Assembly (NCBI GenBank): GCA_038040175.1
Contig: JBBPIT010000001.1
Span: forward strand, 12,161 to 76,160
Reading direction: 5' to 3'
DNA from: Pseudomonadota bacterium
Lineage (GTDB): Bacteria; Pseudomonadota; Gammaproteobacteria; Burkholderiales; JACQAP01
DNA length: 64,000 nt
In this document: positions 1 through 64,000 of the stretch, piece after piece
Position numbering within the stretch: the first letter of the stretch is position 1
Layout of the letters: each line of letters opens with the position of its first letter
The notes under the pieces: model-generated
What the model was told of the DNA's origin: nothing
What the model saw: the letters and a program-made list of their open reading frames with translations, nothing else
Database searches by the model: none
Program-made: the position numbers and the translations under genes

Positions 1-150
1 TTCGCGCCTGGGCCTCGCACAAGAGCTTCGTTCCGAAGGACGGTCCGCCGCCGCCCAGCTCGGGCAGCCGCAGCAATCCCGAGGTGGACTTCCGGGGCAA
101 GCCTCGGCGTAACGATACCCACGAGAGCAAGACCGATCCGGAGTCGGCTG
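1..150 (+). pseudogene. Internal fragment of a DDE transposase (IS5/IS1182-type), cut by the window edge and decayed after about nt 146
   Basis: The frame starting at nt 3 reads RAWASHKSFVPKDGPPPPSSGSRSNPEVDFRGKPRRNDTHESKTDPES. This fits the conserved block WAS.KSF.PKDG...DF.G.KRSN.TH.S.TDP that I recall from IS5/IS1182-family transposases. The expected continuation (RLYRK...GH.LMENRNG) is not present in frame. Confidence 0.45.
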
Positions 151-330
151 CCCGGGCTCCTGGCGATGCATCCGAGTGGATAGACGGGAGAGATGCGTGC
201 AGCGAACGGCAAAGACACACAAACGGTCCCGAAAGCGGGCCACATCGGCACGTTCTCGGTGTCTGATCGCGTCCCAATACCCGTTTAGCATCGTGTCGCT
301 CTTGATAAGCACTCGAAGTTCAACAAACTG

Positions 331-1278
331 CTAGGGCAGGTCGCTGCGCAACGCAGCGCCCAGCGTCTGCCAGCGCTGCATTTGCTCGCCGGGTTCGCGC
401 AGTTCCGGAACGCTGTGGAAGTCCAGCACCTCGCCGAGATCCACGGAATCGACCTGGGCGGAGAGATTGTCCGCGAGGTACTGCCGCAACCCGATCTCCG
501 CCGGCACAGGCCCGAGCAGCAAGCGCGCCACCGGCACGTTGCTGAACTGCCGGTCGAAGTGGTCGAGTGAGCGCTGCAATTCCAGCGCGATGCGCTCGAA
601 CATCTGTTCGCGCATGTCACCGGCCGCATGGGCCAGTTGCTCGAGACTCACATCCATTCTGCGCGACAGGTAGAGTTCGCCGCGCGCGCTGAAAGTCAAC
701 AAGCCCCCTTCCTCGCCGAAGCTCAGCATGGCGAGCGCGCGATGATCGGTCTCCAAAAGCGCCGCAAGGTTGCGTTGGGCCATTTCCGCAATCTCGATCA
801 CCCGCAACGGGATCTTCGCCTGGGCAAAGAGCTTCATGCGCGCCTCGATGTCCGCGTTGCGCGCAGACACGGCGTACACCGAGCGGCCGCGCGTGGGCGC
901 GCTGGCATCGGCCGGAATCTGTACCACGTCGACGGTGGCCGATTCGACCGGATACTCGAGAAAGTCCTTGAGCTTCCAGCGCACCGCCGACTTCAGTTCC
1001 GCGTCCGGCACGTTCGGTGCGTCCAGCAACTGCAACTGGTATTGCGGCGCCGGCAGCAGCGTCGCGCAGCGAAAGCGCTCGAGGTGAAGTTCGCGGCGCA
1101 GGCGCTGCAGCGTTTCGGCCTGGTCGCTTCCGGACGGGTGCGCCGAACAAAATTCCACGACCGGACGCTCCGCTCCGTTGCGGTGCACCTTGGCGATTTC
1201 GACGCGGCCCGCGCAAAGGTTCACAGCAGCGAGTTCACCGGATTCGCGTTTGGAGAAAATTGAGCGCACTGTAGCCAT
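331..1278 (-). CDS. mshI: MshI-like (PilM/actin-fold) type IV pilus assembly protein
   Basis: ORF 331..1503 trimmed to the ATG at 1278 (MATVRSIFSKRESGEL...). The remaining 315 aa have PilM/MshI-like architecture. It lies directly downstream of mshQ in the same operon. Confidence 0.55.
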   Translation of the reverse strand: MATVRSIFSKRESGELAAVNLCAGRVEIAKVHRNGAERPVVEFCSAHPSGSDQAETLQRLRRELHLERFRCATLLPAPQYQLQLLDAPNVPDAELKSAVRWKLKDFLEYPVESATVDVVQIPADASAPTRGRSVYAVSARNADIEARMKLFAQAKIPLRVIEIAEMAQRNLAALLETDHRALAMLSFGEEGGLLTFSARGELYLSRRMDVSLEQLAHAAGDMREQMFERIALELQRSLDHFDRQFSNVPVARLLLGPVPAEIGLRQYLADNLSAQVDSVDLGEVLDFHSVPELREPGEQMQRWQTLGAALRSDLP

Positions 1279-1363
1279 GTTAAAAGTTAACGCGAAAATA
1301 TCTAAATAACTTATTGTTGTCAATGGAAAAAGCGTTTTGGGCCACGGCGGGCAGTTCAATCCC

Positions 1364-4300
1364 TCAATAGACCTCCCGGAAATACAGGAACTGGTCGGCG
1401 TTCTTGAAGATCCCGAAGGTTGCCCGCCCGCGCGGATTCTCGTTGTACGAGCCGCTGCCCCAGTTGCCCTGAAGCCAGGTCTTGTTGGCTGCCGTCGCGG
1501 CACTGCTGGTCACCGAGGTACAAGTGGTGCCCGAGGCGACCGCACCCAGATTGACCGTCAGATCGACGGCGCCATCGTTGCCGTTGCCGGGCTTGATAAG
1601 CCTCACGGCTGCCTGCCCGGAAGCAAAGGCGATGGCGCCGGCGGGGTTCAGGTGAGTCTCGCACGCGACCAGGTTTGGTGTGGCCGCAAGAAAACTGAAA
1701 GCGATGTCGCTTGCGGTGAGCGTGGTACAGCTGTCGAGCGTATTGGTCACGAAAAAGCTGCCGTCGTAGTACTGGGTCGAGAGCGGTAGTGGCAGGTCAA
1801 GAAGCGCGCTGCCGAAAGCGTTGATCAGACGCAGGCGACCGAAGCGCATTTGCTTGCCGTTGTTGAACGCGATGCCGTTGCCTGGTGTCGCTAGCCCGAA
1901 ACGCGCCGGGTTCGAAGCGTAGACGATAGCGGGGGAGTCCCCGTCGATCACGTTGATCGCAAGGCTGATCTCGGAATCGAATGGTGCAATTGGAGTCGAT
2001 CGCGCGAAGAACAAGCCAGTACCGGAGCTGAATGTAATCTTGGCGGTTCCAGCGCCGGTGTCAGAAACGACGGGATCGGTACCGGGTACTCCGCTGGTGT
2101 CAAGCGTGCCGGTCGGATCGGCGTAGATCTTCCCGGTCAAGCTCCCGTTCGTTAACTTGAACCAGGATGCGCCGGTGTAATTCTGCGTGGTCGCATTGCC
2201 GAGCCCCGCGGAATTTTTCGCGGTGACCGTTATGACCGGTTGCACGGTGTAGGTGAACGTCTGGCCGGTATAGGTGAAGTTTCCGGCACCGCATGCCGTA
2301 GCAAATGTCGGCGGGGGGTTGAGCGATACGTCGAAATGGTCCGGCGTAAAGCGCCCGATCGCCGCCGACGCGGACGAATTGCCGAAGCGGCATCCGTAGC
2401 GGCCACCAACGAGGGAATTGGAAAAATTGGCGGTGCAGTCGCCGTTGGCCTGATCCGTGCTGGCGTCGGTAAACGTGTTGTCGATGACGCCGTTGATCCC
2501 GATGGTGAAGTTGCCGACCTCACTATAGGTGAATGCGGCGCCGGTAGCCGTGCCGGTAGCCGGATTCGCCGCGCCGAAAGTGCCGCCTACGGCGCCATTC
2601 TGTATTGCTCCGGCGTGAGCCGTGATCTTGGTATTGTCCGTGCTTGGTGTGCCGTCGTAGCCCGCAATCGCGACGGCGGTGATGGTGAAGGCAGCGCCCG
2701 CCTTGGCGACTGGTGCACCGGAACTTCCCGTGTTGGTCATGTTTGAGGTCGGCGCCGAAAACGCCACGGGCCGGATGGTGAAATTGTCCGTCGAGCAGCT
2801 CGTCACGGTCGGCGACACCACCGGATAGCGCATGCGTACTCTTGCGTCGCGGTATGCATTGGCAACGTTGAAGGCGCCGGTCGTCCCGCGCCCGCTGGTC
2901 AGATTCACCGACTGCGTGGTACCGGCTATCGTCACCGGCGTACCGGGGCAGTTCAGGCCGCCGGTTGATCCCGTTACCAGATCGACCTGTACCGTATCGG
3001 TGAACCCGGCCTGTTGCACCCCGCCCAGTATCGCCACGATGTCAAGGCTGAACGCGGTGCCCGCGAGCTTGGTGTAGATCTGCCCCGCGATTGCGCCCGC
3101 CGCGGTCGAGGTCTCGAAGGCGTTGAGGCTGCCCGGCGGGGGCACAACAACCACCGCCGGCCGCAGCGCGAGGATATGGGCGTTGCCGACGTCGGCCTGA
3201 GTGGAGGCAGTCGCGGTCTTCGCCCCGGTCGCGCCGGCCGCCGCCTGCAGCACGTAATTGACCCCGAGGGACTGGTTTCCATGCTGGACCTCTACCGCCT
3301 CCGTCATCGCGCCGGGCGGCGCCCACGTCCCGGCCGAGCTGTAGGTGTGGGAGGTGACCAGCATCGTGTTGGTCACCGTCGTGGCGACGCTCGGCGTGGC
3401 GTGCGATAGCGTCGTCGTCGCGCAACTGCCTTGCTGGGTGCAATTGCCGTTCTCGATATCAACCTGGGCCGCGGTGTCCACGCCCGAAAACGTCGATATG
3501 CCGCCCGCCAGGTAGCCTGCGGCCGAAAAGGTCCAGGTGTAGCTCGCGGGCTCGGCTGCCCCCGCCGCCAGCCGGTAGACCGCGAGCGAGTTGGCGTTCG
3601 CGTTCGCGTTGTCCACTCGCCTTACGAGCGTCCACCCCGCGGGCACGGTGGGGATCGTGAGGGTGTTCGGGCTGAAGCCGATCGAGGCGATCATCACGTC
3701 GTTCTGGATCGTGCCGGCCGGCTTGTTGATCGTGATGGTTGACTGCAATGCCGGCTGGAGCGCCAGGATGTGCGCGTTCCCCACGTCGTCGTCGGGGGTG
3801 GGGGTGGCCTGTTTCCCGACTGTTGCCCCCGCGGCTGCATGGAGGACGTAGCTCATCTCGGTGGACTGGGCGCCGGACAGGACGTCCACCGCCTCCGTCA
3901 TCGCTGCATCGCCGCCGGACGCGGGCGGCGGTGCCCACGGCCCGGCCGTGGCGTAGCTGTGCGAGGCGACCAGCATCGCGTTGGCCACCGTGGTCGTGAC
4001 GCTGGGTGCCGTCTGCGCGCCAATGGCGGTGTTCTGGCCATTCTCCACGTCAACTGGCGTCGTGGTATTCACGTTCGAGAAGCTCGTGATCCCGCCCGCG
4101 GCCGCCTGGAAGCCGTTTGTGGCGCAGGTCGCAGTGCAAGACAGATCCCATGTGTAACTGGCGGGCTCGGCGGCCCCCGCCGCCAGCTGGTAGACCGCGA
4201 GCCCGCTGTCGGTCGGGCCCGGGTTGTCGAGCCGGCGCACGAGCGCCCAGCCAGTTGGGGGAGTGATCCCGACGTCGGTCGAGAGGCCGGGCTGGTTGGT

Positions 4301-5320
4301 GCGGAAGCCGAAGCTGGCGATCATCACGTCGTTCTGGATCGTGCCGGCCGGCTTGTTGATGGTGATGGTCAGCTGCGGCCGGAGCGCGATGCTCATCATG
4401 GCCTTGGCCGTGTTCACTGAAGTGGTTACCGTCGTCGCGTTATAGAGACCCGCCGTCGCCTTCACGCCTGTGGCTATGCCGAGCGCACCACCGTTATTAG
4501 CAGTGGAGGAATTGTCGGTTCGCTCGGTGACGCCTGTGAGGCTGGCGTTAGCCCAAGAAGCATTCGTGAAGGCGGCCGTGCCATTCACGTCAGGCAGGGA
4601 AGTGCCTATGGCCGCCACAACAAGAGTGTTGGCAACCGTGGTGGTCGCGCCCGGGATAGACCCGCTGGTATCTGTGTTGCCGGCTTCTACACCACCCGCC
4701 GTAATATCCCAAGGGTTACCAGAGGTATCGACGCCCCGAACAGCGATCATCCGCCCGAGCTGGTGATTACCTGAGTCGCTTGTGACCGGAGCGGTCTGGG
4801 TTCCGTTGTACCGTGACCAAAAGACCGTGAGCCGCGTTGCGTCGGCGGCAGCCGCCGCGCCGGTGCTCTGCGGTGAGTTGGCAACCGCCGTCCATGTCCC
4901 GCCGCTCTGATTGGCGATCGTGATGGCCTGGTTTGACGTCTCAAGGAAGAGCAACAGGATGTCGTCCACCGCGATACCCGCAGGAAGCGCCGGCGTGATC
5001 GCGGCTGCGTTAGCGGCGACGGCCCCAGCCGCGACATATGTCGGCACCGGTGCGGGGACCACCGCGGTGGCCGAACTGGCGGCACGGAAGGTGGGGACCG
5101 GCTGGGTGGCCGAAGCGGCGCTGCGGAAAGCGACCTGGGCATAGGCGACGGTGCCGAGAGTCATCCCGGCGAGCGCGCCCACAAGCAGCCAGGGGCGCGC
5201 GATCGCGCGCCCCTGCTGCCACAGCTTTTCCCTTAGGGTGGTTCTTGACGCGTTCACCATCGTCTCCAATGATCCCAAAGCATCCGAACTCCCAAAACAA
5301 CTCTCAGCCATCTCGCTCAA
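1364..5320 (-). CDS. mshQ: MshQ-like giant MSHA pilus-associated protein (1318 aa)
   Basis: N-terminal signal/anchor RPWLLVGALAGMTLGTVAYAQVAF. Last gene after the mshO-mshP pseudopilins. The C-terminal end ...NPRGRATFGIFKNADQFLYFREVY is typical of MshQ C-terminal domains. Start may be 5320 or the ATG at 5260. Confidence 0.6.
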   Translation of the reverse strand: MSEMAESCFGSSDALGSLETMVNASRTTLREKLWQQGRAIARPWLLVGALAGMTLGTVAYAQVAFRSAASATQPVPTFRAASSATAVVPAPVPTYVAAGAVAANAAAITPALPAGIAVDDILLLFLETSNQAITIANQSGGTWTAVANSPQSTGAAAAADATRLTVFWSRYNGTQTAPVTSDSGNHQLGRMIAVRGVDTSGNPWDITAGGVEAGNTDTSGSIPGATTTVANTLVVAAIGTSLPDVNGTAAFTNASWANASLTGVTERTDNSSTANNGGALGIATGVKATAGLYNATTVTTSVNTAKAMMSIALRPQLTITINKPAGTIQNDVMIASFGFRTNQPGLSTDVGITPPTGWALVRRLDNPGPTDSGLAVYQLAAGAAEPASYTWDLSCTATCATNGFQAAAGGITSFSNVNTTTPVDVENGQNTAIGAQTAPSVTTTVANAMLVASHSYATAGPWAPPPASGGDAAMTEAVDVLSGAQSTEMSYVLHAAAGATVGKQATPTPDDDVGNAHILALQPALQSTITINKPAGTIQNDVMIASIGFSPNTLTIPTVPAGWTLVRRVDNANANANSLAVYRLAAGAAEPASYTWTFSAAGYLAGGISTFSGVDTAAQVDIENGNCTQQGSCATTTLSHATPSVATTVTNTMLVTSHTYSSAGTWAPPGAMTEAVEVQHGNQSLGVNYVLQAAAGATGAKTATASTQADVGNAHILALRPAVVVVPPPGSLNAFETSTAAGAIAGQIYTKLAGTAFSLDIVAILGGVQQAGFTDTVQVDLVTGSTGGLNCPGTPVTIAGTTQSVNLTSGRGTTGAFNVANAYRDARVRMRYPVVSPTVTSCSTDNFTIRPVAFSAPTSNMTNTGSSGAPVAKAGAAFTITAVAIAGYDGTPSTDNTKITAHAGAIQNGAVGGTFGAANPATGTATGAAFTYSEVGNFTIGINGVIDNTFTDASTDQANGDCTANFSNSLVGGRYGCRFGNSSASAAIGRFTPDHFDVSLNPPPTFATACGAGNFTYTGQTFTYTVQPVITVTAKNSAGLGNATTQNYTGASWFKLTNGSLTGKIYADPTGTLDTSGVPGTDPVVSDTGAGTAKITFSSGTGLFFARSTPIAPFDSEISLAINVIDGDSPAIVYASNPARFGLATPGNGIAFNNGKQMRFGRLRLINAFGSALLDLPLPLSTQYYDGSFFVTNTLDSCTTLTASDIAFSFLAATPNLVACETHLNPAGAIAFASGQAAVRLIKPGNGNDGAVDLTVNLGAVASGTTCTSVTSSAATAANKTWLQGNWGSGSYNENPRGRATFGIFKNADQFLYFREVY
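3158..4372 (-). repeat. Two tandem domain repeats of about 200 aa inside mshQ (aa 317-523 and 527-721); a third, divergent copy lies upstream (aa about 105-315)
   Basis: Both copies start (S/L)TITINKPAGTIQNDVMIAS and end VGNAHILAL(Q/R)P. A 44-nt stretch is identical at 3686-3730 and 4316-4360, 630 nt apart. Confidence 0.85.
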
Positions 5321-5765
5321 GTGTCGCTTGCAATTGTCGTTCCACGTAGAAGAGGCTTCCGAGGTTGCCTTTCGAGGCGGTCACCGTGAGGCGATAGACC
5401 CGGACATTCACGCCTGCCTCAGTGGCGGCAGCGCTGCCGCACTGCACGGCCACCGCGAAGCCGCTCAAGGTCCCGGCGAGCCCGGCGAGCGGCTGGCTGA
5501 TTGGAGTCGCGTACGTCGCGCCGACGCCGTCGCACGCGGTCCGAAACGCACTGGCCGGCGCCTGCAGGAGTTCCCATGCGCCCCACTCCACGCCGGCACG
5601 CGCCGCCTGGTAGGCGCGCGCGCCCTCGACGTCCAGCGCTTCCGCGGTCTGCTGGCTGGTCGAGAGGGTGACGACGTAGGCGCCAAGGAGGGTCACGACG
5701 ACCAGCAGAAAGATCGCCGATATCAGCGAAAAGCCTCCTGTGCGCTTACGGGACATTGCTGACAT
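5304..5765 (-). CDS. mshP: MshP-like pseudopilin
   Basis: Prepilin-like N-terminus RKRTGGFSLISAIFLLVVVTLLGAYVV. Position between mshO and mshQ. Confidence 0.5.
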   Translation of the reverse strand: MSAMSRKRTGGFSLISAIFLLVVVTLLGAYVVTLSTSQQTAEALDVEGARAYQAARAGVEWGAWELLQAPASAFRTACDGVGATYATPISQPLAGLAGTLSGFAVAVQCGSAAATEAGVNVRVYRLTVTASKGNLGSLFYVERQLQATLERDG

Positions 5766-6543
5766 GCACCTGTTGAACCAGATTCACCGTTTCATCGTCC
5801 TTGGTAATCGCAAGTTCCAGCGTCACCACGCCGTTCTGCGCGGTCACCCCCGCCTCGTAGGTGAAGCGGCAGCCTGAGACGTTGCTGGCGAGCACTCCGC
5901 TGTTTCCGGCTGGCGGCGTGATACCGAAGTTGTAATTCCAGTAGCGGGTGAGCACCCCGCCGGCGCAGATGTAGCTCGCCGGGGTGCCGATGACGTGGAA
6001 GCGCCGGGCCGGAGAGGAAAGGGGAAACTGGCCCCCCAAAAAGTTCACCACCGACAGCCCGGTGCCGAAGGCGCTTTCCAATCGGCGATTGGACCCGGCA
6101 TACGCATCGTCGCCGGTGACGCCAAGGTTGTAGACGACGATGGAGTCGCCATCCTCAATATCCACCGTCGGGCCGATGACGTCGAACGAATTATCCGCGG
6201 GGTCGGAAAAGTCCAGGAGATCGCCGCTGCCGGCGTTGGTCAAGGCTTCACGGTAACGGCCCGCCGACTTAACCGGGATGAATTCGATTGCCGTGTTGCC
6301 TGCCGTCACCCGAATGCTGTTGGGGAGCGCCTGACGCAGATCGCGGCCAATGCGACGCAGCGCGGTATCGGCGATGTCGGTGAGTTCGGCGCGCCGGGCC
6401 ACATCCAGATAGCCCTGCACGGGAGCCCGCAGGAACACGGCAACCGCTGCTGCAAGAATCCCGGTGAGGACGATCACAATGATCGCCTCGACCAGCGTGA
6501 AGCCGCGGCCGCGGACCGACGGGATGTAGCGCGGCATTCTCAT
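5746..6543 (-). CDS. mshO: MshO-like minor pilin
   Basis: Prepilin motif RGRGFTLVEAIIVIVLTGILAAAVAVFLRAPVQGY. Synteny after mshD. Confidence 0.6.
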   Translation of the reverse strand: MRMPRYIPSVRGRGFTLVEAIIVIVLTGILAAAVAVFLRAPVQGYLDVARRAELTDIADTALRRIGRDLRQALPNSIRVTAGNTAIEFIPVKSAGRYREALTNAGSGDLLDFSDPADNSFDVIGPTVDIEDGDSIVVYNLGVTGDDAYAGSNRRLESAFGTGLSVVNFLGGQFPLSSPARRFHVIGTPASYICAGGVLTRYWNYNFGITPPAGNSGVLASNVSGCRFTYEAGVTAQNGVVTLELAITKDDETVNLVQQVHVSNVP

Positions 6544-7160
6544 GGCACGGCGTTGGGCGCGTAACGGGTTCGATAACCCTGGAGCACGAGCGCTTCGCTT
6601 CCCGGCCCGGTCACGGTTACGGTGATCAGCAACGATTCGGCCGCGGCAATGCCACCCAGTGCCGAGTCCGACACCGCAATGGTCGCGGAGTACGTGCCGA
6701 GTCCACCGATCGTCGTTCCAGTGATGTCGGCGATCGGGCTGATGGTCAGGCTGGGGCCGTAGTCGTTGACGTTGTCGAACGGCGTAGTGGCATTGACCCG
6801 GGTTTCCCCTTCCGGGCCCGATCCTTCAACCGTCGCCTGACACCCGGTCGGCCCGACTGTCGCGGATGTCGCAGTGGTCGCCTGCGCATCGTCCGGGTCG
6901 CAGTAGGTAAACGGCTTCGCCTGCACTTCTTCCATCAATGCTTCGGCGATCGCCAGCATCTGTTTCTGGATCAACGGATCGGCGCTGGCTTTGGTCGTGA
7001 CGTTGAATACCAGCAGGATGCCGGCAACGCCGACGCCGACGATGATGATGAACAGAACCAGTTCGACCAGCGAGAGGCCGCGCTGGCCGCGGCGCGGAGG
7101 GGGGCTTTGACAGCGCGCTGGCCGGGGTCGTCCGCCCGGCCAGCTAAGAGGTGCGGACAT
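6540..7160 (-). CDS. mshD: MshD-like minor pilin
   Basis: ORF 6540..7373 trimmed to the ATG at 7160 (MSAPLSW...RGQRGLSLVELVLFIIIVGVGVAG). It overlaps the mshC stop by 17 nt. Confidence 0.55.
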   Translation of the reverse strand: MSAPLSWPGGRPRPARCQSPPPRRGQRGLSLVELVLFIIIVGVGVAGILLVFNVTTKASADPLIQKQMLAIAEALMEEVQAKPFTYCDPDDAQATTATSATVGPTGCQATVEGSGPEGETRVNATTPFDNVNDYGPSLTISPIADITGTTIGGLGTYSATIAVSDSALGGIAAAESLLITVTVTGPGSEALVLQGYRTRYAPNAVP

Positions 7161-7659
7161 AGCCGGTTTCCGGCTCCACGGTGAGTGTCCTGATCCCGTC
7201 GCCGGTGATGCTGATGGTCTGTCCGGTTGACGGCCGCCCCAGCGCGTCAAAACTGAAGTTCGTGGGCGTCGAAGTAAACGCGATGCCGCTGCCCTGGGGA
7301 ACGGCCGTATAGGGGCTTTGCCCGTGCGGCCCCGCAAGACCCGCGGTGCATCCCAGGCCGGCCGTGGGCTCAAAGGTAAAGGTGACGGATGCCGCGCCGA
7401 AATTCACGCAAACGACGCGGCGCTTGGCGATCGCCTGTTTCTGCGCGTAGCGCAGCCCGGAGGCGACCCGGTCGTAGAAGCCGAGCGTGTCGTAACTGCC
7501 GATCCCCACCAGCCGCGGAATCGCCACCACCGCGAGTATTCCGACCAGCATCAGGACCACGACCAGTTCCACAAGTGTGAAACCACCCTTGCTTCGGCAA
7601 ACAGGCGGCGCGCGGATTGCACCTATTTCGGTCACCGACCCTCCTGCATCGCAGCGCAC
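7144..7659 (-). CDS. mshC: MshC-like (GspH/FimT-type) minor pilin
   Basis: Prepilin motif SKGGFTLVELVVVLMLVGILAVVAIPRL. The start is uncertain; a GTG at 7635 is possible. Confidence 0.55.
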   Translation of the reverse strand: MRCDAGGSVTEIGAIRAPPVCRSKGGFTLVELVVVLMLVGILAVVAIPRLVGIGSYDTLGFYDRVASGLRYAQKQAIAKRRVVCVNFGAASVTFTFEPTAGLGCTAGLAGPHGQSPYTAVPQGSGIAFTSTPTNFSFDALGRPSTGQTISITGDGIRTLTVEPETGYVRTS

Positions 7660-7714
7660 CTGCTGCGGCGTCCGTCATGAGCCGCCGCAGCACGATGCGC
7701 TTCTGGAGCGAAGA

Positions 7715-8101
7715 TCAGTTCGAGCAAACGATAGTCGCGCTCGCGACCTGAGCCGTTTGCGTATTCGTCACGGTGCACTGGGCAGTGTTTCCGTCAGTGC
7801 AAGTGCCCGTGCCAGCAAACGTGAAACCAGAGGGCATGCCGCCGGCCAGCAAAGTATTGATCCCGGCACTTGCTGCGGCACATCCGGCAATCGGCACACC
7901 TTTGCCGGCGCTGACTTTCTGCGCCGCATAGTTTATCGATGTAGCGGAAGAGATCGAGGCTGCCACGCCCTGCGCTGCGGCACGACCGGCATCGCTCGAC
8001 AGATCGATGAACTTGGGCAGCGCGGTTGCGGCGAGAATGCCGAGAATCACGATCACGACGACCAATTCGATCAGGGTGAAACCTTGGTACCTGGACTTCA
8101 T
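7715..8101 (-). CDS. mshA: Major type IVa-like pilin (MshA-like)
   Basis: Trimmed to the ATG at 8101, which follows AAAGGAG. Short leader MKSRYQG then [24 protein letters not shown]. The C-terminal part is Cys-containing and Thr/Ala-rich. 128 aa. Confidence 0.7.
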
Positions 8102-8172
8102 ATCCATCTCCTTTGGTGGGTAAGAAAAGCCACTCAAACGCTTTCGGCAATCGATAAATTGGAGTCTGCCCG

Positions 8173-8652
8173 TCAACATCCCGTCGGATCCACGCTAATG
8201 GCCGGCGAACCGCTCGGGACCAGGGCTTCAACATAGGTGATCCGACACGCGCCCGGTGCCCCGTTGACGTCTATGAGAATGGTATTCGGTGGCGAAGCCG
8301 GAAAAGTAACGGCATCCGCAGTCTGATCGAGCTGCAGCGCGAGAATGATTCCGTTGGCTGTAGCCTGAGGATAGCCATTCACGATGTCTACGTTGGTCGC
8401 TTCCATCGGAACCGTCGACGCACCCGTCGTCGTGATGTTCGACGCCAGCACTTGAGCATGTGCAAGAGCTGCGGCCGAACGTACGCCGCCGTAAATCGCC
8501 TGCGCCTTCGCGGTTCGCGCCTGGGTCTGCAGCGTGATGTAGCGCGGCAGCGCGACCGCCGCCAGAATGGCGATGATGCTGATCGTGACCACCAGCTCGA
8601 TCAGGGTAAAGCCGCCGCTGCGGCGCCGGATTTCGCGTTCAACTGACCTCAT
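8173..8652 (-). CDS. mshB: MshB-like pilin
   Basis: Trimmed to the ATG at 8652, preceded by GAGGGGG. Leader [14 protein letters not shown] then [24 protein letters not shown]. Confidence 0.65.
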
Positions 8653-8729
8653 CGTTATACCCCCTCGAATTGACAAACACGTTCACGCAAAAAACGATCT
8701 CCAGAAATGACGCACGATCCATGCCTATG

Positions 8730-9257
8730 CTACTGGAACCAACCATACTCGGCGACCAGCACCAAACTCACCCAGGTGCCTGTGAAATTGGGCGAACTGT
8801 CCGTGACCGCGCCCGCACTCACCCGCATCGCCCGGTAGCGAACGCTGAAATCGCGATAAGTTGACTGCGAAAAATACCGCCGATTGTTCACCGTGTACAC
8901 CAGCTCCCGGTTCCGCTTGTCGAAATACCACTGGCCTTTCGGCTCGTTCGCGGGCGCAGAATCCAGTTCGCCCAGATAATTTGGCGGCCTTTCCGCAAGC
9001 CAGTTCATCGGATTCTCGTCGGCCAGCGTCGCAATTTCCGACACCCGGTTGGCGAGAATCAGGTCCGCCATCTTGTAGCGCAAACCGGTGCGGATGTTCT
9101 CCGCCGTCGATTCCATCGCGGTTTTTTCCGCGTACTCCTGGTAGTACAGCGCCCGCTCCAGCAGCACGCACACGAAGATCCCGATGAGCGCCATGCACAC
9201 GGCAAACTCCACAAAACTCGCGCCGCACTGGTCGCCGCGCACCGGGAAAACACGCAT
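8730..9257 (-). CDS. MshF-like small membrane protein
   Basis: Single N-terminal hydrophobic segment GASFVEFAVCMALIGIFVCVLL. Position between mshG and the pilin genes, as in MSHA operons. Confidence 0.4.
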   Translation of the reverse strand: MRVFPVRGDQCGASFVEFAVCMALIGIFVCVLLERALYYQEYAEKTAMESTAENIRTGLRYKMADLILANRVSEIATLADENPMNWLAERPPNYLGELDSAPANEPKGQWYFDKRNRELVYTVNNRRYFSQSTYRDFSVRYRAMRVSAGAVTDSSPNFTGTWVSLVLVAEYGWFQ

Positions 9258-9260
9258 GGG

Positions 9261-10490
9261 TCATTTCTTCAGCGCCGCCGGGCCAAGGTCCCAGATCGGC
9301 AGGAACACGCCCAGCGCAAGGATCAGCACCAGCACGCCGAGACACAGGATCAGTATCGGCTCGATCTGCGCGCCGAGCGTCTTCAGTTCGTACTCGACCT
9401 CGCGCTGATACATGTCGGCGATTTCCTGCATCATGTCGTCGAGCGCCCCGGACTCCTCGCCCACCATCATCATCTGCAGCACCACCGGAGTGAACACCCC
9501 GGCGTTGACCGCGGTTCGCAATACGCTTTCGCCGCGCTCGACGCCCTCGCGCATCTTTTCGACTCTTTCCGCGACGAAGCTGTTGTCCACCGTCTGCGCC
9601 ACCAGCGTGAGTCCCTGCACCACCGGAACGCCGCTGCGCATCGACAGGGCGAAGCCGCGCGAAAAACGCGCCAGCGTCGCCTTGAAGATGATCTTGCCCG
9701 CGATCGGGATGCGCAGCTTGAAACGATCCCACGCGTATTTGCCCGCCTTGGTGCGGGTGTAGCCGCGAAACGCGAATGCCGCTCCGACCAGCGCGGCCAG
9801 CAGGAACGGCCAGCTCGAAACCATGAAGTCGGAAAACCCGATCAGCAATTTCGTGATCAGCGGCAGTTCGGCGTTGAAGCCCTTGTACACCTTGGCAAAC
9901 GCCGGGATGACGAAAAGGTTGATGATGACGATCGCGATCGCCATCGCGACAAGCACGAATGACGGATAGCGCAACGCCGACTTGACCTGGCCGCGCATGA
10001 ATTCCTGGAACTCGAGGTGATTGAACAACCTCAGGAAGATTTCCTCGAGCATGCCGGTGGTTTCGCCGACGTACACCATGGCCACGTAGAACGGCGAAAA
10101 CACGCCGTTCTGCCGCTGCAGCGCCACGGACAGCGGACGGCCGCTGTCCAGGTTCTCGCGAATGTTCTGCAGCACCCGCCTGAAAGTCGGATTGCCGGCG
10201 GACTCCTGCAGGCCCGCGAGCGAGCGCATGATCGGCACTCCGGCCTTGAGCAGCGTGTACATCTGCCGGCTGAATAGCAGCAGGTCTTGGTGGGCGACCG
10301 GGCGCTGCGTCAGCCGCTGCAACAGGCCGATCGATTCACCCGCCTGCCGGCGCTGCGTCTCGCCGATCTCCACCGGCGTGACCCCGGTAGCAAACAACTG
10401 GGTCGCCACCGCGGCGCTGTCGGCGCCCTCGACCACGCCCTGCACCAGCTCGCCGGAAGTATTTCTGCCCTTGTAGGCGAAATAAGCCAC
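9261..10490 (-). CDS. mshG: GspF/PilC-family platform protein (MshG)
   Basis: 409 aa starting MAYFAYKGRNTSGELVQG. Duplicated GspF-type domains and three TM regions. Confidence 0.85.
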   Translation of the reverse strand: MAYFAYKGRNTSGELVQGVVEGADSAAVATQLFATGVTPVEIGETQRRQAGESIGLLQRLTQRPVAHQDLLLFSRQMYTLLKAGVPIMRSLAGLQESAGNPTFRRVLQNIRENLDSGRPLSVALQRQNGVFSPFYVAMVYVGETTGMLEEIFLRLFNHLEFQEFMRGQVKSALRYPSFVLVAMAIAIVIINLFVIPAFAKVYKGFNAELPLITKLLIGFSDFMVSSWPFLLAALVGAAFAFRGYTRTKAGKYAWDRFKLRIPIAGKIIFKATLARFSRGFALSMRSGVPVVQGLTLVAQTVDNSFVAERVEKMREGVERGESVLRTAVNAGVFTPVVLQMMMVGEESGALDDMMQEIADMYQREVEYELKTLGAQIEPILILCLGVLVLILALGVFLPIWDLGPAALKK

Positions 10491-10564
10491 GGCTAGATAC
10501 TCACCACGGGGAACACGGGGATTCTCTCGATCTGCATGTTGATCAACTCAAGTGGTAAATCAAT

Positions 10565-12265
10565 TCAGTCTTCCAGTTGCGTGCTGACGCGCATCGCCTC
10601 TTCGACCGTGGTACGTCCGCTGATGACCAGCTGCACCGCGTGATCCTTCAGCATCCGTCCTTCCATCTGCGCGCGCGCGGCCTCGATGAAGCGCGCCGGT
10701 TCCGGCTGGTTGGCAGCCTCGACCACCGGGCGCGTCATCTCCAGCATTTCGTACACCCCGGTGCGGCCCAGGTAGCCGGTGCCGTTGCATTGGGAGCAGC
10801 CGCGCCCCTTGAGGTAGGTATGTCCATCCGCCGCGGCGCCGATGTGGTTGCGCATCCACTCGTGCTCGCTCGCCAGCAGCGAGTAGGATTCCGCGCAGCT
10901 CTCGCAAATGATGCGCACCAGGCGCTGGGCCACCACCAATTGCAGCGACATGGCGACCATGTATCGCGGCGCCCCCATGTCCAGCAGCCGGATGGGCGTG
11001 CTGACCGCGTCGTTGGTGTGCAGGGTGGACAACACCAAGTGGCCGGTCATCGCCGCGCGCAGCCCGGTTTCCACCGTGCCCTCGTCGCGCATTTCGCCGA
11101 CCAGGATAACGTCCGGGTCCTGGCGCAGCGCGGTGCGCAGCACCCGCCCGAAAGTCAGATCGATCTTCTCGTGGATCTGCACCTGGTTGATTCCGGGCAG
11201 CCGGTACTCGACCGGGTCCTCGACGGTGATGATCTTGCGTTCCGGCGTATTGAGTTCGTCCAGCGCGGCGTACAGCGTGGTGGTCTTGCCGCTGCCCGTG
11301 GGGCCGGTAACCAGCACCATGCCGCTGGGCCGGTGGATGATCTGGCGCAGCTTTTCCAGCATCGCTTCCGGCATGCCGATGCGCTCCAGTCCAAGCAGGC
11401 CGCCGCTCTGGTTGAGCAGGCGCATGACCGCGGATTCCCCGTGCTGGGTGGGCATCGTCGAAATGCGCACGTCGATCTGGGCATTGCGGACCCGGACGTT
11501 GAAGCGTCCGTCCTGCGGCAGGCGCTTCTCGGAGATGTCCAGTCCCGACATCAGTTTCAGCCGCAGCACCAGCGCCGGCGCGATCTTCGGGTCGGATTCC
11601 GCCTGCATGTGCAACACCCCGTCGATGCGGAAGCGGATCAACAGCTTCTTTTCCTGCGGCTCGATGTGGATGTCCGAGGCGCGCACCTGCACCGCGTCCT
11701 CGAACACCGACTGCAGCAATTTGACCACCGGCGCATCCTCAGCCCCTGCGGTGATGCCGAGCGCGGCGAAATCGATCGCGTCGCCCAGTTCGTCGCCGAG
11801 TTCCTGCGCCAGCCCGCTGATTTCCTCGGTGCGCCGGTACACCCGGTCGATGGTCTGCAGCAGCAGGGACTCGCTCACCACCGCCAGCTGGATGTGGCGC
11901 TTGAGCACGCGGGTGATCTCGTCATAGCCGAACAGATCGGTCGGATCCGCCATGCCCACCCGGAAGAACGCGCCGGTATCTTCGAGCACGATGGCGCGGA
12001 AACGCCGCGCCAGGGTCTCCGGCAGCCGGGTGGCGACGTCGGGCTTGATGTTGAAATGCTTGAGGTCGATGAACGGGACCTGGAGCTGGCGCGCCAGCGC
12101 GCCGCCGATCTGCTCCTCGGTCAGCAAGCCCGAGTCGATGAAGATGCGGCCGAGTTTGCGCCCGCTGCGCTTCTGCTCCTCGAGCGCCGCCTTGAGCTGG
12201 TCCTCGGCAAGCAATTTCTGCTGGAGAAGAATTTCCCCCAGCCTGATTTTTTCAGGTCTACCCAT
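10565..12265 (-). CDS. mshE: GspE/PilB-family secretion ATPase with N-terminal MshEN domain (MshE)
   Basis: Walker A GPTGSGKTTT. C-terminal tetra-Cys (CESC...CSQCNGTG). N-terminal tandem motifs RLGEILLQQKLLAEDQLKAALEEQ and KLGRIFIDSGLLTEEQIGGALARQ. Trimmed to the ATG at 12265; the ORF-track start at 12304 is a GTG. Confidence 0.9.
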   Translation of the reverse strand: MGRPEKIRLGEILLQQKLLAEDQLKAALEEQKRSGRKLGRIFIDSGLLTEEQIGGALARQLQVPFIDLKHFNIKPDVATRLPETLARRFRAIVLEDTGAFFRVGMADPTDLFGYDEITRVLKRHIQLAVVSESLLLQTIDRVYRRTEEISGLAQELGDELGDAIDFAALGITAGAEDAPVVKLLQSVFEDAVQVRASDIHIEPQEKKLLIRFRIDGVLHMQAESDPKIAPALVLRLKLMSGLDISEKRLPQDGRFNVRVRNAQIDVRISTMPTQHGESAVMRLLNQSGGLLGLERIGMPEAMLEKLRQIIHRPSGMVLVTGPTGSGKTTTLYAALDELNTPERKIITVEDPVEYRLPGINQVQIHEKIDLTFGRVLRTALRQDPDVILVGEMRDEGTVETGLRAAMTGHLVLSTLHTNDAVSTPIRLLDMGAPRYMVAMSLQLVVAQRLVRIICESCAESYSLLASEHEWMRNHIGAAADGHTYLKGRGCSQCNGTGYLGRTGVYEMLEMTRPVVEAANQPEPARFIEAARAQMEGRMLKDHAVQLVISGRTTVEEAMRVSTQLED

Positions 12266-12371
12266 TCCGGTTCGCGGTTCCCTGACCAGCACTGTCAAGA
12301 TCACTTGAGGTTTTTATTGCAGCTTCTTGAATTAGAAGATTAAACTGTAAACGTTACCAAGTGCAAGCAAA

Positions 12372-12839
12372 ATGTTCGATATCGTTCTGTATCAGCCCGA
12401 AATCCCGCCCAACACCGGCAACGTTATTCGGCTGTGCGCCAATACCGGCTGCCGGCTGCACCTGATCGAACCGCTGGGATTCCGGCTGGAGGACCGTCAA
12501 CTGAAGCGCGCCGGGCTGGATTACCACGAATACGCCAGGGTCCAGGTGCACCCGGGCTGGGAGGCCTTTCTGGCCACCATTCCCTCAAGCCGCCGGTTCG
12601 CCTTCAGCGCCAAGGCTGCCAACCGCTACGATCAGGTCGGATTTCAAGCGGGGGACGTACTGGTCTTTGGTCCGGAGACGAGCGGGCTGCCGGAAGAGGT
12701 AAGAGCAAGCTTCGAGCCGCAACGGCGGCTGCGGCTGCCGATGGTGCCGGCCAGCCGCAGTCTGAATCTGTCCAACGCGGTGGCGGTGGTGGTCTACGAG
12801 GCGTGGCGGCAGAACGGCTTCATGGGCGCCAACAGTTAG
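12372..12839 (+). CDS. trmL: tRNA (cytidine/uridine-2'-O)-methyltransferase TrmL (SpoU/YibK family)
   Basis: MFDIVLYQPEIPPNTGNVIRLCANTG...SLNLSNAVAVVVYEAWRQ, a typical TrmL over 155 aa. Confidence 0.85.
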   Translation: MFDIVLYQPEIPPNTGNVIRLCANTGCRLHLIEPLGFRLEDRQLKRAGLDYHEYARVQVHPGWEAFLATIPSSRRFAFSAKAANRYDQVGFQAGDVLVFGPETSGLPEEVRASFEPQRRLRLPMVPASRSLNLSNAVAVVVYEAWRQNGFMGANS

Positions 12840-13828
12840 CGCACACTTTCGGGCTTGGGCTCGCGCTGCAGCAGCTCTTCCACCGCATCACGGGCAGAGG
12901 CGTGGCCGTCCAGGACCCGGCAGACCGCGCGGGTGATGGGCATATCGACATCCAGGTCCTGCGCCAGCCGCAAAACCTCGCGGGCGCTGAAAACGCCTTC
13001 GGCGACGTGCCCGAGATCGCCCAGAATGTCCGCCAGGCGCCGTCCGCCGGCGAGTTCCAGGCCGACCCGTCGGTTTCGCGACAGGTCGGAGGTCGCCGTC
13101 AACACCAGGTCGCCGGCACCTGCCAATCCCATGAAGGTCTCCAGCCGTCCGCCCAGGCGCATGCCGAGGCGGGTCATTTCCGCCAGCCCGCGGGTGATCA
13201 ACGCCGCGCGCGCGCTGGCACCGAGCTCGAGGCCGTCGCAAACCCCGGCGGCAATGGCAATCACGTTCTTGACCGCCCCGCCGGTCTCGACGCCGGCAAG
13301 ATCATCGCTGGAGTACACGCGCAAGCGCCCGGTATGCAACTCGCGCGCGGCCGCAGACGCAAATTCGGCATCACGCGAAGCCAGCGTGACCGCCGCCGGC
13401 AGCCCGCGCGCCACCTCATCGGCAAAACTCGGTCCCGACAGCGCTCCGAAGCGGAAGCGCTCACCCAGTTCCTCGCCGACGACCTGGTGCGGAAATTTGG
13501 CGCTGCCGCTCTCGAAACCCTTGCACAGCCAGACCACGTCCGGCGCGCGTTTCTGGCGCGCGACGCGTCGCGCCGTTTCGCGCAGCGCGGCAGCGGGAAC
13601 AGCAACGATGGCCATTTCGCAGGACTGCAGTGCGGCGTCGGCATCGGCGGTGATTCGAACCGCGCCGGGAATGGCGACGCCTGGAAGATAGCGGGCATTG
13701 ACCCGCGCGGCGGCGAGTTGGCCGCCCTGTTGCGGATCGCGGCACCACAGCGTGATTTCGTGGCGCGGCGAAAGCGCGATCCCGAGCGCCGTGCCCCACG
13801 CGCCGGCACCGAGGATGGCGATTCTCAT
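12836..13828 (-). CDS. gpsA: NAD(P)H-dependent glycerol-3-phosphate dehydrogenase
   Basis: Trimmed to MRIAILGAGAWGTALGIAL (ATG at 13828). Conserved GpsA body. Confidence 0.9.
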   Translation of the reverse strand: MRIAILGAGAWGTALGIALSPRHEITLWCRDPQQGGQLAAARVNARYLPGVAIPGAVRITADADAALQSCEMAIVAVPAAALRETARRVARQKRAPDVVWLCKGFESGSAKFPHQVVGEELGERFRFGALSGPSFADEVARGLPAAVTLASRDAEFASAAARELHTGRLRVYSSDDLAGVETGGAVKNVIAIAAGVCDGLELGASARAALITRGLAEMTRLGMRLGGRLETFMGLAGAGDLVLTATSDLSRNRRVGLELAGGRRLADILGDLGHVAEGVFSAREVLRLAQDLDVDMPITRAVCRVLDGHASARDAVEELLQREPKPESVR

Positions 13829-14271
13829 ACGCCCCAGAGCTGGCTGACCTTTATGAAGCCGACCGCGCCGTCCGGGTGGCGCACCTTTACCCAACCGGCG
13901 GTGAGTTGGAGAAACTCAAGCACCACGCCTTTATCTGCGGTGAACGCCAGCGCGGCGGCATCGCTGGCGGACTGGCGCGCCTCCGCGCTCGAGGACTTGA
14001 CCAGCACCGTGCGGCGCTCGGACAACTGGTGGTTCTCTATCCAGGCAAATTCCCCGGTGTCGTCGCGCACCTTGGTCCATCCCTCGACCTTGACCACCAC
14101 CTCCACCGGGTAGTCGCGCGACAGCACGAAGAGCTTTTGTGCCTTGGTCGACGGCGCGTCGTAAAGGATTGCCGCCGCGCTCGCCACCGAGCGGAATTCC
14201 AGCGCAACCGCAGCCCCGGAACAGAGCAGCAACCCAGCCAGAAAACCGCATCGCAGCAGCGCGCGCGCCAT
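13825..14271 (-). CDS. Secreted bacterial SH3-domain protein
   Basis: Trimmed to MARALLRCGFLAGLLLCSGAAVA (signal peptide, ATG at 14271). Two SH3-like segments (YPVEVVVKVEGWTKVRD, GWVKVRHPDGAVGFI). Conserved position between secB and gpsA. Confidence 0.6.
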   Translation of the reverse strand: MARALLRCGFLAGLLLCSGAAVALEFRSVASAAAILYDAPSTKAQKLFVLSRDYPVEVVVKVEGWTKVRDDTGEFAWIENHQLSERRTVLVKSSSAEARQSASDAAALAFTADKGVVLEFLQLTAGWVKVRHPDGAVGFIKVSQLWGV

Positions 14272-14281
14272 GTCGGGAACC

Positions 14282-14570
14282 CTAGGGAAGCTCTGCATAA
14301 GTCCCGCATGCGCGACCGAGGCGATTCGGGTCGAGGGCAAGACGGCGAGGACGCCGTGTAGCCGGCCTACATAAGGAGGAGCCGACGCAGGCATCGGCCC
14401 GAATCGCCCGGTCCCTCGAAAGAGTCGAAATGTCATTGGGTTGTGCCAGGTGCGGCGCCTGCGTTGTTACGCTCCTTGTTGGGGCTTCAGCCGCACCTGC
14501 GGAGCGACGCCTAGCAGTCATCCGCACCTGGCGCAACGCGCGTCGTCGGACTTATGCAGAGCTTCCCTAG
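14282..14570. mobile_element. IS5-family-like MITE (281-bp core 14286-14566) flanked by a duplicated CTAG
   Basis: Perfect 23-bp terminal inverted repeat: CTAGGGAAGCTCTGCATAAGTCC at 14282-14304 and its reverse complement at 14548-14570. The IR core GGAAGCTCTGCATAAGTCCC resembles the IS5 end GGAAGGTGCGAACAAGTCCC (from memory). There is no transposase ORF inside. Confidence 0.6.
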
Positions 14571-15025
14571 TGCGTGGCGCCCTCGGGCGCCTGCGTCTGG
14601 CCTTGCTGCCGGGCCTGGAAGATGGCTTCGAAATTCACCGGGCTCAACACCACCGGCGGGAAGCCGGCGCGCACCACCGCTTCGGAAACCACTTCGCGCA
14701 CATAGGGGTAAAGGATGTTCGGGCAGGTGATGCCGAGCACCGGCTCGAGCTCCGCCTGCGGTACGTTGCGGATCTGAAACACCCCGCCCTGGCTCACCTC
14801 CACCAGGAACATGGTCTTGTCGCCGATCTTGGCGGTAACGGTCACCTTCAACACGACCTCGAAGTAGCCGTCATCTATCGGGCTGGCGCTGTTGTTCATC
14901 TGGATCTCGACCTGCGGCGCCTCCCGCTCCAGATATATGCGCGGCGCGTTGGGCACCTCCAGTGACAGATCCTTGACGAACAGCTTCTCGATTGAAAAGA
15001 CCGGCTGGGTGGGTTGTTGGCTCAT
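14567..15025 (-). CDS. secB: Protein-export chaperone SecB
   Basis: ORF 14567..15556 trimmed to MSQQPTQPVFSIEKLFVKDLSLEVPNAP (ATG at 15025). 152 aa. Confidence 0.9.
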   Translation of the reverse strand: MSQQPTQPVFSIEKLFVKDLSLEVPNAPRIYLEREAPQVEIQMNNSASPIDDGYFEVVLKVTVTAKIGDKTMFLVEVSQGGVFQIRNVPQAELEPVLGITCPNILYPYVREVVSEAVVRAGFPPVVLSPVNFEAIFQARQQGQTQAPEGATH

Positions 15026-15050
15026 GATTTCTGTTCTCTTGGTTGACAGG

Positions 15051-15338
15051 TCAGTCGGCGTGTCCGCGTGCTTCGGCGGTTTCTCTGCCAAGCATCGGTT
15101 CGAGCTTTCCGGCCTGATCCAGTGCAGACAAATCGTCGAAGCCCCCGACATGGAAGTCGTCGATGTAGATCTGCGGTACGGTGCGGCGCCCGCTTCGCTG
15201 CAGCATTTCCGCGCGCCGCGCCGGCTGCAGGTCGACGCGGATTTTTTCAATTTCCACCACGCCTTTGGTGGTGAGCAGCCGTTCCGCGGCAATGCAGTAA
15301 GGACACCAGGCCGTACAGTACATGCTGATCCGCGGCAT
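15051..15338 (-). CDS. grxC: Glutaredoxin 3
   Basis: MYCTAWCPYC active site and ...TVPQIYIDDFHVGGFDDL. The ATG abuts the rhodanese stop codon. Confidence 0.85.
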   Translation of the reverse strand: MPRISMYCTAWCPYCIAAERLLTTKGVVEIEKIRVDLQPARRAEMLQRSGRRTVPQIYIDDFHVGGFDDLSALDQAGKLEPMLGRETAEARGHAD

Positions 15339-15749
15339 CTACTTCTCCACCGGAAGATTGGCCTGTTGCCAGGCTCCGAAGCCGCCCGCCAAGACCACCA
15401 CCTCGCCGAAGCCGGCTTTCTTGAGCGCCGAAGTGGCGGCATGCGAGCGGCTGCCGGTCTGGCAGGTGACGACCACCGGCCTGGCTTTGAACTTCTCGAT
15501 TTCGCCGAGGCGCTTGTCGAGCTGGCCCAACGGCACGTTTTTCGCGTTCGGTGCATGTCCGGAACTGAATTCGCCCGGCTCGCGCACGTCCAGCATCACC
15601 GCATCCTTGCGGTTTATCAGCTGCACCGCCTCCAGGGGGCCGACTTCGGGAGCCCCGCTCAAACGCCGGTTGATCCATGGCCACACTAGAACCCCGCCGC
15701 TCGCCAGTGCGGTCAACACCAGCCAGATATTGTCCTGAATGAACTTCAC
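15339..15749 (-). CDS. Membrane-anchored rhodanese-domain sulfurtransferase
   Basis: N-terminal TM segment, and a rhodanese active-site loop VVTCQTGSRS. The GTG start overlaps the upstream stop (GTGA). Confidence 0.8.
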   Translation of the reverse strand: MKFIQDNIWLVLTALASGGVLVWPWINRRLSGAPEVGPLEAVQLINRKDAVMLDVREPGEFSSGHAPNAKNVPLGQLDKRLGEIEKFKARPVVVTCQTGSRSHAATSALKKAGFGEVVVLAGGFGAWQQANLPVEK

Positions 15750-17602
15750 TTCGATTCCTTTGCGCTTCCTGCCGTTGTGTATTGGATCAGATCCGCCACG
15801 CCCTTTTCACCGCCCGCCGCCATGGATTCCATGACCCGGATCACGCCGCCACGGTCCGACGGGTAATTCGCCTCCGCGAGATCCCATTGCGTCCGCGCCG
15901 CCTCCTGTTCGCCGTTCAACGCAAGCAGGATGGCCTGCCGGTAAACCACATCCGCCGACGGCGCGAAGCGCATGACCAGTCCGTTGAAGGCCAGCTTGTC
16001 GTCGATTTGCTCTCGGTTAAGCACCATCAGACGCGACAGCGCCAATTCCACGAAGGGAGCGAACAGCGAATGCTGTTGCAGCTCCAGCAGAACCGCCGCC
16101 GTGTTCTCGCCACTCTGAGCCGCGGCGCCGGAAGGATGCGGCTGGATCCGGTGCAACGACTGGAGGGTGCGGTAGTCCTGATAAACGTTGGCTGCCGCCA
16201 TTCCTCCGAGGAGCAACATCGGCACCAGCAGCAACCGGCCGCGACTGCGATCGCCGACCTGGAGCGCGGCAGTCTCGGACACACCCAGCGCAACCGCCGC
16301 AATGCCCAGGAAATAGGCGTACCAGAGCGGGTACTCTAGCATACTGTGGATGCCCAGAATCGCCAGCACTGCGCACAACCACCACAGATGCGCAGTCGGT
16401 TCCTGACGACGCATTGCGAGCAGCAGGGATGCCAGTCCGGCGCACAGGACCGCCACCCCTGCGATGCCGAATTCGGCCATGGTCTGGAACCCCAGGTTGT
16501 GCGCATGGTCGGTGATCGCACTCTCCGTCCGCGGCGCCGGCAACTGTGCGTTGAGCAGAAAATGCTGCCAGGCAAACTGTCTGAATCCCGCGCCGAAGAA
16601 TGGCGCGTCGAGAAACATGCGCCAGGCCTCGTACCACAGGCGCATCCGGTTTGCGGACTGCATGCCCTCGGTGCCCAGACGCGCCCGGATGGTTTCAACC
16701 GGGAATGCCGTTGTAGGCAGGAGGAATTCGGCGAACCATTGCGTTGCCAGGAAGCCACCGACGCAGGCGATGCCGAAGCCGAGGATGCGCGACGCCGCAG
16801 GCTGCGGCCGCAACCGCTGCAACGCCACGCCAAGAACGACCAGCGCAGCCAGATAGATCCAGACGCTGCGCGAACCGGACACCGTCAGCACCAGCAGCAA
16901 CGGCGCCGCGGCGGCAAGGGCGAGCGGCAGCGCCAGCCGCCGCACGCCGTAGAGATAAGCCAGCGAGGCGAGCCCGAGGCACAGGTAGTTGGCAAGATGA
17001 TTGGGCTGCCCGGTATTGGCGTAGATGCGGCCACGGATCTGCGGCAGCACATAGGGCGAAAGCGGCGACTGCACCCCCCACAGTTGCATCAATCCGATCA
17101 CCGCATTCGCAAGCGCCCCGGCAACCACGAACCAGCACAGCGCCGCGACCACGGCTTCCATCCCGAGCACCTGCTTGAGCCGCCACGCCAGCATCGCCAG
17201 CGCGGTGGCCCACAATAAATACAGGACCGCCAGCATGTTTTGCTGCAGATATACCGAGCGTCCGAGCAGGATGTGCAAAAGAATCAGCCCGGCGAAGCCG
17301 AGAAAAACCAGGCTCGAACGCGGCAACTCGATTCCCGCCCACAGCGAACGGCTTAGCAGGCAGGCGAATGCGGCAAGTCCGATGACCGCCGCGGTCGCCT
17401 CGCCGTAGAAACTCGAGATCGGCTCGCGGAAGTTGGGGCTGAGGAACGGCAGCACCCAGGCCAGTCCGACGAGTACCAGGGCAAGCCTCGCAGCGAACGG
17501 AGGAGCGGCGCCGGTGTACGAATTGGTCAGCTCTGGCCCTTCCCAAGCAAAGATGCGGTAAAGAAGGCTTTGTTGTCCGCAATGCGCGGCGCCGGTTGCC
17601 AC
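15746..17602 (-). CDS. PglL/O-antigen-ligase-family polytopic membrane protein (putative O-oligosaccharyltransferase)
   Basis: About 12 TM segments. Wzy_C-type loop [23 protein letters not shown]. Soluble TPR-like C-terminal domain (...[37 protein letters not shown]) as in PglL/PilO-type enzymes. GTG start, uncertain. Confidence 0.6.
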
Positions 17603-17694
17603 GACCGGCGCGACACGCGCCGAAGCCGATACTACAATTCTATCTTCGAAGCGCGGGCTTCCGTGCGCGGATATTTCAAGTTCAATTGCACCGG

Positions 17695-18444
17695 ATGAAA
17701 AAAATCGTTCTGCTCCGCCACGGCGAAAGCGTGTGGAACAAGGAAAACCGCTTTACCGGCTGGACCGATGTGGACCTGTCGGACAAGGGCCTGGTCGAGG
17801 CACGCGAGGCCGGCCGACTGCTCAAGGATGCCGGGTTCGGTTTCGACCTTGCACTGGGCTCCGTGCTCAAGCGCGCCATCCGCACTATGTGGATTGTCCT
17901 CGACGAGCTGGACCTGATGTGGATCCCGCAGCAAATCTCCTGGCGGCTCAATGAGCGTCACTACGGCGCGCTGCAGGGGCTGAACAAGGCCGAGATGGCG
18001 GCGCAGTACGGCGAAGACCAGATCCTGGTGTGGCGCCGCAGCTACGACGTCGCGCCGCCGCCGCTTGCGCGGAGCGATCCGCGCTACCCGGGCAACGACC
18101 CGCGCTATCGCGACATGAAGGAAAGCGACATTCCGCTCAGCGAATGCCTCAAGGACACGGTGGCGCGTTTCCTGCCGTACTGGAAAGATGTGATCGCCCC
18201 GCAGGTCCGAGCCGGCAAGCGCGTGATCGTCGTAGCGCATGGCAACACCATCCGCGCTCTGGTGAAGTACCTCGACAACGTGTCGGAGAAGGACATCGTG
18301 GCGCTGAATATTCCGACCGGCATTCCGCTGGTGTACGAGCTCGACGACCACCTGAGGCCGCTCTCCAGTTACTACCTCGGCGACCAGGAGAAGGCGAAGC
18401 AGGCGGCCGCCGCAGTGGGCGCCCAGGCGCGCGCCGGAACCTGA
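17695..18444 (+). CDS. gpmA: 2,3-bisphosphoglycerate-dependent phosphoglycerate mutase
   Basis: Trimmed to [29 protein letters not shown] (ATG at 17695). Confidence 0.9.
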
Positions 18445-18455
18445 GCCCGGAGCGC

Positions 18456-19652
18456 GTGCGACGATTCACATCAATCGCTTTTCTTGCTGCTGAAGCTTGC
18501 GCGGCGCTGCTGTTCGCGCTTGCGGCCCTTGCCGCTCCGGCACATGCCGCGCCCAAGGACGAGCTCAAGGATCTGCGCGGCCGCATCGGGGCGCTGCAGA
18601 AACAACTCGCGGAGTCCGAAGAGTCGAAGGCCGAAGCAGGCGACGCGCTCAGGGAATCCGAGCGGGCGATCAGCGAAACCAACCGCAAGCTCTATCAACT
18701 CGCGGACCAGCGGCGCCACGTCAACACCGCCCTGACAAAGTTGCGGTCGCGGGCGCGCACGGTCGAAGCCGATATCGCCGCAGAGCAAGCCACGCTGAGC
18801 AAACTGCTTTACCAGCAGTACGTGACCGGCCAGTCGGAGGCGATCAAGCTGGTACTCAATCGCGAGGATCCCAACGAAATCGCGCGCCAACTGCACTACC
18901 TGGGCTACGTTTCCCGCGCCCGCGCCGAACTGCTGGCTAACCTCAGGTACAACCTCGCGAATCTCGAAAAGCTCGCCGACGAAACCCGCGTCAAGAGCGC
19001 AGAATTGCGGGCGCTGCAGAACGAAGAGGCAAGCCAGAAACGCCGGCTGGAGAAGGAGAAGGCCGAGCGCCAGCGCATCTACGCCCAGGTTTCCAGCCAG
19101 ATCGCCCAAAGCCGCAAACAACTGTCAACGCTCAAGCGCGACGAGGAGCGCCTGACGCGCCTGATCGAGCGTCTGGCCAAGGAAGTCGCGCGCAAGAAAC
19201 CGGGCAAGCGCATCACCAATCAGGCGCTGCCGAGCGCGGATTCGGGGTCCGGGCGGTTCCGCAAGCTCAAGGGCCAGTTGAGGCTGCCGGTACTCGGGGA
19301 ACTCATGAACCGTTTCGGCAGCCAAAGGCAGGACAGCGGATTGTCCTGGAAGGGTTTGTTCATCTCTGCCGAACCGGGCCGGGAGGTCAAGGCCATAGCC
19401 GGCGGCCGGGTGGTCTACGCCGACTGGCTGCGGGGTTTCGGCAATCTTATGATCGTGGATCACGGCGACGGCTACATGAGCCTGTACGGCAACAACGAAG
19501 CGTTGCTCAAGCAGGTGGGCGACGAGACCAGGGCCGGCGACACCATTGCGGCCATCGGCAACAGCGGTGGCAACCCGGATTCGGGTTTATACTTCGAACT
19601 CAGATATCAGGGAAAACCCTTCGACCCGCTGCCCTGGGTGACATTGAAGTAA
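18456..19652 (+). CDS. envC: Murein hydrolase activator EnvC-like protein (coiled coil + peptidase M23/LytM domain)
   Basis: Signal peptide, a long coiled coil, and C-terminal GRVVYADWLRGFGNLMIVDHGDGYMSLYGNN...GNSGG. Proposed GTG start at 18456, just after the gpmA stop. Confidence 0.7.
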   Translation: MRRFTSIAFLAAEACAALLFALAALAAPAHAAPKDELKDLRGRIGALQKQLAESEESKAEAGDALRESERAISETNRKLYQLADQRRHVNTALTKLRSRARTVEADIAAEQATLSKLLYQQYVTGQSEAIKLVLNREDPNEIARQLHYLGYVSRARAELLANLRYNLANLEKLADETRVKSAELRALQNEEASQKRRLEKEKAERQRIYAQVSSQIAQSRKQLSTLKRDEERLTRLIERLAKEVARKKPGKRITNQALPSADSGSGRFRKLKGQLRLPVLGELMNRFGSQRQDSGLSWKGLFISAEPGREVKAIAGGRVVYADWLRGFGNLMIVDHGDGYMSLYGNNEALLKQVGDETRAGDTIAAIGNSGGNPDSGLYFELRYQGKPFDPLPWVTLK

Positions 19653-19698
19653 GTACGCGAGTAGGGGCAACTCCCTGCGAACAAAGGAGTAAGCAAAG

Positions 19699-21102
19699 AT
19701 GCATAGCAGATTTCGGCAGGTCGGCCTGATCGTTCTGGGTGCGATCCTCGGTGTGCTGATCAGCCTCAACTTCTCCGCCGTGGCGCAGAAGGGGGCAGGT
19801 CCCCTGCCGATCGAGGAATTGCGCGCGTTTACCGAAGTCTTCGGCCGGATCAAGAACGACTACGTCGAGCCGGTGGACGACAAGCGGCTCATTTCCGAGG
19901 CGATCAACGGCATGCTCTCCGGCCTCGACCCGCATTCGGCCTATCTGGACGCCGAGGCATTCCGCGAGCTGCAGGTGGGCACGCAGGGCGAGTTCGGCGG
20001 TCTCGGCATCGAAGTCGGCATGGAAGACGGCTTCGTGAAAGTGGTCTCCCCGATCGAGGACACCCCCGCTTGGCGCGCGGGACTGAAGTCCGGCGACCTG
20101 ATCATCAAGCTCGACGACACCAACGTGAAAGGCATGACGCTGAACGATGCGGTAAAGCGCATGCGCGGCAAGCCGGACTCCCAGATCACGCTGACCTTCG
20201 TTCGCAAGGGCGACACCAAGCCGCGCGTGGTGACGCTGACCCGCGCGATCATCCAGATCCAGAGCGTCAAGTCGAAACTGCTCGAGCCCGGCTACGCCTA
20301 CTTCCGCGTCACCCAGTTCCAGGAGCACAGCGCCGAGACGCTGGCCAAGGCGATCGACAAGCATTTCAAGGAAAACCAGGGGCCGATGAAGGGCATCATC
20401 CTGGACCTGCGCAACGATCCGGGCGGCTTGCTCAACGGCGCGGTGGCGATTGCCGCGGCGTTTCTGCCCAGCGATGCGCTGGTGGTGTACACCGAAGGTC
20501 GCACCGAAGACGCCAAGATGAAGCTGTACGCGCGGCCCGAGTTTTACCTGCGCGGCAGCAAGGACGACTATCTGAAGAAGCTGCCCAAGGAAGTGAAAAC
20601 GCTGCCGATGGTGGTGCTGGTCAACAGCGGCTCGGCTTCCGCTTCGGAAATCGTTGCGGGGGCGTTGCAGGACCATAAGCGCGCGGTGGTGATGGGCACG
20701 CAGACCTTCGGCAAGGGTTCGGTGCAGACCATTCTGCCGCTCGGCAACGGCACCGCGATCAAGCTCACCACGGCGCGTTACTTCACGCCGAACGGCCGCT
20801 CGATCCAGGCCAAGGGCATCACGCCCGACATCGTGGTGGAAGAGGCGACCGTGACCGAGGGTGAGGCCGCCATCAAGGTGCGTGAATCCGATCTGCAGCG
20901 ACACTTGACCAACCCGGACGGCAGCGCCATCGAGAACAAGCAACCGGCGCCCCAGCCGCAGTCGGCTGCGCCGGTGCCGGCACCCAAGGCCGCTGAGAAG
21001 GCAGCCGACGACGGCCCGCCGGATATCGTGTCGAAGAGCGACTACCAGCTCAATCAGGCGCTCAACCTGCTGAAGGGTCTGCAGATCCTCAGCAAGAAAT
21101 AA
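19699..21102 (+). CDS. ctpA: Carboxy-terminal processing protease (S41A, PDZ-containing)
   Basis: GGLGIEVGMEDGFVKVVSPIEDTPAWRAGLKSGD (PDZ), and GSASASEIVAGALQDHKRAVVMGTQTFGKGSVQ (catalytic Ser/Lys region). Confidence 0.9.
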   Translation: MHSRFRQVGLIVLGAILGVLISLNFSAVAQKGAGPLPIEELRAFTEVFGRIKNDYVEPVDDKRLISEAINGMLSGLDPHSAYLDAEAFRELQVGTQGEFGGLGIEVGMEDGFVKVVSPIEDTPAWRAGLKSGDLIIKLDDTNVKGMTLNDAVKRMRGKPDSQITLTFVRKGDTKPRVVTLTRAIIQIQSVKSKLLEPGYAYFRVTQFQEHSAETLAKAIDKHFKENQGPMKGIILDLRNDPGGLLNGAVAIAAAFLPSDALVVYTEGRTEDAKMKLYARPEFYLRGSKDDYLKKLPKEVKTLPMVVLVNSGSASASEIVAGALQDHKRAVVMGTQTFGKGSVQTILPLGNGTAIKLTTARYFTPNGRSIQAKGITPDIVVEEATVTEGEAAIKVRESDLQRHLTNPDGSAIENKQPAPQPQSAAPVPAPKAAEKAADDGPPDIVSKSDYQLNQALNLLKGLQILSKK

Positions 21103-21128
21103 GTTTCCGTCCGAACAAACGGTCGAAT

Positions 21129-21157
21129 GGCAAGGCCCGCCCAGCGCGGGCCTTGCC
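21129..21157 (+). terminator. GC-rich hairpin downstream of ctpA with no clear U-tract
   Basis: GGCAAGGCCCGC-CCAGC-GCGGGCCTTGCC, a 12-bp perfect stem. Confidence 0.3.
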
Positions 21158-21192
21158 GCGTTAAGATGGCCGGAAACATTCCCTTGCCCGCG

Positions 21193-21993
21193 ATGGACGA
21201 CAACCAGTTACTGCGTTACAGCCGCCACATTCTCCTGCCCGAGATCGGCATCGACGGGCAGGAGAAGCTGCTCGGCGCGCACGCGCTGCTGATCGGCGCC
21301 GGCGGACTGGGCGCGCCGGTGTCGCTTTACCTTGCCGCCAGCGGCGTGGGCCGCATAACCATCTGCGACCATGACGCGGTGGACCTCACCAACCTGCAGC
21401 GGCAGATCGTGCATTTCACCGAATCGATCGGCAGGAAAAAAGTCGATTCCGCGCGCGCCACGCTGGCCCGCATCAATCCCGAAGTCTCGATCGAGGCGAT
21501 CGCCGAACGCGTCGCCGGCAAGCGGCTCGAGCAACTGGTGCAGTCCGCCGACGTGGTGATCGACGCGACCGACAATTTTGCCACCCGCCATGCGGTCAAT
21601 CGCGCCTGCGTGAAGTTCGCAAAGCCGCTGGTGTCCGGCGCCGGCGTGCGTTTCGACGGGCAGATCGCGGTGTTCGATTTGCGCCGCCAGGACAGCCCCT
21701 GTTATCACTGCCTGTTCCCGGAAAACGGCGACGTGGAGGAAATGCGTTGCGCGGTGATGGGCGTATTCGCACCGCTCGTGGGCGTAATCGGTTCCATGCA
21801 GGCGGCGGAAGCGCTGAAACTGCTGATGGGAATCGGCCGCGATCTGACCGGGCGGCTGCTGCTGCTCGATGCGCTGACGATGGAGTGGCGCAGCGTCAGG
21901 CTGAAGAAGGATTCGCAGTGCGCGGTCTGCGGCGGCGGCGACACCGCCCAGCGCCAGGCTCCCGAGGCCTGCGCGACTGGCCGCCAGCCCTAA
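21193..21993 (+). CDS. moeB: Molybdopterin-synthase adenylyltransferase MoeB (ThiF/HesA family)
   Basis: Trimmed to MDDNQLLRYSRHILLPEIGIDGQEKL. Contains GAGGLG, CYHC and CAVC zinc motifs. Confidence 0.8.
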   Translation: MDDNQLLRYSRHILLPEIGIDGQEKLLGAHALLIGAGGLGAPVSLYLAASGVGRITICDHDAVDLTNLQRQIVHFTESIGRKKVDSARATLARINPEVSIEAIAERVAGKRLEQLVQSADVVIDATDNFATRHAVNRACVKFAKPLVSGAGVRFDGQIAVFDLRRQDSPCYHCLFPENGDVEEMRCAVMGVFAPLVGVIGSMQAAEALKLLMGIGRDLTGRLLLLDALTMEWRSVRLKKDSQCAVCGGGDTAQRQAPEACATGRQP

Positions 21994-22020
21994 CCGGTCA
22001 GAATCTTAAAGGTCGAAAAT

Positions 22021-22123
22021 CTCACCACGAAGGCACGAAGAACGCGAAGACTCACGAAAAGAACCTGAACCCGATCTTGTCCTTTTTTGTGCAACTTCGT
22101 GTTCTTCGTGCCTTCGTGGTGAG
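22021..22123. repeat. REP-like long palindrome (29-bp arms, 45-nt loop), probable bidirectional terminator between convergent genes
   Basis: CTCACCACGAAGGCACGAAGAACGCGAAG at 22021-22049 pairs with CTTCGTGTTCTTCGTGCCTTCGTGGTGAG at 22095-22123, with 1 mismatch. Confidence 0.75.
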
Positions 22124-22169
22124 CAGTCCCGTCTTGAGGTGTTTAGTGTGTCCATGACCAACCGGCCTT

Positions 22170-22664
22170 TCAGTCCTTGCGAAACTCGACCCGCGTCCGC
22201 CCGTTGGTGGCGGAGACGTAGATCATCTCCTTGCTGGTGACTTCCTTGAGCTTCCACGCGGCCGCGAAACCGACCGGCATCAGGCTAGTCAGCGTGGAAG
22301 ATTCGATCCTGGTGTGCAGGTAGCCATCGCGCACCGCCCAGTTGCCGCTCGCCGTGAAGTAGTAAATCAGCCTGCCGTTCTTCACTTCGAAATTGGGCCG
22401 GTTCGGCAACAAATAAAAGTCCGGCGGAACTAGCAAACGCACCTGCCCCTGCCAATTGACCCGCCCTCCGGGCAGCAGGGTGAACTGGGTCTCGACGATC
22501 ACGTCGTCCGGCGCCACTTCCCGCGAACCCCACGTGCCCACCACGACTTTCGCGTACTGGTCATCCGACGCACCGCAACCGGACAGCGCGAATCCTGCGC
22601 ACATCAGGACGAAAATGGCCGCGATGGTCCGCGCGGTGCGGTAAAGCCGGGCGCAACCGTCCAT
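22170..22664 (-). CDS. Hypothetical lipoprotein
   Basis: Lipobox FALSGC. Start taken as the ATG at 22664, which overlaps the slmA stop (TGATG). Confidence 0.5.
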   Translation of the reverse strand: MDGCARLYRTARTIAAIFVLMCAGFALSGCGASDDQYAKVVVGTWGSREVAPDDVIVETQFTLLPGGRVNWQGQVRLLVPPDFYLLPNRPNFEVKNGRLIYYFTASGNWAVRDGYLHTRIESSTLTSLMPVGFAAAWKLKEVTSKEMIYVSATNGRTRVEFRKD

Positions 22665-23236
22665 CAAACGATGCGTGGCCACTGCGCCGGCCAGTACTCG
22701 GTCGGATCGCGCCTGAAACCGCTCTTCGCGAACTGGTGCCAGCGGCCCACCACGAAAGCCAGCATCAGATTCGCCTGCGCGGTGGGATCCACACCTTCGG
22801 GGATCTCCTTTTCCGAAAGCGCAAAGCGCAATGCCTGCTTGAGCGTGGCTTCGAGCCGGTCATGCAACTGGTTGATGCGCGCCTGCAGGCGCTCGTCCTC
22901 GTTCACCAGCGCATCGCCGATCAGCACCCGCGTCATTCCGGGGTTCTTCTTGGCGAAGCCGAGCAGCATGGTCAGTACGGCTTCAATCTGCTTCAGGCCG
23001 CTTTTTTCTTCCGCGGCGATCTTGTTGACCAGTCCGAACAGGGTCTGCTCGATGAACTCGATCAGGCCCTCGAACATCTGCGCCTTGCTGGCGAAATGCC
23101 GGTACAGCGCCGCCTCGGAGACGTCCAATCGCTTGGCCAGCGCGGCGGTGGTGATTCTCTCCGCCTTGGGATCCTCGAGCATGGCCGCGAGGGTCTGCAG
23201 GATCTGGAGCTTGCGTTCTCCCGGCTTGGTCGGCAT
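22664..23236 (-). CDS. slmA: TetR-family nucleoid occlusion factor SlmA
   Basis: GERKLQILQTLAAMLEDPKAERITTAALAKRLDVSEAALYRHFASKAQMFEGLIEFIE, a SlmA-like HTH. Conserved neighbourhood with argB. Confidence 0.7.
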   Translation of the reverse strand: MPTKPGERKLQILQTLAAMLEDPKAERITTAALAKRLDVSEAALYRHFASKAQMFEGLIEFIEQTLFGLVNKIAAEEKSGLKQIEAVLTMLLGFAKKNPGMTRVLIGDALVNEDERLQARINQLHDRLEATLKQALRFALSEKEIPEGVDPTAQANLMLAFVVGRWHQFAKSGFRRDPTEYWPAQWPRIV

Positions 23237-23320
23237 GTTGCGGTGGGATGGATTGGGATGAGTAAGGGAAAGGTTACCCGAACGGCCGGGAAATTAACAC
23301 GGACCGGGGATCGCCGTAGC

Positions 23321-23971
23321 TCACAACAGGTGCAGCAGCCGCGGCAGCCGCACGATGTGACGGACATTCGCGTCCACCCAGGCGGGCGCGCGGCTCGACT
23401 GATCCACCCAGACGGTCTTCATTCCCAGGCGTTTGGCGGTGCGCAGGTTCTCCAGGCTGTCGTCGACCATGATGCAGCGCGACGCTAGCAGCCGATGCGT
23501 CCGCAGCAGTCTGCGGAATCCATGCGCATCGGGCTTGGGCCGGAAGCGGGTGCGCTCGATCGAGAACACGTCGTCGAACAGGTCGTCCACGCCCAGCGCC
23601 GCCAGGATCGCCCGCGAGTAATGCGCCGGGGCGTTGGAGAAAACGATCTTGCGTCCGGGCAGGCGCCGCAGTACCGATCGCAGTTCGCGGCGGCCCACCA
23701 CCAGGTTCTCGATTTCAGGGAAGTGGTGGGTTTCGCGCAGGAAATGATGCGGGTCGATGCCGTGATGGCGAATCAGGCCCACCAGTGTGGCGCCATAGCG
23801 GCGCCAGTAAAACTGGCGAAGTTCGTTGGCCGCATCCGCGCCGAGATGCAGGTGCTCGGCAAGATAAGCGGTCATCGACCGGTCGATATGCGGAAAGATG
23901 TGCGGGCGGGCGTCGTGCAATGTGTTATCCAGATCGAAGATCCACGTTCTGCCGCTGAAACGGGATTGCAC
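23321..23971 (-). CDS. HAD-family pyrimidine 5'-nucleotidase
   Basis: WIFDLDNTLHDA (DxDxT motif), and ...CIMVDDSLENLRTAKRLGMKTVWV. Confidence 0.7.
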   Translation of the reverse strand: MQSRFSGRTWIFDLDNTLHDARPHIFPHIDRSMTAYLAEHLHLGADAANELRQFYWRRYGATLVGLIRHHGIDPHHFLRETHHFPEIENLVVGRRELRSVLRRLPGRKIVFSNAPAHYSRAILAALGVDDLFDDVFSIERTRFRPKPDAHGFRRLLRTHRLLASRCIMVDDSLENLRTAKRLGMKTVWVDQSSRAPAWVDANVRHIVRLPRLLHLL

Positions 23972-23976
23972 TGCGA

Positions 23977-24915
<939 letters not shown>

Positions 24916-24917
24916 TC

Positions 24918-24950
24918 AGAGAAAAACAAAGGCGGCTGCAGCCGCCTTTG
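24918..24950 (-). terminator. Rho-independent terminator of the hsp20 relic
   Basis: On the minus strand: CAAAGGCGGC-TGCA-GCCGCCTTTG followed by TTTTTCTCT. Confidence 0.7.
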
Positions 24951-24967
24951 CCCGTTAAACGACGCGA

Positions 24968-25232
24968 TTACTGGATCGGGAGTATCTTCGCAGTCACCGC
25001 CGCCTTCTTCGGCAGCCGCAGCTCCAGCACGCCCTCGCTGTACTTCGCCTGCGCCGGAGGCTTCGTCCACGTCCTGCGCCAGGCTGAAGGCGCGTATATC
25101 GTCTTCCTTCACATCGATGCGGAATTGCGCCTGCGGCTGGTTCTCGAAGTTCATCGGGCGTACGAAAAAGCCCTTGAAGAGATCGTCGAAGGTCTCGTCA
25201 AGCGGGTAGCTGTAGCGGGCCAAACCTGTCAT
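24968..25232 (-). pseudogene. Decayed Hsp20/alpha-crystallin small heat-shock gene (internal deletion plus 1-nt frameshift)
   Basis: The N-terminal frame reads MTGLARYSYPLDETFDDLFKGFFVRPMN...FRIDVKEDDIRAFSLAQDVDEAS. The C-terminal signature AQAKYSEGVLELRLPKKAAVTAKILPIQ* is in the +1 frame. The beta3-beta7 core is missing. The as-called ORF (24747..25232) runs 118 nt into argB. Confidence 0.6.
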
Positions 25233-25286
25233 GTCTGTCTCCTTTTGCGATTAGAGATTGTGTCGGGCGTCCGGCGCCCTTGCCCG

Positions 25287-25316
25287 CTATATGTGCGCGG
25301 GCGGTGCCTTTTCAAG
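25287..25316 (-). promoter_or_regulatory. Sigma-32-like heat-shock promoter upstream of the hsp20 relic
   Basis: Minus strand: CTTGAAA, then 14 nt, then CACATATAG (consensus CTTGAAA-N13-17-CCCCATNT). A good RBS AAAGGAGA follows. Confidence 0.4.
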
Positions 25317-25694
25317 GCCTTCCCCAGGACCGGCGAACACCATGTCCGCGTCCCCGCGATGACTGAATCCCGGCGGCAAGGGGGACGTTTATCTTTCTGT
25401 TTTATAGATGTTTCTATGAACTTCAGAATTTTCTTGAGCGCGTGACCGAGGCAACATGACGTGCTCCGGGTCGCCGGATTTTTGGTTCGGCTGGAACAAG
25501 CCACGGCGTACGCCTCCGTGCGCCGCGGGCGGTTGCTCCGCCCGGGCGGCCCCGACTACATCCAGGCGCCCTGGCGCCACGTACCTGTCAACGCGGTACG
25601 CGCGGTGGCATCGGTCCGCGCCGAGCCCAGCCTGCCAGCCGGCGGGCCGGGCAACCGGGGCAACTCATCCATTACTCCACAGGGGGAACCACTT

Positions 25695-25946
25695 ATGGAA
25701 GGCAAAAAACTCGCTGGTATGGCGCTCGCAGCAACGGCAGCCGCTCTGTTCATGACGGGATGTGCAAACATGGGCGGCGGTGGCGGAACATCCGCGAAAG
25801 TGCATTGCGAAGGCGCGAATGCCTGCAAAGGCATGAGCGACTGCAAGTCCGCAAACAGCTCCTGCCATGGCCAAAATGCCTGCAAGGGGCAGGGCTTCGT
25901 TTCGCTTACGCCGGTGGAATGCCAGAAGGTCTCGGGCAGGGCGTAA
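25695..25946 (+). CDS. bufA: Bufferin-type RiPP precursor (BufA-like, 6-Cys core) with lipoprotein-type signal peptide
   Basis: RBS AGGGGGAA precedes the gene. 83 aa: [23 protein letters not shown]|[60 protein letters not shown]. The motif C-x-G-x-N-x-C-K-G occurs twice. It lies directly upstream of the DUF692 and DUF2063 genes. Confidence 0.7.
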
Positions 25947-25967
25947 ACTTGGCCGAACCTGGCACTG

Positions 25968-26000
25968 CGGGGCATCCATTGCTGCGGATGCCCCGTTTTT
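25968..26000 (+). terminator. Intrinsic terminator/attenuator between bufA and bufB
   Basis: CGGGGCATCC-ATTGCTGC-GGATGCCCCG, a perfect 10-bp stem, followed by TTTTT. It ends 20 nt before the bufB ATG. Confidence 0.65.
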
Positions 26001-26019
26001 CACTCAACATGCAACGCCC

Positions 26020-26859
26020 ATGACTGCACAATCTGCGCTCGGCTTCGGACTGGGTCTGCGCACCGATCATTACGAGGACATCCTCGCGTCCCGGCCCAAC
26101 GTGGACTGGTTCGAGGCGCTCACGGAAAATTATCTGGTGCCGGGCGGCAAGCCGCTGCATTACCTGGACCGCATCCGCGCTGATTTCCCCATGGTCCTGC
26201 ACGGGGTGTCGCTGTCGATTGGCAGCAGCGATGCGCTGGACCGCGATTACCTCAAGGCGCTCAAACAACTGGCGCAGCGGGTGGAGCCGGCCTGGGTGTC
26301 GGATCATCTGTGCTGGACCGGCGTTGCCGGCAGGAACCTGCACGACCTATTCCCGCTGCCCTATACCGAGGAAGCGGCCGGGCACGTCGCCGCAAGGGTG
26401 CGCGAGGTCCAGGATTTCCTGGGACGGCAGATCCTCCTCGAAAACGTGTCCACCTACGTGACCTTCCGCCAGTCGGAGATGAGCGAGTGGGAGTTTCTTT
26501 CGGAGATCTGCGCGCGCGCCGATTGCCTGATCCTGCTCGACATCAACAACATCTACGTCAGCGCTTACAACCACGGCTTCGATGCGCATGATTTTCTGAA
26601 CGGCGTGCCGGCTGCGCGGGTGCGGCAGTTCCATCTTGCCGGCCACAGCAATTGCGGCACCCATATCATCGATACCCACGACGCTCCGATCATCGACCCG
26701 GTATGGGAGCTTTACCAGGCGGCGCTGCGGCGCTTCGGGCAGGTCGCCACCATGATCGAGCGCGACGACCACATTCCGCCGCTGGCGGAGCTGGTGACGG
26801 AACTAGATCAGGCGCGCCGGATCGCGGCGCAGACACTGGCGGCCAGGGTCGCGGCATGA
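26020..26859 (+). CDS. bufB: MNIO (DUF692) family multinuclear non-heme iron oxidase, BufB-like
   Basis: Trimmed to [22 protein letters not shown]...[42 protein letters not shown], which is canonical DUF692. Confidence 0.85.
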
Positions 26860-27638
26860 GCGCGCTCACCGGCACCCAGGCACGCTTCCAGGCCTACATG
26901 CTCGCGGGCGATGGCGGGATTGTCACCGAGATCGCCGGTGCCGACGACGCAATCCGCCGCACCCGGCTCGACATCTATTACAACGCCTACCGGCTGCGGC
27001 TCACGGAAGCCCTTGCCACCGATTACGAAATCCTCAAGGCCTACAGCGGCGACGAGATCTTCGACGCCATCGTCCGCGATTACATCGACGCGCATCCCTC
27101 GGTATTCCGCAACGTGCGCTGGTTCGGCGGGCATCTTGCCGATTTCCTGCGCGACCAGCCGCGTTATGCCGGGCAGCCGATACTGGCCGACCTGGCGCGG
27201 TTCGAGTGGACGCTGGGGCTGGTTTTCGATGCGGCGGATACGGCCGCGCTGCGGTTCGAGGACGTTGCCGCGGTGCCGCCCGAAGCCTGGGCCGGGCTGC
27301 GCCTCATGCCGCATCCGGCGCTTCACGTCGTCGATCTGCGGACCAATGCCGTCGCGGTCTGGAACGAACTCAAGAATGCGAATCACGGCATCGCGCCGGA
27401 GAGCCTGCCCGAGCCGTTGCGGTGGGCCATCTGGCGCAAGCAGCTCTCGCCTTACTTCCGCTCGCTCGAAGCCGACGAAGCCTGGGCGCTGGATGCCATG
27501 CGGAATCACTATAGTTTCGGCGAAATCTGCGCCGGGCTGTGCCAGTGGCTGCCCGAAGAGCAGGCCGCGCCGCGTGCGGCCGCGCTGTTGCGCGGCTGGG
27601 TGGACGAAGGCTGGATCGCATCTCTCGAAGACGCCTAG
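26856..27638 (+). CDS. bufC: DUF2063-family MNIO partner protein, BufC-like
   Basis: ATGA overlap with the bufB stop. [46 protein letters not shown]...LADLARFEW is typical of DUF2063. Confidence 0.8.
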
Positions 27639-27735
27639 CGAGCGCGCAGAAACTGCCCCTGCCGGACGGCGTCGTCGGCGACATGCCGCGCTACATCGTT
27701 GCGCACGAAATCGGCCACGCGCTGGGACTGCGCGA

Positions 27736-28227
27736 TCAATGGCGGCCGTCGTGACCGGCGCCGTGGTCGCCCGCGCGCACGATCGCGGTCACCGCTATTT
27801 TGTGCGCGCGCTTGCCGGCATCTTCGATCACCAGCGTAAGCGGCACTTTCTCCCCGGCAACCAGCGGCTTCTTCAGATCGAACAGCATCACGTGGTAGCC
27901 GCCGGGCGTCAGTTTCACCGGCCTGCCCGCGGGCAGATCGAGCGCTTCGACCGCGCGCATCCTCATGGTGCCGCCGTCCATCGTCATCGAGTGCACTTCT
28001 GCGGCACCCGCGAGCGGACTGGCCACCCCGGTAAGCCGCGCGTCGCGCGGGCTGACGATCTCCATGTAAACACCTCCCACCTTCTGGCCGGGCACCGTGG
28101 CCCGAGCCCAGGGGTCGATCACACGGATTGCGTCCGCCGCCGGCGCCGCTGCCGAAGCCATCACGGCGGCAATCAACGACAGGCGCGCCACAGCGCGAAG
28201 GAGGCTGGTTCTGAAACGAGTCGTCAT
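27736..28227 (-). CDS. Periplasmic copper chaperone PCu(A)C (DUF461)
   Basis: Trimmed to MTTRFRTSLL (signal peptide). Cu(I) motif residues in EVHSMTMDGGTMRM ... GGYHVML. Confidence 0.8.
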   Translation of the reverse strand: MTTRFRTSLLRAVARLSLIAAVMASAAAPAADAIRVIDPWARATVPGQKVGGVYMEIVSPRDARLTGVASPLAGAAEVHSMTMDGGTMRMRAVEALDLPAGRPVKLTPGGYHVMLFDLKKPLVAGEKVPLTLVIEDAGKRAHKIAVTAIVRAGDHGAGHDGRH

Positions 28228-28290
28228 GGTGTCCCGAACTGAGATCGCGAAAGGCGCGCATTGTTCCAGAGGGCGCGGCGTCACGCAACT

Positions 28291-28320
28291 TTGGGGGGGC
28301 GAGGGTACGTGATATATAAT
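28291..28320 (+). promoter_or_regulatory. Candidate sigma-70 promoter of dacC (TTGGGG-N18-TATAAT) containing a G7 tract
   Basis: A perfect TATAAT at 28315-28320, rare in this GC-rich context, sits 15 nt upstream of the ATG at 28336. The G7 run is at 28293-28299. Confidence 0.3.
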
Positions 28321-28335
28321 CCGTTTCGCTCCAGC

Positions 28336-29475
28336 ATGATGAGAATTTTCGCCGCATTATTCGTCTGGTTCGGCAGCACCCTGGCTTTTGCCCAGGCCCC
28401 GTTGAACGGCGCAGTCGCGCTCGGACCCCTCGCCTCCAAGTCGTATCTCTTGGTGGACATGCTCAGCCAGCAGGTCCTGGCCGTCAAGAATCCCGACGAG
28501 CGCGTTGAACCGGCGTCGCTTACCAAGTTGATGACCGCCTACGTGGTGTTCGACGCTTTGCGCCAGAAACGCGTCACGCTGTCACAGCCGGTGACGATTT
28601 CGGAGAAGGCCTGGCGCGCGCCCGGCTCGCGCATGTTTCTGGACCCGGGCAAGACCGTCGCGATCGAGGACCTGCTGCACGGCATGATCGTGCAGTCAAG
28701 CAACGACGCGTCTATCGCGCTGGCGGAAGGCATTGCCGGCAGCGAAGAAGCCTTTGTCGAGCAGATGAACCGCGAGGCCGCGCGCCTCGGCCTAAGAAAC
28801 TCGAATTTCGTCAATGCGCCCGGGCTGCCGAACCCGCGGCATTACTCCACGGCCGCCGACCTGGCGCAGTTGTCGGCGGCGATCATCCGCGAGTTTCCGG
28901 AGTATTTTCCGATGTACCGGTTGCGCGAGTTCCGCTACAACAACATCACCCAGTACAACCGCAACCGCCTGCTCGGGCGCGACCCTTACGTGGACGGCCT
29001 CAAGACCGGCTACACCGAGAGCGCCGGCTTCTGCATGATCGCCACCTCACAGCGCAACGGCCGGCGCCTGATCGCCGTGGTGATCGACGCCGGTTCGGAA
29101 GGCGGCCGCGCGGCGGAGGCGCAAAGGCTCCTCAACTACGGATTCGAGGCCTTCGACACCGTAAAGCTCTACGCCAGGGGGCAGCCGGTGCATCAGCTGC
29201 CGGTATGGAAAGGCAACAGCGAACAATTGCAGGCGGGATTCAGCGACGATTATTACGTCACCATTCCGAAGGGGTTTGCCGACCGCCTCAAGGCCCGGCT
29301 GGAGAGCATGCAACCGCTGATCGCGCCGATCCGCGCGGGAGATAGGGTCGGAACGCTGCGCCTGACTTTCGACGGCCAGCCCTTCGGCGAGCGCACCGTC
29401 GTCGCCCTGCAGACCGTCGGCATCGCCAACCTGTTCGTGCGCGGATGGCACAGCCTGCGGCTGCTGTTCAACTGA
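28336..29475 (+). CDS. dacC: D-alanyl-D-alanine carboxypeptidase (PBP5/6 family)
   Basis: Signal peptide MMRIFAALFVWFGSTLAFA. SLTK (SxxK) and SSND (SxN) motifs. Confidence 0.85.
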   Translation: MMRIFAALFVWFGSTLAFAQAPLNGAVALGPLASKSYLLVDMLSQQVLAVKNPDERVEPASLTKLMTAYVVFDALRQKRVTLSQPVTISEKAWRAPGSRMFLDPGKTVAIEDLLHGMIVQSSNDASIALAEGIAGSEEAFVEQMNREAARLGLRNSNFVNAPGLPNPRHYSTAADLAQLSAAIIREFPEYFPMYRLREFRYNNITQYNRNRLLGRDPYVDGLKTGYTESAGFCMIATSQRNGRRLIAVVIDAGSEGGRAAEAQRLLNYGFEAFDTVKLYARGQPVHQLPVWKGNSEQLQAGFSDDYYVTIPKGFADRLKARLESMQPLIAPIRAGDRVGTLRLTFDGQPFGERTVVALQTVGIANLFVRGWHSLRLLFN

Positions 29476-29490
29476 CACACCGGCGCACAG

Positions 29491-30345
29491 ATGATCTACC
29501 TCAACGGCGAGTTCATGCCGATCGAACAGGCCAGGATCCCGGTGCTCGATCGCGGCTTCATCTTCGGCGACGGCGTGTACGAAGTGATTCCGGTGTACTC
29601 GCAGCATCCGTTCCGGCTCGCCGAGCATCTGCGGCGATTGCGGGCCAGCCTCGACGGCATCCGGCTCGCCAATCCCCATGACGACGCCGAATGGACGCGG
29701 CTGGTGCGCCGTCTGATCGAACTCAATGACCCCGAGGACCAGTCGCTGTACCTGCACGTCACCCGCGGCGTGGCGAAGCGCGATCACGCCTTCCCCAGAG
29801 GCGTGGCGCCGACCGTGTTCATGATGAGCAATGCACTTTCCACGCCGCCACGGGAGCAGGTGGAAAAGGGCGTGGGAGCGATCACGGCCGCCGACAACCG
29901 CTGGCTGCGCTGCGACATCAAGGCGATTGCGCTGCTGCCGAACGTGCTGTTGCGGCAACTCGCAGTGGATGCCGGTTGTGCCGAAGCCGTACTGTTGCGC
30001 GACGGCATCATGACCGAAGGCGCGGCCAGCAATATTTTCGTGGTCAAGGACGGCATTCTGCTGGCGCCGCCGAAGAACCATCTGATGCTGCCCGGCATCA
30101 CTTACGACGTGGTGCTGGAACTGGCGCAGGCCAACGGCATCAAACACGAGATTCGTCCGGTTCCGGAGTCCGAGCTGCGCGGCGCAGACGAGGCTTGGCT
30201 CACCTCTTCCACCAAGGAAGTGCTGGCGATCGTCAGGCTCGACGGCAAGGCCATCGGCGGCGGAGCGCCCGGGCCGGTGTTCAGGCGCATGTATGCGCTG
30301 TACCAGGAGTACAAGAAGCGCGTGATGCGCGCCCCGGAGGCATGA
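29491..30345 (+). CDS. dat: D-amino-acid transaminase (class IV aminotransferase)
   Basis: MIYLNGEFMPIEQARIPVLDRGFIFGDGVYEVIPVY... Confidence 0.8.
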   Translation: MIYLNGEFMPIEQARIPVLDRGFIFGDGVYEVIPVYSQHPFRLAEHLRRLRASLDGIRLANPHDDAEWTRLVRRLIELNDPEDQSLYLHVTRGVAKRDHAFPRGVAPTVFMMSNALSTPPREQVEKGVGAITAADNRWLRCDIKAIALLPNVLLRQLAVDAGCAEAVLLRDGIMTEGAASNIFVVKDGILLAPPKNHLMLPGITYDVVLELAQANGIKHEIRPVPESELRGADEAWLTSSTKEVLAIVRLDGKAIGGGAPGPVFRRMYALYQEYKKRVMRAPEA

Positions 30346-30608
30346 TGGAAGGCGAGAGCCTCATCGAATATCCGACCGACTTCCCGATCAAGGTCATGGG
30401 CAAGCGCGAGCCGCGGCTGGTGCAGACGATCGTCGAGATCGTGCGGCGCCACGCGCCGGACTTCGATCCGGCGACCGTGGAAATGCGCACCAGCAAGAAG
30501 AACAGCTACCTCAGCGTCACCTGCACCGTGCGCGCCACCTCGCGCGAGCAGCTCGATGCGCTGTACCAGGAGCTGTGCGATGATCCGATGGTGGTGATGG
30601 TGCTGTAA
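30342..30608 (+). CDS. ybeD: YbeD/DUF493 family protein
   Basis: MMEGESLIEYPTDFPIKVMGK.... ATGA overlap with the dat stop. Conserved position before lipB. Confidence 0.8.
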   Translation: MMEGESLIEYPTDFPIKVMGKREPRLVQTIVEIVRRHAPDFDPATVEMRTSKKNSYLSVTCTVRATSREQLDALYQELCDDPMVVMVL

Positions 30609-30612
30609 GGGC

Positions 30613-30648
30613 CGTGACGAACGTGACGGTCGTGACGAACGTGACAAG
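30613..30648. repeat. Four tandem 9-bp units CGTGACNNN
   Basis: CGTGACGAA CGTGACGGT CGTGACGAA CGTGACAAG. The last unit runs into the putative GTG start of lipB. Confidence 0.8.
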
Positions 30649-31322
30649 TGCCTCGTAACGCAAGGAAATTGGTGCAAACCGAAACTCACTTAGACCCGGC
30701 GCTCAGCACACGGCACGCAGCACTCGTAGTCCGCAGGCTCGGCTTGTCGGACTACGAGAAGACCTGGCGGGCGATGCAGAGCTTCACCGCGGCACGCAGC
30801 GCGGGCACCCCGGACGAACTCTGGCTGGTCGAGCACCCGCCGGTCTATACGCTCGGACTCAACGGCAAGCCGGAGCATCTGCCGCGGACCGAGAACGGCA
30901 TTCCCGTCATCAAAGTGGATCGCGGCGGGCAGATCACTTACCACGGTCCCGGGCAGATCGTCGTCTATACGCTGCTGGACCTGCGCCGCCGCGGTTTGGG
31001 AGTGCGGGCGCTGGTGCGGAGGCTGGAGAATGCGGTGATAGAATTGCTTGCGGACTACGGGATCGAGGCAAACGGCCGCGACGATGCGCCGGGCGTGTAT
31101 GTCGCCGGCGCAAAAGTGGCGGCGCTGGGTCTGCGTGTGCGCAACGGCTGCTGCTTCCACGGACTGAGCCTGAACGTGGACATGGACCTGTCGCCGTTCC
31201 AGGCGATCGATCCCTGCGGTTATCCAGGATTGCAGGTCACCCAGTTACGCGACCTGGGAATCGACGAACAAGCCGAAATGGTCGCGGACAAACTTCTTGC
31301 GAAACTGGCCAACGGAATCTGA
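30648..31322 (+). CDS. lipB: Octanoyltransferase LipB
   Basis: [20 protein letters not shown]...[14 protein letters not shown]...[12 protein letters not shown]. The start (GTG at 30648) is uncertain. Confidence 0.85.
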
Positions 31323-31335
31323 GCAGGCTTCCCCA

Positions 31336-32277
31336 ATGTACGAAACCGTAATACGCGAAACCGGTGAGCAGAAGACCGCACGCAATCCGGTCAAGATCAT
31401 CCCGATCGCGCCGCTGAAGAAGCCGGAGTGGATCCGCGTCAAGGCGCCGGGCAGCCAGAAGTTCTACGAGGTCAAGCAGGCGCTGCGCGAACACAAGCTG
31501 CACACGGTGTGCGAGGAGGCCTCGTGCCCGAACATCGGCGAGTGCTTCGGCAAAGGCACGGCCACGTTCATGATCCTGGGCGATCTGTGCACGCGCCGCT
31601 GCCCGTTCTGCGACGTGGCGCACGGCCGGCCGCTTGCGCCCGACGCCGAAGAGCCGCTCAACCTGGCGAAAACCATCGCGGCGATGAAACTCAGGTATGT
31701 CGTCATCACCAGCGTGGACCGCGACGACCTGCGCGACGGCGGCGCGCAGCACTTCGCCGACTGCATCCGCGCGGTGCGCGAGCACTCCGCGCAGACCCGC
31801 ATCGAGGTGCTGGTACCCGACTTTCGCGGCCGTCTTGAAGTCGCGCTCGACAAGCTCTCGGCTTGCCCGCCGGACGTGATGAACCACAATCTCGAGACCG
31901 TGCTGCGACTGTACAAGCAGGCCCGCCCCGGCGCCGATTACCGCAATTCGCTGAAACTGCTGAAGGACTTCAAGGCGCGCTACCCGGAGATTCCCACCAA
32001 GTCCGGACTGATGGTGGGACTGGGCGAGACCGACGACGAAATACTGGAAGTGATGCGCGACCTGCGCGAACACGACGTGGAGATGCTCACCATCGGCCAG
32101 TACCTGCAACCGACCCGGGGGCACCTGCCGGTGCTGCGCTACGTCGAACCGGCGCGCTTCAGGCAATTCGAACTGGAAGCGCTGGCAATGGGATTCCGTC
32201 ACGCGGCCTGCGGGCCGCTGGTGCGTTCGAGCTACCACGCCGATGAGCAGGCGCAACTAGCCGGCGTAGTTGCATAG
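31336..32277 (+). CDS. lipA: Lipoyl synthase
   Basis: Trimmed to MYETVIRE.... Radical-SAM motifs [12 protein letters not shown] and CTRRCPFC. Confidence 0.92.
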
Positions 32278-32471
32278 CGGTAAGTGGGAAACTGGAAATA
32301 GGTAGAGGAACGGCAGTTCTACCCCACATTCCCCATTCCCTGTTTCCGAATCCCGGTTCCCTTCTCTCCGTACGCCGCCGTAGTTCACCGCATTTCTGTA
32401 AGTTGGACAGTAAGCGCCGTGGCGGCTAACATTGTCTTACTTCCAGTCTTACCGCGGATCGTCCATACATC

Positions 32472-32783
32472 ATGGAAACAGTAAAACTCTCCAGCAAAGG
32501 CCAGATCGTGATCCCGAAAGAGATCAGAGAGGCTCACAAGCTCACCCCGGGGACACAGTTCTTCATCTCTTTTGTAGGTGAAGAAATTCGGCTCGTGCCC
32601 GCTCCCGCTTATCCGAAGATCCGGGTTGAACAGGGATTGGGGATTCTCCACAAGAAAAACCGGACTCGGGTGACAGATGCGGAAATCGACAGGAAGATTG
32701 GGCAGATGCTGAACGCATCCGACAAGGCATTGGTCAATCAAGGGTCAAGAACAGCTTCCGGCCTGAAAGTCGCAACTCCGTAA
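32472..32783 (+). CDS. AbrB/MazE/SpoVT-domain protein (orphan antitoxin-like)
   Basis: METVKLSSKGQIVIPKEIREAHKLTPGTQF is a swapped-hairpin AbrB motif. It lies in a lower-GC islet. Confidence 0.55.
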   Translation: METVKLSSKGQIVIPKEIREAHKLTPGTQFFISFVGEEIRLVPAPAYPKIRVEQGLGILHKKNRTRVTDAEIDRKIGQMLNASDKALVNQGSRTASGLKVATP

Positions 32784-32834
32784 CCGAGCCTTGTTCGCTT
32801 CATGGCAAGCAGGAATCAACACTGTTTGCCGGGG

Positions 32835-33345
32835 CTAAGCCTCCCGCTTCAGTTCTTTCTCGATCGGCTTCGCCAGATCCTCGAAATCCGGCTCACCCTG
32901 GAAGCCGCGCACGATGCGCCCGCGTTTGTCGAGTAGGAAGTTCGTGAGCGTACCCTCCACACCGCCAAACACGCGCACTACCTGGCCAAAAAGGTCGAGC
33001 GCCACGTGAAAGGGCAGCCTGGTCTGCTCTGCATACCCAAATACCCGATCGGGCGGATCGTAAGACATTGCGACTGCGACGGTCCCGAATCCGCGGGGGT
33101 GGAACTTCTGGTAGGTCTCAACGATTTTCGGCATCTCGTGCATGCATATCGTGCACGTCGTTGCCCAGAAGTTCACCAGTATCCCTTTGCCCTTGAGCGA
33201 GGACATGGACGTGATCGCCCTTGAAGCCGATGAAGGTGACGTTCGGTACCGAGACCGGGCGGTTCAGTCCGGCGATGGTGCCGGCCGCCACGACGATCAG
33301 GACCAGGATTGCCCCGATCAGCGCGAACTTCTGAGCTGTTGCCAT
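32835..33345 (-). pseudogene. TlpA/redoxin-family membrane-anchored thioredoxin-like gene split by a 1-nt frameshift
   Basis: ORF 33118..33345 encodes the anchor MATAQKFALIGAILVLIVVAAG...NVTFIGFKGDHV. ORF 32835..33206, in another frame, continues SSLKGKGILVNFWATTCTICMHEMP.... The junction is near 33205-33215. Confidence 0.55.
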
Positions 33346-33361
33346 CAGCTATTCATCTCGC

Positions 33362-34462
33362 TCAGGCGGGGGCGGCTGTCGCCCTCTCGCCGAGCAGGGC
33401 CTCCGCGGCCTGGATCACGCGGCGCGCGGGCAGGTGTTGCAGGCAGTCGCTGAAGCTGGCCTCGTTGCGCCCGCAGCCTTCGAGCATGCACGGCACGCAA
33501 CGCGTTTCGCCCTGCACCAGCCTGACGTTGCCGACAGCCTGACTGCCGACCCGCTGCCACGGATTCCGGCGGGAATCGAAGCCCCGCGGCCATGGCCCCC
33601 ACTTTACCGGGTCCGACGGCCCGAACAGTGCAACGGTCGGCACGCCCAATGCGGCAGCCATGTGCGTCACCACGGTGTCGGGACCGACGTACACAGCGGC
33701 GCGGCTCAACAGCGCGCCGAGTTGCCCCAGGCTCAGCATCCCGGCCAGATTCAACGCGCTGCCGCCGGAGCGACGCACGATGTCCTCGCAGTACGCCATC
33801 TCGTCGGCCGCGCCGCCGGCGGAGAGGAATACCTGCAGCCCCTGGTGTTCCAGCCAACGCACCAGTTCCACCCAGCCGCGCGTGTGCCACATCTTGTAAT
33901 TGAACTTCGGAAACGGGTGCAGAACCGCGTAAGGCCGCGCGCGCAGCGGCGCAGCGACGAGTTCGTCGAGTGCGGATTCGTCCGCCGCGCTCCACGAAAC
34001 GATCACGTCGGCATGCGCAGGGACGCCGAGCGCTTCCACCAGTTGCAGGTTCATCCGCACCGTGTGCGTATCCAGATCGTCGAACGGCACCCGCACCTGC
34101 AGCAGCCGGGATATCCAGGATTCCTTGCGGGAGCTGGAAACCATTCCGCCGCGACGCCTGCCCGCAGCCCAGGCGTACAGGGTCGGCCGGTCCCCGGTGA
34201 GCAGCGACAGTGCGAGATCGTAGCGACGCCGCAACCGTGCCAGCAACTTGAGATGCTCGCCCAGCGTGGGGCGCGCCGGGACGGTGATTATCGAGTCGAG
34301 ATCCGGATTGGCCTCGAGCACGCCCTGCGTGCCGGCGAAAACCAGCGCGTGGATCTGCGCCTCAGGCCACGCCCTGCGCAGCGAACGCAATACCGGCGTA
34401 GCGAGCAGCACGTCTCCGATGCGGCGCGTGCAGATAACGAGCACGCTGCGTGGGGCGCTCAT
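33362..34462 (-). CDS. Glycosyltransferase family 9 (LPS heptosyltransferase-like)
   Basis: VLVICTRRIGDVLLATPVLRSLRRAWPEAQIHAL... and ...VYVGPDTVVTHMAAALGVPTVALFGPS. Confidence 0.8.
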   Translation of the reverse strand: MSAPRSVLVICTRRIGDVLLATPVLRSLRRAWPEAQIHALVFAGTQGVLEANPDLDSIITVPARPTLGEHLKLLARLRRRYDLALSLLTGDRPTLYAWAAGRRRGGMVSSSRKESWISRLLQVRVPFDDLDTHTVRMNLQLVEALGVPAHADVIVSWSAADESALDELVAAPLRARPYAVLHPFPKFNYKMWHTRGWVELVRWLEHQGLQVFLSAGGAADEMAYCEDIVRRSGGSALNLAGMLSLGQLGALLSRAAVYVGPDTVVTHMAAALGVPTVALFGPSDPVKWGPWPRGFDSRRNPWQRVGSQAVGNVRLVQGETRCVPCMLEGCGRNEASFSDCLQHLPARRVIQAAEALLGERATAAPA

Positions 34463-34479
34463 TCAGTCGGGCACTACGT

Positions 34480-35307
34480 TCATTTTAGGACTTCGGCGGA
34501 GAAATACCGGTCGAGGCCGATCTGCGCGCGGGTCTGATCCGAGCGCAGCAGTTCCTCCAGCCTTCTGCGGTTTTCCGGGAGCCGGCTCCTGTCGTTCTCC
34601 TTGTGCCAGAGATGAAAAACCGGCCCGGCGAAGCGCGCGCTCTTGTGGCGCACACCGGCATGCAGCAGCCGGATAACGAGATCCGAGTCTTCCAGCCCCC
34701 AGCCCGAGTAGCTTTCGTCGACGCCGTTCACCTCGAGCAGGTCCTCGCGCCACAGCGAGAGGTTGCAGGTCTTCGCGCCTTCCCACTTCTGCGGCGTCGT
34801 CTTGCGGAAAGCGCCGTCGGGCAGGCGCAGCAGCGGGATCCAGCGGTTGATCGCGCCGCGAAGCCAAGCGCTGATCCATTGCACGGTGCCCCACTCATGG
34901 ACCGGAATTTTGTGCTCCAGGACTTCGCCGGTGAACTTTTCGGAAAGCAGCACGCGGTTGCCCGACAGGAAATAGCCTCGCTCCGCCAGATGCCGGTGTG
35001 CGGAAACGAAGTAGCGCACCGGGATGCAGTCGCCGTCGGTGAAAATCACGTACTCGGCCTCGGTCGCCGCCACTGCGCGATTGCGCGCCGCGGCGACGCA
35101 GAATCCGCGGTCTTCCTGCCACACGTGCTTCATCGGAAACGGCGCGCGCGCGATGAACGCCTGCACCACCTTGCGCGTCTCGTCGGTCGAGCCGTCGTCG
35201 GCGACGATCAGCTCGAAATCCAGGTCGTCCTGCGCGAAGTATCCCTCCAGCACCGCGGCGAGCGCGTCCGGGCGGTTGTAGGACGAGACGATGACGGCGG
35301 TGCGCAT
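34480..35307 (-). CDS. Glycosyltransferase family 2
   Basis: Trimmed to MRTAVIVSSYNRPDALAAVLEGYFAQDDLDFELIVADDGSTDET. TGATG overlap with the upstream gene. Confidence 0.75.
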   Translation of the reverse strand: MRTAVIVSSYNRPDALAAVLEGYFAQDDLDFELIVADDGSTDETRKVVQAFIARAPFPMKHVWQEDRGFCVAAARNRAVAATEAEYVIFTDGDCIPVRYFVSAHRHLAERGYFLSGNRVLLSEKFTGEVLEHKIPVHEWGTVQWISAWLRGAINRWIPLLRLPDGAFRKTTPQKWEGAKTCNLSLWREDLLEVNGVDESYSGWGLEDSDLVIRLLHAGVRHKSARFAGPVFHLWHKENDRSRLPENRRRLEELLRSDQTRAQIGLDRYFSAEVLK

Positions 35308-36056
35308 CAGCGCTTCTCTTCGAGGAGCATGAGCTTCAGGTAGCGGTAGTAGGTGCCCTCGGCGTTCGACACCGCGAGCATGAACCCGTGCCGCCCGTCG
35401 AGGAATCCGGCGCGCAGGACATAGGTGCGGACGAAGGCCCAGCAGCCGTGCAGCAGCGCCCTGGAGAGCGAGCCGCTGTGGCCGCGCTCGCGCAGCATGC
35501 GCGCGTTGGCGCTGGAGTACTGGTCGACTTTGCGCAGCACCTCCTCGAAATCCTCGAAGGCGTGATGCACGAGATGATGCTTCAGGCGCCCGGTCGTGGC
35601 GTCGACGACGAGCCTCTCGTGCACCAGGTCGTCGGAAAACCGCGCCTTGCCGCGGCGGACGAGCCGCGTCACGTAATCCGGCCACCAGCCGCTATGGCGC
35701 ATGAAATGCCCGCAGTAGCTCGAGAGCCGCGGGATGTCGTACGCGTCGAATTCGGCGCCTCCAGAGACGATGGCCATGATCTCGTCGCGCAGTTCCGGAG
35801 TAACGCGCTCGTCGGCATCCAGCGAGAGCACCCATTCGCCGCCGGCCTGCGCCAGCGCCCGGTTCTTCTGCGGTCCGAAACCTGGCCAGTCCGTCGTTTC
35901 AACCACCCGCGCGCCGTCCGCGCGCGCAATCTCAACCGTGCGGTCGCTGCTCTGCGAATCCACCACCACGATTTCATCCGCCCAGGCGACGGAGGAGAGG
36001 CAGCGCTCGACGTTCGCCTCTTCGTTCTTGGTGATGATGACGACCGACAGCCTCAC
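35307..36056 (-). CDS. Glycosyltransferase family 2 (LPS-core type)
   Basis: Starts at the GTG at 36056 (GTGA overlap): VRLSVVIITKNEEANVERCLSSVAWADEIVVVDSQSSDRT. Confidence 0.75.
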   Translation of the reverse strand: MRLSVVIITKNEEANVERCLSSVAWADEIVVVDSQSSDRTVEIARADGARVVETTDWPGFGPQKNRALAQAGGEWVLSLDADERVTPELRDEIMAIVSGGAEFDAYDIPRLSSYCGHFMRHSGWWPDYVTRLVRRGKARFSDDLVHERLVVDATTGRLKHHLVHHAFEDFEEVLRKVDQYSSANARMLRERGHSGSLSRALLHGCWAFVRTYVLRAGFLDGRHGFMLAVSNAEGTYYRYLKLMLLEEKR

Positions 36057-37291
36057 CTGACTTCTCCCTCGCCGCCGGCGCGCACACCCGCAAACGCAAG
36101 CGCCGCCATCCAGACGAAGAACAATCCCTCGGTATGATCGATCAGCAGCGAATTGAACAGGCAGCCGATCACGAACGTCAATACCAGACCGCGCGCGAGC
36201 TCCCGTCGCAACAAGTCCGGAATGCGGACGGCAGATCGCCACAGCCATATGAATACTGCCAGCAACGCGGCAAGACCGACGATGCCCATCTCCGCTGCCG
36301 TCATCAGAAATTGGTTATGCGGGTGCGCCGGCTTCTGGGCGGCCGGATCGGTGACGAACGCAGCATAGGCATCCGGGAAGCCGCCGGTGCCCGCGCCGAA
36401 GATGGGGCGTTGCGCGATCATGCGCAACGTGTTCCGGTACCACTCCATGCGCAAGCCGACCGAGGAGGTCGAATCCGCCGCGGATTCGACTTTCGAATGC
36501 TCATACTCTGCAGTCGTCAACACGACGTGATCGCGGAATATCGATGACAAATACCAGGCGGCGATCACCGCGACGGACGCGGCAAGCACCCCGGCGACAA
36601 AGCCGCGCCAGCCGAAATGCCGAGCAAAAAAATAAATCGTCAGCACCAGCAATGCCACCTGCCCGGTCCGGCCATGCACCAAGAACAACACATCGACGAA
36701 CGCGAGAAAGGCCAGCGCATACAACGCCTGCCGTTTCCAGTTCACTGTCTCACCCGCCGCGGCAGTGGCGAACAGGAAGGCCGCGAATGCCATCAGCAGG
36801 TTATGGGTAATGTTCTGCTTGAACACGACGGCATTGCCCGGGTCGCCGTGCAGCCATTGCATCGGTGGAAGCAGGCCCATCGACACCAGCAGCGATAGCA
36901 AAAGCGTGACCACCATCGCCGCGCCGAACGCCATCAATGTACGCCGGCGCGTACATTCGTGAACAAACAGCGGCATCAGCAGGATAACCAGCATCAGGTC
37001 CGAGTACTTCGACAGGTATTTGTGCCGGGTTGCGCCAGGTGCGTCTCCGTATAGCGTGGCGCCGGCAATCAATATGAACAAACCCACTAGCGCGATCACC
37101 GCGGGATTGCGCGGCAGCAAGCGCAACCTCTCCCGAAAATGACCCGCGAGCAGGAAGGCGATCAAAACGATTCCCAGCAGGATGTTGTCCAAAGCCGTGG
37201 AAATAGGCAGCGAAAATCCGATCAGCACGATCGCCCAGACGGCGACCTTCAGCGCAAGATCATTTGAAAAGCGTGGATTGAATATACTCAT
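36053..37291 (-). CDS. O-antigen ligase family membrane protein (WaaL-like)
   Basis: Polytopic membrane protein. Wzy_C-type loop AHPHNQFLMTAAEMGIVGLAALLAVF. Embedded among core GT genes. Confidence 0.7.
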   Translation of the reverse strand: MSIFNPRFSNDLALKVAVWAIVLIGFSLPISTALDNILLGIVLIAFLLAGHFRERLRLLPRNPAVIALVGLFILIAGATLYGDAPGATRHKYLSKYSDLMLVILLMPLFVHECTRRRTLMAFGAAMVVTLLLSLLVSMGLLPPMQWLHGDPGNAVVFKQNITHNLLMAFAAFLFATAAAGETVNWKRQALYALAFLAFVDVLFLVHGRTGQVALLVLTIYFFARHFGWRGFVAGVLAASVAVIAAWYLSSIFRDHVVLTTAEYEHSKVESAADSTSSVGLRMEWYRNTLRMIAQRPIFGAGTGGFPDAYAAFVTDPAAQKPAHPHNQFLMTAAEMGIVGLAALLAVFIWLWRSAVRIPDLLRRELARGLVLTFVIGCLFNSLLIDHTEGLFFVWMAALAFAGVRAGGEGEVR

Positions 37292-38070
37292 TTCCTTGCA
37301 TATGCGATGAGTGATTTGCGCAGAGAGGGCACACTGTCCTTGATCGCAGTTCCGATTGTTTTCAACCGTTCCAATCCTTCGCGATGACGCCGCGACTTCA
37401 GAAAGGAGACTTCGATATCACGAAATCCCGCGGCCGTCAGCAGAACCGCGAGTTCGCGCCGCGTGAACTCGCGGTTGTGGCGCATCGGGTAAAAAGACAT
37501 TCCGTTGTACAGGATGGGCTTGGCGAAAAGGTAGTGCTGCTCATAGTCGTAGGTGATGTTCTTGCCGCGCAGCATCCGGCTGCGATTGCGATAGCTCGCG
37601 ACGTTTGGCACATCCACCTCGAGAATGCCGCCGGGTTTGAGCACCCGATGCATCTCCCGCATCGCGGGCAGGTGCGAATGGGTGAAATGCTCGAGCGCCT
37701 GACAGCAGACCACTGCGTCGAACGAGTTGTCTGGATAGGGAATCGGGTCCACCTCCACGTTGCAGCGTTGGAATCCAATGGGTTTGGCGCCATAAGTGTC
37801 AGGATGCGCCGCTGGCTGGTCCATGACGTCCAGCGCGTGGCACTCATGACCGAACTCCATCAACAGCGACAGCAGCAGCCCGTTTCCCGCGCCGATGTCC
37901 AGTACTCGTTTGGCTTCGCGCAACCGCAAAGCAATGTCGCAAAATCGATCGATACTTCCGCAAAATAAGTCTTCGAGTTCTTCGATGCCGCGCCGGAACA
38001 ATCGACCTTCGGCGCGCAATCGCAGCGCGGCTGCATAGATCTGCTGCTTATTCATGGAATGCCTGTTCAT
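37288..38070 (-). CDS. Class I SAM-dependent methyltransferase
   Basis: VLDIGAGNGLLLSLL ... LKPGGILEV. Confidence 0.7.
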   Translation of the reverse strand: MNRHSMNKQQIYAAALRLRAEGRLFRRGIEELEDLFCGSIDRFCDIALRLREAKRVLDIGAGNGLLLSLLMEFGHECHALDVMDQPAAHPDTYGAKPIGFQRCNVEVDPIPYPDNSFDAVVCCQALEHFTHSHLPAMREMHRVLKPGGILEVDVPNVASYRNRSRMLRGKNITYDYEQHYLFAKPILYNGMSFYPMRHNREFTRRELAVLLTAAGFRDIEVSFLKSRRHREGLERLKTIGTAIKDSVPSLRKSLIAYARK

Positions 38071-38083
38071 GTGATTCGGTAGC

Positions 38084-39955
38084 TCATGCCTGCGCCGAGC
38101 GCCGCGGCTCGCCGCCCGGAGCCGCCGAGTCGCTGCGGTATTCGGGCACCCACTGCTGTAGATCGGCGCGTACCTGGCGATCGTCGCGCGGCGACTGCCC
38201 GAGCCAGTCCAGAAGCTCGTTCAGCCATGCGGGCTCGACGCTGCGCGCGCGCGCGATACGCAATTTCGGGTGCGGCGTGGACAATGTATGCTCCTCGTCG
38301 GCCAGCACTTCCTCGTAGAGTTTTTCGCCGGGACGCAAACCGGTGAAAACGATTTTGACGTCGTCCTCACCCAGGCCCGACAGACGGATCATGTCGCGCG
38401 CCAGATCGACGATGCGCACCGATTCGCCCATGTCGAGCACGAAGATCTCGCCGCCGGTGCCCATGGTGCCGGCCTGCAGCACCAGTTGCGCTGCTTCCGG
38501 AATGGACATGAAGAAGCGAGTGATCTCGGGATGGGTCACCGTAACTGGACCTCCTGCGGCGATCTGTTCGCGGAATTTCGGGATCACGCTGCCGGCGCTG
38601 CCGAGCACGTTGCCAAAGCGAACCATCACGAAGCGCGTGCCCTGCGGACGCTGCAAGGACTGGCAGACCATTTCCGCGAGCCGCTTGCTCGCACCCATGA
38701 CATTGGCCGGATTGACCGCCTTGTCGGTGGAAATCAGAACGAATTTGTCCACGCCGTGGCGCATCGCCTCGGATGCCACAACGTAAGTACCGTAGACGTT
38801 GTTGCGCACCGCTTCCCAGGCGTTTTCCTCCTCCATCAATGGCACGTGTTTGTAGGCCGCGGCGTGGAAGATGACCTGCGGCCGGTATTTTTCCAGCGCC
38901 TGCGCCACGCGTTGCGGATTCTTGGCATCGCCGACCATGCAGGTCACTGTAACGCGCCGAAGCGCGCCGTGAAATTCCTGCTCGACCTGATAGAGCGCGA
39001 ACTCCGACATTTCATACAGCACCAGCCGTGCCGGGTTGTAGCGGGCGATCTGACGGCACAGTTCCGCACCGATGGAACCGCCAGCGCCGGTCACCATGAC
39101 AGTCTTGCCTTCCAGCAACTCCGCCAGTCCGGCGCTATCCAGCGTGACCGGGTCGCGTCCCAGCAGGTCGTCCAGTTCGACCTTGCGGATCTGGGAAACG
39201 GTAACTTTGCCGCTCATCAGGTCATCGAATGACGGCACGGTGAGCACTTTGAGGCCGGCGCCCTGACAGATGCCGATTGCCCGACGACGAACGCCATGCG
39301 ACGCCGACGGCATGGCGATAATCGCGTGCTCGACAGCGAATCGCGCCGCGACCGCGGGCAGGTCGGCGATCCGCCCCAATACCGTGGCGCCGAGGATCTG
39401 CCGGCGATGCGTGGTGTCATCGTCGTCCAGAAGCCCGATCACGCGCCACTCCTTGCTTCCGCCAAGGTCCTTTAACAGGGATACCGCGGCATCGCCCGCG
39501 CCGAGAATGACGACCGGTTTGCCGTACAAGGCTCCAAGCCTGCCGATGGTGCGTTGCTTCCACGCGCGATACAGAAGGCGGCTTCCGCCCATGAAGAACA
39601 GCAGCAGCATCGGATGCAATACATAGACCGAACGCGGCACCACAAAGGCGGGCTGGATCAGTACCACCAGCGCAGGGAAGGCTATCGCCGCGACGCCGAC
39701 TGCGACGACGATCAGGCGCAGGTCGTGGATACTCGCATAGCGCCACAGCCCCCGGTACAGCCCGAACAGCCAGAAACACAGGGCGTCGAGCACCATCACC
39801 CAGCCGACGGTGGTCCACATGACCGGCAGGTACTCCGTCTGGATATCGAAATTGAACCTGAACCAGAAGGCGGCCAGCCATGCCGCACCGGCGGCGGCGA
39901 CATCGTGCAGGAAAGCGAGCGCGGAACGCGGATTCACCCTCGGCAGCTTAGCCAT
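38084..39955 (-). CDS. Membrane-bound nucleotide-sugar 4,6-dehydratase (CapD/WbpM/PglF family)
   Basis: Four N-terminal TM segments and two Rossmann regions (VVILGAGDAA; VTGAGGSIG). 623 aa. Confidence 0.85.
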   Translation of the reverse strand: MAKLPRVNPRSALAFLHDVAAAGAAWLAAFWFRFNFDIQTEYLPVMWTTVGWVMVLDALCFWLFGLYRGLWRYASIHDLRLIVVAVGVAAIAFPALVVLIQPAFVVPRSVYVLHPMLLLFFMGGSRLLYRAWKQRTIGRLGALYGKPVVILGAGDAAVSLLKDLGGSKEWRVIGLLDDDDTTHRRQILGATVLGRIADLPAVAARFAVEHAIIAMPSASHGVRRRAIGICQGAGLKVLTVPSFDDLMSGKVTVSQIRKVELDDLLGRDPVTLDSAGLAELLEGKTVMVTGAGGSIGAELCRQIARYNPARLVLYEMSEFALYQVEQEFHGALRRVTVTCMVGDAKNPQRVAQALEKYRPQVIFHAAAYKHVPLMEEENAWEAVRNNVYGTYVVASEAMRHGVDKFVLISTDKAVNPANVMGASKRLAEMVCQSLQRPQGTRFVMVRFGNVLGSAGSVIPKFREQIAAGGPVTVTHPEITRFFMSIPEAAQLVLQAGTMGTGGEIFVLDMGESVRIVDLARDMIRLSGLGEDDVKIVFTGLRPGEKLYEEVLADEEHTLSTPHPKLRIARARSVEPAWLNELLDWLGQSPRDDRQVRADLQQWVPEYRSDSAAPGGEPRRSAQA

Positions 39956-40931
39956 GAGCCTCCGCGGAGAATCGTTTCCAGCGCCTGTCGATGGCCCACA
40001 TCGCCGCAGCGATGGTCAGTGCGAGCGCGAATATCAGCGCGAACCGTCCCGCCGGCGGCTGCTGCAGACCAGTGAGCGCTGCCGCGCTACACAGGAGCAT
40101 CAAACCATATTCCGACCATGCAGTGCGCCGATGACTCCAGCCGGACAGGATCAATCGCTGGTAGTAATGCTGACGGTGTGCCTCCCAGACACGTTCGCGG
40201 CGCAGCATGCGGCGCGCGAGCGTCATGCTGGCATCGACGATGAACGGTGCGAACACGACCAACGGAAACCACAGCGGCCAGAGCCCCTGCTGCCAGCCGG
40301 CCACGCCGAACGCCCCGGCAAGGAACCCCAGTGGAATCGAGCCGACATCGCCCATGAAAATCTTCGCCGGCGGAAAATTGAAAATCAGAAACCCCGTTGC
40401 CGCAGCCGCGATCGACCAGGCAAGCAGCTCGAGCTCACGGTTCCCTCCGAGCCACGCCGCCAATCCGTAAGTCCCGAAACCGATGACGGCCATTCCACCG
40501 GATAATCCGTCGGCGCCGTCCATGAAGTTGTAGAGGTTCGTTGTCCAGGCGATGGCGAGCAACAGGACGACGAGCAAAGCCGCCCCGGAAGATCCTGCGG
40601 CCAGCCACAGAAAGACGCCTGCGGCGACCAGGTGCATCACCAATCTCACCGCCGCGGGCAGAGCATGACGATCGTCGAAATAGGAAGCAATGGCCAGCGC
40701 GACGGCCGGAACCAGCAGGCTGGGACTGGCACGAAGGCACACGGCGGCCGCAACTATGCCCGTGATAATCGCGATGCCACCGGTGCGCGGCACCGGTGTG
40801 AGGTGCAGCGAGCGTTGGTTCGGCTCATCTAGCGCCAGGCCGCGAGTTCTCAGCAGCACGAACACGGTGGCGGTGGAGACAATTCCGGCGAGCAGCGGGG
40901 CAAGCGTGGACGCGAAGACGCCGGTTTCCAT
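39948..40931 (-). CDS. Polyprenyl-phosphate N-acetylhexosamine-1-phosphate transferase (MraY/WecA/WbpL family)
   Basis: Polytopic membrane protein with NLYNFMDGADGL and FMGDVGS motifs. Confidence 0.8.
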   Translation of the reverse strand: METGVFASTLAPLLAGIVSTATVFVLLRTRGLALDEPNQRSLHLTPVPRTGGIAIITGIVAAAVCLRASPSLLVPAVALAIASYFDDRHALPAAVRLVMHLVAAGVFLWLAAGSSGAALLVVLLLAIAWTTNLYNFMDGADGLSGGMAVIGFGTYGLAAWLGGNRELELLAWSIAAAATGFLIFNFPPAKIFMGDVGSIPLGFLAGAFGVAGWQQGLWPLWFPLVVFAPFIVDASMTLARRMLRRERVWEAHRQHYYQRLILSGWSHRRTAWSEYGLMLLCSAAALTGLQQPPAGRFALIFALALTIAAAMWAIDRRWKRFSAEAHG

Positions 40932-40991
40932 CGTGGCGATTATATAAGAACGACGGTCAATTTCCCCATCCGCAAGAGGATATCCGCCCGC

Positions 40992-41948
40992 TCAGCCGGA
41001 CCGCGCCCGATACCAGGACACGGTCTGTGCCAGACCCTGCTGCAATGAAAACGGCGGTTGCCAGTCGAGCGCAGTTTTGATCGACGATACATCCACCTGC
41101 AGCGATCCGGTCAGCCGCGCAATCTGCTCTGCCCGTCCCGTTAGCAGGCCGGCGCCACGCAGCAGCGCCGGCGAAAACGGAAAGAGCAGCGGTTTCTTTC
41201 CCAGTGCGGCGGCAATCTCCCGTATGAGTTGCGGCGTCGAAACGTCGTGATCATCGCTGACGAAAAACGTGCGATTGGCTGCGGCCGGTTGCGTCAGACA
41301 AGCGCTCAGCGCATGGACCAGATTGCCGACGTAAACAAGACTGCGCAGATTGGAGATCGATGACAAAGGTAACGGTACCCCCGAATCAACTGCACGCAGC
41401 AGGCTGAGGAAATTCGCCTTGACACCGGGGCCGTAGACCAGCGGCGGCCGAAGTACGGTTACCGCCAATCCGGTTACCGCGGCAACCTTCGCCAGCATCT
41501 GCTCCGCCTCCCATTTCGAGAGCGCATACGGGTCCTGTGGATTCGGCGCATCCCGCTCGGAGAAAGGACGCCCCCGGGTGGCTTCGCCGTTCACCTTGGC
41601 GGTGCTGACGAACACGAAACGGGAAACGCCCGCCCGCGCTGCGGCCCGCGCCAGGTTTTCGGTGCCCTGCACGTTGACCCGACGGAACTCCGCGACCGGA
41701 TCGGCGGCGGTTTCCCGCATCACGTGAACCCGCGCCGCGAGATGCGCAACCATGTCCACACCGGAAAGCGCGCGGTCCCAACTGGTGGATGGCCCGATCT
41801 CCTCTACCAGAATGTCGGCGTCCGGGGATATGGCTTCCGACGTGCCTCTGTGCAGCACCCGACGCACCGCCATTCCTTCGGCGGCGAGTCTCGCACACAC
41901 CACGCGGCCCACGAAACCAGTGGCACCCGTAACCAGTACACGATGCAA
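40992..41948 (-). CDS. NAD-dependent nucleotide-sugar epimerase/dehydratase (SDR)
   Basis: MHRVLVTGATGFVGRVV ... YALSKWEAE (YxxxK). Confidence 0.75.
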   Translation of the reverse strand: MHRVLVTGATGFVGRVVCARLAAEGMAVRRVLHRGTSEAISPDADILVEEIGPSTSWDRALSGVDMVAHLAARVHVMRETAADPVAEFRRVNVQGTENLARAAARAGVSRFVFVSTAKVNGEATRGRPFSERDAPNPQDPYALSKWEAEQMLAKVAAVTGLAVTVLRPPLVYGPGVKANFLSLLRAVDSGVPLPLSSISNLRSLVYVGNLVHALSACLTQPAAANRTFFVSDDHDVSTPQLIREIAAALGKKPLLFPFSPALLRGAGLLTGRAEQIARLTGSLQVDVSSIKTALDWQPPFSLQQGLAQTVSWYRARSG

Positions 41949-41967
41949 GGCGCTTTCCCTAGCAGGC

Positions 41968-43095
41968 TCAGCCCGGCTTACGCCAGACCGTTCGATTCAC
42001 GTAATCGGTATAACTGAATATGAGCCGCACCACTTTCTTGGAAACGTTGTCCGCTTCGTAATCCGGCACCGGTCTGAATACGCGCGCGGAATCGGAACGC
42101 TGTCGCATTACGACTCGCGCTGCATCGAGCACATCCTTGCGTTTCAACCCCGACATGACGAGCGTGCCTTCGTCCATGCCCTCCGGCCGCTCGTGAGCCT
42201 GGCGAATGGTGATGGCGGGAAAACCCAGTATCGACGACTCCTCGGTAATGGTCCCGCTGTCCGATAAAACACAGCAGGCGTCCAATTGCAGCTTGACGTA
42301 GTCGAAGAAACCCATGGCTTCCACGAAACGCACGCCTCCATCCGTGTCCGAGATCCCGGTGTCATCCAGCCTTTTACGCGTACGGGGGTGCGTGGAAACG
42401 ACCACAGGAAACCGGTAATGCTCATGCAGACCCTGTAACGTATCCAGAAGATCGCGAAAGTTCTCCGGGTCGTCGACGTTCTCCTCCCTGTGCGCGCTCA
42501 CAAGGAAGTACTTCCCTGCCTCCAGACCGAGGCGGGTGAGAGCATCGCTGCTTTCGATGCCTTTCCGGTGGTAATCGAGGACCTCGCGCATGGGCGAACC
42601 GGTCTTGATGACCAGCTCCGGCCGCAACCCCTCCGCCAGCAGATATCGCCTGGCATGTTCGGTATAGGGCAGATTGACGTCGCTGGCGTGATCCACCAGA
42701 CGGCGGTTGATCTCTTCCGGCACCCGTTCGTCGAAACAGCGATTCCCCGCCTCCATGTGAAACACCGGGATCTTGAGGCGCTTTGCCGATATCACAGAGA
42801 GACAGCTGTTGGTGTCGCCGAGCACCAGCAGCGCATCCGGCGCCTCTGCTCGCAGAACCTCGTAGGAACGGGCGATGATGTTGCCTATCGTCTGGCCAAG
42901 GTCCTCTCCGACCACCTCGAGGAATCGGTCGGGCCGCCGAATGCCCAGTTGGTCGAAAAAGACCTGGTTGAGGGAATAGTCATAGTTCTGTCCGGTGTGC
43001 ACCAGTACGTGTTTGCAGCATGCGTCCAGTTCAGCGATGACCCGCGAAAGTTTGATCACTTCCGGGCGGGTGCCCACTATGGTCAACACTTTCAT
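41968..43095 (-). CDS. Non-hydrolysing UDP-N-acetylglucosamine 2-epimerase family (FnlC/WbvD/Cap5G-like)
   Basis: MKVLTIVGTRPEVIKLSRVIAELD...HTGQNYD. Confidence 0.85.
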   Translation of the reverse strand: MKVLTIVGTRPEVIKLSRVIAELDACCKHVLVHTGQNYDYSLNQVFFDQLGIRRPDRFLEVVGEDLGQTIGNIIARSYEVLRAEAPDALLVLGDTNSCLSVISAKRLKIPVFHMEAGNRCFDERVPEEINRRLVDHASDVNLPYTEHARRYLLAEGLRPELVIKTGSPMREVLDYHRKGIESSDALTRLGLEAGKYFLVSAHREENVDDPENFRDLLDTLQGLHEHYRFPVVVSTHPRTRKRLDDTGISDTDGGVRFVEAMGFFDYVKLQLDACCVLSDSGTITEESSILGFPAITIRQAHERPEGMDEGTLVMSGLKRKDVLDAARVVMRQRSDSARVFRPVPDYEADNVSKKVVRLIFSYTDYVNRTVWRKPG

Positions 43096-44162
43096 CGCAG
43101 CAGCTCTCCGCCGGATACAGCAGTCACCCCTTCCCTCTCCAGCAATCGATGCCGCTCCAGAAGCGCGACGGTTCCGTCCAGATCAAGAACGTTGTCGGCC
43201 GAACTGAATTCCTTGGGCAGTGCATTGCGTTCGGAAGCAGGCTCATCCCGAAGCTCGGGAAGCATCGATTGAATGGCGTAATAGTCGCCGCGCCGGACGC
43301 TGTGATGCACCTCCTCCTCGGAAATCATGATCTCGTGCATTTTCTCGCCGGGACGAATGCCGGTTACCTTGATCGGAACGTCTCGATCGCCGATCAACGC
43401 CCGCGCGATGTTCATCACCGTCGCGGCCGGCGCGTTCGGCACATACGTCTCGCCCCGACGCGCGCCCGCCAACGCCGCAAGGACCGTATCTACCGCCTGG
43501 TCCAGTGACAGCAGGAAGCGGGTCATCTCGGGCACTGTAACGGTCACGGGGCCCTTGTTCCGGATCTGGTCCAGGAACAGCGGAATCACCGATCCGCGCG
43601 AAGCCAGTACGTTTCCGTAACGCACGCAAATGAAACGGGTGCGCGGATTCAGAACATTGGCTGCGACCAGAATGCGTTCCTGAATTGCCTTGCTCATGCC
43701 CATCACGTTGACCGGCTTGCAGGCTTTGTCCGTGCTGATGCCGATCACCGTGTCGACCGGGTAGTCGTTCTCCTCGATCGCCCGCACGATGTTGTAGGCC
43801 CCCAGGCAGTTCGTCATCACGGCTTGCTGGGGAAAGTATTCACAGGTGGGGACCTGCTTGAGCGCCGCGGCATTGACAACGATGTCCGCCCCCCTGATCG
43901 CGGAGCAGATCTCGTCGAAGTTTCGGACGTCGCCGATACGGAACTCCAGGACGTTCAGGAAATTGTTGTATATGACTTCGTCCGTCGTAACTGCCCGGTG
44001 GAGATAGGCTATCCGCATATCGTGCTGCTTTGCCTCGTCCCGGGAAAACACGATCACTTTTTTGGGCGTCCCCATCTCGCCCGTCAACACCCTGTGGACG
44101 AAGGTCTTCCCCATCGATCCCGTCCCACCGGTGACAAGAATGGTCTTTTCCTGAAACAACAT
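43092..44162 (-). CDS. UDP-GlcNAc 4,6-dehydratase/epimerase (CapE/FnlA/WbvB family)
   Basis: KTILVTGGTGSMGKTF...VIVFSRDEAKQHDMR...AAALKQVPTCEYFP...MGMSKAIQE...RYGNVLASRGSVIPLF. Confidence 0.8.
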   Translation of the reverse strand: MLFQEKTILVTGGTGSMGKTFVHRVLTGEMGTPKKVIVFSRDEAKQHDMRIAYLHRAVTTDEVIYNNFLNVLEFRIGDVRNFDEICSAIRGADIVVNAAALKQVPTCEYFPQQAVMTNCLGAYNIVRAIEENDYPVDTVIGISTDKACKPVNVMGMSKAIQERILVAANVLNPRTRFICVRYGNVLASRGSVIPLFLDQIRNKGPVTVTVPEMTRFLLSLDQAVDTVLAALAGARRGETYVPNAPAATVMNIARALIGDRDVPIKVTGIRPGEKMHEIMISEEEVHHSVRRGDYYAIQSMLPELRDEPASERNALPKEFSSADNVLDLDGTVALLERHRLLEREGVTAVSGGELLR

Positions 44163-44165
44163 TTC

Positions 44166-45029
44166 TCAGTCCTTGATAGTCTCGCCCGCCAGTTCGGCGA
44201 TCATCTCGTTCCACTCCGGCGGCCGGTAGTTAAATTCCTTCCTGAAGCGCGACGAATCCAGGCTGCGGTCGCAGACGAACGCATCCTGGGGATCTATCGT
44301 CGTACCCAGGTCCAGAGCCTTGTTCAACTTCACCAGCAGGTCATACTTCGATATCGGCGTGCTGGAGACGTGATACAGGCCGCTTGCCTGCGGACGATCG
44401 ACCAGCAATTTCTCTATAATCCGCGACATCTCCAGTGTGGTAAAGCCGGAAAAAATCGCCCGCCGGTAGCCAAAGATCCTTTTCCCCTGCTGCGAAAGGA
44501 ACCACTCCAGCAACCCGGTTTTGCGCGACAGCTCCGTCCCGATGATCGAGGTTCTCAGCGTAATGCAACCCGCCTCGTTGACCTCGCCAAGCAGCTTGCT
44601 GCGGCCGTACAGATTTTCCGCGTCCGCCGCGTCGCTCTCGCTATAATTTCCCTTGCGCCCCGAGAAGACGCAATCGGTGCTGAGGTGTATGAGCCGCGCC
44701 GCGTTCGCGCGGCAGAGCTGCGCCAGGCGATGCGGAAACAGCGCGTTGACTTCGTTCGAGATATCGAGCAAATGAGCTTCGGGCCGCTGCTTGACGATGC
44801 CGGTGGCGTTGATCACGGCCTCGGGTCGGAAATCAGCGACGACCGCTGCAACACGTCTGGAATCGCGCACGTCCGTTTCGTCGTAGGCGTTTCCCCGGTC
44901 GAACAAGCCGAAGCGCGAATAGTCGCCGAGCCTGCGATGCAGTGTCACGCGCGTTTCGTGGTTCGCGGAAAAATGCCGCAGCAGACGATGCCCCAGCATG
45001 CCGTCGCCGCCGAAGATCAGGACGCGCAT
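44166..45029 (-). CDS. RmlD-like nucleotide-sugar 4-reductase (287 aa)
   Basis: MRVLIFGGDGMLG...LIHLSTDCVFSGRKGNYSESD...YGRSKLLGE. Confidence 0.75.
   Translation of the reverse strand: MRVLIFGGDGMLGHRLLRHFSANHETRVTLHRRLGDYSRFGLFDRGNAYDETDVRDSRRVAAVVADFRPEAVINATGIVKQRPEAHLLDISNEVNALFPHRLAQLCRANAARLIHLSTDCVFSGRKGNYSESDAADAENLYGRSKLLGEVNEAGCITLRTSIIGTELSRKTGLLEWFLSQQGKRIFGYRRAIFSGFTTLEMSRIIEKLLVDRPQASGLYHVSSTPISKYDLLVKLNKALDLGTTIDPQDAFVCDRSLDSSRFRKEFNYRPPEWNEMIAELAGETIKD
44631..44664. repeat. Copy 1 of a 34-bp direct repeat (inside the reductase gene)
   Basis: GTCGCTCTCGCTATAATTTCCCTTGCGCCCCGAG is 33/34 identical to 45887-45920. Confidence 0.9.
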
Positions 45030-45038
45030 AAGATCGTG

Positions 45039-45161
45039 GCCACGGAATCACACGGAAACAGACGAAAAAAGACTTGAATTGGAAACTGTACAACAGCAAC
45101 GATTTCCGTGTGCTTCTGTGGCTGAGGTGGTCTGGTTTTCATTCCGTGTGCTTCCGTCGCC
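45039..45161. repeat. REP-like palindromic cluster (three CACGGAAnCACACGGAA-type units)
   Basis: GCCACGGAATCACACGGAAA (45039-58) pairs imperfectly with TTTCCGTGTGCTTCTGTGGC (45103-22). A third inverted copy ATTCCGTGTGCTTCCGTCGCC lies at 45141-61. Confidence 0.55.
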
Positions 45162-45237
45162 AATGTTGTTCACGGCTTTCCCCTCCCGGCAGGGAACAGC
45201 AGTTGCCCGCTTTTTTGCCGGTCTCTCCGGCGTGGGG

Positions 45238-45570
45238 CTAAACCAGAACAACGTAACGGACACCGTCGTCTTTCGCAGCCTCTTCGATCTCGGCGGCGCT
45301 GCGCCGCAATATCCCGGCGATGTCTGCCGTGGAGCATTTGCCACGCCGAATCCAGACGACCTTGGGAGGGGATCCAAGCAGGATGCCTCACTCGGGAAAA
45401 TCGGCGTCCTTTGAAACGATGGTAAAACCGTTTTCCCGCGCGTATTCCCAGATGCTGGAATCGTCTGCCCGTGCAAGCACCAGCGCTTCGGTATGCGCTG
45501 AGCCCGGGAAAACGTCCTGCAACTCTTTGATGAGGACTGGCGAAAGATTCTGGTCGAAGAGCAGCTTCAA
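45238..45570 (-). pseudogene. DUF5615 (PIN-like) putative toxin interrupted by an in-frame TGA
   Basis: MKLLFDQNLSPVLIKELQDVFPGSAHTEALVLARADDSSIWEYARENGFTIVSKDADFPE*GILLGSPPKVVWIRRGKCSTADIAGILRRSAAEIEEAAKDDGVRYVVLV*. The TGA is at 45388-45390, and family-like sequence continues in the same frame. Confidence 0.65.
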
Positions 45571-45803
45571 GAAGCGACAGCGACCTGGCTACGCTCGCGG
45601 TCGGCGGCGTAACTCAGGCACGCCTGAATATCCTCCCGCGTCAGGTACGGGAAGTCGCGCAGAACGTCATCAACGCTCATTCCCGACGCCAGATACTCGA
45701 GCACGTCGTAAACCGTAATACGCATGCCGCGGATGCACGGCTTACCGGAGCGCTTGCCCGGCTCAACGGTAATGATATCGCGATAATTCACAGTCTTGGA
45801 CAT
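45567..45803 (-). CDS. DUF433 protein (putative antitoxin of the DUF433/DUF5615 pair)
   Basis: ITVEPGKRSGKPCIRGMRITVYDVLEYLASGMSVDDVLRDFPYLTREDIQACLSYA. 4-nt overlap with the downstream gene. Confidence 0.75.
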   Translation of the reverse strand: MSKTVNYRDIITVEPGKRSGKPCIRGMRITVYDVLEYLASGMSVDDVLRDFPYLTREDIQACLSYAADRERSQVAVAS

Positions 45804-45886
45804 TGCGCGCCCATTATATTCCCACCAAATGCCATACGCTATGGAGAGTCCAGACCCCCGTCAGGACCAAAAAAGAGCGGGAACCT

Positions 45887-45920
45887 GTCGCTCTCTCTAT
45901 AATTTCCCTTGCGCCCCGAG
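45887..45920. repeat. Copy 2 of the 34-bp direct repeat (immediately after the GT4 stop codon)
   Basis: GTCGCTCTCTCTATAATTTCCCTTGCGCCCCGAG. Confidence 0.9.
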
Positions 45921-45922
45921 TA

Positions 45923-47164
45923 TCAGCACGCGCATCGCTTGCCTTCTTCAACTGTTTCGAAAATGCAGCGGCTCAGTCGCTGCAGAAGAATACCCCGTTC
46001 GTACTCTGCCTCAAAGTAGGCGCGACCGCGAACACCCAGCTGTTCACGCTCCTGCTTCGGCATGTCGTATAGCGCGAGCACGGCGGCAGCCAGCGCCTGC
46101 GGGTCCTCTGCCGGACAGGTCCGCCCGGCACCGGCTTCGTTCAGGATGCGGGCGCCTTCCCCGTCCAGGGCCGCGACGATCGGTCGTCCGCAGGCCAGAT
46201 ACGATTGCAGCTTGCTCGGGACCGTCATCGCGAAAACCGGGTCGCGTTTGAGGGTCACCAGCAGCACGTCGGCCAGCGCGAAGAAACGCGGCATCGACTC
46301 CGGCGCAAACCGGCCCAGAAAGTGGACTCGATCCTTGAGCCCCTGGAATTCGACTTCCGCAACCGCCGATTCGCGCATGCGCCCGTCCCCCAGCACCACC
46401 CACTGGATTTCCGGCAGGTCGCGCAAAAGTGTTGCCGCCTCGATGATGGTTTCAAAGCTCTGGGCCGCACCGATATTGCCGGCGAACACGACGCGAAAGC
46501 CGTCCGGCATCAGTTTGCGCTCGACAGCGTCCGCCTCGAGATTGACCTGCCGGTAGAAGCCCTCGGCGCTGTTGGGCAGGTAGACGACCTTCTCCTGCGG
46601 CGCGCCGAGGCGCAGGACCTGGCCCCGGAACGCCTGCGACTGGATCAGGATGCGGTCGCTGTGCCGATAGATGAATCGGACCATGCGCTCGACCAGCGAA
46701 AGGATCCAGGGAGTGCGCACCATACCGGTCGCCGAAAGACTTTCCGGCCACAAGTCCTGCACCCAGAACAAAACCGGGGTGCCCCGCAAACGCTTCAACA
46801 GCAAGGCCGGCAGTACCACCGTCACAGGCGACGGCTCGTAAACCAGTATCGCGTCGAACCGCTGCCGCATGCGCGGCAAACCAAGCACCACGCTCGTCAC
46901 CAGAAAAGACATGTAGTTCAGCACCAGCCGCAGCGCCCCGCCACCGCCGCGGGGGATCAGGGGCACGCGGTAAACCGGGATGCCGGAATAGTCGTCGCGA
47001 AACGGACCGAAGAAACCGTATCCCTTGAAGAATCGCCCCTCGGGATAATTCGGCAAGCCGGTGAGCACCACGACCTCATGGCCGAGATCCCGCAAGCCGC
47101 GTGCAACGTCGTTTATCCGAAACGTCTCGGGCCAGAAATACTGGCTCAACACCAACAAGTTCAT
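45923..47164 (-). CDS. Glycosyltransferase family 4 (WbuB/WcaI-like)
   Basis: MNLLVLSQYFWPETFRINDVARGLRDLGHEVVVLTGLPNYPEG.... Confidence 0.8.
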   Translation of the reverse strand: MNLLVLSQYFWPETFRINDVARGLRDLGHEVVVLTGLPNYPEGRFFKGYGFFGPFRDDYSGIPVYRVPLIPRGGGGALRLVLNYMSFLVTSVVLGLPRMRQRFDAILVYEPSPVTVVLPALLLKRLRGTPVLFWVQDLWPESLSATGMVRTPWILSLVERMVRFIYRHSDRILIQSQAFRGQVLRLGAPQEKVVYLPNSAEGFYRQVNLEADAVERKLMPDGFRVVFAGNIGAAQSFETIIEAATLLRDLPEIQWVVLGDGRMRESAVAEVEFQGLKDRVHFLGRFAPESMPRFFALADVLLVTLKRDPVFAMTVPSKLQSYLACGRPIVAALDGEGARILNEAGAGRTCPAEDPQALAAAVLALYDMPKQEREQLGVRGRAYFEAEYERGILLQRLSRCIFETVEEGKRCAC

Positions 47165-49584
47165 GAGATTTCATCCGCAGGCTTTGGGGCCAGTTCTTCA
47201 AGAGCGCTCAGGCGAGCCAGCAGGAGGCCCCAGATGAAGAATCCGACGATGCCCGGGTATGGTTGCCGCAGTCCGACCTTGAGCATGTTCTCGATGAGCA
47301 ACAAGTAAACGGCTGCGACCACCGTGCCCAGAAGAATTGGGGTGCAAAGCAGCTCGGAACGCCGGGCCCAAATCATTCGCGCTGTCATGAACATCAAGGC
47401 CATGATCGGCACCAGCGCCAAAACCCCAAAATTGTAAAGTCCGTCGAGCCAATAATTGTGCGCGCTGGGATGTTTGCTGCGGTCGGGTGGCGAAGCGTGG
47501 CCGAGAAGAAATGCAGAAGGCGATTCGACCACGCCGGCGGAATAGAAGCGCCAATGCTCAACCCGGTCGGTAACACTCAGAGGCGCGGCGTCCCTCCTCA
47601 GAGGCGCGGCGCCCATCTGCTCGCTACCCGCTGCGTTCAGATATTTCGATGCCAGCTCGGAACGCGCAACATATCCATACGTCACCCCAGCAACCAGGGC
47701 AATTGCGAGGGCCGCGATCGCCGAACGCTCTAACCGTCTCGCACGAAACTGCGCAAAAGCAAAAACCAACAGTCCGATGGTCAGCCCAGCCATCGCAACG
47801 AGCGAGCGCGAAGCCACGGTGTGAACCGCAAGCGCGGGAAGCAGCATGAGCAATGTCTTGTATTGCCATTCCTGCCGTCCCGACAGCGAAAATGCCGCCA
47901 TCAATCCGACGCTCACCATGACCGCAGGGAAATACTGCAAATGCTGGTAGATACTGAAGACATACAGCGATGGCGCAAGCAGCAGATAACCCTGTGCCCA
48001 AGTAGAAACCAGGTGCGCCGGAACGATCAACGTCAACACGACGAGCGCAGATCGCTCGAAAACTGGCTTGCTGGCGCTTTTTCCGTACATCTCGCCCAAT
48101 ACCAGCGCGAACATCGGCAAGAGGTACTGCGCGAGCAGAATCAGTTTCGCCCCCTCCTGTGCCGAATTGCCGTGCGCGACCGTAAGGGCCGTAAGGACAA
48201 AAAGAAGGGCTGAGAAAAACAGTACTGTCAACGTGCGCGTCGCGGCAGCGTAGTTTCCAAGGATCGCGATGCCTGCGAACAATGCCACCACCGACACCGG
48301 AAACGGCACGCGAGAAATGGCCCCACCCGTCTCAAAGACAAACGCGGGGTCGCGAAACAGTCCGCCGCTCAGCTGAAAAAAAACCGGGAGCACCAACAAG
48401 AACCCCAGGACCGACATCGTCGGCGTGCGGTGGCGCGCGAACCATCCCCACTGACGTCCGGCTCCAAACAGGAACAGCAAACTCAAGCACGCGCTCAATG
48501 CGTACAAACCCGCCAGCGAACGCGGTCCAAGCACATAATAGACGAAAGGCACACACGTTGCGATCAGGGCGTTGGCGAGCAGGTCGGGGCCGAAAACAAC
48601 GCGCCCGTCTGCGCGTTGAATCAATGAAGTGCGCAACGAGGTCGCCACGACCATAATCGCCCCGCCGGCAATCGAAAAGCCGACGGCGAGCCAGAAGGTC
48701 ATGGATCGTGCAGTTGCCGCCATCCATGCCGGCCAACCGATGGTCGCCGCGATGACAACACCGGCTAGCAACAGCATCAGGGCTGGAACCACGAGAAGCT
48801 TTCTCGGCAGTCCGGTTGCACCGTATCGCCGAGCCAATGTGGGCGCCAGCGCTTGTCCGTAGATGGTTGGAACGATCCCGCCGAGTGCAAACGCGGTAAA
48901 GAGCTCACCGGCAAGGGACCTGCCTACGAGCAATGCGATCGAGATGCGAAACACGTAGGCGCTCGTCCCGATGATCGCGGTTGAGCCAAAGTGGGGCAAC
49001 AAAGATCGCCAGCCAAGCGTCGAATGGCGCAAGCGAGTCGTCAGCCCGGCGTTCTTGTATGCAAGAAGCGGAACCAATGCCCAAGGAATCGCGGCAAGGG
49101 CCGCGTCCACATTCGCGGATAGAGGCAGAGCGGCGCAGAGCGCGAAGGAGGTAATCTCTGCGACGATGCTGCGCAATGCATATTGAGTCTGTCCATGCCG
49201 TTCATGCTGCGCCAACGAGATCTCGCCTACCCATTCCGCCACCCGGCGCAAAATGAGCACCAACGCAAGCGACGCGGTGGCGCCACCGATTCCAACGCTG
49301 AGAATGTATGCCGCCAGCGATAGCGGAACGACCAGGATCAGGCGGGTCCGCAGAATGCTCGCCGCCATCGAATCTGCGGCGTCCGAAAGCACAAGATTGC
49401 GCGCGTTGGCGGAAAACGCGTAGAACAGAGCGAGAGTTGCTCCTTGGACAATGCCAACGTCGGCAGCCAGCTCTGTAGCCCCCCCAAGACCAAACACCAA
49501 CAACAGTGCGGTCACGGAGAAGGAGTTAAGCAACGCTGCCGCGGGGAATACGAGCATAGGACTCCTTAAACTCACGGGTCTCAA
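47161..49584 (-). CDS. 807-aa polytopic membrane protein with a C-terminal O-antigen polymerase/ligase (Wzy_C)-like half and a multi-TM N-terminal half of unknown type
   Basis: More than 20 hydrophobic segments. C-terminal loop RVEHWRFYSAG...LLGHASPPDRSKHPSAHNYWLDGLYNFGVLALV. Confidence 0.55.
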   Translation of the reverse strand: MRPVSLRSPMLVFPAAALLNSFSVTALLLVFGLGGATELAADVGIVQGATLALFYAFSANARNLVLSDAADSMAASILRTRLILVVPLSLAAYILSVGIGGATASLALVLILRRVAEWVGEISLAQHERHGQTQYALRSIVAEITSFALCAALPLSANVDAALAAIPWALVPLLAYKNAGLTTRLRHSTLGWRSLLPHFGSTAIIGTSAYVFRISIALLVGRSLAGELFTAFALGGIVPTIYGQALAPTLARRYGATGLPRKLLVVPALMLLLAGVVIAATIGWPAWMAATARSMTFWLAVGFSIAGGAIMVVATSLRTSLIQRADGRVVFGPDLLANALIATCVPFVYYVLGPRSLAGLYALSACLSLLFLFGAGRQWGWFARHRTPTMSVLGFLLVLPVFFQLSGGLFRDPAFVFETGGAISRVPFPVSVVALFAGIAILGNYAAATRTLTVLFFSALLFVLTALTVAHGNSAQEGAKLILLAQYLLPMFALVLGEMYGKSASKPVFERSALVVLTLIVPAHLVSTWAQGYLLLAPSLYVFSIYQHLQYFPAVMVSVGLMAAFSLSGRQEWQYKTLLMLLPALAVHTVASRSLVAMAGLTIGLLVFAFAQFRARRLERSAIAALAIALVAGVTYGYVARSELASKYLNAAGSEQMGAAPLRRDAAPLSVTDRVEHWRFYSAGVVESPSAFLLGHASPPDRSKHPSAHNYWLDGLYNFGVLALVPIMALMFMTARMIWARRSELLCTPILLGTVVAAVYLLLIENMLKVGLRQPYPGIVGFFIWGLLLARLSALEELAPKPADEIS

Positions 49585-49625
49585 CCCAATGACTTGTCAT
49601 CTAGCAGGACGTTACTCGGTGCCTT

Positions 49626-51050
49626 TCATTCTCTGTCCGTTCGCAAAGATGAATGTGACAGCAATTTGTCGGCCACAAAAATGATCAGCACGTTGAGAAA
49701 AAGTGATCCGAAGAGCAGATACGACTGCGCTGGAACGTAGCCAAAGCTCGCAAATCTGAATGCGACCACTTGCGCCAGAAGTGAGCAAAGAATCACGTTT
49801 GCACCGCCCAACTTGTACACAATCACTTCGATTCCCGCTGCTGCTGCGCCAAGCGCCACCATGCACGCTAAGAGAAAAAGAAACGATCCGGGATAAAAAC
49901 AAAATGCGATGACGCCAGGAAGCGAGATGTAGTGGTGCTTCGTCTTGTCCGTATTGACATATGGCGATTCGATGAGATGCATGTCGTAGAAACTTGTCGC
50001 AGTCTCCAAGTACTTTTCTCTCCACGCCTCACGCCAGAGATCCCAACCCAGCTTTGGCGAACTCGACACCGCCATCACGCCTTCGATGCCCACCCACCGG
50101 TCGATGAACAGGGGAGTGGTCATGCCCCTAACATGGACTTGCGCTTCGGTTACGTCCAGCGTCACCGCAGCCGAAGATAGCCACTCCTGGAACGTCGGCG
50201 AGCGCATGAAATTCACGGCGAATAACGACACCGCAAACAGAACCGCGAAAGCAAGTGCGAAGATTGAAACCGCTGCGATATTCAGCTTTGATTTTTGCGC
50301 CACTAGCGATATATACGCGCCATAGAACAATGCGCTGATGTTCAGGATCATGCCTCTGCTCAACAACGATACGTTGGACAGGAAGCCTTCAATCAAGGCG
50401 GGAAAAGCGGCCATCCAGGTCGCGTTCCGGGAAATCTCGATCTCGAAGCGAATGATCAACGCCGAGACTGACGCCAGTCCAAATTGCAGCAGCCACTTGT
50501 AGACGCCGTTCAGCCCGTAGGGCAGAACGGTCTGCGTGATTGCCCCTCGCTGATAAATGCCGAAATAGGTATTGGTGACGGCAACCGTGGCAACCAAGAC
50601 CAGAAACACAAACACCACTGCCTTCCGGTGCTGCCGGTAGAAATGGAATAGACCTGACTGCGAACACTCGGCAGGGCGATCCGTATATGTGAAGAATCTT
50701 TCCCTGGCCAAGGTTGCCATGATCAGGCCGAGCATCCCGCAAGACGCAACAAGAAGCGCGCGATCAAAGGAAGGCCCCGAACCGTCGAAGGCCCCGACCG
50801 ACGCGTGAAACAAACCATTTGTGTAGGCAACCCGAATCGAAAGCTTCAGCCAGAAACCGAGCCAGAAGAAGACGCCGATGAATACGTCGAAAAAGATCGC
50901 CCTCTTTCGGAACCCCAGGAACAGCAACGCGTTGGACACAATCGTGAACAACAAATACACATAGCCCTGCCCCGCATACTTCATGTAGACAGCGGCTGAC
51001 AAGGCCACAATCGCGACTGAAAAAAACGTAAGGAAAAGTCTAAAAAGCAT
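49626..51050 (-). CDS. Hypothetical polytopic membrane protein (474 aa), lower GC
   Basis: ORF 49626..51350 trimmed to MLFRLFLTFFSVAIVALSAAVYM (ATG at 51050). About 12 TM segments and one large loop. No family recognised. Confidence 0.45.
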   Translation of the reverse strand: MLFRLFLTFFSVAIVALSAAVYMKYAGQGYVYLLFTIVSNALLFLGFRKRAIFFDVFIGVFFWLGFWLKLSIRVAYTNGLFHASVGAFDGSGPSFDRALLVASCGMLGLIMATLARERFFTYTDRPAECSQSGLFHFYRQHRKAVVFVFLVLVATVAVTNTYFGIYQRGAITQTVLPYGLNGVYKWLLQFGLASVSALIIRFEIEISRNATWMAAFPALIEGFLSNVSLLSRGMILNISALFYGAYISLVAQKSKLNIAAVSIFALAFAVLFAVSLFAVNFMRSPTFQEWLSSAAVTLDVTEAQVHVRGMTTPLFIDRWVGIEGVMAVSSSPKLGWDLWREAWREKYLETATSFYDMHLIESPYVNTDKTKHHYISLPGVIAFCFYPGSFLFLLACMVALGAAAAGIEVIVYKLGGANVILCSLLAQVVAFRFASFGYVPAQSYLLFGSLFLNVLIIFVADKLLSHSSLRTDRE

Positions 51051-51105
51051 GTTCACTCGCACTGGAAGGTGAATTCGCGGGAGGTATCCCTTTGGAACTC
51101 GTCGG

Positions 51106-51408
51106 TCACGACGCCAGAAGCTGCGCGTAGATTTCCCTGTAACGCTCCGCTTGGATTCACCAGAGAAAGCGCTGGCGCACCAGTGCTTCCAATCGCCGAG
51201 CGCGGTCACGCAACGCCGACTCGTCCGACAGCGCTGACAACAGGCTCTCAGCCAAGGCCTCCCCCGCCCCGACAAAGCGCCTTTTCCCCTGCTCCGCAAA
51301 TGCCTGCGCAAGCGCATGAACCTCGAAGCCGCGATCGAGCAAGGGCGCAAGGCAATGGCGTCCGATGAAGCCGGCGGCGCCCGTGATGAGTACTCGTCTC
51401 ATGACCAT
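51106..51408 (-). pseudogene. Chimeric relic: N-terminus of an SDR epimerase fused to the C-terminus of a GT4-type glycosyltransferase, plus an in-frame TGA
   Basis: MVMRRVLITGAAGFIGRHCLAPLLDRGFEVHALA | QAFAEQGKRRFVGAGEALAESLLSALSDESALRDRARRLEALVRQRFLW*IQAERYREIYAQLLAS*. Confidence 0.5.
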
Positions 51409-51435
51409 GCGGTGACTGGCTCAGATTACATGACT

Positions 51436-52515
51436 TCACGGCGGTCCGCCGCCCCGCAAGTAAAGGCGCAGCCGCACGATGGTCCAGCCTAATACGCGGT
51501 TCACCAGCGTCGGCCAGATGTCGAAAGGCCTGAGGATCAGGAACGCGCAACCCAACCTGATTGTTCGCAGGCTCGCCGGAATCAACCGGCCCACAATGCC
51601 TAACGCTATACGCTTCCACCCTGCCACTCTCGCAGCAACATCGGGGAACAGCCCGCCACTCGACGCGCGTATTGCCGCGAAGCGGTAGCGCGAGGCCGTG
51701 CGCTCGAAAAACCTGCCACTGAAAAGGCGCGGCGACAGCTTGGGGCCGCGCGCTCGTAGCTGCTCAAGCATCGTCTCAAGCCCAGCGATGTCTTTCAGGG
51801 CGCTTGAGGAATAACTCCCGGCATGGATCCGGATTGCGGCAAACGGTTCGGGTGTATAGGCGGCCCCTCGCAGACTTGCCACCACCAACGCCGTGAACAG
51901 ATCCGCAGGCGCCCCATAGGCGGGGTTAAAACCGCCCGCCGCCCGCAAGGTATCGCGGTGGTAGATTAGCGTGGCCCCGGTAAACCAGTTGCCAAGACGG
52001 TGTGCCAGCTTCACGCAGCGCTCCGGCGGCAGAAAAGCCTCGTTCAAGGAAACTATCGGGGATGGGTGCAGGCGAATCGGCCGGTCCTCCTCGTCCACCA
52101 GCCACGACATCGCGGACCACAACCCGGCAGTCGGTGAGCGTGCCAGGCAGGCCTTGGCTCGCATGAAGATGCCGGGCAGAACAAAATCATTTGCGGACAG
52201 CAGCAGGACGTATTCACTACGCGCGCGTTCCAACGAATCATTGACCGTGCGGTTTGTCCCTATGTTCACGGGGTTGACGACGAGCCGGGCGTGCGGGTTT
52301 CCCCGAATCAGGGGCTCGATAACTGCAATGCTGTTATCCGTAGACGCGTCGTCCACGACGATCAGTTCCTCCGGCGGCGTCGCCTGGTCGAGTATCGAGC
52401 GGATGCAGCGCGCAAGATAGCGCGAGTCGTTTCGATTCGGCACGATCACCGCGATTCCGGGCGTTGCCGTATCTGGCGGTCGCCGCGACGCAATCGGATC
52501 CACGGCGCGAATCAC
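51436..52515 (-). CDS. Glycosyltransferase family 2
   Basis: Starts at the GTG at 52515 (GTGA overlap). IAVIVPNRNDSRYLARCIRSILDQATPPEELIVVDDASTDNS. Confidence 0.7.
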   Translation of the reverse strand: MIRAVDPIASRRPPDTATPGIAVIVPNRNDSRYLARCIRSILDQATPPEELIVVDDASTDNSIAVIEPLIRGNPHARLVVNPVNIGTNRTVNDSLERARSEYVLLLSANDFVLPGIFMRAKACLARSPTAGLWSAMSWLVDEEDRPIRLHPSPIVSLNEAFLPPERCVKLAHRLGNWFTGATLIYHRDTLRAAGGFNPAYGAPADLFTALVVASLRGAAYTPEPFAAIRIHAGSYSSSALKDIAGLETMLEQLRARGPKLSPRLFSGRFFERTASRYRFAAIRASSGGLFPDVAARVAGWKRIALGIVGRLIPASLRTIRLGCAFLILRPFDIWPTLVNRVLGWTIVRLRLYLRGGGPP

Positions 52516-53438
52516 TTTCTGCCGTCCTGGGCGGCGAAATACGACTGCACCGCGGCCCGGGCCACTTCGCCGGCGGCGCGAAAGGGTGTGCCGAAATCGG
52601 CCTTGAACCGGTCCGAGCGAAGCGAGGTATCGAGGGGGCGCGGCTCCAGCAGGTCCGGAATATCCCGCAATGAACAATCGATGATCTCTGCGACCGGCGT
52701 AGCGAATTTGCGGTACTCGTCGATCACGGCGCCAAGCAGCACACGCCGGCTCAGGCGCTCGGGCCCGCCAAGGTGATACAGGCCCTGCGCCTGTGCCTGC
52801 ACCAGCTGCGCGATGGTCCGCGCGGCATCCGGCGCCGCCGCCGGGGTGAAATACTGGTCGGTCGCGCAGAGGATCCGCTTCCTGCGCCCGAGCCCCTCGA
52901 CCCAGCCGCTAAGAAAGCAGCGCGCATTGCGCTCCGGAGAGATCAGCTTTGGCAGGCGAACGACGATCCACGGCGGAGGAAGCGCTGCCAGGTGGCGTTC
53001 GACCTCGAGCTTCTGCCTGCCGTAAGTTAGGATGGGGATCGGTTCGTCGTCCTCGGACCAGTACGCGCGGCTGCCGTCGAAGACCGCGTCGCTGGAAACG
53101 AACACCGGCATGATGCCGAGCGCGCGCGCGTCGTCGATCACCCGGATAATGCCGCGCACGTTGACCTCGGCGGAACCGGCCGGATCGCGCGCGCAGGCGT
53201 CGATGTTGGTGATGCCGAGCAAAATAACCGCAGCGGCCGGTTTGGATGGAAGACGGGAAACCAGATCCGCAGCGGGGGTGCTGCAAGCGTCGAAATAGAG
53301 GCTCCCTGCGCTGGCGTGGCTGAAATGGGTCGCCACCGCGCCCGATGAGCCGAATGCCTCGCATAGCGCCGGGCCGAAAAAACCGGAAGCGCCGAGCAAT
53401 AACACAGACGGGCCTTTACCGTTTGGCTTCACGTCCAC
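52512..53438 (-). CDS. SDR-family nucleotide-sugar reductase/epimerase (RmlD-substrate-binding-like)
   Basis: VLLLGASGFFGPAL...VFVSSDAVFDGSRAYWSEDD...TYGRQKLEVE. Confidence 0.6.
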   Translation of the reverse strand: MDVKPNGKGPSVLLLGASGFFGPALCEAFGSSGAVATHFSHASAGSLYFDACSTPAADLVSRLPSKPAAAVILLGITNIDACARDPAGSAEVNVRGIIRVIDDARALGIMPVFVSSDAVFDGSRAYWSEDDEPIPILTYGRQKLEVERHLAALPPPWIVVRLPKLISPERNARCFLSGWVEGLGRRKRILCATDQYFTPAAAPDAARTIAQLVQAQAQGLYHLGGPERLSRRVLLGAVIDEYRKFATPVAEIIDCSLRDIPDLLEPRPLDTSLRSDRFKADFGTPFRAAGEVARAAVQSYFAAQDGRK

Positions 53439-53637
53439 TTTCCGGCCGGAACCGTGCCCTTGTGAGAAAATGCTGGTTTCATCGAAAAGTGGCTGATACG
53501 TTGCTCCCGCGTCCAGCGCCCGATTTTACCAGTTAGGCCTCGGCTCTCTTTGCTGATCCACCAGAAACGATGCTGCTGCCCCATCACTGTCGTCAGGCGT
53601 TTCATGCGGCTCTCCACGGGGTAACTGAAAGGAATTC

Positions 53638-55230
53638 ATGACCGGCCGGAATTATTGCGCGGTATACGACTTTGGGTTGTTTCCTTATGCACTCGGGGAT
53701 GTTCTCACATGGAACGTGCAGACGGCGATCCGCTGCGAAGAGCTGGGCCGCGAGCAGGTGGACGCCTATATTTGCGTGGATGAGCGTCAACCGCCCAACA
53801 TTTTCCAGAAGGACCTCATCACCGCTGATAACTGCGGATTGTTTTTCAATGAGCTATTCGGCGCGTTCGGGACTCACCCGAAACCCGGGAACGTCTTCTT
53901 GTATCGTTGTCGCGAGGAAATGCTGGAACGGCTGCGCGAGGCATCCAGGGACGATGCGGCAAACTCGGAGGACTTGGCCGAGTACGAACGGGCACTGGCC
54001 GACTACGAGCGGGCGTTGGCAAACCGCGGGAATGGGCGGTCGGTGATGATCGGCTGGCCGGCCTTGATGATCGAGTATTTCACCAAGAGCATCCATTCCC
54101 ATGAGCGGATAAACGCCTACGCGGCGGCGCATGGCAGAATCCCGCTTTTGCGCCCGAGCATGGGCTGCGAGCCAGACATCACGGGATTGATCACAAAGCG
54201 ATTCGCCGGCAACAGGATCGTGGCGATTCAGATGCGGCTCCGCCGGCTCGATGCCGGATATGGCGCGGAGTTTACCTACTGGCGGGATTCGGATTTCCTG
54301 GAATGGTACGAGTTTCTCAAAGAGGCGGGGAAAACGCATCCGGACGTGCAGTTCGTGGTCATGGGCCGCCTGCAGGAGAAGCCGCTCGAGTTGCTGAGAC
54401 TGCCGAACGTCATCAGCCTTCGCACCCTGGGCCTGGGGCTCGGGCATGAACTGAGCCTGCTGTTGAGAAGCGACCTGTTTATCGGCACGTCCAGCGGTTT
54501 CGCCGCCCTGGCCAACTTCTCCGAGGTCCCCTATTTCATCACCAAGATGAACCCCGGGGCCTGCCGCGCTTTCGCGATTGCACCGGGGAGCGAGCGCCTG
54601 CCGTTCGCGGGCGAGCGCCAGATCCTAGTCTATGAGCCCGAAACCCACGACCTGTTGATGCGGCTGCTGGAGCGGGGATTGCAGGGCGTGCCGCCGCGCA
54701 GCGGCACCTCGGGTCCTACATCAGAAGAAGCCATCGACGCTCGAAGCTGGGAATGGGAGCAGTCTCAGTGGCTGCAACCCGGAGCGACCACCAATCGGTT
54801 TTTCACCGTCGACTGCTACAGTGACAAGGAGACTGCGTTCCTTGTCTGGCCCAGGATCAAGGAGGCAAGTGCCGCTTGGCGCAAGGGAATGAAGGATCGG
54901 GCCTGGACGGTTTTGCATCGTGTCGAAACCAGTTTTCCGCGCATGTGCGAAAGGTTTCCCGAGTTTCTTCGGCTCCGGGCAAAACTGGCGGCTGAGAGAA
55001 ACGAGCGGGAAATTCTGACTAGCTGCAAGGCAAACCTGAAAAAGCTGACCGTTCAAGGCAAGGGGTTTGCCGGTATCCCGACCATTCTGATGCGGCGCTG
55101 GCATTGGAGCTACCCGCTCAGAATGCGCGTGTGGAAGCGGCTCATTTATATCTGGGAACGCAAGCACAGGATTCCGGGGAAACTGGTGAGAATCCTGATG
55201 CGCCCCGCCCAGCGGCGAAGCGGGACTTGA
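53638..55230 (+). CDS. Hypothetical protein (530 aa), only plus-strand gene in the cluster, possible GT-B-like C-terminal region
   Basis: RBS AAAGGA. The segment LLLRSDLFIGTSSGFAALANFSEVPYFI resembles the donor-binding stretch of GT9-type enzymes. No confident family assignment. Confidence 0.45.
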   Translation: MTGRNYCAVYDFGLFPYALGDVLTWNVQTAIRCEELGREQVDAYICVDERQPPNIFQKDLITADNCGLFFNELFGAFGTHPKPGNVFLYRCREEMLERLREASRDDAANSEDLAEYERALADYERALANRGNGRSVMIGWPALMIEYFTKSIHSHERINAYAAAHGRIPLLRPSMGCEPDITGLITKRFAGNRIVAIQMRLRRLDAGYGAEFTYWRDSDFLEWYEFLKEAGKTHPDVQFVVMGRLQEKPLELLRLPNVISLRTLGLGLGHELSLLLRSDLFIGTSSGFAALANFSEVPYFITKMNPGACRAFAIAPGSERLPFAGERQILVYEPETHDLLMRLLERGLQGVPPRSGTSGPTSEEAIDARSWEWEQSQWLQPGATTNRFFTVDCYSDKETAFLVWPRIKEASAAWRKGMKDRAWTVLHRVETSFPRMCERFPEFLRLRAKLAAERNEREILTSCKANLKKLTVQGKGFAGIPTILMRRWHWSYPLRMRVWKRLIYIWERKHRIPGKLVRILMRPAQRRSGT

Positions 55231-55326
55231 GCCAGTTTATTTTCGATTCGGCTCCGACTAAGTGCCTTATGCCGCTGGAGGACAAAGAGGGGCTTCGTTG
55301 TTGCCCGCCTGGCCGTGGGTGGTCGC

Positions 55327-56793
55327 CTACAGCGAAAGACTTTCAGGCGTATGGGCTGCGAGCATATAGCCTTTGGAATAGAAATCGGTCAAATTTCTAT
55401 CCTCTCGCTGATCGAGGGCAGCAACTATCTCATCGATGCGCCGTGCCAAGTCAAGTCCATTTTGACCACCGAAACTTTCACAGTGAACTGTCACCATCAC
55501 CCCATGAAAATCCGCTCGTATTCCCGATTTCGCGTCGATTCTCGATTTGGCGGTATTGGGACTTGACGGGCGGCGGAGCAGCAATTGCAGAATCTTCTTG
55601 AGGACTCGACTAAGCACACGGGGCCTCAACACATATCGAAAAACCGGAGCCGAGAGATTGCGTCGGTCCTTTCGCCATTGTTCCAACTTCTCGTTGCTCC
55701 AGCGTTCTTCGACAAGCTGGAAAGCTTCGTTAACGATTCTGCTCTCTTGGCGAGCAAGGAAGCGATCGAACTGAATCCGCTCTTCCGGCCCCAAACAAGG
55801 ATTGTTTATGTTGATCCCCCGGAATTCGCTCTCAATCCCCGCTATGTACGCGACGAGATCCGGATGGAAACGACCAAAAGTCTCGGGCAATAACCTCCGC
55901 AACAGCGCAAAAGTCTGAGCATGTCCATTGGTCAAGCTTAGCGCTCGGAATTCGAGATCACCGAACAGGTTCTCGGCATGGTGTTCATCGATGAATTCTT
56001 GCAACCGCGTGGTGTTTCCAGCCCGACCGTTTTCTTTGGGGTTGAAACCGGCGGCATTGGAATTTCGAGACCGGCCGCCGTAACCCAACACAGAATCAAA
56101 GTAAAGATAGCGTTCTTGTCCTTCCATCAAAGCCAGCAACAACAGAGGTGCACTGTAATCGGGATACGGCGCGCAAAATAAGCGCCCGACACGTTTGCGT
56201 ACGCGCTGGCCGAGCTCTCTGGAGAAGCAGATTCGTGTCCCCTGTGGGAAACACCTGAGAATATTCAGGCCTGCATATGCGTCGATAACTCGCCAAGGAT
56301 TGATTTCGAAGATCAAGCCAGTATGACTTGCCTCGAACTTAAAGGTATTGGCGCCAGAAAGATCCCAGTCGGGATGCATGTAAAGGCCAGCATCCCAGGA
56401 CGCCAATCCGACAACGATGTGCATAGAGGCTGTATCAATGCCAGTCAATAGTTGAGGGGAGAAAACGTCGTCGTCCGAGTTTACGATGACAAAGTCGCCT
56501 TGCGCATGCTGCCAGGCGAATTCCCAGTGATCAGCCATGGGCAATCTTCGGTCGGTACGCACCGTACGCAACCGCGGGTCGCCTCGAAACCGATCGATCA
56601 CAGAAGAAGTCTCGGGACCAGAGAAGTTGTCCGAGACGATCACCTCGACGTCACTACGGTCGGTCAGAAGGCAGGCGGGCAGCGTCGTGGCCAGAAGATC
56701 TGGCCTATCGCAGGTGGGAATGACGATTGAAAAACGCAGGTTCGATCCCTATCCGAAAAGTGCCAACCGCGATGCCTCGACCGTCAAGACCAT
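55327..56793 (-). CDS. Glycosyltransferase family 2 with extended C-terminal domain; N-terminus interrupted by an in-frame TAG (56749-56751) or using a non-canonical start
   Basis: The frame reads MVLTVEASRLALFG*GSNLRFSIVIPTCDRPDLLATTLPACLLTDRSDVEVIVSDNFSG.... The ORF-track start (56643, GTG) would remove the conserved RFSIVIPTCDRP beta1 motif. Confidence 0.55.
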
Positions 56794-56908
56794 TTTCCTC
56801 TGAACACCATGGGACGACACACCTAGTCTTCACTCGTCTTGCCGAGTCGACGGCACTCGGCAGGCTGGCCATACGGCGGGCGCGCACATGCTACAGGGTT
56901 CCGTGCTC

Positions 56909-58228
56909 TTATGGAATTCCCTTTGTCGGTGCTGGCACGCCTTCGGTCACGGTCTTCCAATGCAAATGGGGTCGCACGACACCTGGTACCGCGCCGCCGT
57001 AGTCGCCACGCATGGACTCACCGTCGATGCTGTCGAACACGTTGAAGGCTACCGCCTCGCGCTCGTGGGCGTGGACTGTTGCCGGGTCCAAGGTGCTGAT
57101 GGCAGCGTCCACGATCAGCGTCCCCTCGCTCAGGAAATTGCCTGGCACAGTCACCCGGCTGACGTAGCGGCCCGCCGGCTTCGGCCGCCCACGCCATTCA
57201 GGATCGGTGTCGCCGGTTACAAACACACATATGCCTTCCTCGTTGTGCAGGTGGAAATTGGGGACCGGAACATATCCGGGCTGCAGCACATCGTAGGCCA
57301 TCTCGATTGTGACTGGGCGGCGGATGTCGATCGCTTCACTGGCTGTGCCGTCAGCGGCGATGACGCTCACCGACCGCAATCGCACCACACGGTCTCCTGG
57401 CGCAGTCGCCTGATCGGGCCAGCTGCGGTGGGCCATGGTGCCAAGGTCGGACCGCAGATAGGCAGCCGTGACCTCGCTTGCCGGTCCGTCGGCTATCACG
57501 CGACCGCGATCGAGGAGGATTGCCCGCGGGCAGAGCCGAGTGATCGCCGTCATACTATGCGAGACGAAAACTACTGTTCGGCCCTCCCGTCCGACCTCGC
57601 CCATCCTGCCGATGCACTTCTTCTGGAAGGTGGAGTCGCCGACGGCAAGAACTTCGTCGACGAGCAGGATCTCCGGCTCCAGCTGTGCGGCCACGGCGAA
57701 GGCGAGGCGCATGTGCATGCCGGTGGAGTACCGCTTCACCGGCGTATCAATGAACTGTTCCACTTCGGCGAACCCGACGATTTCGTCGAACTTGCGCCGC
57801 ACCTCGCGTCGCCCCATGCCGAGGATCGCGCCGTTGAGATAGACGTTCTCTCGCCCCGTCAATTCGGGATGAAAGCCGGTCCCAACTTCGAGTAACGATC
57901 CGACCCGGCCGCGTAGAAACGCCCGTCCGGTGGTCGGCTCGATGATGCGCGACAGAATCTTCAGCAACGTACTCTTGCCTGCGCCGTTCCGCCCGATCAG
58001 CCCGACCACCTCGCCCGGCGCGATTTCGAAGCTGGCATCCGTGAGCGCCCAGAACTCCTCTCGCTCGGGACGAGGGAACGGCGCCCGCCCGGAGACCAGA
58101 CGGACCAACGCACGAAATGGCGCCGCGGCTGCCCGCGTCAACGTGTCCCGCAACGCCTTGTATCGCTCCCTCTCGCCGAGGTGGAATTTCTTCCCGAGGC
58201 CCTCGGCGCGGATGGCAAACCCGCTCAT
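56909..58228 (-). CDS. wzt: O-antigen ABC transporter ATP-binding protein Wzt with C-terminal extension
   Basis: GRNGAGKSTLLK (Walker A), YSTGMHMRL (signature) and LLVDEVLAVGD (Walker B), plus an extra C-terminal domain of about 190 aa. Confidence 0.85.
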   Translation of the reverse strand: MSGFAIRAEGLGKKFHLGERERYKALRDTLTRAAAAPFRALVRLVSGRAPFPRPEREEFWALTDASFEIAPGEVVGLIGRNGAGKSTLLKILSRIIEPTTGRAFLRGRVGSLLEVGTGFHPELTGRENVYLNGAILGMGRREVRRKFDEIVGFAEVEQFIDTPVKRYSTGMHMRLAFAVAAQLEPEILLVDEVLAVGDSTFQKKCIGRMGEVGREGRTVVFVSHSMTAITRLCPRAILLDRGRVIADGPASEVTAAYLRSDLGTMAHRSWPDQATAPGDRVVRLRSVSVIAADGTASEAIDIRRPVTIEMAYDVLQPGYVPVPNFHLHNEEGICVFVTGDTDPEWRGRPKPAGRYVSRVTVPGNFLSEGTLIVDAAISTLDPATVHAHEREAVAFNVFDSIDGESMRGDYGGAVPGVVRPHLHWKTVTEGVPAPTKGIP

Positions 58229-58232
58229 CGGG

Positions 58233-59087
58233 TCAGATCCTATCGGCCATTTCCCGCTCGACGTGCCGGAAATAGGCCATGCCAGACAGCAACACGATGA
58301 AGACCGTGGCGGTGGAGACCAACAGCATCAGCGGCTCAGGTGCCGTCGCGCCGCCGAGCACAGCCCAGCGGAACGACTCCGTGACAGTCACCATCGGGTT
58401 CATCGCATAGAGCAGCCGCCACTTCTCAGGGATGACCGAGGCTGGATAGAGAACCGGCGTGAGGAACAGCCAGATCTGGGCCAGGAACGGCAGCACGAAC
58501 TGGACGTCTCGATACAGGACGTTCAGAGCCGAAAGCCACAGCGCGACACCCAGCGAGGTCAGCAGCGCAAGGGCCAACAGCGCCGGCGTCAGCAGAATCT
58601 GCCAGCTGGGCACGAATCCAAACCACATCATCATCGCCAGCAGAATCACGAAAGTGATGCCGAAATCGACCGCACCACCGAACACCGCGGCGGCGGGCAT
58701 CAGGATACGTGGGAAATAGACTTTGGTAACCAGCGACCGGTTGCCCGCGAGGCTCATGCTGCCTTCGACCAGTGACCGGGAAAACACCTGCCAGGGCACC
58801 ATGGCGGCGAAGGCGAACAGCGGATACGGCAGACCGCCGGTCGGCACGTTGCCGAGCTTGCCGAGTAGAAAGGAAAAGACCGCGACCGTGGCCAGCGGCT
58901 GGACGACCACCCAGGCGATGCCGATGGCGGTCTGCTTGTAGCGTACGGCAACGTCGCGCACTATCAAGGCGACGAACAACTCGCGCCAGAGCCAGAGTTC
59001 GAACGGATCGACCAGCCTCAGGCCTCGCGTCGGCGCGATCACGTGCACGTCGCTGTGCGGAATATGCTTTTTAGTCTTGGAAATCAA
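58233..59087 (-). CDS. wzm: O-antigen ABC-2 transporter permease Wzm
   Basis: LWRELFVALIVRDVAVRYKQTAIGIAWVVVQP and six TM segments. The TTG start at 59087 is uncertain. Confidence 0.85.
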   Translation of the reverse strand: MISKTKKHIPHSDVHVIAPTRGLRLVDPFELWLWRELFVALIVRDVAVRYKQTAIGIAWVVVQPLATVAVFSFLLGKLGNVPTGGLPYPLFAFAAMVPWQVFSRSLVEGSMSLAGNRSLVTKVYFPRILMPAAAVFGGAVDFGITFVILLAMMMWFGFVPSWQILLTPALLALALLTSLGVALWLSALNVLYRDVQFVLPFLAQIWLFLTPVLYPASVIPEKWRLLYAMNPMVTVTESFRWAVLGGATAPEPLMLLVSTATVFIVLLSGMAYFRHVEREMADRI

Positions 59088-59120
59088 GTAGCGGTCGCCG
59101 CAAGAAAAAATACTTCAGTC

Positions 59121-59142
59121 TAGGATTACCGTAGGATTACCG
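59121..59142. repeat. Perfect 2 x 11-bp tandem repeat TAGGATTACCG upstream of wzm
   Basis: TAGGATTACCGTAGGATTACCG, 34-55 nt upstream of the wzm start. Confidence 0.8.
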
Positions 59143-59179
59143 GGAGCTCATGATGCAATTCCTTAGGTGATGATAAGGA

Positions 59180-59926
59180 TCAGTAAATCCGCTTAAGGTA
59201 ACCATCCGGCGCCACAGTAATCAGCAGCTTGCTCTCAATCATCTTATCGATTTTGAAGTTCAGCGCCTGACCATCGGCTGCCAGGCGCCCTTCTTCCTTC
59301 AACCGACAAAGATATTCCTGTACTGCGGTCTTCGGATTGTTACCTCTTCCCCACGGCCGATCTACGAAAGTTCCATCAGGTAGATCGTCGATGATCGTAT
59401 CGAATACCACACAGTAGCTGCCGGCGCTCACGAGTGGGGCATAAGCCTCGAGTTCCAACAACACATGCTCATGAGTGTGGTTGGAATCAAGGCAGACCAG
59501 AATAACTTCGTAACCGCGGGCCTTCTCGTGCACCCAGGCAACGACCTCCGGTGCAATCGACGAGCCCTGGAACATCTCGATGCGGTTGGCTAATGGGTGT
59601 GCCTCGATGGCGGCGCGATTGTGAGAACGGATGTCGATATCGATACCAAGAACGCGACGCCTTGGTTTCCTTGGATCGAGCGACTGACCTCGGCTCATTG
59701 CGTCGCAGTAATCGAGCAGAGCGAGCATCGAGGCGCTGAAGATCAGTGAACCCCCATGAGCAATACCGGTCTCGATGATCAAGTCCGGCTTAACTGACCA
59801 GATCACTTCCTGCATTGCGACCACATCCTGAGGATATTGGATGATGGGGCGGGACAGCCAGGAGAATCCATAGGAGTACTTCTCGGCGAGCGTAGCGTCG
59901 ATAAAGGCAAGGCCCCGCTTATCCAT
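59180..59926 (-). CDS. CmcI/cephalosporin-hydroxylase-family methyltransferase (sugar O-methyltransferase-like)
   Basis: Trimmed to MDKRGLAFID.... WLSRPIIQYPQDVVAMQEVIWSVKPDLIIETGIAHGGSLIF. Confidence 0.75.
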   Translation of the reverse strand: MDKRGLAFIDATLAEKYSYGFSWLSRPIIQYPQDVVAMQEVIWSVKPDLIIETGIAHGGSLIFSASMLALLDYCDAMSRGQSLDPRKPRRRVLGIDIDIRSHNRAAIEAHPLANRIEMFQGSSIAPEVVAWVHEKARGYEVILVCLDSNHTHEHVLLELEAYAPLVSAGSYCVVFDTIIDDLPDGTFVDRPWGRGNNPKTAVQEYLCRLKEEGRLAADGQALNFKIDKMIESKLLITVAPDGYLKRIY

Positions 59927-59928
59927 AA

Positions 59929-60699
59929 TCACTTCTTTCTCAAACAAAGCATTCGCACCGGACCATATTCGCCGCAAAACGGCAGTGCACTCGCATATCG
60001 ATGGTGGTCATCGAAGTAGTCAGGTTGCATCGCCTTATCTTGGCAGATCTTGGCATAGATGATCCGACTAACGAGATAGTAGGTGCTGCTGATATTGGTT
60101 TCATCGATAACCTCGAATCGCGGCTTTATGTACTCGAACAATCTAGACCGCTCAAAGAAGAGATTGTGGCTTCTTACGGGGATGGGTGGCAACCCAAACG
60201 CTTCTCGCAACTGGTTGAAGTTCTCGTGCCCCTCGATAAAGTTCTCGATCATCACATAGATGCCGCCACTACTCAGGGCACCACGGATGTTCTCTATTGC
60301 TCCCCGCTGCAACTCCCAACTGGGCAGATTAATCAGGCAACGCGTGGTATACAGCAAATCGAGATCTCTGCCGTGCATAGGTCGGGTGATGTCGCAACTC
60401 TCAATGCGAACGTTTTGCAGTTTGGTCGCAGCTAAATTGGCTTCGGCGTTCCTAAGCATCGAGCTCGAGTAGTCGCCACCAAGAAACTCGATATCTGGAA
60501 ACGCGGATGCAAGCCTGATAGTCGTCCAGGCGTCACCACATCCGACATCCATTACTCCGCGCGGCCGATGCTTGGCGATTGCGTCCAGCAGTGCTCGAAC
60601 CTCTACCTCTCTCAAGTAGTAGTCCTGGGTTGTGGACTGTGTGCTGGTATCCGCCGCCGCTCTCTGTTCCCAGTATTGCTTGATCTGTTCAAAATCCAT
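59929..60699 (-). CDS. Class I SAM-dependent methyltransferase
   Basis: VMDVGCGDAWTTIRLA ... LSSGGIYVMIE. Confidence 0.75.
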   Translation of the reverse strand: MDFEQIKQYWEQRAAADTSTQSTTQDYYLREVEVRALLDAIAKHRPRGVMDVGCGDAWTTIRLASAFPDIEFLGGDYSSSMLRNAEANLAATKLQNVRIESCDITRPMHGRDLDLLYTTRCLINLPSWELQRGAIENIRGALSSGGIYVMIENFIEGHENFNQLREAFGLPPIPVRSHNLFFERSRLFEYIKPRFEVIDETNISSTYYLVSRIIYAKICQDKAMQPDYFDDHHRYASALPFCGEYGPVRMLCLRKK

Positions 60700-60717
60700 A
60701 TTTCCTTTCCCGCACGC

Positions 60718-61818
60718 TCAAATCAAAGAACACCTCACCGTTTCGATCACACGATCCATTTGAGTTTCCGACAAATCGTGGTACGTCGGCAGATTGATTG
60801 CACGCTTGTAGAGCCCATAGCTCACCACGTTTTCGGGCTTCGCCTCGAACATAGGCAGCATGCTTAGCGGCCAGAAGAACACCCGACCGTCGATTTCATT
60901 TTTCTTGAATTCAGCAAGCAAGGTTTCGCGATTGAAAGGAATGCCATCGTCAACGACGATGGTTGGCATCCAGAATCCATTGATGGTACCCGTCGGCTCC
61001 GGATTCATCGCTAGCGGAAGTTCTGAAAGCTTCTCGGCGTAGTACTCGAAGACCCGCCGCTTGCCGGCGATGAGTTCTTCAATACGTTCCATCTGGGCGC
61101 AGCCGATGGCAGCCTGAATGTTGGACATTCTGTATTTGAACCCTATCTTATCGGGCCAGAATTGCTTCATCTGTCCACGCGCTCGTCCGTGATTGCTGAG
61201 TGTGAGCAGTTTTTCGTAAAGGGCGCTGTCTTGCGTGACAAGCATGCCGCCCTCGCCGGTGGTGACGGTTTTGCTGCCATGGAAAGAGAATGTGCCGAAT
61301 GTGCCCATCGAACCGGCACGCTTGCCATGCCAGACGGATCCTAGCGCCTCGGCAGCATCCTCGACGATAGGAACGCCATGTCTTGCGCCAATGTCCAGCA
61401 GGGTATCCATGTCGCACAGGTTGCCGTAGAGATGCACAGCGATGATGGCTTTGGTGCACGCAGTGATGGCGGCTTCGGCCTTGGCGGGATTGATGCACCA
61501 GCTATCCAGCAGGACGTCGACGAATACCGGCTTGGCGCCGAGATAAGTGATGGGCGCGGCCGAGGCAATCCAATTGGTGTCGGCAATGATGACTTCATCG
61601 CCCGGGCCGATATCAAGTGCTGCAAGGCCCATATGCAGCGCTCCAGTGCAACTGGACGTGGCGATGGCATGCTTCACGCCGAGGTGCTCACGAAACAGCG
61701 TTTCGAAGCGCCCGATGTATTCGTAGCACCGCTCACCCCAACCGTTGGCAGCGGCGTCGGTTGCGTAACGTATTTCCCGTTCAGTGATCGAGGGTTTGGT
61801 GTAGTAGATGCGGGACAT
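60718..61818 (-). CDS. DegT/DnrJ/EryC1/StrS-family PLP-dependent sugar aminotransferase
   Basis: KHAIATSSCTGALHMGLAAL...EDAAEALGS...FSFHGSKTVTTGEGG (catalytic Lys present). Confidence 0.85.
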   Translation of the reverse strand: MSRIYYTKPSITEREIRYATDAAANGWGERCYEYIGRFETLFREHLGVKHAIATSSCTGALHMGLAALDIGPGDEVIIADTNWIASAAPITYLGAKPVFVDVLLDSWCINPAKAEAAITACTKAIIAVHLYGNLCDMDTLLDIGARHGVPIVEDAAEALGSVWHGKRAGSMGTFGTFSFHGSKTVTTGEGGMLVTQDSALYEKLLTLSNHGRARGQMKQFWPDKIGFKYRMSNIQAAIGCAQMERIEELIAGKRRVFEYYAEKLSELPLAMNPEPTGTINGFWMPTIVVDDGIPFNRETLLAEFKKNEIDGRVFFWPLSMLPMFEAKPENVVSYGLYKRAINLPTYHDLSETQMDRVIETVRCSLI

Positions 61819-61831
61819 GGATTTTCTCGGC

Positions 61832-63055
61832 TTACATGAAGCTCAATTTGGGTACCGCAGTCACAAACCTCCCACCCCACTCTCGTACCGCCGCCTGCTG
61901 CCGCATTATTTCATCAGCGATGTTCCAGGGCAGGATCAGCACCCAGTCGGGCTTGCGCTCGGCCAGGGCGGATGGCGGCAGAATGGGGATATGGCTGCCT
62001 GGCATGAATTTACCCTGCTTCGATGGCGCTGCATCGCAGACATAAGGTAGCAAATCGGGCTTGATGCCGGCGTAGTTGAGTAGGGTATTGCCCTTGGCGG
62101 CAGCGCCGTAGGCCGCTATCGTTTTGCCTTGGCGCTTTTGTTCGAGCAGAAAGGTGAGAAGATTGTCTCTGACTTGATTGGCACGTGTCTGAAATGCCTG
62201 GTAAGCCTCCAGACTCCGTAATCCGTACCGGTGTTCCTGATCGAGCAAGGTCGTCACGGCCGGTGTGGGTATGCACGGGTCATTCGCATGACAGCCATAG
62301 ACGCGCAGGCTACCGCCATGGGTGGACAGTTGTTCCACATCGCAGACCTTGAGGCCAGCCTGAACGAAGATACGGCTCGCGGTGTACAACGACAAGTAGG
62401 AAAAATGCTCGTGATAGACGGTGTCGAACTGTGTTCCTTCGATCAGGCGCAGCAAGTGCGGGAATTCCAGCGTGATGGTGCCGCCGGGCTTGAGCAAGGC
62501 CTTGAGGCCGGAGGTGAAGCCGTTGATATCTGGCACATGGGCATAGACGTTATTGCCAATGATCAGATCAGCCTGCTTACCCTCGCCTGCGAGGCGATCG
62601 GCCAGGGTCTTGCCAAAAAACTCGCGCACCACCGGTATGCCCAGCACTGTTGCCGCTGCTGCGGTGTCTGCCGTGGGTTCGATGCCGAGACAGGGAATGC
62701 CGGAAGCGACAAAGTTCTTGAGCAAGTAGCCGTCGTTGGAGCCAACTTCGATAACAAGACTCTTTTCATTTAACCCCAGTCGCTCGCGGATCATGGTGCT
62801 GTAACACGCAGCGTTATCTAGCCAACTGGTTGAGTTGGACGAAAAATAGGCATAGTCGTGGCCGAAGAGTTCGTCGGCCCGGGCATAGTCCTCGGTCTGC
62901 ACCAGCCAGCAGTGATTGCACACATATAGTTTGAGCGGCAATGTCAGTTCGGATTTGTGCAAGTCCACAGAGTTCAGATATGCATTTGAAGGGGGCGCAA
63001 ACCCCAGGTCGACGAAGACGTGCCTGAGCGGGGCCTGGCAGTGGCGACATTTCAT
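61832..63055 (-). CDS. Nucleotide-sugar C-methyltransferase (TylCIII-like: Zn-ribbon + SAM MT + C-methyltransferase C-terminal domain)
   Basis: MKCRHCQAPL...CNHCWLVQ (Zn ribbon), VIEVGSNDGYLL, HEHFSYLS. Confidence 0.8.
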   Translation of the reverse strand: MKCRHCQAPLRHVFVDLGFAPPSNAYLNSVDLHKSELTLPLKLYVCNHCWLVQTEDYARADELFGHDYAYFSSNSTSWLDNAACYSTMIRERLGLNEKSLVIEVGSNDGYLLKNFVASGIPCLGIEPTADTAAAATVLGIPVVREFFGKTLADRLAGEGKQADLIIGNNVYAHVPDINGFTSGLKALLKPGGTITLEFPHLLRLIEGTQFDTVYHEHFSYLSLYTASRIFVQAGLKVCDVEQLSTHGGSLRVYGCHANDPCIPTPAVTTLLDQEHRYGLRSLEAYQAFQTRANQVRDNLLTFLLEQKRQGKTIAAYGAAAKGNTLLNYAGIKPDLLPYVCDAAPSKQGKFMPGSHIPILPPSALAERKPDWVLILPWNIADEIMRQQAAVREWGGRFVTAVPKLSFM

Positions 63056-63615
63056 ACTGCAATTCCGGAGAACTCTTTGGCTAGCAACGGGTGTTTTTGG
63101 TCTCGCTCAGACAGATCAACAACGGGCAATGGCCATCGAATATTGATCATCGGATCGCTGTAACGGACTGCGCCTTCGGATAACTTTTCATATGGCGCGG
63201 TATGCAAATAAAGCAATTCGCTGCCTGTTTCCAGAATTTGAAAGCCATGGGCGCAGCCTTCTGGGATGACCAGCATGCGGGCGTTCTTTGGGGTGAGTTC
63301 TTCAGCACGCCATTGCAGGAAGGATGGTGAGTTTTTCCTGAGATCGACCGCCACATCCCACACCCTTCCATTGAGGCAGCGCACAAGTTTCATTTCTGCG
63401 TGCGGCGGGTGTTGGTAGTGGAGTCCACGGATCGCACCGACTGCTTCGGTGCGCGAGTGGTTGATTTGCACGATGCGGCGCCCGTTGAGGATAACGTTCA
63501 ATTCTCCCTCGCAGAAAAGACGAGTTAAAGCGCCTCGATGGTCGGTAACGGGGGTGGTTTCGACAACGTCAACACCTTTTATGGCGGTATGCAGGATTTT
63601 CACCCCAGTATCCAT
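63052..63615 (-). CDS. RmlC-like cupin nucleotide-sugar 3,5-(or 3-/5-)epimerase
   Basis: Trimmed to MDTGVKILHTAIKGVDVVE.... DHRGALTRLF...IRGLHYQ...VPEGCAHGFQ. Confidence 0.75.
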   Translation of the reverse strand: MDTGVKILHTAIKGVDVVETTPVTDHRGALTRLFCEGELNVILNGRRIVQINHSRTEAVGAIRGLHYQHPPHAEMKLVRCLNGRVWDVAVDLRKNSPSFLQWRAEELTPKNARMLVIPEGCAHGFQILETGSELLYLHTAPYEKLSEGAVRYSDPMINIRWPLPVVDLSERDQKHPLLAKEFSGIAV

Positions 63616-64000
63616 CCCCGATGAGTGACCTGCGCCTGTGCGATGTAGCCATGCAGTTGTTGATGGCTGATGACCTTGCCCTGTTGGTAGGCGCGATACC
63701 ACTGCGCCGTGGCGGACAGTCCTTCATCCAGCGACCATACTGGCTGCCAGCCAAGCTGTTGGCGTGCTTTGGTACTGTCCAGTTGCAACAGCGTGGCTTC
63801 GTGCTGTTGCGGTCGTGCGGTCTGCCGCCAGCTGAGCATGGGCCATTCTGATTTAAGCGAATTTAGAACACTTTCGACAGTACGATTGCCCTCTTGGTCA
63901 GAGCCGAAGTTCCAGGCTGTGGCGAATTCCTCTTTTCCTTCGAGCAGTTTCTGCCCGAGCATCAAGTAGCCCGAGAGCGATTCCAGTACGTGCTGCCAGG
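63600..64000 (-). CDS. rfbG: CDP-glucose 4,6-dehydratase, 3' part (5' end beyond the window)
   Basis: ...HVLESLSGYLMLGQKLLEGKEEFATAWNFG...HEATLLQLDSTKARQQLGWQPVW...TAQWY. Confidence 0.8.
   Translation of the reverse strand, partial: WQHVLESLSGYLMLGQKLLEGKEEFATAWNFGSDQEGNRTVESVLNSLKSEWPMLSWRQTARPQQHEATLLQLDSTKARQQLGWQPVWSLDEGLSATAQWYRAYQQGKVISHQQLHGYIAQAQVTHRGWILG

Follow-up and report, generated by a model that had tools for sequence, protein, structure and literature searches.

A probable Buf2-type bufferin operon with a putative lipoprotein precursor in a Burkholderiales contig

The locus at positions 25695-27638 of the analyzed 64-kb stretch of DNA (hereafter the window) is, judging from its gene content, very likely an intact three-gene Buf2-type bufferin ('captophorin') operon with the order bufA2-bufB-bufC. 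The original prediction of a bufferin-type operon, combining a precursor with MNIO (DUF692) and DUF2063 proteins, is upheld by this analysis: the ORFs lie at exactly the coordinates it gave and read as described, and in the HMM searches it had proposed (BufA1/BufA2, DUF692/MNIO, and DUF2063) all three proteins match the expected models. The precursor passes the curated NCBIfam equivalog NF050166 (77.8 bits, cut-off 60, E=5.5e-22, residues 8-82), BufB passes the equivalog NF050167 (391.8 bits, cut-off 310, E=1.3e-117) and matches PF05114 (E=1.8e-113), and BufC matches PF09836 over residues 7-98 (69.8 bits, E=2.5e-19), values that place the operon far beyond chance. Its components are:

25682..25688, forward strand: Shine-Dalgarno-like GGGGGAA, read directly 6 nt 5' of the bufA2 ATG
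25695..25946, forward strand: bufA2, an 83-aa bufferin precursor of the Buf2/BUF_6/12Cys (Cys-Lys) class, identified by NF050166, homologs, and dN/dS
26020..26859, forward strand: bufB, a 279-aa MNIO (DUF692) bufferin maturase, identified by NF050167 and PF05114
26856..27638, forward strand: bufC, a 260-aa DUF2063 and RRE-like partner protein, identified by PF09836 and AF2/Foldseek

All three genes show purifying selection in comparisons with relatives (dN/dS 0.06-0.34; 0.06-0.11 for bufA2), and the bufA2-bufB-bufC order is shared by all close relatives and by 58 of the 80 species-level loci. The original prediction had named two circumstances that would speak against it, namely a small ORF lacking a match to bufferin models and relatives lacking a Cys-rich peptide gene beside DUF692/DUF2063; instead, the ORF passes NF050166 and is conserved under the above constraint, and bufA2 adjoins bufB and bufC in every close relative. 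The predicted lack of a DoxX-type fourth gene also agrees with our weak test of the window (tblastn with one DoxX domain and an ORF inventory), and a comparably weak survey of Buf2 loci, based on one DoxX query and visual inspection, found no evident DoxX gene after bufC. This layout is not the compact variant that it had been taken for, because the founding Caulobacter vibrioides buf2 operon (BufA2-BufB2-BufC2, CCNA_03001-02999) consists of these three genes in this order, likewise without doxX (PMC11626156). The two operons further share a six-Cys core with Cys-Lys motifs, a Sec-type signal, a DUF2063/RRE partner, and an MNIO with a class-specific Asp after the catalytic Asp. The accompanying description of the family as barely characterized is dated, as the modification, copper binding, enzyme requirements, and family landscape were published from 2024 to 2026. 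The operon is a routine further member of the Buf2 family, a class already recognized by standard annotation, and leaves the understanding of bufferins unchanged; its main value lies in correct annotation, the small ORF being easily overlooked and its closest database relatives being mostly labelled 'hypothetical protein'.

The precursor had been placed nearer to the 6/12-Cys (BufA2-like) class than to DUF2282, in keeping with its passing NF050166 and having no match in Pfam, including DUF2282 (PF10048). A homolog search returned 227 sequences, the best of them 93% identical, while an exact-sequence look-up of the 83-aa peptide recovered no record and a profile search of the PDB with the BufA2 alignment gave chance matches only. 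The core contains [31 protein letters not shown]...VEC, and its six cysteines (C38, C44, C50, C57, C63, and C76) align with conserved columns in the homologs. The motif C-x-G-x-N-x-C-K-G occurs twice (C38-EGANA-C44-KG and C57-HGQNA-C63-KG), as originally reported; the accompanying count of six cysteines holds for the core, but the whole precursor has a seventh, C23. Lys directly follows CysII, CysIII, and CysV, whereas CysIV is followed by His, a state seen in only 9 of 113 BufA2 homologs and one that differs from Caulobacter buf2 as described, so that modification of CysIV is less certain. The Shine-Dalgarno position upstream of bufA2 is purine-rich in the aligned relatives as well.

By pattern-based rules, residues 1-22 of BufA2 constitute a type II signal peptide: the n-region (MEGKK) precedes a hydrophobic h-region, and the lipobox (LFMTG-C23) satisfies a PS51257-style rule, leaving a mature part, C23-A83, with a Gly-rich tether. 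Of the best 120 BufA2 homologs, 85 have such a lipobox, the residue at +2 usually being Ala, and the window's clade conserves it. Since the extra Cys23 sits in this conserved lipobox, the product is probably a lipid-anchored lipoprotein. The original prediction had overlooked the lipobox. Following the sequence rules for such signals, the precursor would be exported via Sec, lipidated at Cys23, and freed of its signal peptide by signal peptidase II, and the Ala at +2 suggests that the product probably reaches the outer membrane via Lol and would hang there on the Gly-rich tether. Caulobacter buf2 is described differently, with a predicted Sec signal peptide and a core that accumulates in the periplasm. 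We know of no experimental demonstration of bufferin lipidation. About 16% of Buf2 precursors have been predicted to be lipoproteins (PMC12452194), and a report of triacylated DybA by mass spectrometry again lists lipidated bufferins as a prediction (PMC13056109). These predicted RiPP-lipoprotein hybrids (DybA/chryseobasin-like, and the lipobox-bearing bufferin subset) share with the window an MNIO-modified precursor with a signal peptidase II lipobox, DybA differing in its combined macrocycle and heterocycle modification. The clade offers a possible test case for whether bufferins are truly lipidated and where they end up.

The best start of bufB is the ATG at 26020 (279 aa), with no recognizable Shine-Dalgarno sequence upstream. 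Across 64 BufB sequences, H61, H96, E141, D174, N177, H205, D218, H220, E247, and D249 show no or almost no variation; we take these to map onto the metal-ligand and catalytic-base positions of MbnB, all of which are conserved. The protein reads IERDD, with D250 as the Cys-Lys-class Asp, a residue that is Asp in 55 of the 63 BufB sequences adjoining BufA2 genes. Asp at the site of FonB Phe250 is a marker of Cys-Lys-class MNIOs (PMC13097082), and D250 matches a precursor in which Lys comes after CysII, CysIII, and CysV. The predicted ATGA coupling of the DUF2063 gene is present, the bufC ATG at 26856 overlapping the bufB TGA at 26857-26859. A sequence search of the PDB with BufC returned nothing, and fold comparison was therefore used: the AF2 model (pLDDT 91.8) has as its top Foldseek matches 3DEE (NGO1945; probability 1.0, TMt 0.72) and TglI, followed by weaker RRE matches (TbiB1). 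The model, together with an 87%-identical homolog named 'HvfC/BufC family peptide modification chaperone', is consistent with BufC being a PME type 1 partner with an N-terminal DUF2063 domain and a predicted C-terminal RRE-type domain.

Other MNIO systems resemble this operon in part. Buf1 (bufABCD) has the same MNIO and DUF2063 pair and, on the window's side by prediction, the same thiooxazole chemistry, Sec export, and copper-buffering role. It differs in its four-Cys DUF2282 precursor, its fourth DoxX gene, and its adjacent sigma/anti-sigma genes, often SigF/NrsF; these genes were not found in the window and its peptide has no Pfam match, which speaks against a Buf1 (DUF2282) operon. The oxazolin, fontiphorin, and gonophorin systems (HvfABC, FonABC; EGKCG 'Lys-Cys' captophorins) likewise use an MNIO and a DUF2063-type partner (PME1) that install 5-thiooxazoles on Cys, as predicted here, and provide both the best PDB sequence match of BufB (the Histophilus somni MNIO, 3BWW) and the best fold match of BufC (3DEE). 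However, their precursors bear EGKCG repeats, which the window precursor lacks, and their MNIOs have Phe at the Asp250 site (ERDF in 3BWW versus ERDD in the window). Together with HvfB and HvfC model scores below cut-off (276.9 versus 360 bits for BufB; a full-length but weak 31 versus 142 bits for BufC), this speaks against an HvfABC/oxazolin system. Methanobactins (MbnABC) also have MNIO-modified, Cys-derived copper-binding heterocycles, predicted on the window's side, and BufB matches MbnB weakly in sequence (E=1e-20), but their precursors have a leader peptide in place of a Sec signal, and they carry oxazolone-thioamide groups, use MbnC instead of a DUF2063 partner, and are secreted chalkophores for copper uptake.

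The chemistry and copper role of bufferins were shown for Caulobacter Buf1 and Buf2; the overall shift of Buf2 is -18 Da, each of its central Cys showing a -4.03 Da shift and CysI and CysVI carrying no modification (PMC11626156). By analogy with C. vibrioides Buf2, the cytoplasmic multi-iron oxidase BufB, acting with BufC, would convert C44, C50, C57, and C63 to 5-thiooxazoles (-4 Da each), leaving C38 and C76 to form a putative disulfide, a pairing drawn from analogy, since AF2 modelled BufA2 poorly (pLDDT 55). If homology is a guide, the thiooxazoles would then chelate copper, as Cu(I)/Cu(II), and buffer its level in the periplasm.

The spacer between bufA2 and bufB contains a further conserved element:

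25967..26001, forward strand: stem-loop with an 11-bp stem and an 8-nt loop, followed by TTTTT, recognized by a terminator-like flag, its dG, and conservation

This hairpin has a dG of -27.5 kcal/mol (z=-2.8), and its counterparts in two related loci (L081/L082) show a compensatory G:C to A:U change. Across the family, 47 of 58 bufA2-bufB spacers have z<-2, versus 0 of 58 controls drawn from inside bufB. It occurs once in the window, which rules out a REP-type repeat, and two family surveys searched for it make no mention of it. The stem-loop is probably either a partial terminator or, as the T-run is not conserved family-wide, a stabilizer of the mRNA 3'-end. In either case it would terminate or stabilize most transcripts after bufA2, with read-through yielding bufB and the translationally coupled bufC, so that the precursor would be made in excess of the enzyme.

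Upstream of the operon lies a candidate regulatory element:

25558..25583, forward strand: promoter-like motif of the ECF/RpoE-ChrR type, ACATCC-N16-CGTA, recognized by conservation, with an inferred function

The motif is located about 135 bp 5' of bufA2 and recurs at the corresponding site in the loci L001 and L081-L087; L002 has a variant whose spacer is longer by one base. The motif is also the exact point at which DNA similarity to the sister loci starts. The shorter form ATCC-N16-CGTA is about 60-fold enriched upstream of bufA2, with 5 instances in distant loci versus 0.18 expected (P=1.5e-6). It resembles the RpoE/ChrR-type consensus TGATCC-N16-CGTA (PMC5507510), agreeing with the published -35 element at only 4 of 6 bases, and transcription of the operon would start from this ECF-type promoter; Caulobacter buf2, for comparison, is SigF-controlled. 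No sigma-70-like promoter was found in 24800-28400, and no Rfam family matched anywhere in the window, so that bufA2 is preceded by no riboswitch or leader of a known family. Searches of the 64-kb window found neither a cognate ECF sigma or anti-sigma gene nor a copper regulator or copper efflux gene, and sigma-factor genes are reported as absent from Buf2 clusters in PMC12452194. We tentatively suggest, as a possibility with less than even odds, that Buf2 in this betaproteobacterial clade combines an outer-membrane-tethered lipoprotein, control by a redox-sensing, RpoE/ChrR-like ECF sigma switch rather than a dedicated copper sensor, and a hairpin setting a high precursor:enzyme ratio. The family-wide hairpin and the ECF-type motif provide cheap, testable hypotheses on the regulation of bufferin operons and on precursor/enzyme balance.

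The same motif could be read as the mark of an operon that serves mainly in the response to oxidative or hypochlorite stress, switched on via an ECF sigma of the RpoE/ChrR-like type that is paired with a small zinc-finger anti-sigma, and yielding heterocycles that scavenge oxidants, with copper being secondary. The consensus that it resembles is that of a singlet-oxygen/oxidative-stress sigma, and in one related locus (L085) genes for a TIGR02943-family ECF sigma and a zf-HC2 anti-sigma of 63 aa lie directly 5' of bufA2. The Haemophilus Lys-Cys system is likewise regulated through an ECF sigma paired with a small anti-sigma: after exposure of H. influenzae to HOCl, an ECF sigma whose anti-sigma has 67 aa induces the related DoxX-MNIO-DUF2063 operon (PMC7907618). 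Yet the sigma assignment derives from a partially matching motif, the window has no sigma or anti-sigma gene, and copper, but none of Fe, Zn, or Mn, induces Caulobacter buf2, which protects against copper (PMC11626156); we regard a primarily oxidant-directed function as improbable relative to copper buffering.

Downstream of bufC are two features that we interpret as neighbors of the operon:

27641..27745, forward strand: approximately 100-bp remnant (residues 407-441, with HEIGHALGL) of a gene for an 842-aa DUF5118/DUF5117/DUF4953 zinc-metalloprotease, found by blastn and tblastn
27736..28284, reverse strand: gene for a PCu(A)C periplasmic copper chaperone (PF04314, 4.3e-37), convergent with bufC

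The remnant was recognized by blastn against L081 and by tblastn (83% over 35 aa); L081, L084, and L087 retain the intact gene, and L085 lacks it. The 842-aa protein is ruled out as a maturation protease, being missing from L085 and reduced to the remnant here while buf is intact, and the remnant is a neighbor outside the buf system. The PCu(A)C gene, whose start is probably the ATG at 28227 and whose product has a His-rich C-terminus, is a possible functional neighbor. It adjoins buf only in the window's clade (L002, L081, and L084-87) and is missing from the other 79 species-level loci, and with its adjacency thus confined to one syntenic clade it is ruled out as a general fourth component. 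Its place directly downstream, kept in the clade despite the inserted 842-aa gene, could nonetheless signal that the lipid-anchored bufferin is a copper relay or store feeding PCu(A)C and cuproenzymes such as cytochrome oxidase, rather than a detoxifying buffer, a role that a membrane tether and the lack of nearby copper-resistance genes would fit. Against this, the flanking dacC-dat-ybeD-lipB-lipA genes are syntenic in that clade too, so that descent explains the adjacency; of the 80 species-level loci only L002, itself of this clade, has PCu(A)C nearby; bufC and PCu(A)C are convergent and not co-transcribed; and the characterized bufferins protect against copper excess (PMC11626156). A relay is hence an unlikely function, and we retain periplasmic copper buffering as the preferred reading.

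The upstream Hsp20 gene is, like the downstream metalloprotease gene, a deletion remnant, and the decay of both flanking genes points to recent deletions in the neighborhood. This decay, the missing Shine-Dalgarno sequence of bufB, and a related contig (L084) in which bufA2 is damaged and the spacer carries an insertion might suggest that the locus is itself a decaying or silent relic in a gene-losing region. We consider this very improbable: L084 has many split genes that may be assembly errors, whereas in the window none of the three ORFs is disrupted and no catalytic residue is missing, the genes remain under the purifying selection described above, and the promoter motif, the Shine-Dalgarno sequence of bufA2, the hairpin, and the ATGA coupling are all preserved.

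The three-gene locus adds a new member to the Buf2 bufferin family, one that standard annotation would name automatically. Searches with the NCBIfam equivalog models, i.e., those in NCBI's annotation pipeline, at their curated cut-offs recovered the small peptide with NF050166 (BufA2 family periplasmic bufferin-type metallophore; 77.8 bits, cut-off 60) and the enzyme with NF050167 (MNIO family bufferin maturase; 391.8 bits, cut-off 310), with the competing HvfB, ApyH, MbnB, and ChrH models each scoring under their cut-offs. The Pfam models identify the enzyme as MbnB_TglH_ChrH (E=1.8e-113) and the third protein as DUF2063 (69.8 bits); the peptide has no Pfam match and is therefore not a DUF2282 (Buf1) precursor. 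The bufferin-operon interpretation of the original prediction, including its preference for a BufA2-like over a DUF2282 precursor, is thus supported, and the three ORFs lie in the window exactly as it described, along with several further features:

25695-25946, + strand: bufA2, ATG at 25695, stop codon at 25944-25946, 83-aa product
Six bases 5' of the bufA2 ATG, + strand: Shine-Dalgarno sequence GGGGGAA
25967-25996, + strand: hairpin in the bufA2-bufB spacer, 11-bp stem and 8-nt loop, followed by TTTTT
26020-26859, + strand: bufB (DUF692), ATG at 26020, 279 aa
26856-27638, + strand: bufC (DUF2063), ATG at 26856, overlapping the preceding TGA (ATGA)
24968-25232, - strand: Hsp20 (alpha-crystallin) pseudogene, divergent from bufA2
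27641-27745, + strand: metalloprotease remnant, ~100 bp left of the gene for an 842-aa DUF5118/DUF5117/DUF4953 zinc metalloprotease

The spacer between bufA2 and bufB measures 73 nt, and the ATG at 26020 is the only plausible bufB start, since there is no further start codon back to the ATG inside bufA2; the match to the family profile starts at residue 9 of this 279-aa reading. No Shine-Dalgarno sequence is visible ahead of bufB, and the predicted ATGA coupling of bufC to it is evident. Burkholderiales and betaproteobacterial metagenome bins supply the database homologs of the peptide (up to 93% identity), which are mostly labeled hypothetical, with a few named BufA2; a homolog of the bufC product at 87% identity is annotated as 'HvfC/BufC family peptide modification chaperone'.

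Against three relatives with 76–92% peptide identity, dN/dS is 0.06–0.11 for bufA2, 0.09–0.12 for bufB, and 0.18–0.34 for bufC. The three genes are kept together in all close relatives; more broadly, bufB lies directly downstream of a BufA2-like gene in 58 of 80 species-level genomes, with bufC nearly always next, and the remaining 22 BufA2-like genes either stand alone as orphans or sit at the edge of a contig. Given this constraint and conserved linkage, as well as the match to the BufA2 model, neither a spurious small ORF nor an accidental juxtaposition with the DUF692 and DUF2063 genes accounts for the locus.

BufB retains H61, H96, E141, D174, N177, H205, D218, H220, and E247, which we take to be the MNIO iron-site pattern H...H...E...D..N...H...D.H...E, as mapped onto the MbnB ligands. 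It also keeps D249, the counterpart of the proposed catalytic base FonB-Asp249, and these residues are invariant or nearly so across 64 BufB sequences adjoining BufA2 genes. The residue after this proposed catalytic Asp is Asp in 'Cys-Lys' MNIOs and Phe in 'Lys-Cys' (EGKCG) MNIOs (PMC13097082). BufB has Asp at position 250, in common with 55 of the 63 BufBs surveyed, whereas the Lys-Cys-type structure 3BWW has ERDF here; Asp250 fits the substrate, because Lys follows CysII, CysIII, and CysV of the precursor. A sequence search found no PDB match for BufC; however, its confident structural model (pLDDT 91.8, built on a 41-sequence alignment) best matches NGO1945 (3DEE, a Neisseria DUF2063 partner protein) and TglI and, more weakly, lasso-peptide RRE proteins. 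This is the arrangement, DUF2063 plus RRE, on record for the partner proteins of bufferins.

The precursor carries C-x-G-x-N-x-C-K-G twice (C38-C44 and C57-C63), as originally noted. Its core indeed has the six predicted cysteines, but the full precursor has seven, the additional C23 lying in a lipobox (LFMTG|C) that satisfies the PROSITE-style rule. A lipobox is present in 85 of the 120 best homologs, in most cases with Ala in the +2 position, whereas more distant members from Alphaproteobacteria and Legionella carry conventional A-x-A cleavage sites in its place. Because of this conserved lipobox, the mature product is probably a 61-residue lipoprotein with a Gly-rich tether, which, by the E. 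coli +2 rule, would probably be sorted to the outer membrane. The literature already predicts such a subclass: about 16% of Buf2 precursors are predicted lipoproteins (PMC12452194), and lipidated bufferins are again listed as a prediction elsewhere (PMC13056109). The family can no longer be called barely characterized. The mature peptide of Caulobacter Buf2 weighs 18 Da less than its core, with the four central cysteines each modified by -4.03 Da and CysI and CysVI unmodified (PMC11626156); the 5-thiooxazole assignment has since been extended to the class, now renamed captophorins. Likewise, the locus is no special compact three-gene variant, as the founding C. vibrioides buf2 cluster equally 'lacks a bufD1-like gene' (PMC11626156). 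No DoxX-like gene was seen after bufC in 51 loci, the DoxX-like matches sitting either upstream of bufA2 or, in one locus (L061), beside a second MNIO-like gene.

Two non-coding elements provide general regulatory leads that are not unique to this locus. DNA similarity to the sister loci starts exactly at 25559, inside the motif ACATCC-N16-CGTA, which L001 and L081–L087 carry ~95–135 bp ahead of bufA2 and L002 in a variant spaced wider by one base. It resembles the RpoE/ChrR-type consensus TGATCC-N16-CGTA (PMC5507510) and is a putative ECF promoter. Its core, ATCC-N16-CGTA, occurs ahead of bufA2 ~60 times as often as elsewhere in the loci; 5 distant lineages also have it there, where 0.18 would be expected (P=1.5e-6). 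The whole window has three matches (0.85 expected), the other two being at 24742-24765, antisense within argB, and 61405-61428, both on the + strand. The scan found no sigma-70-like promoter near the buf locus. No ECF sigma/anti-sigma pair is encoded in the window; in the sister locus L085, a TIGR02943-family ECF sigma factor and a zf-HC2 anti-sigma factor of 63 aa are encoded directly upstream of bufA2, echoing the related H. influenzae operon controlled by an ECF sigma and a 67-aa anti-sigma factor (PMC7907618). About a dozen genomes also have ECF sigma genes no more than a few kb away from BufA2 genes (L085/L086 [9058-9886], L006, L017, L020, L023, L024, L027, L031, L032, L036, L038, L057, and L072), several adjoining orphan bufA2 genes; sigma-factor genes have been reported in Buf1 but not Buf2 clusters (PMC12452194).

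The second element, the spacer hairpin (dG -27.5 kcal/mol, z=-2.8), occurs once within the window, scores as terminator-like in a terminator scan, and shows a compensatory G:C to A:U change in sister loci; in more remote relatives the spacer sequence is unrelated and folds into a strong hairpin as well. Of 58 distinct spacers drawn from widely differing taxa, 47 contain a 45-nt hairpin with z<-2 versus shuffles, compared with none of 58 same-length segments inside bufB (median dG -26.9 vs -13.5 kcal/mol; Wilcoxon p=5e-11). As only about a quarter of these spacers have a T-rich tail, the hairpin could serve for partial termination or for stabilizing the 3' end; acting after bufA2, either would favor the precursor over the enzyme. 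A term search of two bufferin family papers found no mention of this hairpin.

The operon is no metal-resistance island: the region shows uniform GC content, and the neighbors are housekeeping genes (slmA-like, HAD, and argB on one side; PCuAC, dacC, dat, ybeD, lipB, and lipA on the other). The PCu(A)C copper chaperone gene, convergent with bufC, is found next to buf only in this syntenic clade; its ORF (27736-28284, - strand) has a listed GTG start at 28284, a signal-peptide-like N-terminus from Met20 (ATG 28227), and a His-rich C-terminus (GDHGAGHDGRH). The Hsp20 pseudogene has a 162-bp in-frame deletion (residues 46–99) and a later frameshift that places its C-terminal 'AKYSEGVLELRLPKKAAVTAK' in another frame. 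The sister loci that contain the whole gene (L001, L002, and L082–L087) have it intact (140–141 aa), with L081 including only its first 19 codons. The metalloprotease remnant (residues 407–441, 83% identical, HEIGHALGL kept) is flanked, relative to L081, by deletions of ~1.29 kb and ~1.21 kb whose 6- and 9-bp junction overlaps may reflect microhomology.

In L084 (10250-10607), the relative with the most similar BufB (96% identity), a ~285-bp MITE-like element with ~20-bp terminal inverted repeats separates bufA2 from the hairpin as an insertion, and the resulting 358-nt spacer folds at dG -154; the L084 BufA2 has lost CysII (C44R), possibly through sequencing error, as the contig has many split genes. 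Steroidobacteraceae-type loci (L018, L019, L026, L074, and L078; ~7950-9350) have a 457-aa gene directly after bufC on the same strand, which looks like a cystathionine-beta-synthase or cysteine-synthase by its N-terminal sequence and may be a lineage-specific addition. Elsewhere in the window, GC content drops from ~0.63–0.65 to 0.54–0.60 over ~42000-64000, where sugar-nucleotide, glycosyltransferase, and ABC-transporter-like ORFs look by eye like an O-antigen or polysaccharide cluster, possibly horizontally acquired; the ORFs at 1–12 kb resemble a cluster of the type IV pilus or MSHA type.
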